Shown: positions 1-64,000, counted from the first letter of the stretch. The stretch is 64,000 nt of DNA from an uncultured Planctomycetaceae bacterium (GCA_963815195.1 CAWFGE010000017.1:288001-352000), one strand, 5' to 3'. The notes: generated from the letters alone by a model not told the origin. Numbers and translations are program-made.

Positions 1-2
1 AC

Positions 3-779
3 GATCCGCGGTATCTCGATTGGAGGCTGTACGCCCGCAGCGACCGCTATTACATCAAGCGGTTTGAGGATGAGACGAACCTCCGCTCTTGGCTGCTGGT
101 CGATCTGAGCCGATCCATGAGTTTCGGCACCTTGGGTTACGACAAGGCCGAGTACGCCAAAACCGCGGCCGCGACCTTGGCGTATTTTCTCACGCAGCAG
201 CGGGACGCAGTCGGCTTGTTGACCTTCGACGAAACCCTCACCGAATTCCTGCCCGCGCGGTATCGGCCCGGCCATCTGCACCGGCTGATGCTGGGCCTGG
301 AACGTTCCGTGGGCGGAAAGTCCACCAACCTCGAAACGCCGCTGGAGCGCATCGCCGCCGCGGTTTCGAAGCGGGGCTTGATCATCTTGATTTCCGACCT
401 GCTCGCGCCGGTGGAAACTTTGGAAAAGAACCTGGGTTATCTCCGCTCGCGCGGGCATGAAGTGCTCTTGATCCGCGTGCTCGACCCGGCGGAGTTGACG
501 TTCTCCTTTGCCGACCCGTCGATGTTTCGCGACGTGGAAACCGGCCGGCAACTTTATATCGATCCCGAAACCGCGCGGGAGAACTATCTGGAAAAATTCC
601 ACGGCCATCTGCGAATCATCAAGCGGACCTGCAACAACCTGGGGATCGAGTTCTCGCAGGTTTCCACCGACCAGCCGCTGGAAATGGTGCTGTTCGATTT
701 CCTCAGCGCGCGGATGCGGCGCGGCCCCGGCAGCACGACCCGGCGGAACAGCAACCCGGCCACGGGAGGTGTCCGATGA
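3..779 (+). CDS. DUF58 family protein (MoxR-associated, VWA-like), 5' truncated by window edge
   Basis: Frame open from position 3: DPRYLDWRLYARSDRYYIKRFEDETNL...LVDLSRSM, later IILISDL; typical DUF58 motifs. Confidence 0.9.
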   Translation, partial: DPRYLDWRLYARSDRYYIKRFEDETNLRSWLLVDLSRSMSFGTLGYDKAEYAKTAAATLAYFLTQQRDAVGLLTFDETLTEFLPARYRPGHLHRLMLGLERSVGGKSTNLETPLERIAAAVSKRGLIILISDLLAPVETLEKNLGYLRSRGHEVLLIRVLDPAELTFSFADPSMFRDVETGRQLYIDPETARENYLEKFHGHLRIIKRTCNNLGIEFSQVSTDQPLEMVLFDFLSARMRRGPGSTTRRNSNPATGGVR

Positions 780-2883
780 ATTGGTTGTTCGGCCTGTTTA
801 TGCTGGGATCGGCGGCGGTGGTGTTTCCGTTGATCTTCCACCTCATCCGCCAAACGCCCAAAGGCCGGCAGGAATTCAGTTCGCTGATGTTCCTCCAGCC
901 CACGCCGCCGCGGCTCACAAGGCGGAGCCGGCTGGATGACATTCTGCTGTTGATCCTCAGGGGCCTGGTAATTGTGTTATTGGCGCTCGGGTTTACGCGG
1001 CCGTTCTGGCGGGCGGCGGCGGATTTGTCTTTGAACGGCATCCGCGGGCGGCGGGTGGCGATTTTGGTCGATACGAGCGCCAGCATGCGGCGGGGGAACG
1101 CCTGGAACCAGGCCGTCCGCAAGGTCGATGAGGTGCTCAAATCCCTGGAACCCGCCGACGATGCGGCCCTGTTCACGTTCGACCGCGATCTCCAAACGGT
1201 GGTGGATTTCAACGACCCCGACAAAGAAGCCCCCAACGACAAGCCCGCCTTGATCCAGAGCCTCTTGAAAGACCGCGCCCCGACCTGGAACCAGACCGAC
1301 ATAGGCACGGCTCTCATCCGGGCGGCGGAGATTTTGGATGAAACGATCGACCGCGAAGAGTCCGACGATGCCCTGCAGATCATCGTCATCAGCGACATGC
1401 AGCGCGGGGCGGATTTGAAGGCGCTTCAGATCTACGAATGGCCGAAAGATGTGCGGGTGGAAATCCAAAAGGTCGCGCCAAAGGATGTTTCCAATGCGTC
1501 GCTGCAACTCTTGGCCGGGACCGAAGAGGAATCCGCCGAAGCCGAGCCGCGGGTCCGCGTGACGAATGGGGCCGAGTCTGCGGTCTATCAGTTTCTGGTG
1601 AGTTGGGTCGGCCAGAAGAACCGCCCGGGCGACGAAGCCGTGACTTTCTACGTGCCGCCCGGCCAGAGCCGCGTGTTGCCGGTGCCGCGGAGCGAAGTGG
1701 ATCTCGCCGCGGACCGGTTGGTGCTCACGGGTGATGGGGCGGAATTTGACAATCAATATTTCGTCGTGCCGGTCCGGCAGGAGGAATTCCGGCTGGCGTA
1801 CCTGGGCGATGAGGATCCCGCCGATGCGGAGGGTTTGCTGTTTTATCTCGATCAGGTTCTGGTGGAAACCGAGGAGCGGAAGGTCGTCGTCTCGCAGTTC
1901 CCGGCCGACAAAACCATGCCCCTCCTGGCCGATGAGCTTCCGCATCTCGTGGTGATTGCCCGGCCGGTGTCGGAAGCGGAACAAACGGCTTTGGACGGTT
2001 ACGTCGAAGCCGGCGGGCGTGTGTTGGTGATGTTGGCCGATGAAAAGCAGCTCGCGTCGCTCGGCGATTTGCTCTCCGGGGCGAAGCTCGATCCGATCCA
2101 GACCGCCTCCGCGAGCGAGTACCGCATGCTGGGGCAGATTGATTTCACGCATCCGCTATTCGTGCCGTTCGCGAGCCCCCGCTACAACGATTTCACCGGC
2201 ATCCGGTTTTGGAAACACCGCTCGGTCTCGCTACCCGAAGACACCAAGGCGAACGTCGTCGCCCGCTTCGACAACGGCAAGCCGGCACTCTGGGAACAGC
2301 CCCTAGGCCAAGGGCAAAGTCTATGTGCTTCGCCAGCGGCTGGCAGCCGGCGGAAAGCCAACTCGCGCTGTCCAACAAGTTCCTGCCGTTGGTGGAAGGG
2401 CTGCTCGAAGAATGCACGCCCCGGCGGCTCAAAGCGACTTCGTATCTCGTGGGGGAGACCGTGCCGCTGCCGAGCGCTTCCTCCGGCGACCGTCGGGTCG
2501 TCCTGCGGCCGGACGGCGGGGAGTTTCTCGTACCGAGCGATGCCGCGTCCTTTACCGGCACAATCGAACCCGGCATCTATCGGCTGAAAACCAATGGCAC
2601 CGAGCGGACCTTCGCGGTCAATTTGCCCCAAAGCGAAAGCGAAACCCAGCCGATGGAAGTGGAAAATCTCGAACAGCGGGGCGTCCGCCTGGGGACGCAG
2701 GCGACTCGCAGCGAAGAATACGAACGCCTCCGCCAGCTTCGCGACCGCGAATTGGAAAGCAAACAGAAGATGTGGAAATGGCTCGTCGCCTTCGCCCTGG
2801 TTGTGGTGGGGGCGGAAACCTGGCTCGCCGGTCGGCGGGCCGCGAAGTCTCCCGAAATCTCTGGAAGTGGAGAACCGGCATGA
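776..2883 (+). CDS. BatA-type N-terminal double-TM domain plus VWA protein; apparent frameshift near 2310-2330
   Basis: PLIFHLIR...FSSLMFL...LLLILR (BatA N-terminus), VDTSASM MIDAS motif, IISDMQ; continues in ORF 2209..2883 (FAVNLPQSES...MWKWLVAFALVVVGAETWLA). Confidence 0.85.
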
Positions 2884-5800
2884 TCGATCGGCAATTGGCC
2901 AAGTGTCTCGACCCCGTGGCCGCCCGCGTCCGCCAGTTTTGGATGGCGCTTGCGCTCGCCGCGGTCTGGTTTTCGGCGGCGGTGGCGGGGGGACTGTTGT
3001 TGTGGAAACCCGCCGAAGCCTGGCAGCCCCGCACGCTGGCTTGGGGGCTATTGCTCGGAGCCGTGGCCGTCGCCGTGATGTCCGCCTTTGACCGTTTGGC
3101 GTTTCGCGAAGAACTATTCCCGGCTGGCCCGGCGGATCGAAGCGGAATATCCCGACCTGGGCGCGAGCCTGATCACGGCCCTCGAACTCAAACCGGGTCA
3201 GGGCGGCAGCTACACCTACCTCCAGCAGGAAGTCCTCCGCAAGGCCTATCTCCACTCCTATCAAAAACGCTGGGACAAGGTGATGCCCCGGTCGCGATTG
3301 CTCACCGCCCGGCTGATGAATGGGCTGGGACTTCTCGCATTCGGGGCTGTGATTGTTGGGTTGTTTGCCGCGAAATCGTCCATGGCGACGACGCCGGACG
3401 GTCTGGCCTTCAATGATGTCAAAGTCATCGAAAACCCCAAGTATTCCATCACTGTCGAGCCCGGCACCACGGAAGTCGAGCGCGGCACAAGCTTGTTGGT
3501 GATGGCCCGCTTCACGGGGACCTTGCCGCCCAATGCCACGCTGGTCTATCAAACGAAAAGCGGCGAAGATCGGCAGTTGGCGATGTCCAAGAGCCTTCGC
3601 GACCCCGTGTTCGGCGGCCGGATTGTCGCCGTCGAAGAGCCTTTGACCTATCACGTCGAATTCGCCGAGCAAAAGTCCGACACGTTTCAAGTCACCGTGT
3701 TTGAGTACCCGCGCTTGAAGCAAGCCGACGCCCGCTTGGAATATCCGAGCTATACGAATCTCGAAGAAAAACTGATCCAGGATGTCCGGCGGATTTCCGT
3801 GGTGGAAGGCACGAAGGTCACGCTGCTGTGCCGGCTGAACAAAGCCGTGGCCGAGGCCCGCCTGGTGGAAGAGAAGGCGGAAAACGGGCAGGACCTCAAA
3901 CTCGCCGCCGAGGCCGCGGAGCCTCTCGTGTATCAGGTCACATTTCGCGGTGGACCGTTCCCGCCGCTTAAAACTCCATCTGAAAGATGCCGACGGCCGG
4001 GCGAATCAGCATCCGCCGGAGTTTGTGATCAACGCCCTGCCCAACCGCCCGCCGGATTTGAAGCTGGCGTTTCCGTCGCGCGACGTGCAGGTGTCGCCGG
4101 TGGAAGAGTTGGACGTAAAAGCCACGGCGTGGGACGATTACGGCCTCGCCCGCACGGGGCTTTCCTTCTCAACCGCGGGCCAGCCGATTCAGGATGTGGT
4201 CCTCGGCCAGAACCAGCCCGCCAAGGAGCGCGTGTCTCTTGAGCACCTCTTGTCGTTCGAGGCGATGAGCGCGAAGCCCGACGAGCTGGTGTCCTATTTC
4301 TTCTGGGCGGAGGACATCGGCCCCGACGGCGAAGTCCGCCGCACTTCGAGCGACATGTATTTCGCGGAAGTCCGGCATTTCGAGGAAATCTTCCGCCAAG
4401 GCCAGCAGCCGACCGAAGAGCAAATGCGGCAGCAACGCCAACAGCAACAACAACAAGGGCAGCAAGGCAGCCAGAACGCCCAGGAGGCCGAACGGCTCGC
4501 GGAACTGCAAAAGCAGATCATCAACGGCACCTGGAAAGTCATCCGCCGCGAAACCCGCGACGAGCCAACGGACAAATTCAAGGAAGATGTGCAGCTCCTG
4601 TTGGAATCGCAGTTGTCCGCCTTGGAGCAGACGACGGCGCTCGAGGAGAAATTGCAGGATGAAGAATCGCTCGCCCACGTCGATCAAGTCCGGCAGCACA
4701 TGCAGGAAGCGATCGTCACGTTGCAAAAAGCCGTCGAAGGGCCGGAGATCAAGGCGCTTCAGCCCGCGCTCGGAGCGGAGCAGTCGGCTTATCAATCCCT
4801 GCTCAAACTCAGGGCCCGGGAACACGAAGTCGTCCGCTCGAACCAGCGCCAGCAACAACAGAGCCAGAGCCAAAGCCAGAGCCCCGGCAAAGTGCGAACA
4901 GCCGCGCCCAACAGCAGCTTCAACAACTCCAACTTCGCGAAGATGAGAACCGCTACGAAACAGAGCACAAGCCCAAGCTCAGGACCAGCAGTCCGCCCAA
5001 CAACAAGAGCAGCGCGAAGACCGCCAGGTGCTGAACCGATTGCGGGAATTGTCGCAGCGGCAAAACGACTTGAATGAGCGGATCAAGGAGCTTCAATCCG
5101 CCTTGGAAGAAGCCAAGTCCCAAGCCGAGCGCGAGGAAATCGAACGCCGCTTGAAACGGCTCCAGGAGGAGCAGCAGCAAATCCTGCGGGACACGGAGGA
5201 ACTCCAACAGCGGATGGAGCAGCCCGAAAACCAGGAGCGGATGGCCGACCAAAGGCAGCAGCTGCAACAAGCCCGCGAGAGCGCCCGGCAATCGTCCCAG
5301 GCTCTGAAGGAAGGGCAGGTCTCGCGCGCGGCCGCGGAAGGCACGCGGGCGGAACGCGAATTTCGCGAACTGCAAAACGAATTTCAACGCCGGACTTCGG
5401 GGCAGTTCACCGAGGAAATGCGGCAGATGCAAAAGCAAGCCCGCGAACTCGAGCAGAAAGAACAAGAACTCGCGGAGCAATTAAAAGAATCCGACCGGCC
5501 GAAAGAAGCGCCTTCGCTCCGCGAGAAGGATCCGCAAAAAGACGTGGCGGAGCAAATCCAGGATCAGCGCGGGCGAGTGGACAATCTGCTCGACCGCATG
5601 CGGCAGACCGTCGAGGAGGCGGAACAAGCCGAGCCGCTGTTGGCCGAGCAGCTTTACGACACGATCCGAAACACCCGCCGGCAGGACCCGCAGCAAGCTC
5701 TCGAAAACACCCAGCGGTCCTTGAATCGCGGTCTGATTGACGATGCGAAGACTCAAGAACGCCAGGCGAGCGAAGGCATCACCCAGCTTCGCCAAGGCGT

Positions 5801-6983
5801 GGACAAGGCCGCCGAGAGCGTCCTGGGCGATGAAACCGAAACCCTCCGCCGGGCTCAGGAAGAATTACAGCGGCTGAACCGCGAACTCGGCGAGGAAATC
5901 GCCCGCAATCAACCCAACGGCGAACAACAGCAACCGGGTCAGCAACAACCCAACGGCCAACAGCAACCGGGTCAGCAACAACCGAACGGCCAAAGACAGC
6001 CCGGCCAACAGCAGCCCAACGGCCAACAGCAACCGGGTCAACAACAACCGAACGGTCAACAACAACCGAACGGTCAACGTCAGCCGGGTCAGCAACCACA
6101 GCCAACGGCCAACAACAGCCTGGCCAACAACCGAACGGTCAACGTCAACCAGGTCAGCAACAACAGCCCGGCCAGCAACCGAACGGCCAACGTCAACCAG
6201 GTCAGCAACAACAGCCCGGCCAGCAACCGAACGGGCAACAACCGAACGGCCAACGTCAGCCGGGTCAGCAACAACAGCCCGGCCAACAACCGAACGGCCA
6301 ACGTCAACCGGGTCAGCAACAACAGCCCGGCCAACAACCGAACGGCCAACGTCAACCGGGTCAGCAACAACAGCCCGGCCAACAACCGAACGGCCAACGT
6401 CAACCAGGTCAGCAACAACAGCCCGGCCAACAACCGAACGGCCAACGTCAACCGGGTCAGCAACAACAGCCCGGCCAACAACGAACGGCAACAACCGAAC
6501 GGCCAACGTCAACCAGGTCAGCAACAACAGCCGAACGGCCAACGCCAACCGGGGCAGCGGCAGCAGCGGGGCGGGGATGATCGCAATCTCGGTCCCGGCG
6601 GCGGACTCGATCAATTCCTCGACAGCCGGGAAACTCGGCGTGCCGCTCCGCTTGCGGGCGATGATTTTCTGGAATGGTCCGACCGCTTGCGGGACGTGGA
6701 AGAGATGCTGTCCGATCCGAAGCTCCGGGCCGAGGCTTCGCGGATCCGCGACCGGGCGAAGGCGATTCGCAAGGATGTCAAACGGCACTCCAAGCCGCCC
6801 AACTGGGACCTGGTCCGCGATATGGTTTCGGAGCCTTTGATGGAACTCCAAAACAAAGTCGCCTCGGAACTCTTAAGGCGGACATCGAAAGATGCTTTGG
6901 TGCCGATCGACCGCGATCCGGTGCCGCCGAAGTATGAAGCCCGCGTGCAAAAATACTACGAACGATTGGGGGCCGGCAAGTGA
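2880..6983 (+). CDS. Large membrane-anchored Ig-like/coiled-coil protein (DUF4175-like) with Gln/Pro/Gly repeat; several apparent frameshifts (~3088, ~3950, ~4885, ~4970, ~6100, ~6480)
   Basis: ATG 2880 overlaps upstream stop; N-terminal TMs, ARRIEAEYPDLGASLITALE, ATAWDDYGL, SDMYFAEVRHFEEIFR, long Q/E coiled coil, C-terminal VPPKYEARVQKYYERL; reconstructed from ORFs 3088, 3950 and 5028. Confidence 0.8.
5910..6560 (+). repeat. Coding tandem repeat, core unit 48 bp (PGQQPNGQRQPGQQQQ)
   Basis: ccggccaacaaccgaacggccaacgtcaaccgggtcagcaacaacagc recurs at 48-bp spacing (e.g. 6279, 6327), with shorter variants upstream. Confidence 0.95.
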
Positions 6984-9340
6984 GCGACGCATTGAGGTCT
7001 CTGTGGCCCAACAACTGGGCCGCCCCGGAATGGGCGTGGCCCGGATTGATTCTGGGCGCGGTGCTGACGGGGCTGATCGTCTGGTCGTGGACGCGTTCCC
7101 GCGTGTCGACCTCCGTGGGAGTTTTCGGGGCGGCGATCAAGATCCTGGCGGTTGTGGTCTTGGTGCTGATTCTCCTGGAACCCATGCGGAGCGAAACCCG
7201 GCCGGAGCCGGGGGCGAATTTGTTCCTCGTCATGGCCGACGACAGCCAAAGTCTGGGCATCCGCGATCCGGGCGAAGACAAATTCCGAAGCGAAAAGCTG
7301 AAAGATCTCCTGGACCGCAATGCCCCCTGGCAGGTCCGGCTGAGCCAGGATTTCGACGCCCGCCGGTATGTGTTCGATCGGCGGGTCCAAGCCGTTCCCG
7401 ATTTTTCCGGCCTGACCGGCGCCGGCGAAAGCTCCTCGCTTTTTAACTCGCTCGCCGTCGTCACCCGCCGGTATGAAGGGCGGGCGAATGCGGGGATTCT
7501 GCTCTTCACCGACGGCAATGCGACCGATGTGAGCGAGGCGTTTCCCTTTGGTGCGAAGCTGCCGCCGATTTATCCCGTCGTCTTAGGCCGGGACGATACG
7601 AAGAAAGACATCAGCGTCACGCGGGTCTCGGCCCGGCAGACAAACTTCGAAGCCGCCCCGGTGAGCATCTCCGCCGAGATCGTTTCCCACGGATACGAAG
7701 GCCAGACCATCGTGGTCCAATTGCTCGACGAGAAAGACGAGATGCTCGAAGAGCAAAAGGTCCGCGAAGTGGCGGACGATCATCCGTTTGCCCTCCAGTT
7801 CCAGGCGAAGGCCAATTCGCGGGGCATCCACTTTTACAAGCTGCGGGCCTTTGCGCAGGGTCAGGGCGAGCAGTTCAAAAAGCCCGAAACCTCCGAAGAA
7901 GCCACGCTCGCCAACAACGACCGCTACGTGATGGTCGATCGCGCGGGCGGGCCTTATCGCGTGTTGTATGTGACCGGCCGGCCGAACTGGGAGTTCAAAT
8001 TCTTGAGGCGGGCGATCACCGATGACAACGAAGTGGACCTCGTGGGCCTCGTGCGGATCGCCAAGCGCGAGCCGAAGTTCACGTTCCGCAAGCGCGACGA
8101 CGATGCGAACCCGCTGTTTCGAGGCTTCGGAGCGGACGCCGAAGAGGCCGAGCAATACGATGAGCCCGTGCTGATCCGCCTGGGCACGAAGGACGAGGAA
8201 GAGCTGCGGGACGGCTTCCCCAAAGCGGCCGAGGACATGTTCCGCTATCACGCGTTGATCCTCGACGATGTCGAAGCCGACTTCTTCACGCAGGACCAGA
8301 AATCGCTGATCCAGCAGTTCGTCAGCCAGCGCGGCGGCGGGTTTTTGATGCTTGGCGGGCAGGAATCGTTCCACAAAGGCGGCTTCGCCCGCACGCCCAT
8401 CGGCGAGCTTTTGCCGGTTTATGCCGACAGCCAGCTCGGCGAACCGCCCGCGGACGATTACAAGCTCGTCCTCACCCGCGAAGGCTGGCTCGAACCTTGG
8501 GTTCGCAGCCGCCAGACCGAGACGGAAGAAAAACGCCGGCTGGCGGAGATGCCCGGTTTTCAAACCGTCAACCGCGTGGCGGCCATCAAGCCGGGGGCCA
8601 GGGTCCTTTCGCAGGTGCAATCGCCTGACGGGCAGCTTCATCCCGCTTTGGTCGTCCAGCACTTCGGCAATGGCCGATCCGCGGCGCTGTTGATCGGCGA
8701 TTTCTGGCGCTGGCATCTTCGGCGAAAGACCAAAGAGAATGAGGACCTCCTCAAATCCTGGCGGCAGACGCTCCGCTGGCTGGTGGCGGATGTGCCCGAG
8801 CGGATCGAGGCGACCGTCCAACGCAAACTCGACGAGCCGAGCCAACCCGTCGAACTCTTGATCAAGGTCCACGACGAGCAATACCGGCCGCTCGACAATG
8901 CGAACGTGATCGTGAAGATTTCCGCCCCAGGGGGGAAGGAAATCACCCTCACCGCCGAGCCGACCGAGACCACGGGGGAATACCTCGTGACTTACGTGCC
9001 GAGATCGCCCGGCGTCTATCGCGCGAAGATCACCGCGACCGCGGCCGATGCGAGCGAGGTCGGCCAGCGCGAAGCCGGCTGGGTCGCCGAGCCCGCGACC
9101 GAAGAGTTCCGCACCTTAAAACCCAACCGGGAACTTTTGGAACGCCTGGCCCGCGAAACGGGAGGCGAAGTGATCGAACCGGATGATCTGGAAGATTTCG
9201 TCGCCAGCCTGCCCAACCGCAAAGTGCCCGTGACGCAGCAGCGAATCAACCCCATCTGGCACACGTGGCCGGTGTTTCTGTGTGCTTTGGGGCTGTTGGT
9301 CACGGAATGGGGGCTCAGGCGGGTCAAAGGGCTGCCCTGA
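6980..9340 (+). CDS. Membrane protein with VWA-like and class I glutamine amidotransferase-like domains
   Basis: N-terminal TMs, DDSQSL, LLFTDG, RVLYVTGRPNWEFKFLRR, RGGGFLMLGGQESF, C-terminal EWGLRRVKGLP; GTG overlaps upstream stop. Confidence 0.85.
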   Translation: MSDALRSLWPNNWAAPEWAWPGLILGAVLTGLIVWSWTRSRVSTSVGVFGAAIKILAVVVLVLILLEPMRSETRPEPGANLFLVMADDSQSLGIRDPGEDKFRSEKLKDLLDRNAPWQVRLSQDFDARRYVFDRRVQAVPDFSGLTGAGESSSLFNSLAVVTRRYEGRANAGILLFTDGNATDVSEAFPFGAKLPPIYPVVLGRDDTKKDISVTRVSARQTNFEAAPVSISAEIVSHGYEGQTIVVQLLDEKDEMLEEQKVREVADDHPFALQFQAKANSRGIHFYKLRAFAQGQGEQFKKPETSEEATLANNDRYVMVDRAGGPYRVLYVTGRPNWEFKFLRRAITDDNEVDLVGLVRIAKREPKFTFRKRDDDANPLFRGFGADAEEAEQYDEPVLIRLGTKDEEELRDGFPKAAEDMFRYHALILDDVEADFFTQDQKSLIQQFVSQRGGGFLMLGGQESFHKGGFARTPIGELLPVYADSQLGEPPADDYKLVLTREGWLEPWVRSRQTETEEKRRLAEMPGFQTVNRVAAIKPGARVLSQVQSPDGQLHPALVVQHFGNGRSAALLIGDFWRWHLRRKTKENEDLLKSWRQTLRWLVADVPERIEATVQRKLDEPSQPVELLIKVHDEQYRPLDNANVIVKISAPGGKEITLTAEPTETTGEYLVTYVPRSPGVYRAKITATAADASEVGQREAGWVAEPATEEFRTLKPNRELLERLARETGGEVIEPDDLEDFVASLPNRKVPVTQQRINPIWHTWPVFLCALGLLVTEWGLRRVKGLP

Positions 9341-9418
9341 TGGCCTGGAGTGCCACTGGCTCCGTCCACTGCGGTGGGCCAAGCCGGTGACACACGATTT
9401 TTCTGAAACACCTATGGA

Positions 9419-11012
9419 TCACCGCGGCGCCGATTGCAGCTTCGCCAACACGCGGCGGGACTCTTTGACGATCGGTTCCAGAGGGCATTCGGCGGCGAGC
9501 AATTGCAGAATCGAACGGGCGGCGGGCGTGTTCGCATCTTCGGCGAGTTGGATCAGGCGGTGCATGCGGAGGATGTCCGCCGAGGAAAACCGCGAGACGT
9601 TGTCCGAGCCGTTGAGAACATACCGCAGCCGGGCCCGAACCTCCGCCGACTTGGTCTCTTTCATGACCTTGAGGAGCAGCGGCTGGGCGGCTTGCCTGAA
9701 GTTTGCGCAGTTCCCGCGTCGCCCGCTGGCGCACAATGGAATCGTCATCGTCCAGATCCTTGAGCAGCTTGTCAATGCGGTTGTTTTTGGACGGGATCAA
9801 CAGGCCTTCCATCCGCCGCTGGAGAAACGGAAAGCTCTGCTCCTCCTCGGCGGCGAAGATGCCCATCGCCCGGTAAGCCTGTGACGGAGCGGCGGACGAC
9901 AAATCGCCCCAGAAGTTGTTGAGCGAATCGTCGTCGAGCTTGGGCCGTTCCAACTGGGACACGAGGGAACCGGTCGTGTTCCAGAGAAGCGCGGTGCGGT
10001 CGGTGCTGCCGGAGACGAGCCGGGGCGATTGCTCTGCGAAGCTGAGCACCGTGACAACGCCCTGATGCGCCGCGTGCCGATGGACTTCTTTTCCGGTGGC
10101 GAGTTCCCAGGTGCGGATGGTCTTATCGATGCCGCCGCTGGCGAGGAACCGTCCGTCCGGAGAGAATGCGATCGCGAACACTCGGCCTTTGTGTCCGGCC
10201 AGTTCGTGCACCAACCGGCCGGTGAGGACTTCCCAAATCTTGATCGTCGCCCCGTGGTCGAGGGCTGCAATCGTCCGGCCGTCCGGGGAGAATCTCGCCA
10301 GCCGCGGTGCGCCGTCGCAGCCTTCGAGCTTGAGGAGTTCGCGGTCGGTGTTGACGTCGTACAGCCTTAGCAGCGTGTCCCGTTCGTAAGAGATGCCCAA
10401 AGCCCGGCGGCCGTCTTGCGAAATGTCCAAGGGAATATTCGGCCCCAGAAATCGGCGGACCTCCTGGCCGCTGTCGGTGCCGTAAACCAAAAGCTTGTCG
10501 CGATCCACGAGCCAGAAGGTGCTGCCCCCATCGGCAAACCGCACAAAATCGCCGCCGCCGGGAATGACGTGCCGGGAATTCCCCGTGGCGAGGTCCCAAA
10601 CCCGCGTGATTCCCGCGCCTTCTCCGACATCGAAACTGCTGCTGACGAGCGTTTTGCCGTCGGGGGAGATCGCGATCGCGCGGATCGGCCATTCGTGTCC
10701 TTCGAGGCTCCGAAGCGGCTTTCCGCTCTGGGCGTCCCAAATCTGAATCAGCCGGCTCTCCTTGGGATTGGCCGGCTCTCCGTAGGTCGCGAGGATTTTC
10801 CCGTCGTCCGAGACCGCCGCCCCCCGCAGACTGTCCGGCCGGGCAAAACCCTGGGGGATGTTTTCTTTTTCCCGATTCGTCCCCATGCGGGCGACGGCTT
10901 CTGGGGGCAAGGGATCGCCTAAGAGATCTTTCCCGTCTTCCGCCCGGGCAAGGCCGCTGGCGAACAGCAGGACTTGGCCGATGAAAAAGATCCGTCCGGT
11001 ATGCATCCGCAT
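9419..11012 (-). CDS. Exported WD40-repeat protein with C-terminal HEAT-like helices; apparent frameshift near 9700
   Basis: Signal peptide, DLLGDPLPPEAVARMG, repeated GH...FSPDG...IWE/VWD units; tail continues in ORF 9419..9775. Confidence 0.85.
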
Positions 11013-11139
11013 CAGATTCCCCTTGGGTTCGCTCGTCGCCAACGGTGAGACGCCAAACTCCCGCCAAAAGTTCCAGAAAAATCGGGAACCGGTGGCGCGT
11101 TGCTGAGCGCAGCGAAGGGCGCGGCGGCCGCACAGTCCG

Positions 11140-12027
11140 TTATCCCAATTCTATCAAATCCTGAGGAATCCTCGGCGTCGCTCCGGGTTGGGTGCAGACG
11201 TAAGCCGCGATCCGGCAGGCCCGCTCGTTGATGGCGTCGAGTTCCCAATCCTCAAACAGCCCCATAAGCAAAGCGGCAGTGAAGGCGTCCCCCGCGCCCA
11301 CTGTATCCACCACCTGGACGGGCCGGCCCTTAAACTCGCTCGTCTCGCCGCCCCGGCACAGCACCGCCCCGCGATCTCCGCGCGTCAGGGCGACCACTTT
11401 GAGATCAAACTTCAGAGCAAGTTGGCGAAGCAGTTCGACTTCACCGTCCCCAGCCAATTGGCAAAGCTTCGCCAGGAGGGGCAGCTCGTCTTCGTTGAGC
11501 TTGAGCACGTTGGCGATCTTGAGGGACTCCCAAATAACGTCCGCGGTGTAAAACGGCGGGCGGAGGTTGATGTCGAAAACCTTGAGAGCCGTCTCGGGGG
11601 CCATTTGCACGAACCGCCGGATCGTCTGCCGGGAGAGCTCGCTCCGCTGACCCAGCGTGCCGAAGCACGCCGCCTCGGTTTGGGCAGCAAGCATCGCCAA
11701 CGGTGGGAGCCATTCCAGATGATCCCACGCGGTGTCGCTGGCAAACTCGTAAGTCGCCTTGCCCGCGGCGTCCAACTCGACCCGCACGACTCCCGTCGGA
11801 TAATCCGTCTCCAGAACACAATCGATGCCGACGCCTTTTTCCCCAAGGGCGGCGAGGGCCTTGGCTCCCAGTTCATCCCGGCCCACGGCACTCGCCATGC
11901 GGGCGTCCGCTCCCAACTGGGCGGCATGACACGCCACGTTCGCCGGCGCCCCGCCGAACCGCGCCCCGTCGGGAAACACATCCCACAAGATTTCCCCCAA
12001 ACCCACAACAATCCACTTCGGCTGCAT
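11140..12027 (-). CDS. PfkB family carbohydrate kinase (fructokinase-like)
   Basis: GLGEILWD, GGAPANVA, DINLRPP, KLNEDEL, DTVGAGDAF. Confidence 0.93.
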   Translation of the reverse strand: MQPKWIVVGLGEILWDVFPDGARFGGAPANVACHAAQLGADARMASAVGRDELGAKALAALGEKGVGIDCVLETDYPTGVVRVELDAAGKATYEFASDTAWDHLEWLPPLAMLAAQTEAACFGTLGQRSELSRQTIRRFVQMAPETALKVFDINLRPPFYTADVIWESLKIANVLKLNEDELPLLAKLCQLAGDGEVELLRQLALKFDLKVVALTRGDRGAVLCRGGETSEFKGRPVQVVDTVGAGDAFTAALLMGLFEDWELDAINERACRIAAYVCTQPGATPRIPQDLIELG

Positions 12028-12135
12028 AGTCGCTCCCTTCCCGCGATGAAATTGGCATCCCGTCTTCTTGCAGTATCTTCGCGAGAGCGGCAATTGCAAA
12101 CGAGTCGCCGGCGGCCGATGCGGGAGCAGGACTAT

Positions 12136-13260
12136 TCAACACACCTTGGCGGGGACGTCTTCTTCTTCGCAGTGCACGAGAATCTCGGTCTCGGGCTTGA
12201 GATATTCGTGCCGGAGGTACGCCAAGGCGATCGGCAGATGGTCGTCGGGCCGCATGGCGTATGAGGTGACGTGGCCGATCTCCTTGCCGTCCGGGGATTT
12301 CACGATCGATCCCGGTGCGGGGGCCAAGGCCGCTTCGAGGTGAATCCGCCTGAGCTCGCGGTTCACATGGCCTAACGCGTCGATTCGCGCGATCGGCTCC
12401 TGGCCGAGGTAACAGCCTTTCTGAAAATTGACGGCCTGTTTTGTGCGGGCGACTTCCTGGGCGAGGTTGTCGTCGGTGATGTCGATCCCGTACAGCGGAA
12501 AGCCGGCCTGGATTCTGAGGGCGTGGAACACGGCAATCCCCGCCGGGCGAATGTCCGCGGACAGCAACCGGTCCCAAACGCCGGGCAGACGTTCGCGCTC
12601 CATCCGCAGCAAATAGCCCGGGGCGTCCAACCAATCCACGCGGCATACTGTGACTTCGTGCTCGCCGATTTGAGCGTTGATGTGACCGTAAAGCGGCAGG
12701 TCGGAGACATCGACGCCGAGGTCTTGAAGCGTCTCCGCCGCCTGAGGACCGTGCAGATAGAACTCGCCGACCGCATCGCTTTGCGGGACGAAATTCACAT
12801 CCTCCGTAATCACATACCGCGACAGATGGGCGATCAGCGGCTGCACCGAGTCGGCGGCCGTTTCCAGCCACAACGAATCCGCCCCGGCGAACACGAACAC
12901 ATGCCCGGCGACTTTGCCTCTGATGTTCGTCACAAAGGCTTCCCGACCTTCGCCGGGCTTGAGGTCCTTCACGGCGGCCGTGCAAAACCCGTTGAGGAAC
13001 TTCTGCCGATCGGCCCCGGTCAACTCGAGATGTCCGCGATGGCTCAAATCGAACACGACGGCCCGCGACTGGGCGGCGAGAAATTCTTTCCGCGGATCGC
13101 CGAAGTGAATCGCCTCCCAGGGCGGACCGACCGGCTCGAAGCAAGGGACCACGGGATAGCCTTCGGGGCCGAACTCAATCGTGCGGATGGAGTCCGCCAC
13201 GTCTTCGGTAAAAACAGCCCCGAGCGATTTCTGTCGGTCATGCAATGCGGAAACGGACAC
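12136..13260 (-). CDS. ygfZ: YgfZ/GcvT-like folate-binding protein
   Basis: KGCYLGQE signature, FDLSHRG..LELTGADR; RBS AAGGAG before GTG at 13260. Confidence 0.85.
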   Translation of the reverse strand: MSVSALHDRQKSLGAVFTEDVADSIRTIEFGPEGYPVVPCFEPVGPPWEAIHFGDPRKEFLAAQSRAVVFDLSHRGHLELTGADRQKFLNGFCTAAVKDLKPGEGREAFVTNIRGKVAGHVFVFAGADSLWLETAADSVQPLIAHLSRYVITEDVNFVPQSDAVGEFYLHGPQAAETLQDLGVDVSDLPLYGHINAQIGEHEVTVCRVDWLDAPGYLLRMERERLPGVWDRLLSADIRPAGIAVFHALRIQAGFPLYGIDITDDNLAQEVARTKQAVNFQKGCYLGQEPIARIDALGHVNRELRRIHLEAALAPAPGSIVKSPDGKEIGHVTSYAMRPDDHLPIALAYLRHEYLKPETEILVHCEEEDVPAKVC

Positions 13261-13308
13261 GATCAACTCCTTTCAGTGAGCGGGTGGTCGGCCTTGTTGC
13301 GGGATTTG

Positions 13309-13728
13309 TCAGCGGCGGCCCGCGACCCAAACATAAGAATCGACGGGGATCTTCCCGCTCCGCGCTGTCCGAAGCTGTTCCGAACTCCTGCCCGTCCCGA
13401 TCTCGAACGCGATCTCTTCGTCGTTGAAATTGCCTGATGCATAGTGCACCAGAAAGACAACATGCCCCGCCCCGTCGGCGGCTTTCGCGATGAGCGACGC
13501 GGCCCGGAAGTCAATTTCGACAACCTCGGCGTCCTTTGATTCCTTCCGCACGCGACCGCAACTGCAATGTCGTGCATCGCCCAACATCCAGCAGGAATAG
13601 TCGTGACCGAGTGCGAGTTGCATCCATGCATTGGAGACGGGCCAAATAGCGAACGTGTCTTCAGCATCCGAGGTTTCAACAGAAGCCCTCTTGCTTCCCG
13701 GGAGACCGAGGTAAATTCCCCAGCACAT
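13309..13728 (-). CDS. Hypothetical protein (139 aa)
   Basis: ORF fills the gap, co-oriented with neighbours, protein-like composition, HCSCG motif; family not recognised. Confidence 0.55.
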   Translation of the reverse strand: MCWGIYLGLPGSKRASVETSDAEDTFAIWPVSNAWMQLALGHDYSCWMLGDARHCSCGRVRKESKDAEVVEIDFRAASLIAKAADGAGHVVFLVHYASGNFNDEEIAFEIGTGRSSEQLRTARSGKIPVDSYVWVAGRR

Positions 13729-13749
13729 TTCGAGCCGTGTTTCCGCTAA

Positions 13750-13789
13750 AAAACGTTCGACAAAAAACTAAAACATTCGACAAAAAACT
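13750..13789. repeat. 20-bp direct repeat x2
   Basis: aaaacgttcgacaaaaaact / aaaacattcgacaaaaaact, one mismatch. Confidence 0.85.
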
Positions 13790-13932
13790 GTCCGATTATC
13801 AGCCGGAATGTGCGGGTTGTCCCAGCGAACCGGGGCGGACCCCCCTGCGGGCGGTGCCACCCTGCGGCTAATCCATGCGACAATTATGAACGCGCTGGCG
13901 TCCGGTTGTCCCAATTGAACCGTTGCAAGAAG

Positions 13933-14541
13933 TCACGCTTCGGCGAGGCCGTCGCCCAGGAGTTCCTGGCCACGGTTGCGGAGATTGGCGAACATCCGCC
14001 GGACCGTGCGGTCGTCCACGCCGAGTTTATCAGCGATCTCCTTTTGCGTGTAGCCTTCGAGCCGATATTGAATCAGGAGCTGCTGATCCGGCTCCAACCG
14101 CACGAGCACGCGTTCCAACAGGTCGGTAAAGCTTACGATTTCCTGGAGCGTCGGCTGGCTGCTTAAGCGGTTGACGATGTAACTCTCCGTGCCGTCGGAG
14201 CTCGTGGAAATCGACTCGAGCGCCGGATCGCGTTTGCCCGCCTGGTGATGCCGGACGGTGTTCCGCACCTTGTTAAGAGCCATTGTAAGCAGCAGCTTCC
14301 AGAAGTCCCCGTCGCTTTCGAATTCGAATCGGCCTTCGCGGGTGAGCCGAAAGATGGAGCGAAACACCGACTGCACCACATCGTCGGGATCGAGCCGGGA
14401 GTTGAAGCGGTCGGCCAGGTGCCGGCCCACGAGGTTCAAGAGCCTCATCAAGTAGCGTTCGTGAAGAATCGTGGCCGCTGCTTCGTCGCCGTTCCGCCAG
14501 CGGTCCACAAGTTCCGCATCGGTTAATTCCGCATTCGACAT
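13933..14541 (-). CDS. ECF sigma-70 factor, planctomycete type
   Basis: DAELVDRWRNGDEAAA, DPDDVVQSVFRS (sigma2), LEGYTQKEIADKLGVDDRTVRR (sigma4 HTH). Confidence 0.9.
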   Translation of the reverse strand: MSNAELTDAELVDRWRNGDEAAATILHERYLMRLLNLVGRHLADRFNSRLDPDDVVQSVFRSIFRLTREGRFEFESDGDFWKLLLTMALNKVRNTVRHHQAGKRDPALESISTSSDGTESYIVNRLSSQPTLQEIVSFTDLLERVLVRLEPDQQLLIQYRLEGYTQKEIADKLGVDDRTVRRMFANLRNRGQELLGDGLAEA

Positions 14542-14892
14542 CGGTCACCTCATCGCAAAAACTCACCGGAGCCGGAGCGATTCCCCGCCGAGTGAAAGAA
14601 GCCACAGCGGTCTACCCACATCTTGCGATGAACGATGGCCGTTCGTCAAGTACGGTTTGGCGATTCCGGTCAGAACGTGTTTGAAAATCTGAGCGGTAGG
14701 AACTCGATCCGCAGCATCGACGCCAGGTTGAACGCCAGCAGGCCCATGCGTCAGTGCGGCAAGTGCGCTGTAAAGTCCGCTCTTGCCTTGGGTTGAGATT
14801 TGCGGTAGGGTTCCGCGTGGAAGGACGTGCGCTCTGCCGTGGGTCCGTCAATGGAAAGGCAAGTCTTCGGTGAGTTTGGCAGGGAGGCCGAG

Positions 14893-16523
14893 ATGCGAAT
14901 GAAACGCCTGATGTGCGCGGGATTGTTGGCCCTGGCCGCGGCGGGTGGCATTCTGGGGGCGAATCAATATTTCCAACGCCTCGCCGAAACCGAAGGTCCC
15001 TACGGAACCGAGCCGCCGAACCCATCCAATCCCGGTTGGCCGCCGGCCGAGCTTTCGTCCAACGCGAGCAGCGGCGAGCAAGAGGTTTGGGCGCCAGGTT
15101 TGGTGCCGAATGATTTCGGTCCGCGCCACCAACAGGCCGAACCCAGGCTCCGATACTTTCCACACCGCACCCAGGCGATCGAGATGGCTCAAGCGGACGG
15201 GCGGAACGGAAAGCCCGCCACGGCCGACAAGCCGCCTTACCAAAGCGAGCCCGCTCCCTTGCCGATGCCCCACGAAGCCGCCCCGCTCACCAGGCCCCAG
15301 TCCGGGAACTGGCTGCGGAAACTCATCGCGCAGGAACTCCCGCAGGCCCCGCCCGAAGAGCAGCGGGTTTGGAGCGAAGAACTTCGCGGCCTCAGTCCGG
15401 AAATGGTCCGCGATATTTTGCGGATGCGAAAAGACATCACCGCCGGCCCCCAGCCGCCGGCCCTCAATGAGACGTTCCCGCCCCTGCCGGATTGGTCCGA
15501 ACCGCCGGCGAATTTGGATCCCGCAAGGCAAACGCTCCCGCCGCTTCCGCAGGACGATCTGGCGGCAGGGGTCCACTCCGTCACGAACCGGTTGGAGCCC
15601 TCGCTGAGGGCGGTGGAACAGGCCCGCGACGTGGTTCTGAACAACCTCGCAAACGCGAACACGATCGGCTTCAAACGCTCGCGGGTCGTGCTCGAAGCGT
15701 TGCCCTATCAAACCCTTCAAGCCGGCCGGTCGGAAGACGAAGCCGCAGGCCCGGGAACGTCGATGGGTTCGGGCGTCGTCCTGTCCGGCACGCCGATCGA
15801 TGCGTCGCAAGGCCCGCTCAAAAAAACCAACCAACCTTTGGACGTCGCCATCGACGGGCCGGGCTTCTTCCGGATCGAAGTCGGCTCCGGCGTGTTCTAC
15901 ACCCGCTGCGGACAATGGTCGTTTAGCGACAAAGGCGAATTGTGCCTGGCTTCGGGCGGCAAACTTCGGCCGCTCGCGCCCCGGTCTTGGTGCCCGCGGA
16001 TTCGGTCTCGGTGATGATCGGCGAAGACGGCCGGGTGACGGCATTAAAACCCGCCGAAGAGGGCGAACTGATGGTTTACAACGCCGGGCGGATCGAACTG
16101 GCCCGCTTCCGCAATCCCTCGGCCCTCAAACCGCAGGGCGGGCATGTGTTCGCCGCCGGCAAAGCCGCCGGCATTCCGATCGTCGGTCCTCCCCAAGGTC
16201 CCGGCTTCGGTTTGTTGCGGCAAGGATCGCTGGAACTCTCCAATGTCTCCCGCGATGAGGAACTCGAGCAATTCCACACCCTCCAAAGCCAATGGGAGTT
16301 GCTCCGGCATCTGTCGGGCTCGCCATCGGGTGATTTGTCAAAGGGTCCCGTCGCCCGCCGGCCGCAGGTCCCCGCGCAGCGGACCTCAGCCCCGTCCCGT
16401 TCCGCTCCACTCCCGTCGTTCGCACCTCTCAAAGCGCTCCGCAGCCGCGGCAGCAGTTTGATCGATGAATACCTGCATAGCGAGCGCGCCAAAGCCATCC
16501 GCCGCACTCTCGGCTGGAAATGA
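14893..16523 (+). CDS. FlgG/FlgF-like flagellar rod protein homolog with long N-terminal extension; apparent frameshift near 15980
   Basis: NNLANANTIGFK, LDVAIDGPGFF, YTRCG; second frame has RIELARFRNPSAL and QGSLELSNV. Confidence 0.8.
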
Positions 16524-16669
16524 ATCCAAGGACGCGACGCACACACCGGCCTGGCGTTCTTTTAGGCCGTGATGTTCGTCATGCCGTCGGGCGGCGGGCT
16601 GTGTTTTGCCGGCTTCTTCGTCATAATGGGGATCGGCTTCTTACCGTTCACTCCCAGAAGGATTCCCCG

Positions 16670-17662
16670 ATGAAAATACGCTCAGGCATTCTCTTCAGGT
16701 CGGGCCTATTGAGCCTGATTTTTGGCGGGTTTTCGATCGACGCCGCGGAGCCGCTGCCCAAGCTGCGGGACATCGAGATTGAAAGCCGCCTGGATCACAC
16801 GCCGCAACCCGCGAAGATTTGGACGCCCGCCTCGGCCGCGAAACAGCCGACGCCGCTGTTGGTCTTTTTGCATTCGTGGAGCGGGGACGTTCGGCAGAAC
16901 AATTCGCCCTGGCTGAAAGAAGCCGTGGATCGCGGGTGGATCTTTTTGCATCCCAACTTTCGCGGGCGAAACGATCATCCCCAAGCCTGCGGATCGCGGC
17001 TCGCCCGGCAGGACATTTTGGATGCGATTGACTTTGCCTCTCGGAAATACAACGTGGACCGTTCGCGGATCTATCTCGCGGGCACGTCCGGCGGCGGGCA
17101 CATGGCGATGCTGATGGCCGGCTATCACCCGGAGCGGTTCTCGGCCGTCTCGGCATGGGTGGGGATCAGCGACCTGGCGGCGTGGTATCGGTTCCACGTC
17201 AAAGCCGGCAAGCCGCTAGGGTATGCCCAGATGGTCGCGAAATGCTGCGGCGGCGCTCCGGGATCATCGCCTGAAGTGGATCAAGAATATCAAGCCCGCT
17301 CGCCGAAGTTTCATTTGCAGAACGTTGGCAAGCTGCCGATCGATCTCTATTCCGGCCTCCACGACGGCCACACGGGATCCGTCCCGGTCCGGCACACGCT
17401 GGAGGCGTTTAACGTCATCGCCAAAGCAGCAGGTCAAGCCGAGATTGCCGAGGCGGACATCCAACAATTGTTAAAAGAATCCCCACTCCAAAGCCCGCAG
17501 CCGACGGACACCGCGACAGACAAGACCTTGGGCCGCAAAATTCATCTCAGGCGGACCGCGGGAGCGGCGCGGGTCACGATTTTTGAAGGCGGCCACGAAG
17601 GCCTTCCCGGCCCTACTTGCATTTGGCTAGAAAAGCAGAGCCGTGCGACGAAAGATCGCTGA
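16670..17662 (+). CDS. Exported alpha/beta hydrolase (S9 peptidase/esterase-like)
   Basis: Signal peptide, PLLVFLHSWSG, PNFRG, GTSGGG nucleophile elbow, FEGGHE. Confidence 0.85.
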   Translation: MKIRSGILFRSGLLSLIFGGFSIDAAEPLPKLRDIEIESRLDHTPQPAKIWTPASAAKQPTPLLVFLHSWSGDVRQNNSPWLKEAVDRGWIFLHPNFRGRNDHPQACGSRLARQDILDAIDFASRKYNVDRSRIYLAGTSGGGHMAMLMAGYHPERFSAVSAWVGISDLAAWYRFHVKAGKPLGYAQMVAKCCGGAPGSSPEVDQEYQARSPKFHLQNVGKLPIDLYSGLHDGHTGSVPVRHTLEAFNVIAKAAGQAEIAEADIQQLLKESPLQSPQPTDTATDKTLGRKIHLRRTAGAARVTIFEGGHEGLPGPTCIWLEKQSRATKDR

Positions 17663-17698
17663 CAACGGAGCGGCAACGGGAACGACTTTCGCCAGGAT

Positions 17699-18445
17699 TC
17701 AATCCATCCCCAAGTCGTGAATCAATCGACTGTGAAAAGCGATCTCATCCGCATCGGCGCTCAGTGCGGCAACAAGGATTTCAACAAGCTTTTCCCAAAC
17801 CGCCAGTGAACGCTCGTCAAACGCGATTTCCACGCGCTCGCAAATCTCCCGATAATTCGTTGCGAGAATCATTCGGCAGAGATCTTTGACGGTCCTCATC
17901 CGTGATGGAAAGTTCGTGCGATAGGGGGTGCAGATTTTCAAGATCTTGAGATAGGTTTCGCTGACCATCCAGATTCCGACAAATCCCAACAACGGCCAGA
18001 CCCACTTCGCAACGCCCATCTGCCAGATGTGGAATTGCTCGATGAAAGCGACTCCCACAGCGAGCCAAAATCCAATCCGACGGACCGCCTTGGGGTAGTC
18101 GAGTTCTCTCACGTGGTACGGACAGGATTCGCGAAGCCGGTTCCATGTTTCCCGGCGGCTCGGCTTGGGAAACAGCGATTCCAACGTCGTTCCCAATTCG
18201 ATTTCCTCAGCCGGCAATCCCGTGACCACACGGAGCGTACTTTGAATCTCCCGCCAGAGATGGTAGTTCAATTCAATGTCGTTCCGCGTGAGATCGCATA
18301 AACCTAATTTGTTCAAGATCAGACTATACAAATCCCCGACCGTAACATCTCGATGGCGAGTTATTTTCTCCCATTCCTCCAAGCGGAATCTAACCCCGAG
18401 TTCTTTCTCGATGCGAAACGTAATGTCGAGAAAATCGATGCCCAT
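17699..18445 (-). CDS. Acyl-carrier-protein-like membrane protein, circularly permuted
   Basis: Begins MGIDFLDITFRIEKELGV...TVGDL and ends VWEKLVEILVAAL...EI...SRLIHDLGMD; two central hydrophobic segments. Confidence 0.7.
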   Translation of the reverse strand: MGIDFLDITFRIEKELGVRFRLEEWEKITRHRDVTVGDLYSLILNKLGLCDLTRNDIELNYHLWREIQSTLRVVTGLPAEEIELGTTLESLFPKPSRRETWNRLRESCPYHVRELDYPKAVRRIGFWLAVGVAFIEQFHIWQMGVAKWVWPLLGFVGIWMVSETYLKILKICTPYRTNFPSRMRTVKDLCRMILATNYREICERVEIAFDERSLAVWEKLVEILVAALSADADEIAFHSRLIHDLGMD

Positions 18446-18526
18446 TGGGCGAACATCCATGTTTACGTAGACCGGCGCATTGCCGCTTGCGCTACGCTTC
18501 TACTCGAAGCAGATCTCAGCTTCCCA

Positions 18527-19585
18527 TCACGCGACGGAGGTTTCCATCACCGGGGCGGCGAGTGGCTCTGCTTCGTCGGATTCCGTGGCTTCGGTTGTGC
18601 TCCGGCTGGATTTTTCGGGGAGGCGGTCGCGGACATCATAGGCCTGGCCCACGAATTTCAAGGCTTTGATCGCCCACCAGGTCATGTCGATTTCCCACCA
18701 GCGATGCCCGGCGGGGGCGAGGCTGGGATGGGCGTGGTGGTTGTTGTGCCAGCCTTCGCCGTAGCTCAAAACCGCCACCCACCACAAATTGCGGGACGCG
18801 TCGCGGGTGTCGTAATTGCGGTAGCCCCACAGATGCGTGGCCGAGTTGACGAACCACGTGCTATGGTAGGCGAAGACCATCCGCACGCACAGGCCCCATA
18901 AGAGCATGGGCAGCCCGCCAATGGCGAGCAGCGTCAAACCGGTCGCGACCAGCCAGAAAAACTCCGTCTTCTGGAAGAACTTCAGCAGCGGGCGCTGAGC
19001 CAGTTCGGGGATGTATTGCCGGTACATTTTTTCGCGGTGTCCCGGTTTTTGATGCAGGAACAACCAGAGAATGTGGGACCAGAACGTGCCGTCGAACGGG
19101 GAATGCGGGTCGCCTTTGAGGTCGGACCGCTGATGATGCACGCGGTGCACCGCCGCCCATTGCAGCGGCGAGCCTTCGCCGGAAATCGCTCCGCAGAGCA
19201 GCGTAAAAAACTCAGCCGGTTGTTTGAGCTTGAGGGACTTATGGGCCAGGTAGCGGTGATAGCCCAGGCAGATCCCGATGCTGCACGTCACCCAATGCAG
19301 GACCACGCAGACGGCCAAGGCCGACCAGCTAAAAAAGAACGGAGCCGCGAGCGCCCCGGCGTGAATCATGACCATCCAGCCGAAGACGATCCAGTCGATG
19401 TTCTTGAGTTTCAAATGGCTGGGGTCGAACGAATCCAAAATCGCCGCCTTTTCGCGGGCGGCATCGCTTTGTTGGGGGGCGGACTTTTGCTGGGCTGCTT
19501 GTATTTCAAGCCATTCCGCCGCGGTCAATTCCTCGGCGTCGGCATCAAGGACGGGAGTCGAAGTCTCAAAGGTCTCAGCGGGCAT
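18527..19585 (-). CDS. Delta-9-type membrane fatty acid desaturase
   Basis: His boxes GYHRYLAH, WAAVHRVHH, GEGWHNNHH; DPHSP; WFVNSATH. Confidence 0.95.
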   Translation of the reverse strand: MPAETFETSTPVLDADAEELTAAEWLEIQAAQQKSAPQQSDAAREKAAILDSFDPSHLKLKNIDWIVFGWMVMIHAGALAAPFFFSWSALAVCVVLHWVTCSIGICLGYHRYLAHKSLKLKQPAEFFTLLCGAISGEGSPLQWAAVHRVHHQRSDLKGDPHSPFDGTFWSHILWLFLHQKPGHREKMYRQYIPELAQRPLLKFFQKTEFFWLVATGLTLLAIGGLPMLLWGLCVRMVFAYHSTWFVNSATHLWGYRNYDTRDASRNLWWVAVLSYGEGWHNNHHAHPSLAPAGHRWWEIDMTWWAIKALKFVGQAYDVRDRLPEKSSRSTTEATESDEAEPLAAPVMETSVA

Positions 19586-19724
19586 TGGGGAATCCTGTTC
19601 GGAGTGCAAAAATCGAGGTGGGTTTCAAAGGAGGGATGCACAAGGTCAACTCGCTTCGCCGCCCCACGCCGGGGCAATAGAAGTGAGGACTCTACAGCAA
19701 GTCTAGCGTGGAAACAATCGCAGA

Positions 19725-19763
19725 CTGTCAGGCCACCGTCAAACTTCTGTCAAAGTTATGTCA
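19725..19763. promoter_or_regulatory. Four GTCA-core direct repeats at 11-bp period (PhoB/OmpR-type box) upstream of desaturase
   Basis: ctgtca 19725, ccgtca 19736, ctgtca 19747, atgtca 19758. Confidence 0.55.
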
Positions 19764-20006
19764 ACAACCTAACCGCTTGATGTAAAATAAGTTGCGGAAA
19801 AGGACAACCGAGGAAAACCCGGCGAAAAATCGCCCGGCATGCCGGCGGGATTTGCGACAGCGCGCTGAATCGCCTGTTCAGGCGGGACGTTCCGGAGCCA
19901 GCCCCTCATCGATTCTCGCGACCAAGCCGTGGTGAATCGCCGGATCATTCAAACCGCGGCCGAGAGTTGGCCCGACGCCTATCTTGTCGCGAAGGCTACG
20001 ATTTCG

Positions 20007-22150
20007 CTATTCAGAGATGGATGACGTTCCACGATCGGCGAGGGCTCGGGCATAACGGCCCAAGGCCATCAGCGGGAAGTAGATCCGGTACAGGTGATAT
20101 TTGAGATAAAACACCTTCGGAAAGCCGGTGCCGGTCCACCAGGGCTCGTCCCAGGTGCTGTCCTCTTGCTGCGTGTCCAAGAGATATTGGACGCCTCGGC
20201 GGGCGGCTTCACTGTCGGCTTCGCCCGCGGCAATCAGGCCCAGCAGAGCCCAGGCGGTTTGCGACGCGGTCGCCGGGCCTTGGCCGCGGAGACTGGGATC
20301 GTCATAACTTCGCGGCGTTTCGCCCCAGCCGCCAGACTCTTGCTGCTTGGACTTGAGCCAATCCGCGGCGGCCCCGATCCGCGGATCGCTCGCGGGGATG
20401 CCGATCTTCGCGAGCCCGACCAGACATTGCCAGGTTCCATAAATGTAATTCACGCCCCACCGCCCGTACCACGCGTGGTCGGGCTGCTGGTCGTTCCACA
20501 CGAACTCCAAAGCCCGCTGGATGGCCGGGTGCGCGGTGGAGAGATTCAAATGGGCGAACATCTCCACGATGCGGGCGGTGATGTCGGCGGTCGAGGGATC
20601 GATCATCGCGTTGTGATCGGCGAACGGCACGCGGGTGAAAATCTCGCGGTCGTTGTTCGCGTCGAACGCCCCCCAGCCTCCGTCCCGGCTCTGCAGCGCG
20701 AGAATCCATTTCGCCCCCCGCCAGATCGCGTTCAGCATCGGCGAAGCCGTCTCCACATCCTGGCAGGCTTTCGCGGAGGTGGCGCTTCGGCCGGAGACCA
20801 CGGCGGCGGCGTCGCGGTCGGCGGCGTGCGGACTCCAATCCCCCAACAAATACTGCGAGTTCCACGTCTCCCGCTCCGTGTCGCCGCCGGGCAGGCAGCG
20901 GGCCAAAGCCATCACCACCATGCTCGTGTCGTCCACGTCGGGATAGAATTCGTTGTTGAACTCAAAAAACCAGCCGCCCGCTTCCATGTGCGGCTTGAGC
21001 ACCGACCAGTCCCCCTTGGTGCGGACCTCTTTGGAGAGAAGCCAGGCGACGGACTTTGCGATCGCGGGATGCTCGCGGGAGACGCCGGCGTCGCGGAGGG
21101 CGATCGTCGCAATCGCGGTGTCCCACACGGGGGACTTGCAAGGCTGCAGGCGGATCGTGTCGCGTTCCCGGATCATCAAGGCATCGAGTTCGCCCATCGC
21201 GCAGCGGACTTCCGGGGACTCCTCCGAAAATCCCAAGCATTTGAGTGCGACCACGCTCCAGATGATCGGCGGAAAGATCGCCCCCAAGCCGTCGCTGTTC
21301 TCGAACCGTTCGATCATCCAGTCCGCGGCTTTCTTGATGGCGATGCCGCGCAAAGGCCTGAGGCGGAGCGTTTCCAGGACCTTCAGGCCCCGGTCGAGTT
21401 GCCGAAACAGCCAATCCCAATCGATCAGCGTTTTATGCGACAACTCATCGACGACTTCGGATTTGTCCATGCAGATGGAGAGGTCTTCCGGGCGGCCGAG
21501 GAACAGTTCATCGATGCGATGTTCTTCCGGCAACGGGCGGACCGGACGATAAGCCCACAACAGCGACAAAGGCACCAAAATCGTGCGGGACCACGAGGAC
21601 ATCTCGTAGATGTTAAATGGCATCCACCGCGGGATGAGCATCAACTCCGGCGGCACCGCCGGGCATTGCGAATAGCGGATCATCCCCAGGAGCGCCAAGT
21701 AATACCGCGTGAAGCTGTTGACCTTCTCGGCACCGCCCGCCGCGCGGACGGCTTCGCGGGCGCGGACCATCGGCTCGGAATCCGGATCGTGACCCGTAAT
21801 CTTCAGAGCGAAATAAGCTTTGACGGAGGCGGAGATTTCCATCGGCCCGCCGGGATAAATCGACCAGCCGCCTTCGGGAAGCTGCTTCTCGAGCATGTAG
21901 TTCGCGCACATCCGCGCGACGTCCGAGCCTTCGCGCCGAGAAACGCGAGGAGCAGGATGTATTCCGATTCGAGGATCGTGTCGCCTTCGAGTTCCCCGAC
22001 CCAAAACCCGTCCTCGTGCTGCTGCCCTAAAAGATAGTCGCGGGTGCGGACGAGGGCCTCGGCCAACCGGCCTTCGCCTAAAGAGAGAAAGGGGCCAGAG
22101 TCCACCGCCGATGTGGAAGGGGTTCCTCCTGCGTTGGGAACGTCCATCAT
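20007..22150 (-). CDS. shc: Squalene-hopene cyclase; apparent frameshift near 21935
   Basis: QHEDGFWVGELEGDTILESEY, QPCKSPVWDT, FYPDVDDT (DxDD), QW repeats, GRWGVNYIYGT, TGTGFPKVFYLKYHLY. Confidence 0.95.
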
Positions 22151-22331
22151 GTCAAAACGATTTCGCCGCGCGCAAGCCAGCCTGAACTCATTCCAGGTGT
22201 CCCACAAAAACCAGAAAACGCCCCTTCCTCCTGCCGGACGGACTAGAACCTGCATGTTAAAAGGGAAAGGAAAACAGAGCAACCTCAAACGCCATGTTTG
22301 AGCCTGAGGGGGCCTTCCCCATTTTGCCATT

Positions 22332-22389
22332 GGCCCACAGAATCATGGTTCACAAAATCAATGTTTTGTGAACCATGATTCTGTGGGCC
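22332..22389. repeat. Perfect 26-bp inverted repeat with 6-nt loop; partial second copy near 31663
   Basis: ggcccacagaatcatggttcacaaaa-tcaatg-ttttgtgaaccatgattctgtgggcc. Confidence 0.9.
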
Positions 22390-22540
22390 GTAAATCCCCG
22401 CAACATCCGCAAGGTTTGCCGCACCGGAAAAATCCTCAAGATCAACGTCATCTTCGGCCGATGACCGATGGAGAGGCCATGTTGCTGAGCATCCGCCATG
22501 CGGACCCGGTCCGGGGCATTCAGCCAGAGGATTTTGCAAG

Positions 22541-23098
22541 ATGAAAGCCAAACCTCCTTCATCAAACACGAAACACCTCAAACATCAAAGACGGGGCTTT
22601 TACGCCTTGGCCTGGTGCCGGGATCATATCGTATTGCTGTCCGTGGTCCTGTTTTTTCCGCTCACGCTGGTGGGATTTTATTGGGGGAGTCCCGGGCCGG
22701 AAGACAATCCGCCGCCGAATTATCTCGCCTCCGAACCGGCGGATGAGGACGTTCACGCCGTCTTGCCTGTCGAGGAACCCGCACCGGCAGCCCTCGCCGA
22801 GTCACCCAAGCCCGATGCTCCGCCTTTGGAATCTGTGGAACCCCCGCCGCTGACGGAGACGGCTTTGCCCGTGGAACCTCTGCCCAATCCGGCGGCGGAT
22901 GGTTTCTCCGCCATCAATGTCAGCGAAGTCCCCGCGCTCGTCGGCGGACCGAACTTCCCGGCGATGTCTTCATCCGAAGCTCAGGACTTAAACTGCGTCT
23001 GGCTGACGGGAACGATCGAAGCGTTTCCCGCGGAGGATTCGCCCGTCCCGCAGCAAGCCGCCCGCGTCCATGTCTCCTTCCCGGCGAGTCGAAATTGA
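22541..23098 (+). CDS. Hypothetical single-pass membrane protein, Pro/Glu-rich
   Basis: One TM (IVLLSVVLFFPLTLVGFYW), low-complexity linker, short C-terminal VWLTGTIE motif. Confidence 0.65.
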   Translation: MKAKPPSSNTKHLKHQRRGFYALAWCRDHIVLLSVVLFFPLTLVGFYWGSPGPEDNPPPNYLASEPADEDVHAVLPVEEPAPAALAESPKPDAPPLESVEPPPLTETALPVEPLPNPAADGFSAINVSEVPALVGGPNFPAMSSSEAQDLNCVWLTGTIEAFPAEDSPVPQQAARVHVSFPASRN

Positions 23099-23140
23099 AC
23101 CCTCGCCAACGCCCACAGCCCCAAGAGCGGAATCGGCCTG

Positions 23141-23962
23141 ATGTATGAGCCCTATTGGAAACTGAGCGAACGGCCTTTCCAAAACGATTCCGTGCCCGAT
23201 TTCTTTTTCCGCGGGGAGACCCATCAGGCGGCCCTCTTAAAACTCCGCTACACCATCGAACATCGCCTCGGGGCGGCGATTCTCTCCGGCGGCGTGGGCT
23301 ACGGCAAAACCTTTTTGATCCAGACGCTGGCCGCGGAGCTTTCCGAAAGCTTCACGCCGGTGGTGCCTGTGATCTTTCCGCAATTCTCGCCGCCGGAACT
23401 TTTGGCCTGGCTCGCGGTGGAGTTGGGCGTGCCGGCCGAGGTCGCGGCCGAAAACCGGCTCGATCAGACGCTCCGCCGATTGGAAACCCAGCTTCGCCAG
23501 TTGACCGAAGCAGGCCGTTTCCCCACCATCATTATCGATGAGGCCCACACCATCGAATCGCCCGCCGTGCTGCAAACGTTCCAGCTTTTGCTCAACTATC
23601 AGCAGAGCCCGGCGATTCGCTTCACGCTGATTTTTGTGGGGGATCGGCCGCTGGTGAAACACATCGGCCGCTGGGCGGCGCTCGATGAGCGGATCCCCAT
23701 CCGGGCCGTGCTGGGTCCGCTCACGAAACAAGAAACCGCCGCCTACGTGAAACACCGCCTCGCCGTCGCCCGCCGCACCGAGCCCACGTTCGATGAGGGC
23801 GCGTTGACGGCGATCTTTGAACTCACCGGAGGCGTGCCCCGGCGGATCAACCGCATCTGCGACCTGGCCCTCCTGGTGGGTTACGCCGACGAACTCCCGC
23901 TGCTCACCGCCCAGGAAGTGGAAGCCGTCAGCGAGGAATTGCACATCGGTTTGACCGTGTGA
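23141..23962 (+). CDS. ExeA/GspA-family AAA ATPase
   Basis: MYEPYWKLSERPF, Walker A GGVGYGKT, IIIDEAH, GGVPRRINRICDLALL. Confidence 0.9.
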   Translation: MYEPYWKLSERPFQNDSVPDFFFRGETHQAALLKLRYTIEHRLGAAILSGGVGYGKTFLIQTLAAELSESFTPVVPVIFPQFSPPELLAWLAVELGVPAEVAAENRLDQTLRRLETQLRQLTEAGRFPTIIIDEAHTIESPAVLQTFQLLLNYQQSPAIRFTLIFVGDRPLVKHIGRWAALDERIPIRAVLGPLTKQETAAYVKHRLAVARRTEPTFDEGALTAIFELTGGVPRRINRICDLALLVGYADELPLLTAQEVEAVSEELHIGLTV

Positions 23963-23967
23963 CAAGA

Positions 23968-24048
23968 TGAGCGGCTGGGCGCTAGCCGCCGGTGTGGAAT
24001 TTTCGGATGTCCCTTCATCGGGACCGGCGGCTAGCGCCGGGCCGCTCA
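23968..24048. repeat. REP-like inverted pair between convergent genes (same family as 63744-63870)
   Basis: tgagcggctgggcgctagccgccggt ... accggcggctagcgccgggccgctca. Confidence 0.85.
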
Positions 24049-24065
24049 GATTTTTCAATTTCGTC

Positions 24066-24857
24066 TCAGATCATAAAGTCGGTTTCGCGGCCGAGGATGC
24101 GGTCGATGAGGTCCTGGTCGAAATCGAGGGCCGGGGCTCCGTCGCCGTCGATGTCGGTCGGGTTGATGCCGCAATAGACCGACCAAGGCCCCAAATGCCG
24201 CCAGCGTCCCGCGCGGTGCGGTTCGTTGGGCAAGACCGGCGTCGTGCAGCGGTTGCAGCCGATGGTCGAATACCCCTGGGCATGCAGCGGGTTGATGATC
24301 ACCTCGTTCTCCGCGATGTATTTCTCCAGGTCCTCGTTCGAGAAATTGACGAGCGGATTGATCCGCAGGCAGTTCATCTCGGTGTCGATCGCGAGGATCG
24401 GGCAGGTTTCCCGCCGGCCGCCGTCCGCCCGCCGAAGACTGCCGATGAGCGCATCGAACCGGCCCTTCTGCCTGAGCATCGGCTCGGTCTTCCGCATGTG
24501 GCAGCATTCCTTCTGGCCTTCGGGCGAGAGATAAAGCACGCCCACCTCGGCGGTTTGCTGTTCCATCGTCTTTTCGGGATGGAGCGTGATGATCTCCAGC
24601 CCATATTCTTGGATGAGCCGATCCCGCGTGTCGAGAGTTTCCTGAAACAACACGCCCGTATCGACGAACAGCACCGGCACCGGGACCGTCATCGAATGCA
24701 GCATATGGCAGACAACGTTCCCCGCCCGCTGCATCGAAGACAAAGCCGCGAGCCGATTTCCAAAAATCTCCCGCCCCCAGGCGATGAGTTCCTGAGGCGT
24801 GCGTTCTTCAAAGGTCTTGTTGAGTTCGGACAAATCGCCCTGCGTGAGTCGTGCCAT
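24066..24857 (-). CDS. cysH: (Phospho)adenylylsulfate reductase, Fe-S-binding APS reductase type
   Basis: [44 protein letters not shown]. Confidence 0.9.
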
Positions 24858-25022
24858 CGTGGAAAAATTCCGGCTGAGTGATGTCTTTTTGTTGAGCCCC
24901 TGCGGGTTTCGGTGGGAATTTTAGCGAGATTCCCATTCAAGGCAACAACAGCCTGTGGCCATGAAAAAAGCGACCGCGGCCAGAGACCGCAGTCGCTTCA
25001 TGATTGTGGTTGTCGAAAAGGG

Positions 25023-26987
25023 CTACTTCACATCCCACCACCAGCGGCCTTCGGGAAGCTTGGGGGCCTGGATTTTGAGGTTGTCCAGGCGTTCGGACTC
25101 GCGGTAGATCTGGTCGTTTTTGACCACGGCGAGCAGATCGCCCCGCACGCCGCCGGCGACCTGCGTGATCACCTCCCGGCCGGGGTACACTTTGGAATTC
25201 ACGACCGACATGACCGATTTGGGCGGCTCGAACCTGGCGGTCTCGTAGGTGCCGCCCTCGGCGAACACGCCGTAACCGCGTTCGGTCTCGGCGATTAGGC
25301 GTTCCCGCAGCATCAAAGCCGCGACCAGGGACAGATCGAAGATGTTCTTCAAATCGGCGAACACCAGATCCCGCTGGGCCAGTTCCGCGTAATGCTGGGT
25401 GAAGTGCTGGGCGAAGAGCCGGTTGGTGGGCTCGGCTTTTCCCGTGTGGATGCGGTTGCCGTCTTTCTCGATGAGTTCGTTCTCGGACAGGCACTGCACC
25501 GAGGGGCCTTGGATTTCGAACACCGTCCGGCTCGGGCTGTGGAGGACGGCATCGTATTTCATCGTCATCCACCAGCGGAGGGCGTCGATTCTGGGCGGGT
25601 TCTTCTGGATGGCCTCGGGGGTGAGCAGATCGAAATAGCTGGGGATGTTCGGGCCGGCGTCGAGCTTGTCGATGCCGATGAGCTTCATGCGGTAGTCGGC
25701 TTCGAGGATCACGCGGGCCACGCGGGAATCGAGCGGGATGCCGTGAAACACCGCATCCTGGAGGCCCAGCGCGTCCTGGAATTTCTTGGCGTTGTTGTTG
25801 CGAGCGGCGGCTCCGGGGCCTAAGCCGCGGGCGTTGGCGCGGGCCACGACCTCGGAGAGATTCTTGAGGCCTTCTTTGCGGGGCACGATCAGGCAGTCGA
25901 AGAACTGCCCGCCCGTCGGGGAGAAGGTCCGCATCACGGTCACAAAGTCGTCGAGCTGCATCGTCGGCCGGCCGGTGGTCGTGCCCACGGGCAGGCCCGT
26001 GTCGTTATATTTCCAGCCTTCGGCAGGGCCGGCGATCATGAGTTCCCGCGTCTTCGGATCGACGAACACATATTGGATCGCCTGGAGGCCCGCGAGGTGT
26101 TTCATGGTCGTGAGGACGGGTTGGCCGAGTTCCAGGCGGCGGGCGATCTCGGCTTCCAGGCGCGTGACGGAGACGACCCGCATTTTGCTGGGCTGGGCCA
26201 TGTCGTCGTTGAGGTCGGCCTGGCGGGCTTTGATGCCCAGATCCTCGAGCCGGCCTTCAAAATCCTGCTGGCTGAGCATGCCCAGTTGACCGTTGGGATC
26301 GACGCGGACGCCCGTCTGGTATTGCGACATCGAGCCGCCCGTGCCGTCGACGGCGACCCACGGCCCCGACGATTCATTCTGGATCAAATTAATGAGGGGT
26401 TGGAAATTCGCCATCGAGCCGCCGCCGGCGAGGCTTTGCTGCCTGGCCCGTTCGCCTTGGGCTTCGCCCCGTAATTCGGGAATGGGAATCCGGCGGATGG
26501 CGTGCATCGCCCCGTCGAATTCGCCCGCTTGAATCTGGGCGTCGGCGACGATCCGCAACAGCTCGGCCCGTTCGCGGACGTTGGCGGCTTTCTGGGCCAC
26601 ATCCATCGCCAGGCCGAACTCGCCCGCCGCGGTGTGGGCCTTCACACGATCCAAGGCCGAGGGTTCGGGTGAAGCCGGTTCCAAAGCGGGGGCCTTCGCT
26701 TCGGCGACGGCTTGCGGGGCGGGCTGTTCGTCCCGAACCGCCGGTGCGACAATGTTTTGCCGCACCGAAACCGCCGGCGTTGCGAGGTTCGTTTGGGCTG
26801 CCTGAGAAACCGCGGGAGCGGGAGAGTCCGCAGCCGCAGACGCCGGCCGCACGTGGGGATTTTCGGAGGAATCGAACGCCAGATACGTCGCCGCCGCGAC
26901 CAAACCAAACGCCGCCACGGCCGTTCCCACGACCACGCCGGTGTTGCCCCGCCGAGTGTTGCGTCGATTCCCCTGTCCGCGCGCCAT
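25023..26987 (-). CDS. DUF1598 domain protein
   Basis: N-terminal TM, LAGLQAIQYVFVDP, IAGPAEGW, ARVILEADYRMKLIG, LKNIFDLSLVAAL, VAGGV, RWWWD. Confidence 0.8.
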   Translation of the reverse strand: MARGQGNRRNTRRGNTGVVVGTAVAAFGLVAAATYLAFDSSENPHVRPASAAADSPAPAVSQAAQTNLATPAVSVRQNIVAPAVRDEQPAPQAVAEAKAPALEPASPEPSALDRVKAHTAAGEFGLAMDVAQKAANVRERAELLRIVADAQIQAGEFDGAMHAIRRIPIPELRGEAQGERARQQSLAGGGSMANFQPLINLIQNESSGPWVAVDGTGGSMSQYQTGVRVDPNGQLGMLSQQDFEGRLEDLGIKARQADLNDDMAQPSKMRVVSVTRLEAEIARRLELGQPVLTTMKHLAGLQAIQYVFVDPKTRELMIAGPAEGWKYNDTGLPVGTTTGRPTMQLDDFVTVMRTFSPTGGQFFDCLIVPRKEGLKNLSEVVARANARGLGPGAAARNNNAKKFQDALGLQDAVFHGIPLDSRVARVILEADYRMKLIGIDKLDAGPNIPSYFDLLTPEAIQKNPPRIDALRWWMTMKYDAVLHSPSRTVFEIQGPSVQCLSENELIEKDGNRIHTGKAEPTNRLFAQHFTQHYAELAQRDLVFADLKNIFDLSLVAALMLRERLIAETERGYGVFAEGGTYETARFEPPKSVMSVVNSKVYPGREVITQVAGGVRGDLLAVVKNDQIYRESERLDNLKIQAPKLPEGRWWWDVK

Positions 26988-27344
26988 GACCATCTCCCCA
27001 AGATTGAACCGAAAAACTGCGATCTGCACTAAAAATAATGCAGCCGGTTCGGAAAATCGTTCAAATTGTCGTAAGATTCCCGAGAATCTGATCGAAAAAT
27101 CAGTTCATTTCGCGGAGAATCTCACAAACCCCAATGCATATTAGCATCCCCCCTCGAAGGGGCAGCGTCAAGCATATTTCCAGATTTCTTATCCTACCCA
27201 GTTTCCCAAATGGCGAATTCAGGGAATTCGGGTCGGTCAAGACAAGCCTCTACCCCGAACCGTAAGCGAGAGTTCGTGTAACTTTAACTCTTGCTTGCGT
27301 TTCGGGCCGATGGCATATTCATTTCAATAGATGAGGACGCGGAC

Positions 27345-28196
27345 ATGCCGGAGTTGCCGGAAGTGGAGACGATGGTGCGGGGCATCCGCTCGCAGGTGCA
27401 GGGCGCTTGGATTGCCGGCCTCTTCAAATGCCGGTGTGCGTGCAAGCCGATCAACATTCGCCCAGGTTGGCCCACGATTCGGCGAAAAGCCAAGGGCCAA
27501 GAGATCGTTTCCGTCCGCCGGCTGGCGAAGCGGGTCGTGCTGGAATTGTCGTCGGGCGATTCGTTTGTGATCGAGCCTCGCATGACGGGTTTGATGCTTC
27601 TGGAGAATCCGCCGGACCGCGAACATTTGCGGATCGAATGGCGATTGAACCAGAACGGCACGCCGCGGTATTTGTGGTTTTGGGATCGGCGGGGTTTGGG
27701 GACGCTCCGGCTGTATTCGGCGGAGGAGATGCAGGTTCACTTGGGGCCGGACAAGTTGGGCCCCGATGCCCTCGCCATGACGCCCGGCGACTGGAAAGCC
27801 GCGTGCCGGCAAACCGCGCGGCCGATCAAGGTGGCGCTGCTCGATCAGAAAATTGTGGCGGGGATTGGAAACATCTATGCCAGCGAGATTCTCCACCGGG
27901 CCGGCCTTTCGCCCCAAACGCCGGCCTCTGAACTGGACGAGTCCGCGTTCGGGCCGTTGGCCGACGCGGCGAAGATCGTGCTCCTGCGGGCGATCGCGGC
28001 GGAGGGTTCCACGCTGGGCGACGGCACCTACCGCAACGCCCTCAATCAGAACGGGAGCTACCAGAACGAGCACCGCGTCTATCAAAAACAGGGCGAAGAA
28101 TGCCGGACTTGCGGAACAGGCATCATCGAACGCATCGTGCAAACCCAGCGGGCCACCTTCTTCTGCCCCGTCTGCCAAAGCTTTCCCAAAGGGTAA
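27345..28196 (+). CDS. mutM: Formamidopyrimidine-DNA glycosylase
   Basis: [26 protein letters not shown], zinc finger CRTC...CPVC. Confidence 0.97.
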
Positions 28197-28203
28197 CCGG
28201 CTC

Positions 28204-28212
28204 TGGTATAAT
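28204..28212 (+). promoter_or_regulatory. Extended -10 element upstream of histidine kinase
   Basis: TGGTATAAT matches TGn-TATAAT exactly. Confidence 0.5.
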
Positions 28213-28365
28213 CACCACGAAAAGTTAACAGGAAGAATCGAAATGACGATCGAACCCATTCCATTCGGCCCTCCCTCTCTTTGCCCCTTTGCGGCCTCTG
28301 GGGCCTTTGCTCCTCCGCCGAATTTGCTCTTTACCTGACCGGCGTCTTCGTGGTTTAGTACCGTT

Positions 28366-30138
<1,773 letters not shown>

Positions 30139-30213
30139 CCCCGCTTCGCGGGAAGTCCCAATGACCAAATCCCAATAGGAATGCACGCTGGATTCGCCTG
30201 AAGAGAATCGACC

Positions 30214-30840
30214 ATGAGCACCCTAGAACAATCTTCGACGATCACCCGGGAATGGAACGGCACTTTGATGACGCCGGAGGAATATGACGCCGCGTCCGAT
30301 TGGGACGAGGAATATGCTTACGAACTCATCAATGGAGTGTTGATCGTGACGCCTTCCCTCTCGGGCGGCGAACGGGGCCCGAGCGATTTATTGGGCCACC
30401 TGCTCATGCAGTATCAAGAGAGCCATCCACAAGGCTCCCACTTAAACTTTACGCTGCCGGAACACACATTGGCGACGGGGGACAATCGCCGGCGAGCCGA
30501 CCGCGTGATCTGGTGCGGATTCGATCACGATCCGGATTTGATGCGCGATGTTCCCTCGATTGTGATCGAGATCGTCTCCGCCGACCGCCGGGACCGGCAG
30601 CGGGATTATGAAACCAGGCGGGTCGAGCATTCACAAATCGGCGTCCGGGAATACTGGATCATCGACCGCTTCCACAGGCGGATCACTCAGGTGCGGTTCG
30701 CCGAGGAAGGCGAAACCGAAACGACCCTCGAAGAAGTCGCGACCCTGACTCCGCCTTTGCTTCCCGGCTTTGGATTGCCGCTCGCGCGGCTGTTCGCGGT
30801 CGCCGACCGCTGCACGCGACCCGCCGCTTCGGACGATTGA
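30214..30840 (+). CDS. Uma2 (DUF820) family endonuclease
   Basis: YELINGVL, RRADRVIW, PSIVIEIVS, GVREYWIID, LLPGF. Confidence 0.88.
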   Translation: MSTLEQSSTITREWNGTLMTPEEYDAASDWDEEYAYELINGVLIVTPSLSGGERGPSDLLGHLLMQYQESHPQGSHLNFTLPEHTLATGDNRRRADRVIWCGFDHDPDLMRDVPSIVIEIVSADRRDRQRDYETRRVEHSQIGVREYWIIDRFHRRITQVRFAEEGETETTLEEVATLTPPLLPGFGLPLARLFAVADRCTRPAASDD

Positions 30841-31289
30841 CCCGTGAATCCCTCTCGCCCGAAATGCGTCCCGGCCGGCAAGCAACCGGGGCCATGCTCG
30901 GGCAGCCTTAAGTGGAGACCGGACCTGTCGATGCGGCGAAAAATCGGCTTGTGGCGCAATTCAGTCCCTTTAGTGTAGAGGGGCTTAACTATGGGGACGC
31001 CACAAACGTGGGTTTCCGGTCCGCCGGCCACTTTGCTGCGGCAGCCCAGGCAGCGAAGCACGATTCGAATCACAAGGCGAGACCGGAATCGAGACTGTCC
31101 TCCTCCCCAACAGCGGCCCCTCACCGGATATCCGGGCCGGGATTTGGTTCCTACTCAAAAAAGCCCAAATCCTGGCGACACGCCGGCCGAGGTTTTCAAA
31201 AAAGCTCAAAGCCGGCGTCAAAATCCGAACGGTGGCCGCACCGCCGCGCCTCATCCGCGCGCCCGGTGCGGTTTTTGTTGGGCCAGGAA

Positions 31290-31505
31290 TTACTTCTTCT
31301 CCAACAACATCGCCAGCGTTTTCTCGATGCGGTCTTGGCGGGTTGTCTCTCGCTTGGCTTCCGCGATCCAGACGATATATTCCCGCTGATGCGACGGCGG
31401 CAGATTGTCAAAGGCCTCGCGGGCGGCGGGATTCGTGCGGAATGCTTTCTCCAGGTCCGCGGGAATCGAAACTTTCGCTTGCCCGGGATGGGATTTGTCT
31501 AGCAT
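31290..31505 (-). CDS. Small YdeI/OmpD-associated family protein
   Basis: IPADLEKAF...AREAFDNLPPSHQREYIVWIAEAKRETTRQDRIEK. Confidence 0.8.
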   Translation of the reverse strand: MLDKSHPGQAKVSIPADLEKAFRTNPAAREAFDNLPPSHQREYIVWIAEAKRETTRQDRIEKTLAMLLEKK

Positions 31506-31662
31506 TGCAAAACGCCTCCAGAGGATTCAGGGGACGAGCCGAGACGCGACGTGTTCCGGGCAAAAGAGAATGGTACGCCGGGCTCTACGGCGTTCGATGT
31601 GATCGGGCGGTTTTCCAGGAATCCCTCGCAATGCAAATCGAAAATTCGGCGGTCGTGATCCA

Positions 31663-31695
31663 ACAGAATCATGGTTCACAAAATCATGATACTGT
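31663..31695. repeat. Partial copy of the 22332 palindrome
   Basis: acagaatcatggttcacaaaatca is identical to the left arm at 22337-22360. Confidence 0.8.
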
Positions 31696-31836
31696 GAAGG
31701 GGGGCAAATAGGCAAACTTTTCCGTCAGATTGGCATTGCGTGCCCGGCGATCTTGACTAAACTTCCGCCCCCTCGTTTCGAGGGACCTCTCTCTTTCCCA
31801 TCACCTCAATCAACTCTTCGACTTCCGGGGTCCATC

Positions 31837-33084
31837 ATGCGCTGGGGTTGGTCCGCTGCCGTTGTGTTCGCTCTTATTACGCCATTTTTGCCGTCCGGCC
31901 GGGCGGGGGATTCCGACGAATCAGGTTGCTTTCTCATCGAAGAAGCCTTGGACCGCTGGGAGCACGCGTCCGCGGGTTTGATGGGCGTCGGGCCCATGGA
32001 AGACCGCCGGTTGTTTTATTTTTATGGCCGGCACCGCTCCGCGCACGAAATCGCTTTGGTGAACGAATTTCGCGGCCCGGTCTCGGCGGCGGATTTGCAA
32101 AAGCGGTTTGAGTGGACCCTTCGGCAGGCCGGGAAAAACGTTGTGATGGTCGGTGTTCCCACGGATGTTGTGGAAAGGCTGTTTTACAAGCGGTGCGAAG
32201 TCACGCTCGATCCCAAAACCCATTTGCCTCGGGCCGTTCGGTTTGCCGAGCCGGGCCGGAACCGGATGTCCGAGCCGCTAGCAGTCGTGGCAAGTCCTCG
32301 CTACGAAGAACCCCGGCGGTTTGAGCCGGCCGCGCCCCTCCATCCGGTGCAAGCCGCCTCGCGCGAGGGGCATCTCCCCAGGCCTTCGCCCTTGAAGGTG
32401 GCCGAACATGTTGTCCTAAAACCGGTCCCCGAACCTCATTTCCCGGCGGACCTTCGGCAGATCCTCAGGACTTGGGAAACCGCCGGCCGCGAAGTGCAAT
32501 CCCTCAAGGCCCGCGTCCAATGCTCCACCTACGACCATCACGCCCAGATTGAGCACCGGTCGGAGGGCGAGTTGACGTACTCCGCTCGCGGCGTCCGCTG
32601 CACGCTCAAGCCCGCGAAATTGTCGCCGAACCAAACGAGCGCCCGCACGGCAGCCGACGGCAGTCCGTACCAACTGTCGCCCGCGCCGGCCGAGCACTGG
32701 GAGTCCGCGCCTCGGGAAATCCGGCTGGCGTCGCATCAGAAACAACCGCAAGAAGCGGACGTTCCGGCGGCACCGCTGCTGTTCCCGGGGTCCGTCGGGC
32801 ACCTGGCGGAGCGATTTCAGATTCAGGCGACGCAGGCACCGCACGCGGATTCGCGCTTCCAGCGGATCCAGTTCCTGCCCCGGCAAAATGGCGATTGTGA
32901 AATGGAGATCCTCTTAGAGACATCCACCGGACTGCCGCGGGCCGTGAAACTCGTCGGTCCCGCCCACGACCAGGAACGGGTGTTTGCCTTCGATTACACC
33001 GAGATCAACCGCCAAACGCGGCCTCTCCAAAGCGAGACGCCGAAACGCGAACCCGCGCCCACCGACCTGCACGGGCAACCGTGA
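31837..33084 (+). CDS. Exported protein with two LolA-like (TIGR03009-like) domains
   Basis: Signal peptide; internal duplication LDRWEHAS/LRTWETAG, LQKRF/LAERF, LDPKTHLPRAVRF/LETSTGLPRAVKL. Confidence 0.55.
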   Translation: MRWGWSAAVVFALITPFLPSGRAGDSDESGCFLIEEALDRWEHASAGLMGVGPMEDRRLFYFYGRHRSAHEIALVNEFRGPVSAADLQKRFEWTLRQAGKNVVMVGVPTDVVERLFYKRCEVTLDPKTHLPRAVRFAEPGRNRMSEPLAVVASPRYEEPRRFEPAAPLHPVQAASREGHLPRPSPLKVAEHVVLKPVPEPHFPADLRQILRTWETAGREVQSLKARVQCSTYDHHAQIEHRSEGELTYSARGVRCTLKPAKLSPNQTSARTAADGSPYQLSPAPAEHWESAPREIRLASHQKQPQEADVPAAPLLFPGSVGHLAERFQIQATQAPHADSRFQRIQFLPRQNGDCEMEILLETSTGLPRAVKLVGPAHDQERVFAFDYTEINRQTRPLQSETPKREPAPTDLHGQP

Positions 33085-33116
33085 CTGGTTCGACAAGGGC
33101 ACGAAGTGAAAATCGA

Positions 33117-33197
33117 AAAGTGCAAAGTGCAAAGTGCAAAGTGCAAAGTGCAAAGTGCAAAAGGGATGCACGTTGCACTTTTCATTTTGCATTTCTC
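33117..33197. repeat. Heptamer tandem repeat (AAAGTGC)x6 followed by degenerate inverted copies
   Basis: aaagtgc at 33117-33158, then gcacttt tcatttt gcatttc. Confidence 0.9.
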
Positions 33198-33463
33198 GCA
33201 AAGCCGCAGGCGATGCAAAGATGCCTCGCCGGTGTTCAGTAGACACCTTGCAACCGGCTTTTTCGGCAGAATCCGCATAATCCGCACATTTTACGTTTTT
33301 GCTCCTGTTTTGCTCCAAGTCGCCTTTCCCGCCGAACCGATATTTCCGTTATGACCGATCGTCTCGCGCCTTGACGTACCCCGCCGGGCGGAAGCCAAGG
33401 CGGGGAGACGCGTGACATCGGGGGATTCGAACGTTGGCCCGCAGGACGACCAGGAACCCAAGC

Positions 33464-35131
33464 ATGACCGCCCGATTCTCATTGTCCGTTCTCGCGGCCG
33501 CCTGTCTGGCGTGGCCGGCCGCTGCGTCCGCCCAAGGATATTCCCAGCCGGCCCCGGCCTATGCTCCACCTCCGCAAGGGTATCCTCCACAGGGATATGC
33601 TCCACAGGGATACGCTCCACAGGGATATGCTCCGGAAGGGTATCCCCAGGGAAGCTCCCCGGGCGGATTCGTGCCGCAGGCGGGTCCGGCGCAGTTTGCC
33701 GGTGCGTATGCTCCCACGCCGGGAGTGGACATGTATGGAGCCGAGGCCGCCGCTCCGACGATGTATCAGCCGGGACCTATGCCCTGGGAACGCGGGGGGA
33801 ATACGCCCTTTCGCCAATTCGCGACCGACGTTTTGCCTAACACGTATTTCCGGGTCGAGTATCTCTCCTGGAGCCTGGACGATGTCGGCTCCCGGGCCTT
33901 GGGGGCTCCGACATTGTTGCAAAACGGCGACGTGCTCCATCCGATCCCGCAGGCGGTGTTTGATACGGACCTCTTTACCGCGCGGAATCTGAACGTCCCC
34001 CGCACCGGGCCTTTCAGCTTCAACAAAACGTCGGGTGCCCGGGTCACCTGGGGAATCCCGCTCACGTTTGGGGACTTGGAATTCAGCGGGTTCGCATTGG
34101 AGGAAAACAAGGACGGCCTTTTGAACAGCATTCCGGGCCGGGCCATCCCCACGAACTTCGTGGTGCCGGGCGGAACGGTCTTGACCGTGCCGGCGACGGT
34201 TCCGACCTTGACCTTTCCCGTCGGCGTCACCACCACGGCCGTGCCCATGACGACGGTGCGGGTTTTTTCGCCCCCGGCGACCGCCGGAAACCCGGTGACG
34301 CTGCCCGTGGGCCTGTTCGACACCATCCTGCCGGGCACCACGCTCCAGATTCCCACCTCGAACGCGATCGCGATCCCGCTCCTGCAGAACGGGCAAAAGA
34401 GCACGACCGCCTTGATTTACAACCTGTCTTACAAGGCGTCCTATCACAGCCAGCTCTGGGGCACCGAAGCGAAATTGGTGCTCGACGTGGGGCCGGACCA
34501 CGACGGGATGACGATGAAACCCCTCGTCGGATTTCGCTATTTGAACTTTGACGAGCAGTTCCGGCAGGTGGGCGTCACGAACTATGCCACGAACATCGTC
34601 CGCACCACGCCGCTGTATGTCGGCTCCACGCCCGCGTTCTTGCCGCCGGGACAATCCGTCTCGCTCTTCGGACCGGTCCGGCAAAGCATCATCGATTCGA
34701 CGGCGCAGAATAACTTGTACGGATTGCAACTGGGAACGCGGATGGAATACGAATACAAGCGGCTGGCTTTGGGCCTCGATCCGCGAGTTTCGCTGGGCGT
34801 CAACCATTATGAAACCCAAGTCACCACGACCAACCTCCGCAGTCTTGCCGACGGCCGTCACCGGACTCGCGACAACGAACTGATTTTCTCCCCCGTGTTC
34901 GACGTGTCGATGTACGGACGATTGCGGGTCACGCCTTACTTTTCGCTGCACGCGGGCTACAACTTCACGTATCTCTTCCGCGTGACGCGGCCGGTCGACA
35001 ACATTGTCTATAACGACAACGGCCCCGCCGCGGCGCCCGGAGTCGTCGTGGACCCGAAAACCGGATCCGTCAGCCTCCAAGGTCTGACCGTGGGCGGCGA
35101 AATTCGCTTCCGCGACTTGAAATTCCGCTAA
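33464..35131 (+). CDS. Outer-membrane beta-barrel protein, BBP7/DUF1551-like, with N-terminal PQGY repeats
   Basis: Signal peptide, (A/P)PQGY repeats, YFRVEYLSW, VGFRYLNFDEQF, NNLYGLQLG, AGYNFTYL, QGLTVGGEIRF. Confidence 0.7.
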   Translation: MTARFSLSVLAAACLAWPAAASAQGYSQPAPAYAPPPQGYPPQGYAPQGYAPQGYAPEGYPQGSSPGGFVPQAGPAQFAGAYAPTPGVDMYGAEAAAPTMYQPGPMPWERGGNTPFRQFATDVLPNTYFRVEYLSWSLDDVGSRALGAPTLLQNGDVLHPIPQAVFDTDLFTARNLNVPRTGPFSFNKTSGARVTWGIPLTFGDLEFSGFALEENKDGLLNSIPGRAIPTNFVVPGGTVLTVPATVPTLTFPVGVTTTAVPMTTVRVFSPPATAGNPVTLPVGLFDTILPGTTLQIPTSNAIAIPLLQNGQKSTTALIYNLSYKASYHSQLWGTEAKLVLDVGPDHDGMTMKPLVGFRYLNFDEQFRQVGVTNYATNIVRTTPLYVGSTPAFLPPGQSVSLFGPVRQSIIDSTAQNNLYGLQLGTRMEYEYKRLALGLDPRVSLGVNHYETQVTTTNLRSLADGRHRTRDNELIFSPVFDVSMYGRLRVTPYFSLHAGYNFTYLFRVTRPVDNIVYNDNGPAAAPGVVVDPKTGSVSLQGLTVGGEIRFRDLKFR

Positions 35132-35323
35132 CCCCACCGGCCGACCGATTCCACAAAGACACGAAATCGCCCCGTAGGTTTCGTGTCTCTTTGTTTGCCC
35201 GGAGCAGAATCCGGCGTCCCGCAAATCCTCAATCCTCCGGCGACACGGGTTGATTTCCCGCTGGGATTCGGAAAGAATACCCCCAGGAGACCGTTTGCAA
35301 CCCTCCGCGCAAGGAGAACCCGC

Positions 35324-36127
35324 ATGTCTCGCGCGCCGCTTCATGGGGCCGCCCTTTTCCTTTTGGGCTTCGCGTGCCTTCTGCCGAACGCCTCGTTCGG
35401 GCAGATGATCTCGACCGGAGTTCCCCTCGTGGGGGCGCGGCACAGCTTCTTTGAGAACATCGGCATCAATTCCGGTTTTAGCGTCGGCGGTTTTTCTTCG
35501 CCTTTCAATCGGTATCCTGCCGTTCCGCAGTTCGGCGGGTTCACCCCGGGAGCGGGGCTGAACGGCGGGTTCGGGATTCACTCCGGACACTTCGGGGCCC
35601 ACCTGGGTTTTAATTTCGCTCAAGGCTCGAGCCGCTCGATCGTAAGCAACACCCCCATTGTCACCGGCTACAGCGGCTTCCCGATGTTGTTCCAAAACAG
35701 CGTGCAGCGGCCGTTTGTCACCGGCGTGTTTCCCGTCGTCGGCAACGGCGCGGTTCTCCCCAATCTGGGAGCCGCCAACACGATTCCCGGCCGATTGATG
35801 CGCGGGGAGTTCCGCATGGTCAACCACAAGGTGGTCCCCGCGGGCGGATTCAAACCCAAGCCCCAACCGGCGGGCACGACGCAGGTCGCCGAGCGCCGGC
35901 CGCTTGTCGACCAGGCCCCGCCCACGCGGGCCGAACGCGAAGCCGCCGCCCAGGCCGAGCAAACCGAGAAGCAACTGGCCATCCAGGAATTCCTGCGGAA
36001 AGGCCGGGAAGCCGAAGCCGAGGGCAAACGCAGCGTGGCCCGGTTGTATTTTCAAATGGCTGCCCGCCGGGCCGAGGGCGATCTCAAAAGCGAAGCCCTG
36101 GCGTCGCTCGAGCGAGTGAGGAATTAG
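35324..36127 (+). CDS. Exported hypothetical protein, Gly/Phe-rich with C-terminal TPR-like helices
   Basis: RBS AAGGAG, signal peptide, QRPFVTGVFPVVG, FLRKGREAEAEGKRSVARLYFQMAARR. Confidence 0.7.
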   Translation: MSRAPLHGAALFLLGFACLLPNASFGQMISTGVPLVGARHSFFENIGINSGFSVGGFSSPFNRYPAVPQFGGFTPGAGLNGGFGIHSGHFGAHLGFNFAQGSSRSIVSNTPIVTGYSGFPMLFQNSVQRPFVTGVFPVVGNGAVLPNLGAANTIPGRLMRGEFRMVNHKVVPAGGFKPKPQPAGTTQVAERRPLVDQAPPTRAEREAAAQAEQTEKQLAIQEFLRKGREAEAEGKRSVARLYFQMAARRAEGDLKSEALASLERVRN

Positions 36128-36418
36128 TGCCGGCAACCGCTCTGACCGAAGACCGATTTCCCAGGCCCTGGGTTTCCACCACGGGGCGGCGACCGAAATG
36201 TGGCATCGGAGCATCGCCGCCGGAAAGCCAAACCCCGGAGCCGGCTTGCTCCTTCCAATTTCGCAAAAAGGCGCCGTTTGGCACCCGATATGCATAGAGG
36301 CCGCTGGAGGGATTTCTGGGCAGCGACGGATTGATTTTCAACCACCCAGACACGAAGAATACACTTCGCCGTGACCTCCGCGGAAAACCTGCCGGCATTT
36401 CCCGAGAACTGAAGATTG

Positions 36419-37406
36419 ATGGACGACGAAACCGTCAGAAACTTGAACGATCCCGCCGAGGAGACGCTCATCGGCCCTGGCGACGATGCGTATGCCGACG
36501 AATCGTCCGAAGCCGACGAGGAAACCCCAGCGAAATCACGTTCGGGGATTGTGGCGCTGTCCATGTTCGCCGCCACGGTATTGAGCACGTTCTGGGTGGG
36601 GATGGTGGCCGGGGCCGGGGCGATTTCGCCCAAGTTCTTTTTTCAGCTTCCCGTCGAAGCGCAGCTTGTGTTGGCCCAGAACGGGCTGATCTATTCCGGG
36701 GCCCTGTTGTTGATTTTGGGCTTTCACGAAATGGGGCATTACCTGCAAGCCTGGCGGTACGGCGTGCGGGCTTCGTTTCCCTTCTTCATTCCCATGCCGA
36801 TTTCGCCCTTCGGCACAATGGGCGCCGTGATCATCCAAGGCGAGCACGCCGGCAACCGCAAAACGCTGTTCGACATCGCCATCTCCGGCCCGCTCGCCGG
36901 ACTCGTCGTGGCGCTCCCCGTGCTCTATTGGGGCTTGTCCCAAACCACGAGCGCCTCCGCTCCCGCACAATCACAACGGCATCATCTACGGCGACCCCAT
37001 TATTTTGCGCTGGATGTTTGAAACGATCCACGGCCCGCTGCCCGCCGGCGAGGAAATCCAGTTGACGCCCCTCGTGTTCGCGGGCTGGGTCGGCGTGTTT
37101 ATCACGTCGCTCAACCTGATCCCCGTCGGCCAACTCGACGGCGGCCACATTCTCTACGCCCTCGTCCGCAAGAAAGCCTATCCCGTCGCCATCGGCTGCC
37201 TGGCTCTGGCGATTGGATACATGCTCTTCACCCAACAGCAAACCTACGCGCTCCTGGTGGGTCTGTTATTTCTGATGGGCCCCTTCCACCCGCACACCGG
37301 CAACGATGAGACCCCGCTCGGCTGGCCGCGAATTATCCTGGGCTGGCTGACGCTCGCGTTCATCATCGTGGGCTTCACCCCGAACCCGATCACCGTCCCC
37401 GGCTAA
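36419..37406 (+). CDS. Site-2 protease family (M50) intramembrane metalloprotease; apparent frameshift near 36975
   Basis: HEMGH, PFFIP, GTMGAVI, FDIAISGPLAG; second frame NLIPVGQLDGGH. Confidence 0.92.
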
Positions 37407-37550
37407 GGCGGCTGAACGCTGCCGCCCGAAAACCAACCGCGACGGAACGGCTATTTCGCCCGGCCAATCGTTCCCGCGGGTTTGGGGACTGTGGTATGAT
37501 CGCAGTACTGTTTTCCGATCCCCAGCGACCAATCACAGGATTGACTTTCC

Positions 37551-38333
37551 ATGGCGCATTTTCAACCGTCGGCCGCCCAGATCGAGGCGTTTCAGCGGGA
37601 TGGGTTTTTCATCGCGGAGGGGCTCTTGAATGCCGAGGAGGTTTCGCTTCTGGGACAGATCGCCCGCGCGGACAAGGACATGACCGAGCAGCGCGCCAGC
37701 CGGGCCGACGGCGAAGGCGGGGCGGTGGAACTCGTCGTGCGGAACGAACTCCCCGCTGGCAGCATTTACGGAGCGATCGTGCGGAGCGAACGCATCGTCC
37801 GCACGATGGAAACTCTTCTGGGCGATGAGGTGTACCATTATCATCACAAGATGATCTGCAAGGAGCCTAAGGTGGGCGGGGCTTGGGCTTGGCATCAGGA
37901 TTATGGCTACTGGTACAACAACGGCTGTCTGTTTCCGCACCTGGCAAGCTCGATGATCGCCGTCGATCGGGCCACCCGGGAAAACGGCTGCCTGCAGGTG
38001 CTGAAAGGATCCCATCACATCGGGCGAATCGATCACGGGCCGGTGGGCGATCAAACCGGAGCCGACCCCGAACGCGTCGGGGTCGCCTGCGAGCGATTGG
38101 AGCGGGTCTATGTGGAACTGGAGCCGGGCTCGGCGGTGTTCTTCCACTCGAACCTCCTGCACCGCAGCGATCAGAACAAAAGCGACCACCCCCGCTGGGC
38201 GTTTATCTGCTGCTATAACACCAAGAAGAACAACCCCTACAAAGAAAGCCGGCATCCCCGCTATTCGCCCCTAGAAGTCTGGGACGACGCCCGCATCCTG
38301 GAAATCGGCCGCCAGCAACCGTCCCTGCATTAG
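37551..38333 (+). CDS. Phytanoyl-CoA dioxygenase (PhyH) family Fe(II)/2-oxoglutarate enzyme
   Basis: WHQDYGYW, ENGCLQVLKGSH, FHSNLLHRS..N.S..R. Confidence 0.92.
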   Translation: MAHFQPSAAQIEAFQRDGFFIAEGLLNAEEVSLLGQIARADKDMTEQRASRADGEGGAVELVVRNELPAGSIYGAIVRSERIVRTMETLLGDEVYHYHHKMICKEPKVGGAWAWHQDYGYWYNNGCLFPHLASSMIAVDRATRENGCLQVLKGSHHIGRIDHGPVGDQTGADPERVGVACERLERVYVELEPGSAVFFHSNLLHRSDQNKSDHPRWAFICCYNTKKNNPYKESRHPRYSPLEVWDDARILEIGRQQPSLH

Positions 38334-38362
38334 CCGACGAGACGCCTGCACCAAAAGAATTT

Positions 38363-38579
38363 AGGGCCGAAGGCCCGGCTCTATGTCAGCCCAGGGCCAG
38401 CGCAGCGCCGCCCTGGGTTACTGATGATGAATGAAACGAAAGCCCCAAGGGGGCGGCCCTATGTGGCTTGTGATTTTTCGCTTCGTTAAACGGAATTGGG
38501 TTTAGGACCGCCCCGTTGGGGCTTTTGCATTTTGTTTGTTCCCGTTCCCGGGCTGACACAGAGCCGGACCTTCGGTCCT
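38363..38579. repeat. Nested inverted-repeat element (MITE/REPIN-like), about 217 bp
   Basis: 30-bp terminal inverted repeats with 3 mismatches; inner pair aaagccccaagggggcggccct / aggaccgccccgttggggcttt. Confidence 0.75.
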
Positions 38580-38633
38580 TTTTCCGTAATTTGGAACTGC
38601 TGAATTTCTGATAACCATGACGAAGAATCCGCA

Positions 38634-38771
38634 GGGTGGCCCAGGTTGCTTGCAACCTGGGTCGCGCAGCGACAAGAGGTCATCATCGGCAGCGAAAGGA
38701 TACAATAGAAGTCTGCTTGGGAACCAACCTCTTGGCCTTCGGCCCCAGGTTGCAAGCAACCTGGGCCACCC
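38634..38771. repeat. Inverted pair of REP-like palindromes
   Basis: gggtggcccaggttgcttgcaacctggg ... cccaggttgcaagcaacctgggccaccc. Confidence 0.85.
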
Positions 38772-39042
38772 CGCGATTGTCGCTTGGCGATACCACACGA
38801 CGGAAGCGAGGGCAAAGTCCCATGACGGAATTTCTCGATCGATTTCGGCCGGACCCGGATCCCGATATGGCATCCGTTCGCCGCGTGTGGATGGCGGATA
38901 AGCCGCTTCTTCGCGGTGCCGTGGTCACTTACGCACCGCCCTATCCGGAGTACCAGGAGTTAGCGTTGGAATCCGACGAGGAACCATCGAGTGATCCGAG
39001 TTGCCCGTCGGAACGCGGATGCGCGCGTTCGTCCGCACAGAG

Positions 39043-39561
39043 CTACGAGAAGCTGATTTTCAGCCCCATGTCTTTCATTTCCAACAAGGCCTCGGCATTG
39101 CCCCGCGCATCATCGACTGGATGGTGCGTGTGCTTGGTCTTTCGGAGATGCTTGAAATTGACGAACGTATCTTTCTGCAGGCCCTTGTAGAGCGATCCGA
39201 GATTCGTGGAACTGAAGCCGAACGGGTTCTTGCCGAGGAAGTGGTGAAAGTACCAGTTGATGAATTGCCAATCGAAGCCGTTGTTGTCCGAGACGAACAT
39301 CATTCGCCCCTTGCAGTGGGACGCCAGCCATTTCTGGAACTCGTCCATCACCTGCTTCGGGTCGTCGAACTCGAGGCATTCTTCGCGTGTGAACCCGCTG
39401 ACCGCGAGAGCCTCGGGGATGTATTGATCCGAAATGGGTTTGAGCTTTCCGTAAAACGTGCGATTCAGTTCGGGTTCGACGATCACTGCACCGAAGCAGA
39501 CCATCGAATAGTCTCCCGGAATCGGACCATCCGCTTCAATATCAACCATGACGTAGGGCAT
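39043..39561 (-). CDS. DEDDh 3'-5' exoribonuclease-like protein
   Basis: VDIEADGPIPG, DNNGFDWQF, HTHHPVDDA. Confidence 0.85.
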   Translation of the reverse strand: MPYVMVDIEADGPIPGDYSMVCFGAVIVEPELNRTFYGKLKPISDQYIPEALAVSGFTREECLEFDDPKQVMDEFQKWLASHCKGRMMFVSDNNGFDWQFINWYFHHFLGKNPFGFSSTNLGSLYKGLQKDTFVNFKHLRKTKHTHHPVDDARGNAEALLEMKDMGLKISFS

Positions 39562-39599
39562 CGCATGAAGTTCCTTTGTGACGGGAATGCGTCAGCCGA

Positions 39600-41682
<2,083 letters not shown>

Positions 41683-41721
41683 CCAAACCACTCCTTAACG
41701 CAAAACGCTGCAATCAGAAAA

Positions 41722-41854
41722 GGGAAACCACGAATCACACGAATGTTTTTGAGGATTGAATTGGATCATTTTTGATCGCGGCAGATCCGTAAATGTAAGA
41801 AGGCAGCTTTATGGGTCGCTTTTATTCGTGTCATTCGTGTGATTCGTGGTTCCC
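41722..41854. repeat. Inverted repeat pair built from 9-bp cacgaat-type units
   Basis: aaccacgaatcacacgaatg ... cattcgtgtgattcgtggtt. Confidence 0.8.
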
Positions 41855-41899
41855 TCCTCATACCATTCTATGGAGTGAGGCGAAAAGGTCCATTGGCCC

Positions 41900-42487
41900 T
41901 TACGCGGAGCGGGGGCGGAAGACGTCGATGCGGCGGCGGTCGAAGTGGGCGACGAGGGCCGGGGTGCCTTTGGCGCGTTGCAGGCCGACTTCCTCGGCGG
42001 TGAGCGGAATCAGGTTGAGAATCCGCAACGGGCCGTTCGCGGTGGGCAATGTGTCCGCCGGGTCGCCGGGGAGGGCCGAGTGAAACAGGACCGCATCGGA
42101 GCCGGGGAAACCGGGCGGGCTGGATTGGAGCTTGAGCGAATGTCCCCAATCGAACGCGGTGTGATGCACGAACGGATGAACCGCCAGGTTCGCGAGGAAC
42201 CGCACGGCCTGTGATAATTCGTCCGGCGGAACCGGCCCGCGTTTGCGGTAACAGAGTTCCGCGCGGTGCATCGCTCCCAGCATGCTCCGCGAGGACATCC
42301 CCGCGGTCGCAAACCGCGAGAGGCCGTGCTCCTCCTCGGCGGGCCAATACAAAATGCACAGCCGTTCGAGCTGCGGCTGCCGGCCCGGTTTGACCTGGGA
42401 GGCGTCGAACTGGAAGACCTCGGCCGGCTCGCCCCACCACTCGCGAAACGTGCGGTCCGCTAAGGCGATCGGGGACTCCGCGTTCAT
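41900..42487 (-). CDS. Suppressor-of-fused (SUFU) domain protein
   Basis: FATAGMS, RAELC, FDWGHS, LNLIPLTAEEV...KG...L. Confidence 0.75.
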   Translation of the reverse strand: MNAESPIALADRTFREWWGEPAEVFQFDASQVKPGRQPQLERLCILYWPAEEEHGLSRFATAGMSSRSMLGAMHRAELCYRKRGPVPPDELSQAVRFLANLAVHPFVHHTAFDWGHSLKLQSSPPGFPGSDAVLFHSALPGDPADTLPTANGPLRILNLIPLTAEEVGLQRAKGTPALVAHFDRRRIDVFRPRSA

Positions 42488-43161
42488 GGGCTGCTGACTC
42501 CCAGGAGCGTTTCTTCGGAAGCGAGCCTCCAGTGGCCGTCCGGCTGACGCTTTGTGACGAGGCCGTATTCGGAGAGACGAAACTCAACGATTTGCCAGCC
42601 CTCCGCGCCCCGGCGGGCGATGAAATCGGCCGACCCCGCGTACACGTCGCCCGCGCGGTAACTGACGCTGCCGTTGGCCGCGTCGCCGCGGGTGATGCAG
42701 GTGCACTTCGTGATGTATTCCGGCTGGATCAAGGAGACAATCCGCGAACCTTGCTTTCCCATCACGGCCCCGAACAACTCGCGAATGCGAGGTTCGTTGT
42801 CGGGGGTCAGATAATGAAACTCCCCCCGGATCTGGGGATTCTGATCTTGGGCGTAAGCGGGATCGATCGCCAACAACAGGGCCGTCAGCGATTGGTTTTT
42901 GATGTCCCGCACGCGAACGGGCGTGTGTTTGAGCAATTGGTCAAACTCGGAAAGCGACATCGACGCCGCCGCGGGAATGAGCGCCTTCGCCTCGTCCGAC
43001 GATAATTCCTGAGAGAAATCGTAAGGCTTTCCCGACTGATCCGGGCGCTCCGTGTGGGGGGGACGTTTGGATTTCGCCGCGGAGTTAGGCGGTTCTTCCG
43101 CGGGTTGGGCGCAGCCGGCCAAAAACAGCATCGGCAGCAGCCATTCGTAGGGGATTCGCAT
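42484..43161 (-). CDS. Hypothetical lipoprotein
   Basis: Lipobox LFLAG-C; stop overlaps SUFU start. Confidence 0.7.
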   Translation of the reverse strand: MRIPYEWLLPMLFLAGCAQPAEEPPNSAAKSKRPPHTERPDQSGKPYDFSQELSSDEAKALIPAAASMSLSEFDQLLKHTPVRVRDIKNQSLTALLLAIDPAYAQDQNPQIRGEFHYLTPDNEPRIRELFGAVMGKQGSRIVSLIQPEYITKCTCITRGDAANGSVSYRAGDVYAGSADFIARRGAEGWQIVEFRLSEYGLVTKRQPDGHWRLASEETLLGVSSP

Positions 43162-43273
43162 GAGGAGGGGGTGCTCAGTCAACCGGGACAACACAATCGC
43201 AAAACTCAATTGTACGCCACAGCCGCCCGAACGGAAACCACCAGGATGGAAGCCGCCATTTACCGATGCGGTG

Positions 43274-44622
43274 TTATCGCTCGCCGCTGGCGGGGATCAG
43301 GGCGGGGGTTTGGAACTGGAGGGTTTTCACCAGTTCCAAGTCGGCGTCGGCGAGTTTGTCTTTGAGGTCCGTTTCCACGGCGACGAAGAACAGCATTTGG
43401 CGGTCCTTGCCGGCGGCGAGGTAATAGTGCCAGGTCATGTCGATCTTTTGCGATTCGCCCTCGGCCACGATGCGGTGCAGATAAAAACCTGCTTCATCGG
43501 CGATGGTGTGCGAGCGGACGATCGATTTGAGCCGTTCGCCTAAACCCTTGCGGACCAGGTCGCGGAACGCCGTTTCGCTCATGGGCTCGCCGGTTTTGGA
43601 TTGTTTCAGCGGCGAGAGGTTCAATTGGGCGATCAGGTTGCCGGCTTTCACGTAGCGGAGCACCGTGAGTTCCGGCGTGCGCTGGAACACGTGCCAATCC
43701 CGGCCGACGGAAATGCTCGCGTTCCAGGGCAGTTTGAGGCTGAGCCGCAATTGCTCCGCTTTGGGTTCCAGCGGGATGTGTTCCGCGGCGGCTTTGGTCA
43801 GCCGGCCTTCGCCAATCGCGGGGGAGCGGTCGAGTTTGACCTTGGCGGTCACGTCCATTCCCGGCGAGACCGGACCGACGCCGCGCTTTTCGGTCTGCTC
43901 GAGTTCAACCGTGCGGAGATAGCGGCGTTTTGTATCGAACACAAAATGCCCCACCAGGCTGATCTCGGTGGTCGCGCCTTGGACGGCTCCTTCGAGACGA
44001 CCGGAGATCCGCACGCGGGCCAGGTCGTTCTTAACCGATTCCAGTTCGCAGGCGACGTTGTTTTTTAGGAGGGCCTCGGTGCCGGTCAGCATCTGCACGG
44101 CCCAGTTTTCCGGGGTCCATTTCTGGCCGAGTTCCACTTGGGTTTGAGGCAACAACCCCAAAGCCGCGAGACCATCGCCGGGCATTTGGAGAAGTTCCAG
44201 TTCGTTCCGCGAGAGCGGCAACTCCGGCTGATAGAACACGATCCCCTCGCGCCGGCCTTGGGCGACGATCACCTGGTGGGCTTTGGACAACTCGGAAAAG
44301 GTGCGGTTGCGGTTGACGGTGATCGAGGCCTCGGCTTTGTCATACTCGCGGAGCGAGCGCAGCGAAGCCGCGTCCCGGCCGGCCCCAGGCAATCGGCGTT
44401 CGCGGTAGTCGAAGGTGGCTTGGGCGGAGAGATCCAGATCGAGGGTTTTGTCCTTGGCCGCGGTCTTCAGTTTGCCATCCACGGCGACTTCGGCCCGGAC
44501 TTGAAACACGCGGCGCCGGCGGATTCTTCGAGCGCGTAGGTCTCGTCATCGGCGTGGATCGTTCGCGGAAGGACGATTAGAAGGACCATAAGTCCCAAGC
44601 ATTGACGCAATGGAAATCTCAT
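43274..44622 (-). CDS. Exported hypothetical protein; apparent frameshift near 44510
   Basis: RBS GGAGG and signal peptide MRFPLRQCLGLMVLLIVLPRTIHA in one frame; 411-aa body in ORF 43274..44509. Confidence 0.7.
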
Positions 44623-44834
44623 CACATTCCTCCGTGAAAGCTGTGTGATTCCATGACATAACGTGTGCCACGTGACGCACTGCCAAAGCCAGTGGACATA
44701 GCGGCAATGGGTGATCAACGCGACTCGCCACGCCCTTCGCAAAGCTCAGGGTCGTGCCACCGGTCGCGGTTGCTGTCTTTCCTGCCTTTTCCCTCTGTGG
44801 CCTCTGCTTCTTTGCGGCCTTTGCTCCTGTCTTC

Positions 44835-46741
<1,907 letters not shown>

Positions 46742-46742
<1 letters not shown>

Positions 46743-47701
46743 TAGTGGTCTCGCTCCAAGACAAAGTGGGCCAGCGCTTCCAGCGGCTGTCCGCGAGAAC
46801 CCAGCGGCGCGATCGCGTCGCAGGCCTGGCGGATGAGATGCTCGGCACGCTGCCGGCTCTCGTCAATTCCCAACAGGGAGGGATAGGTCAATTTCCCGTG
46901 GTCGGCATCCTTGTGCACGCCTTTTCCCATTTTGGCTTGATTGCCGGTGACATCCAAGAGATCATCCGCAATTTGGAAGGCCAATCCCACAGATTTTCCG
47001 TAGGTTTCCAACTGGTTTCGCGTCGCTTCGCCGGCCCCCGCAATGCGGGCTCCCATCACCAGGCCGCAGGTCAACAGCCGGCCGGTCTTGCGGCGGTGGA
47101 TGGCTTCCAACTGCTCGACCGTCGGACCGGCACTGTTCGTTTGGCGAGATTTCTCGGCCTCGAGATCGGCGACTTGACCGCCGACCATGCCGACGGCTCC
47201 CGCCGCGGACGCCAAATCCGCACAGCACGCCGCCGCGACTTCGGGGGGCTTGACATCCTTGGCGATGACCTCGAAGGCCAGCGTCAACAGCGCGTCTCCG
47301 GCCAGAATCGCCATCGCCTCGCCGAACTGTTTATGGCTGGTCGGCCGGCCCCGGCGGAGGTCGTCGTCGTCCATCGCCGGCAGATCGTCGTGAATGAGTG
47401 AGTAGGTATGCACCATTTCCAGGGCGCAGCCGGCGGGAATCGCGGCTTCCAGGCTTCCGCCGCAGGCTTCGCACGCGAGCAGCACGAGCAGAGGCCGGAG
47501 CCGTTTGCCCCCGGCGAGCAAGCTATAGGCCATCGCCTCGCGGAGTTCCGCGGGGCAATTTTGATCGACATAGGGATGGTCGGCGAGATAGCGGGCGAGT
47601 CGCTGTTCGATGACCTCGCGCCGAGCGCTCCAGGATTCATCGAGGGACAGCGAAATGTCGGGGATGTTTTGCACGAAAGGGCGCTCCTTCGCCAAAGCCA
47701 A
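46742..47701 (-). CDS. ispA: Farnesyl/geranylgeranyl diphosphate synthase
   Basis: GGKRLRP, HTYSLIHDDLPAMDDDDLRRG, FQIADDLLD; adjacent to dxs. Confidence 0.93.
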
Positions 47702-48158
47702 CCACTCACGAGGAGGGAATCATCTAGCGAGAATGAGTGGCCTCATCAATGAGGTGGTCGTTTGCGAATGGGGCAATTTCACAACGGGGATCGCTCTACT
47801 GCCCGGCATTCTAGCGAACCGGTGCATAAACGCAAAGTTAAACAAGGCCTTGGATTGGCGAATCTCAGAATTGCGGGGATCGCCACAGTGAACATATTTT
47901 CCCGGCCGCGAAACCGCGAAAATGGCTCCGAAGGACAAAACTGGCACGAACCGGAGGATCGGTCGAGTTGATATTCCTCACCCGGAATTCGCGAAACGAC
48001 GTGTTGCCGAATGAGAACGTTGCGCCCCACGCGAAAAAATAGGCGAAATTAGGTCAAAGGAGATCCACGAAAAGAGAGCTGGCCCATTGGTCGGGTCGGC
48101 TGGGCCAAGGGATGGTGACCCCGCAACAACACATACACCTTTAGGAGTAACCGATTCC

Positions 48159-48521
48159 ATGCAATGGATCAAAGTCAGCGCCGCGTTCCTGATTCTGTCC
48201 GCCGCCTCGCAAGCCCATGCCGGTCTGTTCGATTGCTTTAGGCATCACGAACCGACCTGCTGCGCCCCGGCGGCTGTCTGCTGCGACATGGCGCCGAGCT
48301 GCTGTGCCCCGGCTCCCCAATGCTGCCACACGGCCCCAACCTGCTGTGCCCCGGCTCCCTGCCACGTCGCCCCGACCTGCTGCGCTCCGGTCACCTGCTG
48401 CCCGGACGTGTGCTACGAAGAAGTTTACTGCTGCCCGCCCAAGAAGCGATGCTTCCTGGCCCGCCTCTGGGATTGCGAAATGCGGAAAAACCGCTGGATC
48501 GCGAACAAAATGGGCTGGTAA
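48159..48521 (+). CDS. Secreted Cys/Pro-rich protein with xCCxxAP repeats
   Basis: RBS AGGAG, signal peptide ending AHA-GLF, 21 Cys in about 99 mature residues. Confidence 0.85.
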
Positions 48522-48564
48522 ACCCGCCTGATCCCGGCCATACCCTGGCCAAACCCAAAAAACC

Positions 48565-48604
48565 AACAGCCGAGATGCGTCCCCGCATCCCGGCTGTTTT
48601 TCTT
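48565..48604 (+). terminator. Intrinsic terminator between convergent genes
   Basis: aacagccgagatgcg-tccc-cgcatcccggctgtt followed by T-rich tract. Confidence 0.65.
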
Positions 48605-48631
48605 TGGGGGTGGCGATTGCCGAACTTTCCA

Positions 48632-50173
48632 TTATTTCGCGTATTTCACCGTGCGGGTTTCTCTTAACACGGTGACTTTGATTTCGCCCGGGTACGTCAG
48701 CGATTCTTCGATGGCTTTGGCGATGTCCCGGCACATCTTGGCGGCTTCGCGGTCGTTGACCTGCTTGGCGTCGGCGACCACCCGGATCTCCCGGCCGGCT
48801 TGCACGGCGAACGACTGCTCGACCCCCGGAAATCCATTGGCGAGGGCTTCCAATTCTTCGAGCCGGCGGATGTATTTTTCCAGCGTCTCCCGCCGGGCGC
48901 CGGGCCGGGCGGCGGAAATCGCATCGGCCGCCGCGACCAGGACGGTGTTAAGATAATCCACGCGGATGTCGTCGTGATGGCCCAAAGCGGCGTGCACGAC
49001 TTCCGGTCCTTCGCCGTAACGCTTTAGCAACTCCGCCCCGACCGCCGGGTGGCCGCCTTCCATTTCGTGGTCGGCGGCTTTGCCGATGTCGTGCAAAAAC
49101 CCGCACCGCCGGGCGAGAGTTTCATCCAAGCCCAACTGCTGGGCCAGCATTCCGGTGAGATGGGCGACTTCGATGGAATGCCGCCTCACGTTCTGGCTGT
49201 AGCTCACGCGGAAATTCAGCCGGCCCATCAGGTCGACGAGTTTTTCGTGAAGGCCCAACACCCCGGCTTCCTGGCAGGCTTCCTGGCCCAACTTCCGGAT
49301 GTGGATTTCCATTTCCTTTTGGGTTTCCGCCACGATTTCGTCGATGCGGGTGGGATGAATCCGCCCGTCTTGGATCAGCGACTGAAGCGCGAGCTTGGCG
49401 ACTTCCCGCCGCACGGTGTCGAACGCCGAGACAATCACCACGCCCGGAGTGTCGTCCACGATCACATCCACGCCGGTCGCTTTTTCAAAGGCTCGGATGT
49501 TCCGCCCTTCGCGGCCGATGATCCGGCCCTTCATGTCGTCGTTGGGAATGTCCACGGAGGACACGGTCGTCTCCGAGGTGTGGGCCGCGGCGTAGCGCTG
49601 CACGGCCATCCCGATCACCTCGCGGGCCTGGCGGTCGCATTCCTCTTTGATGCGGTTTTGATGCTCCAGAATCAGCCCGCCGGTCTCGTTCTTCAGTTCG
49701 CGGTCCAAACGCTCCAACAGCAGGTTGGTCGCGGTGGGCTTGTCCAGCCCGGTGATTTTGTAAAGCTGCTCCTGCTCTTCCTTGAGGATTCGCTCCAGTT
49801 CGTGCTCGCGGGCGTCCATGGCCTTGCCGCGTTCGGCGATCTGCGTTTGCCGCTGTTCCAGGAGCCGTTCCCGCTTGAGGTAATCCTGGTGCTGATCGTC
49901 GAGCATGGATTCGCGTTTGTCGAGCCGGCTTTCCTGCTTGCGGAGTTCATCCCGCGTGGCCTGGAATTCTTTTTCGACCTCCTTCCGGCGTTCGAGCATC
50001 TCCTTTTCGGCGGCGAGTTCTTGAGACGCGCGGATATTGTCGGCGTCTTTTTTGGCGTCCTCGACGATACGGTCGCGGGTCTGGTAGGCTTCGCCCCGCC
50101 TGAGCCGGTCAAAGAAAAAGCCCGCCGCTCCGCCGAGGAGGAAACCGATGATGGCCCCGATCAAATAATTCAT
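48632..50173 (-). CDS. rny: Ribonuclease Y
   Basis: N-terminal TM, coiled coil, KH motif [15 protein letters not shown] motif [26 protein letters not shown]. Confidence 0.98.
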
Positions 50174-50967
50174 CCATTGCTTCCTTCACGCTGGCTGTTG
50201 GGAGAATCTCCGATCCGCGTTCGCCCGAAAAACTCGGGGAACGTCGGCCAACGCGTGGGCGCAGGATTGAGCGTTACGAAAAGCAGGCGAGGCGTGGAAG
50301 ACAAATCCCAACCGGGGAGGAAGTCCGGCGGACCGCAATCGCCCGCTGGTGTCCCGTCCCCCTGGCGGAACGATGCATCGTCTCGGCGCGGGCGTTGCCA
50401 GGGGTCCAGCGACCCGCGGGCAAAGCCCGAAACAATGCCTCTCCTTGCTCCCGGATGGATTCCGCCGGACGAAATGGCTTCGTCCGCCGGAACCGCGCGG
50501 GCGGGTGCAGTGTGTTTTCCAGCCGGCTCGGAGGCTCTGGGGTGTCTTCGTTCTGAAGAACCGCACAGACCGCTTGCGAACCGCCCTTCAGTGACGGGGA
50601 CGCTGCCGAGGCGGAGCTTTCCAGGCTTTTGGCCCAGAAACACGCCGCCAACACGCAGACCGCCGCCAACACACTCACGCACCACGGACAGCGAGACACG
50701 AAAGGAATGGTTGGGAGAGAGGATTGATTGTCACCGTGTACCATCGTAGTTTTCCAACGGAACCGAACGTCCGCTTTTCGTTTGGCATGATCCGCCCGTT
50801 CTCATCGAAAGGGCGCAATCACACCGCTCTGCTCCTGGCCTAGAGGCGACCCGGAGATTCCAAAACAGGGATTGACCAATGGGTAAAAATAAGATTTGTG
50901 GGAGACAATTTGAGGGAACGAGAACCATCCCCGAAAACCGCCTCCCAGCAAAACGAGTTAGGAGTGT

Positions 50968-50995
50968 ATCGTACCACCGGGATTTTGCGGGTCAA
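50968..50995 (-). promoter_or_regulatory. Putative sigma70 promoter facing rny
   Basis: Minus strand TTGACC-N16-TACGAT with TG extension. Confidence 0.45.
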
Positions 50996-51130
50996 CCAAT
51001 CCCGGGGATTCTCTGAGAGAATCTGTCAAGATGGTTCTTCGCGGGAATGTCGGATTTTTCGCAGATTTCCCATCATCCGCGCAGCGGCCCGGAAAAAAGG
51101 ACGGCGGACTGGCGCGGCGAGTCAGAAGAT

Positions 51131-51343
51131 CTACTTGGCCGCCCCGTTTTCGGAAATCGTCCCCCAGGCCGCGAAGACTTTGTCGTCGGCTTTGTCGGAG
51201 AGGAAACGAACTTCCCCGTCCACGAAGGCCGCCATGCCGCCGCCGGGATGGATGCCGCCGAATTGTCCGGGGATCCCGATCGGCGCTTGAGCATTGGATT
51301 CAAAGGCCCGCGTCGTCGCCGGCCCGCCCGCGAGCCAGCCGAC
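51131..51343 (-). pseudogene. C-terminal remnant of a DUF1559-type protein (H-X9-DG-CTERM motif)
   Basis: Manual translation VGWLAGGPATTRAF...QFGGIHPGGGMAAFVDGEVRFLSD...; in-frame TGA immediately upstream and no start codon before the motif. Confidence 0.7.
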
Positions 51344-51431
51344 TCAGACCAAACCGCTCGCGAACCCGCTGTTTGTCGTGCTGCTGGATGCTCATGTGAG
51401 ACCCTCCGGATGAACCAAGCCGCAACGGAAA

Positions 51432-52868
51432 TTATTTCCCGCTGCGCACGGGGTCGGCGTCGAATTCATAGACCACCTTTCCACTGACATCGTGATGCCG
51501 GAAGGCGATTTGGGGGCCGTCATTATTTTTGGAAACGGTGACGGACAGAAAGCCGCCTTTGACGCGGTGGAAGGGTTGGACTTCGGGATTGCGCGGGGGC
51601 GAGCCGCCGGCATGTTCGTTGCTCGCGGGGCCGCAGTCAAATTCGTGAAGGCCCGTTTTGGGATCGATCGACAGATATTGCCAATGCCGATCTCCGCAGC
51701 AGACGTAGAGGTTTTTGAGGTTGTGCTCGGCCGTCCAATTGCGGAAGAGATTCCCCGCCGTCGCGAAGCCGCTGTTCGAGTAGTTGTCGTTCTTGCCGCG
51801 GGGCCGGTCGGGGCCGACGATGGGCGTGGGGCTGATCAACACGCGGAAGTCGGCGTCGCTTTCCAGGATGCTCTTTAAGAGCCATTCCCGCTGCTCTTTT
51901 CCCCAGATGACCTTGTCCGGGCCGTCGGGCATATTGTTGGGCGAGCGGAAATCCCGGCCCTCGACCATCCAGATTTGCAACCCCTTGCCCCACCTGACCG
52001 TGCGATAAATCTTATCGCCCATCGGCACCTGCTCGCGGTAAATCTCCAGGCCTTCCTTGAAGGTCAGCGGATTCATCCACGGGGCGCGCATCGTCGGCCA
52101 GCAGTCGTTGCACCAGGCGTCGTGGTCGTCCTTCTCCCAATAGCCGGGAACATGTTGATGGAATTCCACATGCCGGGGGAATGAATACATTCGGTGCCAA
52201 TGATACCTCGCCAAGCCGACCGTGCGGGCTCGCGGGGCGTCGCTGTCGAGATACACGGTATCGCCCGTCGGCACGACGAAATCGGGATGGAGCTTGAGCA
52301 TCGCGGGGTAGATATTAAAGCCGTCTTTGTTATCCAGGTCCCAATAGCCCTGGCAGGAGATCACGGTGAAGGTCACGTTCTGCCATTGGTCCTTCGCGGC
52401 CGGCGTGCGGAACTCGCCTTCCAGCGATGCGATTTTCTGATCCGACGCATCGTCCCGGGCTTCCACTTTGAGCGAATAACGGGCATTCGGCTGCAAGTCC
52501 TGTAGTTGAAACTGGTGCGTAAAATCATGGTCGGCTGTCACCGCGACCCAATCGGTCGTTTTCTTGGGAGCATCTTTCATGTCCTTACGGAAATACGTCA
52601 CCCGCACTTCGCCCGCCGCTCCGGGGGCGGCTCCTTCGCGGTCTTCGATCTTGATCGGCGACGGCTCGTACTTGTTCTGCCGGGGCTCGCGTTTTTGCTC
52701 CGGCTTGATCCCATTCCAGTTTCGCTCGGCATTGCGGGTCACGCGGGTCCAGACAATCGCCGAGGTCTGCGTGACCTCGCCCACTTTAAACCCTGTCGCC
52801 ATGTGAGCCGCGCTCGCGGCATTCAGGGTGCACAAAACCATCAACGAAAAACAGATCGCTGTTCGCAT
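51432..52868 (-). CDS. Alkaline phosphatase D family protein
   Basis: Signal peptide, GEVTQTSAIVWTR, ISCQ, TGDTVYLD, KDDHD, CGDRHWQY. Confidence 0.88.
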   Translation of the reverse strand: MRTAICFSLMVLCTLNAASAAHMATGFKVGEVTQTSAIVWTRVTRNAERNWNGIKPEQKREPRQNKYEPSPIKIEDREGAAPGAAGEVRVTYFRKDMKDAPKKTTDWVAVTADHDFTHQFQLQDLQPNARYSLKVEARDDASDQKIASLEGEFRTPAAKDQWQNVTFTVISCQGYWDLDNKDGFNIYPAMLKLHPDFVVPTGDTVYLDSDAPRARTVGLARYHWHRMYSFPRHVEFHQHVPGYWEKDDHDAWCNDCWPTMRAPWMNPLTFKEGLEIYREQVPMGDKIYRTVRWGKGLQIWMVEGRDFRSPNNMPDGPDKVIWGKEQREWLLKSILESDADFRVLISPTPIVGPDRPRGKNDNYSNSGFATAGNLFRNWTAEHNLKNLYVCCGDRHWQYLSIDPKTGLHEFDCGPASNEHAGGSPPRNPEVQPFHRVKGGFLSVTVSKNNDGPQIAFRHHDVSGKVVYEFDADPVRSGK

Positions 52869-52961
52869 CGAAACTCTCCCGGAATGAAACATCTTAGAAA
52901 GCGTGGAAGGGCCTATTATAACCAATCAGGCGAACGCACAGACAGAAATGTCCGGGCCGCG

Positions 52962-53123
52962 TCAATCCGCGTCTTCGGTGTCGCGGGTGTCGATCTCCAG
53001 CGGGCCTTTGAGATCCTCCATCTCCACCGGCGGCAGGAGCAGCACCTTGGTGATGCAGTACCCGAACAGCGCCAGCACCGCGCTCACCGACGTCAACATC
53101 ACCAGCCAGGCCCAGAACGTCAT
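52962..53123 (-). CDS. Small single-TM protein coupled to NSS transporter (MetS-like small subunit)
   Basis: [28 protein letters not shown]...; ATGA overlap with transporter stop. Confidence 0.7.
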
Positions 53124-54832
53124 CGCGTGCCCTCCGCGGTCTTCGGGTTGGACGGGGAGTCTCCATAGGTCAGCCGGCCGTCTTTCTCCCAACGCCGGCC
53201 TGCGATATGCACCATCAACAACAAGAACCCCAGCACCAATAGGATGAAACCGATCGTGCCTTGGGCCACCGGCTTTTCAGAAATGGATTTCACATAAGCC
53301 GGCACGTTGTTGATGGCGAAACCGATGAAGATCGTCAGCAGATACACGGGCACGACGTATTTCAGCATGTACTGCACAAACCGCGGAATGCGAATGTGTG
53401 CCCCGCGGTGGGCTTCTTCGTCGCCCCTCTCGATGCCCAGCACCCAGCCGTAGAGAATCGCCTGGATCATTGCCAGGACAAAGATCAACACGCTGCCCAC
53501 CCAGAAATCCATGGTGTCGAGTGCCGTGAGATTCTTGGAAAAGTAGAGAATGAACCCGCTGCCGAGGGCGGTGATCAATCCCAAAAGAGCGGCGGAGGCG
53601 TGGCGCTTCAACCCAAACCCTTCTTCCAAAAACGCAATGACGGGCTGCAGCATGGACACGCTGCTGGTGATCGCCGCGATGAACAGCATAAAGAACCAGA
53701 GGAAACCGAAGACCCGTCCCCCCGGCATCTGGGCAAACACATTGGGCAAGGCGTTGAACCCCAGCCCGAATGTACTTTGTTCCCCCGCGGCAACTCCCAG
53801 GAAAATAAACGCGGCGGGAATCGTGATCAGCCCGCCCAGGCAGACTTCGATGAACTCGTTGACGCTGCTGGAAGTCAAACCGCTGAGGACAACATCGTCC
53901 CGCTCGCTCAAATAGCTCGCGTAATTGATGATGATTCCAAACCCCACCGAAAGACTGAAAAAGATCTGCCCCGATGCGGCCAGCCAGGTTTGCGGGTCGA
54001 GCAGCTTCTCGGGCTCGGGATTCCACATGAAGTTCAAACCGGCGAGCACCGATTGGTCGGGCTTGTCGGGATTCGGAGCCCCCAATGTCAAGACGCGCAC
54101 CAATACGATGAGGGCGAGCACGATCATTACGGGCATCGCGATCCGGCAGAAGGATTCGATGCCCTTGGTCACGCCGCGGTAGATCAAGAAGAAATTGAAC
54201 AGGAACACGCCCACGAGCACCCACAGCCATCGGCCGCCGTGCCCGCCCAGCGCGAAACCGTTCTGGTTGTTGCCGACGAAGTTATCGAAAAATGTGCCGA
54301 ACCCCGTGGCCGCGGCGTCGGCGTCGGACAGGGGCGTCTTCGCCTGCGCTTGAGCTTGGTCGATCAAGGTGTCGATTTCGCCGCCGCCGCCGATCATCAA
54401 ATCGCCCGACAGGTAATTGAAGGCATACCCCAGGCACCAGGCTTCGATCAGGACGTAATACATATAGATCATCAGCGGCATGAGGAGCGCGACGGCCCCG
54501 AGGTACTTGGCATACGGGTGCCGCCAGATTGTGGAGTAAATCCCCGGGGCGGAATTAAACCCCTTGGTGCCCCCGTAGCGGCCCATCGTCCATTCCGCCC
54601 AGCACAAGGGGATGCCCAGCACCAGCAGGGAGACGAAGTAGGGCAGCATGAAGGCCCCGCCGCCGTGTTGGGCGGCTTGGCCCGGGAACCTCAGAAAATT
54701 CCCCAGGCCGACCGCGGAGCCGGCGACGGCGAGAATCACGCCGATCCGGGATCCCCATTGTTCGCCCGAACGTGCCGCGGGCGGGTTCGATTCGCGAGCC
54801 AAGTCGATTCCTCCTCCGATTTCGCCTGCCAT
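53120..54832 (-). CDS. Sodium-dependent transporter, NSS/SNF (LeuT-like) family
   Basis: EQWGSRIG...[39 protein letters not shown]. Confidence 0.95.
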
Positions 54833-55034
54833 TTTTGCCAGCCCGAACCGCAAGCGAGGGAAATTCGAATTCCTCCCTTGCGGTTTGGGCTGGTCTGAAC
54901 TGGAGCCAAGGGAATGGGCGGAAATACCCCATCAGCGAGCGCCGGGACGGAACGAATATACCAGCCAACACTTTAAGGCGAAACCGCGGCGCGGGAATTC
55001 TCTCCGAAGAACCCCGTTGCAAACTTTTTCCGGC

Positions 55035-55060
55035 TTTTTCACAATTTCGGTTGTCAAAAA
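55035..55060. promoter_or_regulatory. Palindromic candidate operator upstream of SufR-like gene
   Basis: tttttcacaa-tttcgg-ttgtcaaaaa: 10-bp arms, one mismatch, 6-bp spacer. Confidence 0.55.
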
Positions 55061-55145
55061 TGCGGAAAGTCTCTAAAATTCCCTGGAAATGAATGAGTTC
55101 AGACTTCGGCCGCAGGATGCCCACCGAAGAGGAACATGATTATCT

Positions 55146-55775
55146 ATGAAACCCACACTCGACCCTCAGGATCGCGATTTTCTCGACCGGCTGAACCGGA
55201 TCGGAAGTGGAACAGTCCAAGAGATTTGCGACGAATTGGGGGTGACGGCCACGGCGGTTCGGCAACGGCTGCTCCGGCTACAAAACCTGAACTTCGTCGG
55301 CAGAAAAGCGGTCCGCCGCGGTCGTGGTCGGCCGTTCCACGCGTATTCGGTCACCGAGACCGGGCAGCGGGAGCTCGGCGACAATTATTCCGACCTCGCG
55401 ATGATTCTCTGGCGGGAACTTCGGCAAATTGAAGACCCCCGTGTGCGGGAACTGGTTTTCGAGCGGATTCGCGAAGCCCTGGTCTCAAAATATGGACATC
55501 TCGTCCAGGCCGACACCTTGGACGAGCGGTTTCGGCAACTGGGCAAGGTGCTGTCCGACCGGGGTTTCCATGTGGAAGTGGACAACACGGGCCAATTGCC
55601 TATCCTCCGGGAGAACAATTGCCCGTACCTGGAGCTGGCCCATTCGGACCCCGCGATTTGCGAACTGGAGAAAGAAGTCTTCCGCGAAGTCCTCGGCTCG
55701 GAAGTGGAACTCACGCAGTGCTGCCTGGACGGCCACTCCTGCTGCGAGTTTCAGCCCGCGGCGGCGGAACGTTAA
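55146..55775 (+). CDS. sufR: SufR-like winged-HTH transcriptional regulator
   Basis: ELGVTATAVRQRL, RGRGRP...YSVTETG, C-terminal ENNCPY...ICELE...CCLDGHSCCEF; heads the suf cluster. Confidence 0.75.
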   Translation: MKPTLDPQDRDFLDRLNRIGSGTVQEICDELGVTATAVRQRLLRLQNLNFVGRKAVRRGRGRPFHAYSVTETGQRELGDNYSDLAMILWRELRQIEDPRVRELVFERIREALVSKYGHLVQADTLDERFRQLGKVLSDRGFHVEVDNTGQLPILRENNCPYLELAHSDPAICELEKEVFREVLGSEVELTQCCLDGHSCCEFQPAAAER

Positions 55776-55958
55776 AGGCGAGCAGACCAACCTTCGGTCG
55801 GTGCCCGCATAAGCCCCATGATCCGAAACAACAAATTCTAACACTCGAACGCGATAGACCAACACCGTGCGTTGCACCCAGATTGAATCCTGCTAAATTG
55901 GCGTGACATCTGCATTTGGGCAGTGTCTTTTGTCACTATTTTCACCGGAACCACATCG

Positions 55959-56510
55959 ATGACCTGGATCGAAGGACGATTTGAAGAAAACGTCATCACC
56001 ACCACCCTCGAACAGGGGATGAACTGGGCCAAGCAGTCCAGCATTTGGCCCATGACGTTTGGGTTGGCGTGTTGTGCGATTGAAATGATGGCCACCGGCG
56101 CGAGCCGGTACGATTTGGACCGCTTCGGCGCGGGCGCCTTTCGGGCGACGCCCCGGCAGGCGGATTTGATGATCGTCGCCGGCACGGTCACGTTCAAAAT
56201 GGCCAGCCGGGTCCGCCGGCTCTGGGAGCAAATGCCCGACCCGAAATACGTGATCGCGATGGGGGCCTGCACCGTGGGCGGCGGGCCGTACTTCAAACAT
56301 GGCTACCACGTCGTCAAAGGCGTGGATTTGGTGGTCCCCGTGGATGTGTACGTCCCCGGCTGCCCGCCGCGACCGGAAGCCCTCTTGGAAGGCATCATGC
56401 GGATTCAGGACAAGATCAAAGCCCACAAAATCACCAAAGGCGAAGAGCACCTGCCCGTCCCGCACCACAGCGGCTACGCCCAAATCCCCGAAGTGGCGCT
56501 GGATGTTTAA
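55959..56510 (+). CDS. nuoB: NADH-quinone oxidoreductase subunit B homolog, solitary
   Basis: [49 protein letters not shown]. Confidence 0.93.
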
Positions 56511-56535
56511 ATAGAGCATTCGCGCCACAATCCCT

Positions 56536-56587
56536 CCCCAGCCGACGACTTGTCGTCGGTGTTCGACCGCAAGCGGTCGGCTTGGGG
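56536..56587. repeat. REP-like hairpin doublet, copy 1 (nuoB-sufC)
   Basis: ccgacgacttgtcgtcgg ... cgaccgcaagcggtcg. Confidence 0.85.
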
Positions 56588-56626
56588 AATCTGTCTCTCG
56601 ATCGACAACGAATAACGCGGAAGATT

Positions 56627-57445
56627 ATGTCCAAAAGCACCCTCACAGTTGAAGAACTCCACGTCGCCGTCGCCGGCAAGCCGATTTTGAAGGGCGTCAA
56701 CCTCCAAATCCGCCAAGGCGAAGTGCATGCCCTCATGGGACCCAACGGCTCCGGCAAAAGCACCTTGGCTTACGCCCTCGTTGGCCATCCGCGGTACGAG
56801 ATCACCGCCGGCAAAGTCACCATCGACGACACCGACGTTCTCGAACTCGATCCCAACGAACGCGCCCGGCTGGGCATGTTTTTGGCGTTTCAATATCCGG
56901 TGACGATCCCCGGCGTCAAAGTGGCCGACTTTTTAAGGCACGCCGTCTCCAATGTGAGAAACCCCGAACGCAAAGAAGGCGAGAACCTCATCGCCATGCG
57001 GGAGTTTCGCAAAGAACTCCGGGAACGCATGGACGAACTCGGCATGCCTTTGGAATTTGCCCGGCGGTACTTGAACGAAGGCTTCTCCGGCGGCGAGAAG
57101 AAGCGGATGGAGATTTTGCAGATGGCGATGCTCAAGCCGCGGTTTGCGTTCCTGGATGAGACCGACAGCGGCCTGGACACCGACGCGGTCAATGTCGTCA
57201 GCGAAGGCGTGCAGCGGCTCGCCGGCCCGAACGACATGGGCGTGTTGATCATCACCCACCACGATCGGCTGCTTCAATACAACGTGCCGCAGTTCACGCA
57301 TGTGATGCTCGCCGGCCGGATTGTGGAGACCGGCGATGCGGAACTCGCCCACGAACTGCACGGCAAAGGCTACGCCGGCGTAAGAGAACGCCACCCCGAT
57401 GCCGCCGCCGAGCAACAGGAAGCAGAAGCCGTTACCACACCGTAA
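56627..57445 (+). CDS. sufC: Fe-S assembly ATPase SufC
   Basis: MGPNGSGKSTL, FLAFQYP, NEGFSGGEKKR, LDETDSGLD, ITHH. Confidence 0.97.
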   Translation: MSKSTLTVEELHVAVAGKPILKGVNLQIRQGEVHALMGPNGSGKSTLAYALVGHPRYEITAGKVTIDDTDVLELDPNERARLGMFLAFQYPVTIPGVKVADFLRHAVSNVRNPERKEGENLIAMREFRKELRERMDELGMPLEFARRYLNEGFSGGEKKRMEILQMAMLKPRFAFLDETDSGLDTDAVNVVSEGVQRLAGPNDMGVLIITHHDRLLQYNVPQFTHVMLAGRIVETGDAELAHELHGKGYAGVRERHPDAAAEQQEAEAVTTP

Positions 57446-57451
57446 CCTCTT

Positions 57452-57500
57452 CCCAAGCCGACGACTTGTCGTCGGACCGACCGCAAGCGGTCGGCTTGGG
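57452..57500. repeat. REP-like hairpin doublet, copy 2 (sufC-sufB)
   Basis: cccaagccgacgacttgtcgtcggaccgaccgcaagcggtcggcttggg. Confidence 0.88.
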
Positions 57501-57550
57501 TTTCGTTTGAGCAAAGAGAATTATCCCCAAACCTTGGGAGAACTTAAACC

Positions 57551-58956
57551 GTGTCCACAGTTGAAAAAGATGTTGCGATTGGCGAATACCAGTATGGTTT
57601 CCACGATCCCATCGACAAGTATATTTTCCGCGGCCAAAAGGGGCTGAACCGCGATGTGGTCGCCGCGATCTCCGCGATCAAGAATGAGCCGGACTGGATG
57701 CGGCAATTCCGTCTGGACTCGCTGGAAACCTTTTTCCAAAAGCCGATGCCCACCTGGGGCGGCGACATGAGCCATCTGGATTTCCAAGACATCTACTACT
57801 ATGTCCGGGCGTCCGACAAGCAGGAAAAGTCTTGGGACGAGGTGCCCGACGACATCCGCAAAACCTACGACCGCCTGGGCATTCCCGAAGCCGAGAAAAA
57901 ATACCTAGCCGGCGTCAAGGCCCAATACGAATCCGAAGTGGTTTACGGCAGCCTGCAGGAAGATCTTTCCAAGCAGGGCGTAATCTTTACCGACACCGAC
58001 TCCGCCCTCCGCGAGCACGAAGACCTGTTCCGCGAATACTTCGGCACGATCATCCCGCCGTCGGACAACAAGTTCGCAGCGCTCAACTCGGCCGTGTGGT
58101 CGGGCGGATCGTTCATTTACATCCCGCCGGGCGTGGAGATCGAGTTCCCGCTGCAAGCCTACTTCCGCATCAACTCGGAGAACATGGGCCAGTTCGAGCG
58201 GACCTTGATCATCGTCGATGAAGGCGCGAAAGTGCACTACGTCGAAGGCTGTACCGCCCCGACTTATAGCTCCGAAAGCCTGCACTCGGCGGTGGTGGAG
58301 ATCATCGTCAAGAAAAATGCCCGCTGCCGCTATACGACCATCCAAAACTGGTCCTCGAACGTGTATAACCTCGTTACCAAGCGGGCGATGGCTTACGGCG
58401 ATTCGCTGATGGAATGGGTGGACGGGAACCTGGGTTCCCGGCTCACGATGAAGTACCCGGCCATCTATTTGATGGAACCGGGCGCCCGCGGCGAGACGTT
58501 GTCCATCGCGTTTGCGGGCAAAGGCCAGCATCAGGATGCCGGGGCCAAGATGGTCCACTGCGCCCGAACACCTCGAGCCGGATTGTCTCGAAGAGCATCT
58601 CCAAAGACGGCGGCCGGTCGAGCTATCGCGGGCTGGTCAAAATCAACCACGATGCGAAGCACTCGAAATCCAACGTCGTCTGCGATGCGTTGATTCTGGA
58701 TTCCCACAGCCGCTCGGACACCTATCCTTATATCGAAGTCGATGAAAACGATGTGGCCATCGAGCACGAAGCCAGCGTCTCCAAGATCGCGGAAGAGCAA
58801 TTGTTCTACCTGATGAGCCGGGGCCTGTCGGAAGCGGAGGCCTCGTCGATGATCGTCACCGGCTTTATCGAGCCGTTGGTCAAAGAACTCCCGATGGAAT
58901 ATGCCGTCGAAATGAACCGCCTGATCGAGCTGCAAATGGAAGGCTCGGTCGGCTAG
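57551..58956 (+). CDS. sufB: Fe-S assembly protein SufB; apparent frameshift near 58565
   Basis: [31 protein letters not shown]; second frame [35 protein letters not shown]. Confidence 0.97.
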
Positions 58957-58974
58957 GCGAATTGAGATCAACAA

Positions 58975-59042
58975 CCCAAGCCGACGACTTGTCGTCGCGC
59001 AAACTCAATTTGCGTGAACCGACGACAAGTCGTCGGCTTGGG
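58975..59042. repeat. REP-like hairpin doublet, copy 3 (sufB-sufD)
   Basis: cccaagccgacgacttgtcgtcg ... ccgacgacaagtcgtcggcttggg. Confidence 0.88.
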
Positions 59043-59068
59043 GTTCAAATTCGAATGCAAAACTCAAA

Positions 59069-60462
59069 ATGAATACAACCACGATGGAAACCGCTGTCAC
59101 GCTTCCCGCCACCTTTGACGAACAGGCTTTCGAGAGATTTCTCGCAGGCCGGGATGAGCCGGGGTGGGTCACGGATGCGCGCCGCAAGGCATTTCTCGTC
59201 TTTCAAGAGAAATCCGCCGCCCCACTCGATCCCGAAGAGTGGAAGCGGGTGGATTTGCGGACATTTCGACCCGCAAACTTCCACCTCGAATCCGCATCCT
59301 CGTCCGCGACTTCCTTCAAGACCTTGATGCAACACCGGGGCGAGTTCGCGGGGCATGTCACGCATGTGGACGGCCGGTGTTCGCAGTCGGATTTGGCGGA
59401 GGACCTCAAAGCGAAGGGTGTGCTATTCGGCAATCTGGCCGATCTGGTGCACGAACACCGCGAGATCATCGAACCGCATCTGCAGAAGCGGGCGGTGGCG
59501 ATGGAGACGGACCGCTTTTCCGCCTGGCACGCCGCGTTCTGGACCGGGGGCACGCTGCTCTTTGTGCCGCGGAACGTGGAGATCGTCGAACCCCTCTACA
59601 GTTTGATTGCCCTCTCGCAGGCCGGGCAAACGGATCTCAGCCATACGCTGGTGATTCTGGAAGATGGGGCCTCGGCCACGCTATTGGAAGAAACCGCGTC
59701 CGCTGATGAAACGAGTCCGGGACTGCACTTGGGAGCGGTGGAACTGCTCGTCGGCCGGGAAGCCCGCTTGCGGTATGTGCAGCTTCAAAACTGGAACGAA
59801 AAGACCTATCACATCGCCCATCAAGCCGGGCGGGTGGAGTCCAGCGGTTTTCTGCAATGGACCGTGGGCGGCCTGGGGGCGAGGCTGGCTCATATTCATC
59901 AGGATGTGAGCCTGGACGGCCGGGGCGCGGAAGCCGAGGTCAATGGCGTGACCTTCGCCACGGGAAGACAACTCCTCTCCTACTACACCAAGCAGGCCCA
60001 CAACGCCCCCAACACGCGGAGCGATCTTCTTTATAAGGAAGTGCTTCGCGACCGCTCGCGAGTGATCTGGCGGGGCATGATCCGCGTGGAACCCGAAGCC
60101 CAGCAGACCGACGGCTACCAAAGAAGTGCAGCCTTGCTGTTGAGTCCCGATGCCCGTTGCGATTCGGTCCCGGGCCTGGAAATCGAAGCCGACGATGTCC
60201 GCTGCACGCACGCGGCGACGGCGGGCCGGGTCGATGAGGAAGAAATCTTCTACTGCATGTGCCGGGGCATGACGGAATATGAAGCCATGCACATCATCGT
60301 CGAGGGCTTCTTCCACGAAATCTACGACCGCATCCCCATCGAAACACCCCACAAACCCGCCGGGCGAACGGAGAGGATGAGGTCTTCAACGAGACACACG
60401 CCGGCATCGTGCGGGCCACCTTGAGCCATGCGGTCGAGACGAAGCTGGGCATCGGCAACTGA
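59069..60462 (+). CDS. sufD: Fe-S assembly protein SufD; 62-nt out-of-frame segment near 3' end
   Basis: EEWKRVD, SDLLYK, QQTDGYQ, PGLEIEADDVRCTHAAT; probable native tail IVRATLSHAVETKLGIGN at 60406-60462. Confidence 0.92.
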
Positions 60463-60608
60463 AGTGTGATCTTCGCTAGCGATTTAATTGGTATCCATGT
60501 GAGGATGGAGGTTAGAGGTTGGAGATTGGAAAAGGCAAAAGACATGCGACCTCCAACCTCTATCTTCCATCCTCATTCCATTAGCAGTAGAAGCGGAAGA
60601 TTCTAAAG

Positions 60609-60920
60609 ATGTCGGACTGGGAACGAATCGCCGGGGTGGAGGAACTCGCCCCCGGCGGGCGGAAATCGGTGGTGGTGGATGAACTGCCCGCGCTCCTGTT
60701 GCGGATCGGCGACGAGTACTTCTGCATCGAAGACACCTGCACCCACGATGGGCAGGCGATGACCAACGGGCCGGTCGAGGATCACGAAATCACCTGCCCC
60801 CGGCACGGCGCGCGGTTCGACATTCGCACCGGCAAAGCGTTGTGCATGCCCGCCACCGAACCGATCGAGACCTTTGAATTGGACATCCGCGACGACGGCA
60901 TCTATGCCCGCCCGTCTTGA
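60609..60920 (+). CDS. Rieske [2Fe-2S] ferredoxin
   Basis: CTHD...CPRHGARFDIRTG. Confidence 0.95.
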   Translation: MSDWERIAGVEELAPGGRKSVVVDELPALLLRIGDEYFCIEDTCTHDGQAMTNGPVEDHEITCPRHGARFDIRTGKALCMPATEPIETFELDIRDDGIYARPS

Positions 60921-61026
60921 GCGGATACAATCGAAATCGATTGGAATCAGTACGCAAATATTGGCAGAGAGAATCATGGGGCTGACGCCCCACGCTCGCC
61001 GAGTGCAGTTTTGGGAGTAACTTGAC

Positions 61027-61326
61027 ATGGCTGATGAATCCGCATTGCTCGAAGCCCTCAAACAGGTGGTGGACCCGGAACTGATGGTCAACGTCGTCGA
61101 TCTGGGCCTGGTGTATGACGTCACGCAGGAAGATGGGACCGTCACAGTGAACATGACGCTCACCAGCCCCGCCTGCCCCGTGGGACCGCAAATCGTGCAG
61201 CAAGCCAAGATGGCGCTGGAGCAACTCGAAGACGTGAAGGAAGCCAAGATCAACCTCGTGATGTCGCCGCCGTGGAGCCCCGACCGCATGACCGACGACG
61301 CCCGCGACCACTTGGGCATCTTCTGA
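61027..61326 (+). CDS. sufT: DUF59 metal-sulfur cluster assembly factor (SufT-like)
   Basis: VVDPELMVNVVDLGLVY, MTLTSPACP, PPWSPDRM. Confidence 0.88.
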   Translation: MADESALLEALKQVVDPELMVNVVDLGLVYDVTQEDGTVTVNMTLTSPACPVGPQIVQQAKMALEQLEDVKEAKINLVMSPPWSPDRMTDDARDHLGIF

Positions 61327-61337
61327 ATCGACTTTCC

Positions 61338-61426
61338 CATTAGCCGCAGGGCGCTCGCCCCGGTTTTCATTAGCCGCAGGGCGCTCGCCCCGGTTTTCAT
61401 TAGCCGCAGGGCGCTCGCCCCGGTTT
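61338..61426. repeat. Tandem 30-bp REP-like repeat x3
   Basis: cattagccgcagggcgctcgccccggtttt head-to-tail, no spacers. Confidence 0.92.
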
Positions 61427-61597
61427 AGTTTTTCAGCCGATCGTGAAATCCTCAAAGAGCCGATCCCATGTTCGCGGGGTCGGCTCGTTCGCGTTTGCAC
61501 TCCTCGTGATTGGCTTTTGCCGGCTGAGGGCCTATGGTATATATCAACGATCGATCATCGATGTTGCTAACCGCCACTTTCATCACGAGGTCCATCC

Positions 61598-63716
61598 ATG
61601 CTCCACAAAACCCGGTTGGCGAGACCGGCGGCCTTGGCGCTGCTCGTTGCCTTCAGCGTATTGACTTCCGCGCAATCTGCCCGGTCCCAGGAATCCAAAG
61701 CCCGCCTGAAGGGTTTTACCCCTCTGTTCAACGGGAAGGATCTAACCGGCTGGAAGGGACTCGTCGGCAATCCGAAAACGCGGGCGGCGATGCCCGCCGA
61801 CGAACTCGCGGCGGCTCAGAAAAAAGCCGACGAGGAAATGCGTGCCCATTGGTCGGTGGCGGACGGGGCCTTGGTGTTCGACGGCAAAGGCAAGAGCCTG
61901 TGCACCCTGAAAGACTACGGCGATTTCGAGATGTACGTCGATTGGAAGATCCTCAAAGCCGGGGACAGCGGCATCTATTTGCGCGGCAGCCCGCAGGTGC
62001 AGATTTGGGACACCCAGTACCCGGACTACTTTCGCCACGGGGCGGAAAACGGTTCGGGGTCGCTGTGGAACAACCAGAAGAATCCGCGGTTTCCCTCGGC
62101 CAAAGCCGACAAGCCCGTGGGCGAGTGGAACACGTTTTACATCCGCATGATCGGCGAGCGGGTGACGGTCAAGCTCAACGGCACGCTGGTGGTCGATGAC
62201 GTCGTGATGGAAAACATCTGGGACCGCAGCCTGCCGATTTATCCGCGCGGGCAGATCGAACTCCAGAACCACGGCAACACGCTGTATTTCAAAGACCTCT
62301 CCATCCGCGAAATCCCAGCAGGCGAAGCCAACGCGATGCTCGCGAAGCGGGAACGCGATCAGCATGCTTATGAAGAGGTCTTCAACGGCCGCGATTTCAC
62401 CGGCTGGAGCGGGGAGGTCGAAAATTACGAAGCCAAAGACGGGGCGATCGTGTGCAAACCCGGCAAAGGCGGCACGATTTTCACCGACAAGGAATACTCC
62501 GATTTCGTGGCGATTCTGGAATTCAAAACGCCGCCCGGCGGCAACAACGGCCTGGCGATCCGCTACCCCGGCACCGGCCGGGCCCACATCGATGGGTTCT
62601 GCGAACTGCAAATCCTCGACCCGGCTTACAAAGGACACGACAAGCTCGATCGCCGGCAATACCACGGCTCGGTTTATGGCCTGGTCGGCACAGCCCGGCT
62701 ACTTGCGGCCGGCGGGCGAATGGAATTTCCAGAAGGTCACGGTCAAAGGCTCCCGGGTGCAAGTGGAACTCAACGGCACGGTGATTCTCGACGCCGACGT
62801 CAGCCAAGTCAAAGAATCCAAAGACGGCGCGGTCCCGCCCGGCGTGAAGCGCAAAAGCGGGCATTTCGGGTTTGCGGGACACAACGACCCGGTCGCGTTT
62901 CGGAACATCGCCATCCGCGAACTCCCCGGCCCGCCCGCGAAACCGGGCCCGCGTGAGAACGCCCTTCGCCCGACGGATGGGCCGATCAAACTCTTCAACG
63001 GCAAAAACTTCGAAGGCTTTTACACCTGGATCCGCGATTCGCAGTATTCCGATCCCAAGAAAGTCTTCAAGGTGGAAGACGGCATGATCCACATCTCCGG
63101 CGACGGCTGGGGCGCGCTCATCACCAACGAGGAATACCGCGATTATCATCTCATCGTGGAGTTCCGCTGGGGCGAAAAGACCTTCGGCACAAGGGTCGAT
63201 CGGGCTCGCGATTCGGGCGTCTTGGTCCACGGTTGGGGGCCGGACGGCGGCTACGGCAATACCTGGATGGCGGCGGTCGAAGCCCAGATCATCGAAGGCG
63301 GCGTAGGCGACATTCTGGTGCTCACCGGCGAAGATCCGCTCACGGGGCAAGTCTATCCCACATCCTTGACGGCGGAGATCACCAAGGACCGCGACGGCGA
63401 AAAGGTCTGGAAGAAAGGCGGCGAACCGGTCACCTTGTCCAAGGGCCGAATTAATTGGTTCGGCCGGGATGTGGACTGGGCGGACAAGCTGGGCTTCCGC
63501 GGCCGCGATGACATCGAAAGCCCGCACGGCGAGTGGACCAAGATGGAAGTCATCGCCGACGGCGGCACGCTGACGTATAAAGTCAACGGCGTGGTGGTCA
63601 ATCAGGCGTCCCAGGTCCAGCCGGACTTCGGCAAGCTGCTGTTGCAGACCGAGCAGGCGGAGCTTTATGTCCGCCGCTACGAACTTTGGCCGCTCGGCCA
63701 GGCGCCGCAAAAGTGA
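61598..63716 (+). CDS. Exported protein with three DUF1080 (3-keto-disaccharide hydrolase-like) domains; apparent frameshift near 62690
   Basis: Three units starting LFNGKDLTGW / VFNGRDFTGW / LFNGKNFEGF, with DSG/NNG and GEWN/GEWT motifs. Confidence 0.88.
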
Positions 63717-63743
63717 GAGACTTTCTCATAAGTCCAACTTTTC

Positions 63744-63870
63744 TGAGCGGCACGGCGCTAGCCGCCGGTTTTGATTTTGTGTGCGGAGCCGGCGGCTAGC
63801 GCCGTGCCGCTCACTTCTGGAAGCGGAGTGCGGAACCGGCGGCTAGCGCCGTGCCGCTCACTTCTGGAAG
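63744..63870. repeat. REP-like cluster (one forward, two inverted copies), same family as 23968
   Basis: tgagcggcacggcgctagccgccgg, then ccggcggctagcgccgtgccgctcacttctggaag twice. Confidence 0.88.
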
Positions 63871-63871
63871 A

Positions 63872-64000
63872 TCAGGTCGATTCGCCGGCGGCCCGGAGCA
63901 TGTTTCGTCTGAGCAATTGATGAATGGCGGCCGCTTCCGTCTCGTGCCTGGCCAACAGCTCGGCGGCCCGGGCTTCATGTTCTCGAACGTGCGGGTTATC
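63872..64000 (-). CDS. Probable 3' end of a gene entering from beyond the window
   Basis: Open frame DNPHVREHEARAAELLARHETEAAAIHQLLRRNMLRAAGEST-stop, converging on the REP cluster. Confidence 0.4.
   Translation of the reverse strand, partial: DNPHVREHEARAAELLARHETEAAAIHQLLRRNMLRAAGEST

Follow-up and report, generated by a model that had tools for sequence, protein, structure and literature searches.

The only complex I nuoB in the genome of an uncultured Planctomycetaceae bacterium is missing from the nuoI-nuoA-nuoC-nuoD cluster and sits instead within a suf cluster. There it probably shares a transcript with sufCBD, controlled by a predicted Fe-S-sensing repressor. Its position is likely maintained because synthesis or replacement of the N2 subunit is thereby tied to production of the machinery that assembles its cluster, a reading to which we give a probability of roughly 0.6. 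The parts are all known proteins; the wiring is the new element.

Gene order at the suf locus

The window, i.e. the whole 64,000-nt stretch of DNA that was analysed, carries the order sufR-like, nuoB, sufC, sufB, sufD, Rieske ferredoxin and DUF59, all on the + strand, in agreement with the original prediction. The features are as follows.

55036..55059, +: operator-like imperfect palindrome, consensus TTTT(C/G)(A/G)CA-N7-TTGTCAAAA; probable, predicted SufR-like binding site overlapping the -35 box
55051..55079, +: sigma-70-type promoter-like site, TTGTCA-17-TAAAAT (consensus match only)
55146..55775, +: SufR-like repressor gene heading the cluster; wHTH, GRP AT-hook at 61-63, C159/C172/E175/C200
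55959..56510, +: nuoB, second in the suf cluster; N2-cluster subunit of an 11-subunit (NuoEFG-less) complex I
56627..57445, +: sufC (TIGR01978, 325.9 bits; cut-off 212.8)
57551..58956, +: sufB (TIGR01980 positions 2-332 and 329-448 matched in two frames)
59069..60462, +: sufD (TIGR01981, 249.8 bits; cut-off 222)
60609..60920, +: Rieske-type [2Fe-2S] ferredoxin (PF00355)
61027..61326, +: DUF59/SufT-like protein (PF01883; TIGR02945 99.3 bits, below the cut-off of 143.4)

The GTG at 55923 proposed by the ORF finder as the nuoB start is probably 12 codons too early, because the relatives begin M-x-W-I-E-G-R-F. In this assembly, a one-base frameshift interrupts sufB near 58565, and a frameshift also affects sufD towards the 3' end of the gene (about 60345-60370), with the relative-matching C-terminus in another frame; both are probably assembly indels, since further genes of the same assembly are also split. 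In line with the earlier observation, whole-genome family searches placed none of the following inside the window: nuoA/C/D, a NuoD-like large subunit, a cysteine desulfurase, SufE and IscU/SufU. The accompanying statement that sufS and sufE are lacking is correct for the locus but not for the genome, which encodes both on contig C13.

The original prediction had named a mis-assembly at repeat-containing junctions as a threat to the adjacency; such an artefact would have fused an unrelated nuoB with suf genes. Each gap does hold repeats with dozens of genome-wide copies, the intergenic palindromes of the suf cluster being ordinary genome-wide repeats (34-79 BLAST hits), and indel errors are present in the assembly. 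However, in the adjacency survey suggested at the time, run over 161 genomes of the class Planctomycetia, nuoB lies directly 5' of sufC in 60, several of them single-contig, and the corresponding slot of the nuo cluster is empty. The order is also found in loci labelled Planctomycetaceae, Bythopirellula, Pirellulaceae and Thermoguttaceae. The artefact is thus refuted by conservation, and its probability is practically nil.

NuoB and the remaining complex I genes

NuoB has the four cluster-N2 cysteines originally reported (C38, C39, C104 and C135), passes TIGR01957 with 238.6 bits (cut-off 142.7) and scores 245.1 against PRK06411 (cut-off 116). It matches PDB 2fug_6, 6g2j_B and others over its full length, the best matches being PSST/Nqo6 at about E 1e-59. 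Aligned to PSST, the four N2 ligands including the tandem CC are invariant in 65/65 suf-located NuoB sequences. The protein is not of the hydrogenase small-subunit type (no FrhG or VhuG model exceeds 28 bits), and it matches PF01058 and NuoB models only, not those of established Fe-S carriers (A-type, Nfu, Mrp/ApbC, U-type); the genome encodes A-type and IscU-type proteins at other, separate loci.

A genome-wide check for other nuoB copies found this single one, together with a nuo operon that reads nuoA-nuoC-nuoD without it. Ten other complex I subunits are encoded at two loci on other contigs, nuoI-DUF2203-nuoA-ORF-nuoC-nuoD on C20 and nuoHJKLMN on C13. With nuoA, C, D, H, I and nuoJ-N each present in single copy, nuoB completes an 11-subunit set (A, B, C, D, H, I, J, K, L, M, N). 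No nuoE, nuoF or nuoG was found in this 94.6% complete genome, nor a PF01512 match in 14 further complex-bearing genomes, five of them single-contig. NuoD lacks the CxxC motifs of NiFe enzymes, and NuoI has two 4Fe-4S motifs. Among the best 30 nuoD loci, nuoB was found in none (0/30) and the order nuoA-nuoC-nuoD in 27.

Several other candidates were set aside. A second PF01058 match, on contig C10, looks from ORF reading like a cytoplasmic group-3 hydrogenase cluster and is missed by the NuoB protein search. DUF2203, between nuoI and nuoA, was rejected as an extra subunit, because all 14 family-f1 genomes lacking the complex have it and the search did not find it in 11 f1 genomes that possess the complex. 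An antiporter-like pair on C15 adjoins a 988-aa ORF and looks like DabAB rather than complex I. The nuoB paralogues of relatives, about 53% identical, lie in ordinary nuoABCD operons (13/13 loci), and in many relatives a complete second nuoA-N operon is present. For Thermogutta terrifontis, a complete nuoA-N operon is all that Table S6 of the expression data shows.

The inheritance of nuoB follows that of nuoD. All 60 genomes with nuoB beside sufC have nuoD, and the presence of the two orthologues agrees in 160/161 genomes, the exception being a nuoB cut by a contig end beside sufC. Where nuoD is lost, nuoB is lost too, sufR directly abuts sufC and the remaining suf operon is intact; the 12 operons fetched from complex-less genomes all read sufR-sufC directly and fall at no fewer than four separate places on the SufC tree. 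Because it is lost together with nuoD in at least four separate lineages, NuoB is a complex I subunit, predicted to carry N2 [4Fe-4S] in a membrane complex with NuoD, and not a stand-alone carrier. As this complex is also encoded in 32 genomes (families f5, f6 and f14) whose nuoB lies outside suf, the suf coupling is dispensable for the enzyme itself.

In the NuoB tree, also proposed earlier, the 65 suf-located sequences are short-branched and share a starred clade (97) with the NuoB of Gemmataceae and Phycisphaerae nuo loci. They do not resolve as one clade, the nuo-located G006 and Phycisphaerae sequences standing among them with weak support. The order nuoI-A-B-C-D is kept in Phycisphaerae and Gemmataceae loci, and no suf-adjoining nuoB was found in 24 loci from other Planctomycetota classes (0/24).

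The SufR-like regulator and its candidate operator

The first gene of the cluster is called SufR-like because its product scores 65.5 bits against TIGR02702, below the curated cyanobacterial SufR cut-off of 178.8. GRP together with C-x12-C-x2-E-x22-26-C is found in 69/72 homologues, and the ligand spacing of 13/3/28 equals that of M. tuberculosis SufR C179/C192/E195/C220. The predicted structure comprises a wHTH and a C-terminal domain (pLDDT 92); PDB sequence and fold searches returned generic wHTH and sensor folds only, with no SufR structure among the PDB copies searched. Known holo-SufR is a repressor (PMC8593673; bioRxiv 10.64898/2025.12.26.696629), and SufR is listed for Cyanobacteria and some Actinobacteria only (PMC8593673). 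By analogy, we infer that the SufR-like protein binds [4Fe-4S] and represses in its holo form.

With a matrix of 38 sites from relatives that excludes the site of the window itself, the palindrome in the window ranks first in the 8.87-Mb genome at 30.1 bits, the next locus reaching 19.6. A score of at least 16 was obtained before the SufR-like gene in 23/25 held-out loci, and in none of the intergenic gaps. The promoter-like site is the top of its scan (10/12 matches), and most relatives show a TA..AT-like box 3' of the palindrome at similar spacing. The palindrome is thus a probable binding site of the SufR-like protein, as judged from sequence, and nuoB is likely under the control of this predicted repressor. 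No terminator-like site was found on the + strand between sufR and sufC. The sufR-nuoB and nuoB-sufC gaps have medians of 110 and 104 nt and reach 1.3 kb with inserts, with tight cases in single relatives (sufR-nuoB 1, 3 or 19 nt or overlapping; an ATGA overlap of nuoB and sufC). Because the typical gaps are not tight, there may be internal promoters between sufR, nuoB and sufC.

One of two options raised originally was that the N2 subunit had been placed under Fe-S-responsive control so that complex I assembly tracks cluster supply. The conserved palindrome over the -35 box and the tight sufR-nuoB gaps in some relatives speak for such control, but the direction was probably wrong: since known holo-SufR represses, nuoB would probably rise when clusters run short or are damaged, the reverse of following supply.

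Sites elsewhere did not hold up. Control of other nuo genes, sufS or sufE by SufR was rejected, as no site was found before nuoI (0/28 regions, some from the same genome twice), nuoH, sufS or sufE. A weak 14.3-bit site before nuoB (window position 55915) is not conserved in relatives, and a CAAC-N7-GTTG in the sufR-nuoB gap is one base off the cyanobacterial spacing and unseen in relatives.

In the mechanism that we propose, nuoB would have left nuoI-A-B-C-D in one ancestral move, and a single transcript from the sufR promoter would cover nuoB and suf. Holo-SufR would repress this transcript, and cluster shortage or oxidative damage would raise NuoB and Suf together. Suf components close by would load the [4Fe-4S] cluster into newly made NuoB, which would join NuoA/C/D/H-N made elsewhere; NuoB would thereby be the regulated, replaceable part of the complex. 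The complex would take electrons from ferredoxin or flavodoxin, with NADH handled by Na+-NQR. KorA (TIGR03710) was rejected as an obligatory, co-inherited donor, since the 14 family-f1 genomes lacking the complex have it and it was not found in 6 genomes that possess the complex.

Competing explanations, implications and known systems

The main competitor is an accident of gene order: chance placed the complex I nuoB downstream of the sufR promoter, where it became trapped after losing a promoter of its own, co-regulation being a by-product without benefit. In this clade the nuo genes H-N are already separated from I-A-C-D, and the cluster breaks up further in f5 and f14, where a solitary nuoB can occur; the complex runs with nuoB outside suf in the 32 genomes above; and the palindrome was not seen at any other subunit gene. 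Such landings are also plausible because Gemmataceae-type genomes freely scatter nuoB, C and D. Against this, every one of the 60 genomes with both genes on one contig retains the position, across 13 family labels, while neighbouring inserts vary, and nuoB has come to lie behind suf or isc genes independently in two unrelated lineages, each on its own NuoB-tree branch. Among 80 loci chosen by similarity rather than by a blind survey, sufU is directly 5' of nuoB-D(-I-C) in 19/29 loci of lineage G274, and iscA/iscS directly 5' of nuoB in 24/26 of lineage G308; two deeper relatives have 2.4-3.3 kb between sufU and nuoB, once with opposite-strand genes. This recurrence favours selection over accident, and we regard chance relocation as possible but clearly less probable than a retained, functional coupling. 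Counting against the coupling are the SufR-like score below the curated cut-off and a palindrome that differs from CAAC-N6-GTTG, as well as nuoI, which shows no operator-like site despite the two [4Fe-4S] motifs of its product.

A second competing idea gives the NuoEFG-less complex a role in Fe-S assembly: run in reverse by the proton gradient, the complex would reduce the Rieske ferredoxin (or take its electrons), with NuoB supply as the switch on SufR release. The absence of an NADH module, with no NuoF-family gene found in 15 genomes having suf-located nuoB and nuoD, fits this idea, as do the Rieske ferredoxin in the same operon (C44/H46/C63/H66 invariant in 17 sequences) and G274, where the whole nuoB-D-I-C block lies 3' of a suf operon with a Rieske ferredoxin gene of its own. 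But Suf is independent of the complex, because the suf, Rieske and DUF59 genes survive its loss (intact in 8/8 fetched family-f1 loci); family f4 has sufR-sufC-B-D-Rieske-DUF59 without the complex (1 locus), and several other ferredoxins are encoded in the genome. We consider this role quite unlikely. Its broader form is unlikely as well: the complex would be a working arm of Fe-S biogenesis, in which SufR release raises NuoB and the complex exchanges electrons with the suf Rieske protein and feeds cluster assembly or repair, an arrangement that would have arisen repeatedly and hence placed nuoB or nuoB-D-I-C behind suf/isc in at least three unrelated lineages. Very unlikely is the other original option, a NuoB repurposed or moonlighting as a stand-alone [4Fe-4S] carrier, store, sensor or donor of the Suf pathway. 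It would account for a gene inside the suf operon and for the C-terminal LPxPHHSG tail kept in suf-located copies (P168 100%, H169 95%, H170 96%, G172 100%) and different in most nuo-located ones; however, the PHHSG tail occurs in nuo-located G006 too, mean identity is as high in suf-located NuoB as in nuo-located orthologues (0.80 vs 0.77), and this sole nuoB of a complete 11-subunit set, its nuo slot empty, is lost exactly with nuoD and never retained without it (0/60).

If the coupling to suf is functional, an Fe-S sensor doses one core complex I subunit apart from its ten partners, which would suggest that N2/NuoB is the part that limits the complex or is prone to damage. N2 loading, NuoB exchange after oxidative damage and the feed of the 11-subunit enzyme would become testable in cultured planctomycetes. 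A SufR-type regulator with a defined candidate operator would be extended to Planctomycetota, the relocation would explain the annotated nuo clusters of these bacteria that lack nuoB, and the repeated pairing of nuoB with suf/isc in unrelated lineages suggests that complex I maturation is subject to a general constraint.

Our literature search found no description of a nuoB relocated into a suf cluster. The protein resembles NuoB/Nqo6/PSST (NDUFS7) in family score, the four cysteines and the presence of cognate NuoD, C, I, A and H-N, but its gene has moved from nuoA-B-C-D to the suf cluster and it has a lineage-specific PHHSG tail; among genomes encoding the 14-subunit enzyme, 86% have nuoA-N colocalized (PMC4453560). 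The 11-subunit NuoEFG-less enzymes of Desulfitobacterium hafniense (nuoABCDHIJKLMN) and cyanobacteria (NDH-1), as described in PMC11238625, have the same 11 subunits, with no N-module found; here, however, three loci replace one operon, one subunit stands behind an Fe-S regulator, and many relatives hold a second, full nuoA-N operon. The SufR-repressed suf operons of Mycobacterium, Streptomyces and cyanobacteria share the leading regulator gene, the GRP AT-hook, three Cys and one Glu at M. tuberculosis spacing, an A/T-tract-flanked palindrome over the promoter (here a predicted operator) and an associated DUF59, whereas in the planctomycete a respiratory-chain client gene lies between sufR and sufC, sufS/sufE are elsewhere and the palindrome core is not CAAC-N6-GTTG. 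Fe-S support is built into complex I biogenesis by the frataxin-like subunit Nqo15 of Thermus and by mitochondrial Ind1/NUBPL, which likewise tie complex I to cluster supply or repair; those are added helper proteins, whereas here the link is genetic, with the gene of a core subunit placed in the assembly operon.

The suf locus and the complex I genes elsewhere in the genome

Gene and family searches of the window confirmed the seven genes of the original prediction in their order and common strand. The locus and its surroundings are as follows.

53120-54853, - strand: NSS-family sodium symporter, divergent from sufR
55036-55059: candidate operator
55146-61326, + strand: SufR-like gene, nuoB, sufC, sufB, sufD, Rieske ferredoxin, DUF59
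55959-56510, + strand: nuoB (likely start, ATG 55959)
57551-58956, + strand: sufB, one frameshift
59069-60462, + strand: sufD, one frameshift
61598-63716: downstream DUF1080 gene, also frameshifted
55776-55825, 56535-56586, 57451-57500, 58975-59042, 61338-61426: REP-like short palindromic or tandem repeats of several families

The NuoB protein scores 238.6 bits against TIGR01957 (cut-off 142.7), matches PSST/Nqo6 chains among PDB sequences at about E 1e-59, and carries the four cluster cysteines that had been claimed, as C38, C39, C104 and C135. As further genes of the source assembly (8.87 Mb, 25 contigs, 94.6% complete) are also split, we read the sufB and sufD frameshifts, probably together with that of the DUF1080 gene, as sequencing or assembly indels. 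About 20 additional codons near the 3' end of sufD are found nowhere else in the genome. Repeats in the intergenic gaps of the locus have 34-79 matches across the genome, and the REP-like families have tens to hundreds. In many relatives, too, the symporter gene adjoins the operon, whether nuoB is there or not.

The predicted lack of sufS and sufE is confined to the locus, since both genes lie on contig C13; the genome further has IscS-like genes, an A-type carrier and one gene of IscU type. PF01058 gave two matches in the genome, the window nuoB and a gene on contig C10 that a search with the NuoB protein did not recover. The single nuoD lies on contig C20 in the order nuoI, DUF2203, nuoA, a 184-aa ORF, nuoC, nuoD, and nuoHJKLMN lie together on C13. 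Looking for further nuoB copies and for a nuo cluster without one, as proposed earlier, thus returned no other copy and a C20 cluster that lacks the gene. With ten other subunits and no second nuoB in the genome, the eleventh gene that a NuoEFG-less complex I still needs is therefore the one in the window. The profile search of the genome detected no NuoF (PF01512), and NuoE, NuoF and NuoG queries from two relatives' full operons gave only one match there, of 104 residues at 28%. The genome also encodes NqrA, a 2-oxoacid:ferredoxin oxidoreductase and a 7Fe-type ferredoxin (C12:518589). The 184-aa ORF (L005:8080-8634 in the C20 locus), with a hydrophobic N-terminus, occupies the place between nuoA and nuoC that nuoB vacated; it has no NCBIfam match and was not found in the other 29 nuoD loci. 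On contig C15 (L103:7807-13981), two antiporter-like subunits lie beside a 988-aa ORF, a set that we take to resemble the DabAB inorganic-carbon transporter.

Distribution and origin of the suf-located nuoB

Searches for NuoB, SufC, NuoD, NuoF, KorA and DUF2203 all covered one set of 161 Planctomycetia genomes, each at least 90% complete and the source genome among them. A match counted as an orthologue from 70% identity upwards for NuoB, which gave 93 genomes, and from 58% upwards for NuoD, which gave 94; among the matches listed, paralogues reached at most 64% and 49%, respectively, and the best E-value was listed for every genome. The 39 genomes of family f4, handled apart, have neither orthologue, and most carry a long fused NuoBCD-type frame. 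Among the 122 tabulated genomes outside f4, 60, spanning 13 family labels, carry nuoD and a nuoB lying no more than 2 kb ahead of sufC. The adjacency, whose survey had been suggested, is thus conserved in 60 of the 161. Another 33 have nuoB and nuoD without it (26 in f5, 5 in f14, 1 in f6, and G039, in which sufR-nuoB runs into a contig edge), 28 have neither, and only G055 has nuoD without nuoB by score, its nuoB being truncated at the edge of a contig 1.1 kb ahead of sufC. The two orthologues are thus present or absent together in 160/161 genomes.

Families with nuoB away from suf are those without the suf type of the source genome. A sufC above E 1e-60 was found in 1 of 33 f5 and 0 of 2 f6 genomes; f5 and f6 planctomycetes without sufC must build Fe-S clusters by another route. 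Family f5 groups with Gemmataceae loci. The suf order of f14 differs (sufB-sufC-sufD-sufS, seen in 3/5). A second suf type (L173, L179-L182, L184) has sufB-sufC-sufD together with sufS, frequently joined by sufE or DUF59, and gave no sufR match; it occurs in f14 and three scattered genomes and makes up a separate clade of the SufC tree. Twelve operons fetched from genomes without the complex have no gene between sufR and sufC. On the SufC tree (71 rows; L110, with a partial sufC, excluded), such operons fall at no fewer than four, probably six, separate places among the nuoB-bearing ones and, because kin are not independent, this count of separate losses is the meaningful figure. The best 30 nuoD loci contain nuoA-nuoC-nuoD in 27 cases and nuoB in none. 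No NuoF-family gene occurs in 15 genomes with the complex, five of them single-contig, and KorA and DUF2203 do not co-vary with the complex among the 161 genomes.

Loci titled Phycisphaerae and Gemmataceae have the order nuoI-nuoA-nuoB(-nuoC), and nuoB lies beside suf in 0/24 loci fetched from other classes of the phylum. The NuoB tree envisaged in the original prediction was run with 194 sequences, and all 65 suf-located rows fell, on short branches, inside one starred clade (SH-aLRT 97), which also holds nuo-located NuoB of Phycisphaerae and Gemmataceae; the suf-located rows are not resolved as monophyletic. Suf-located NuoB is conserved to the same degree as nuo-located NuoB (mean identity 0.80 versus 0.77), and an LPxPHHSG tail common to the former also occurs in the nuo-located protein of G006. 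On the simplest reading, nuoB would have left the nuo cluster in one move, without duplication. A locus titled Alcaligenaceae (L031) has a planctomycete-type nuoI-DUF2203-nuoA-nuoB cluster grouping with f5 and f14; its contig is probably mis-binned or mislabelled.

The SufR-like regulator and its candidate operator

The product of the first gene has a GRP AT-hook and C159/C172/E175/C200, a Cys/Glu spacing identical to that of C179/C192/E195/C220 in M. tuberculosis SufR (bioRxiv 10.64898/2025.12.26.696629), but it scores under the cyanobacterial SufR family cut-off. GRP and the Cys/Glu pattern are kept in 69/72 homologues. Upstream of the gene, an imperfect palindrome stands between T and A tracts, its right arm being the -35 box. 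With a matrix of 38 distinct sites, drawn from the upstream regions of 51 relatives and differing from a seed at no more than 6 positions (window excluded), the window site ranked first in the genome at 30.1 bits, the next locus reaching 19.6. The palindrome before sufR scores 16 or more in 23/25 held-out loci; no site reaching that score lies in the sufR-nuoB or nuoB-sufC gaps, in any of 28 regions upstream of nuoI, or ahead of nuoH, sufS or sufE in the source genome. In single relatives neighbouring genes are 1, 3 or 19 nt apart or overlap, but the medians are 110 nt (sufR-nuoB) and 104 nt (nuoB-sufC), and co-transcription of nuoB with the suf genes is therefore graded as likely. Since holo-SufR is a repressor (PMC8593673), nuoB would go up when clusters are short or damaged. 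Of the predicted Fe-S-responsive control of the N2 subunit, SufR control is thus likely, given the conserved candidate operator, while the response expected is a rise under shortage.

Competing explanations and related systems

We favour, at a probability of about 0.6, the reading that nuoB encodes a normal N2 subunit, that it is likely transcribed together with the suf genes under a SufR-type repressor, and that a benefit keeps it there. The advantage would lie in NuoB being made or replaced next to the apparatus for cluster assembly. In E. coli, SUF is inefficient at maturing complexes I and II (PMC8593673), which by analogy may offer a motive, not evidence, for the planctomycete lineage. 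That the window gene is a complex I subunit is nearly certain and is common to this reading and two others. One is a frozen accident, the chance relocation of nuoB into the suf locus, which is possible if rather unlikely and has to be set beside the adjacency kept across families. The other makes the complex an electron partner of Suf via the Rieske protein encoded in the locus; it appears improbable. The electron donor of the 11-subunit enzyme is still an open question in PMC11238625. The stand-alone carrier of the original prediction is very improbable, and a mis-assembly joining nuoB to the repeat-flanked suf genes is negligible beside the conservation of the adjacency.

Similar pairings outside the phylum were reached by similarity from two of 80 loci rather than by a blind survey. 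Among relatives of G274 (L091; L385-L392), nuoB-nuoD lies directly behind sufU in 19/29 loci; eight longer regions read sufC-B-D-Rieske-sufS-sufU-nuoB-D-I-C, six without an insert and two with one of 2.4-3.3 kb. In five genomes checked from this lineage, nuoA adjoins nuoH at another locus, and there is a further nuoABCD operon of the ordinary kind. Among relatives of G308 (L047:9824-13903; L396-L420), nuoB comes immediately behind iscA and/or iscS in 24/26 loci. The order iscS-iscA/erpA-nuoB-korA is conserved; korA usually comes next, and sufB twice, with nuoB between iscA and sufB in L409 and L410. G308 itself has a nuoA-nuoC-nuoD-nuoH cluster without nuoB, and the pairing of its three nuoB with two nuoD is ambiguous. 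On a 98-row NuoB tree the planctomycete, G274 and G308 groups stand apart, the first (95) and second (100) each within starred branches with nuo-located NuoB between. In two Acidobacteriota loci (L051:8001-11253, L081:8001-8926), nuoB is followed by a Rieske-type ferredoxin, once as nuoB-nuoI-nuoB; iscS-iscU-DUF2203 lies about 6 kb upstream in L051.

No published nuoB-suf arrangement in planctomycetes was found, most subscription papers lying outside the search. Among the matches listed were a review in which nuoB stands only in a reference title and, for planctomycete sufR, unrelated work. The main text of PMC4453560, as far as accessible, does not mention planctomycetes, and genomes lacking any of 14 subunits were scored as complex I-negative. 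The available sections of PMC5673643 list only the full nuoA-N operon, and those of PMC6995999 merely name the enzyme. In H. pylori, a FdxA-NuoB contact by two-hybrid is described in PMC8144621. In summary, the relocation is real, conserved and explained as a moved complex I subunit; what is new is that a single subunit is likely controlled by SufR and that nuoB has been paired with genes of Fe-S assembly more than once.
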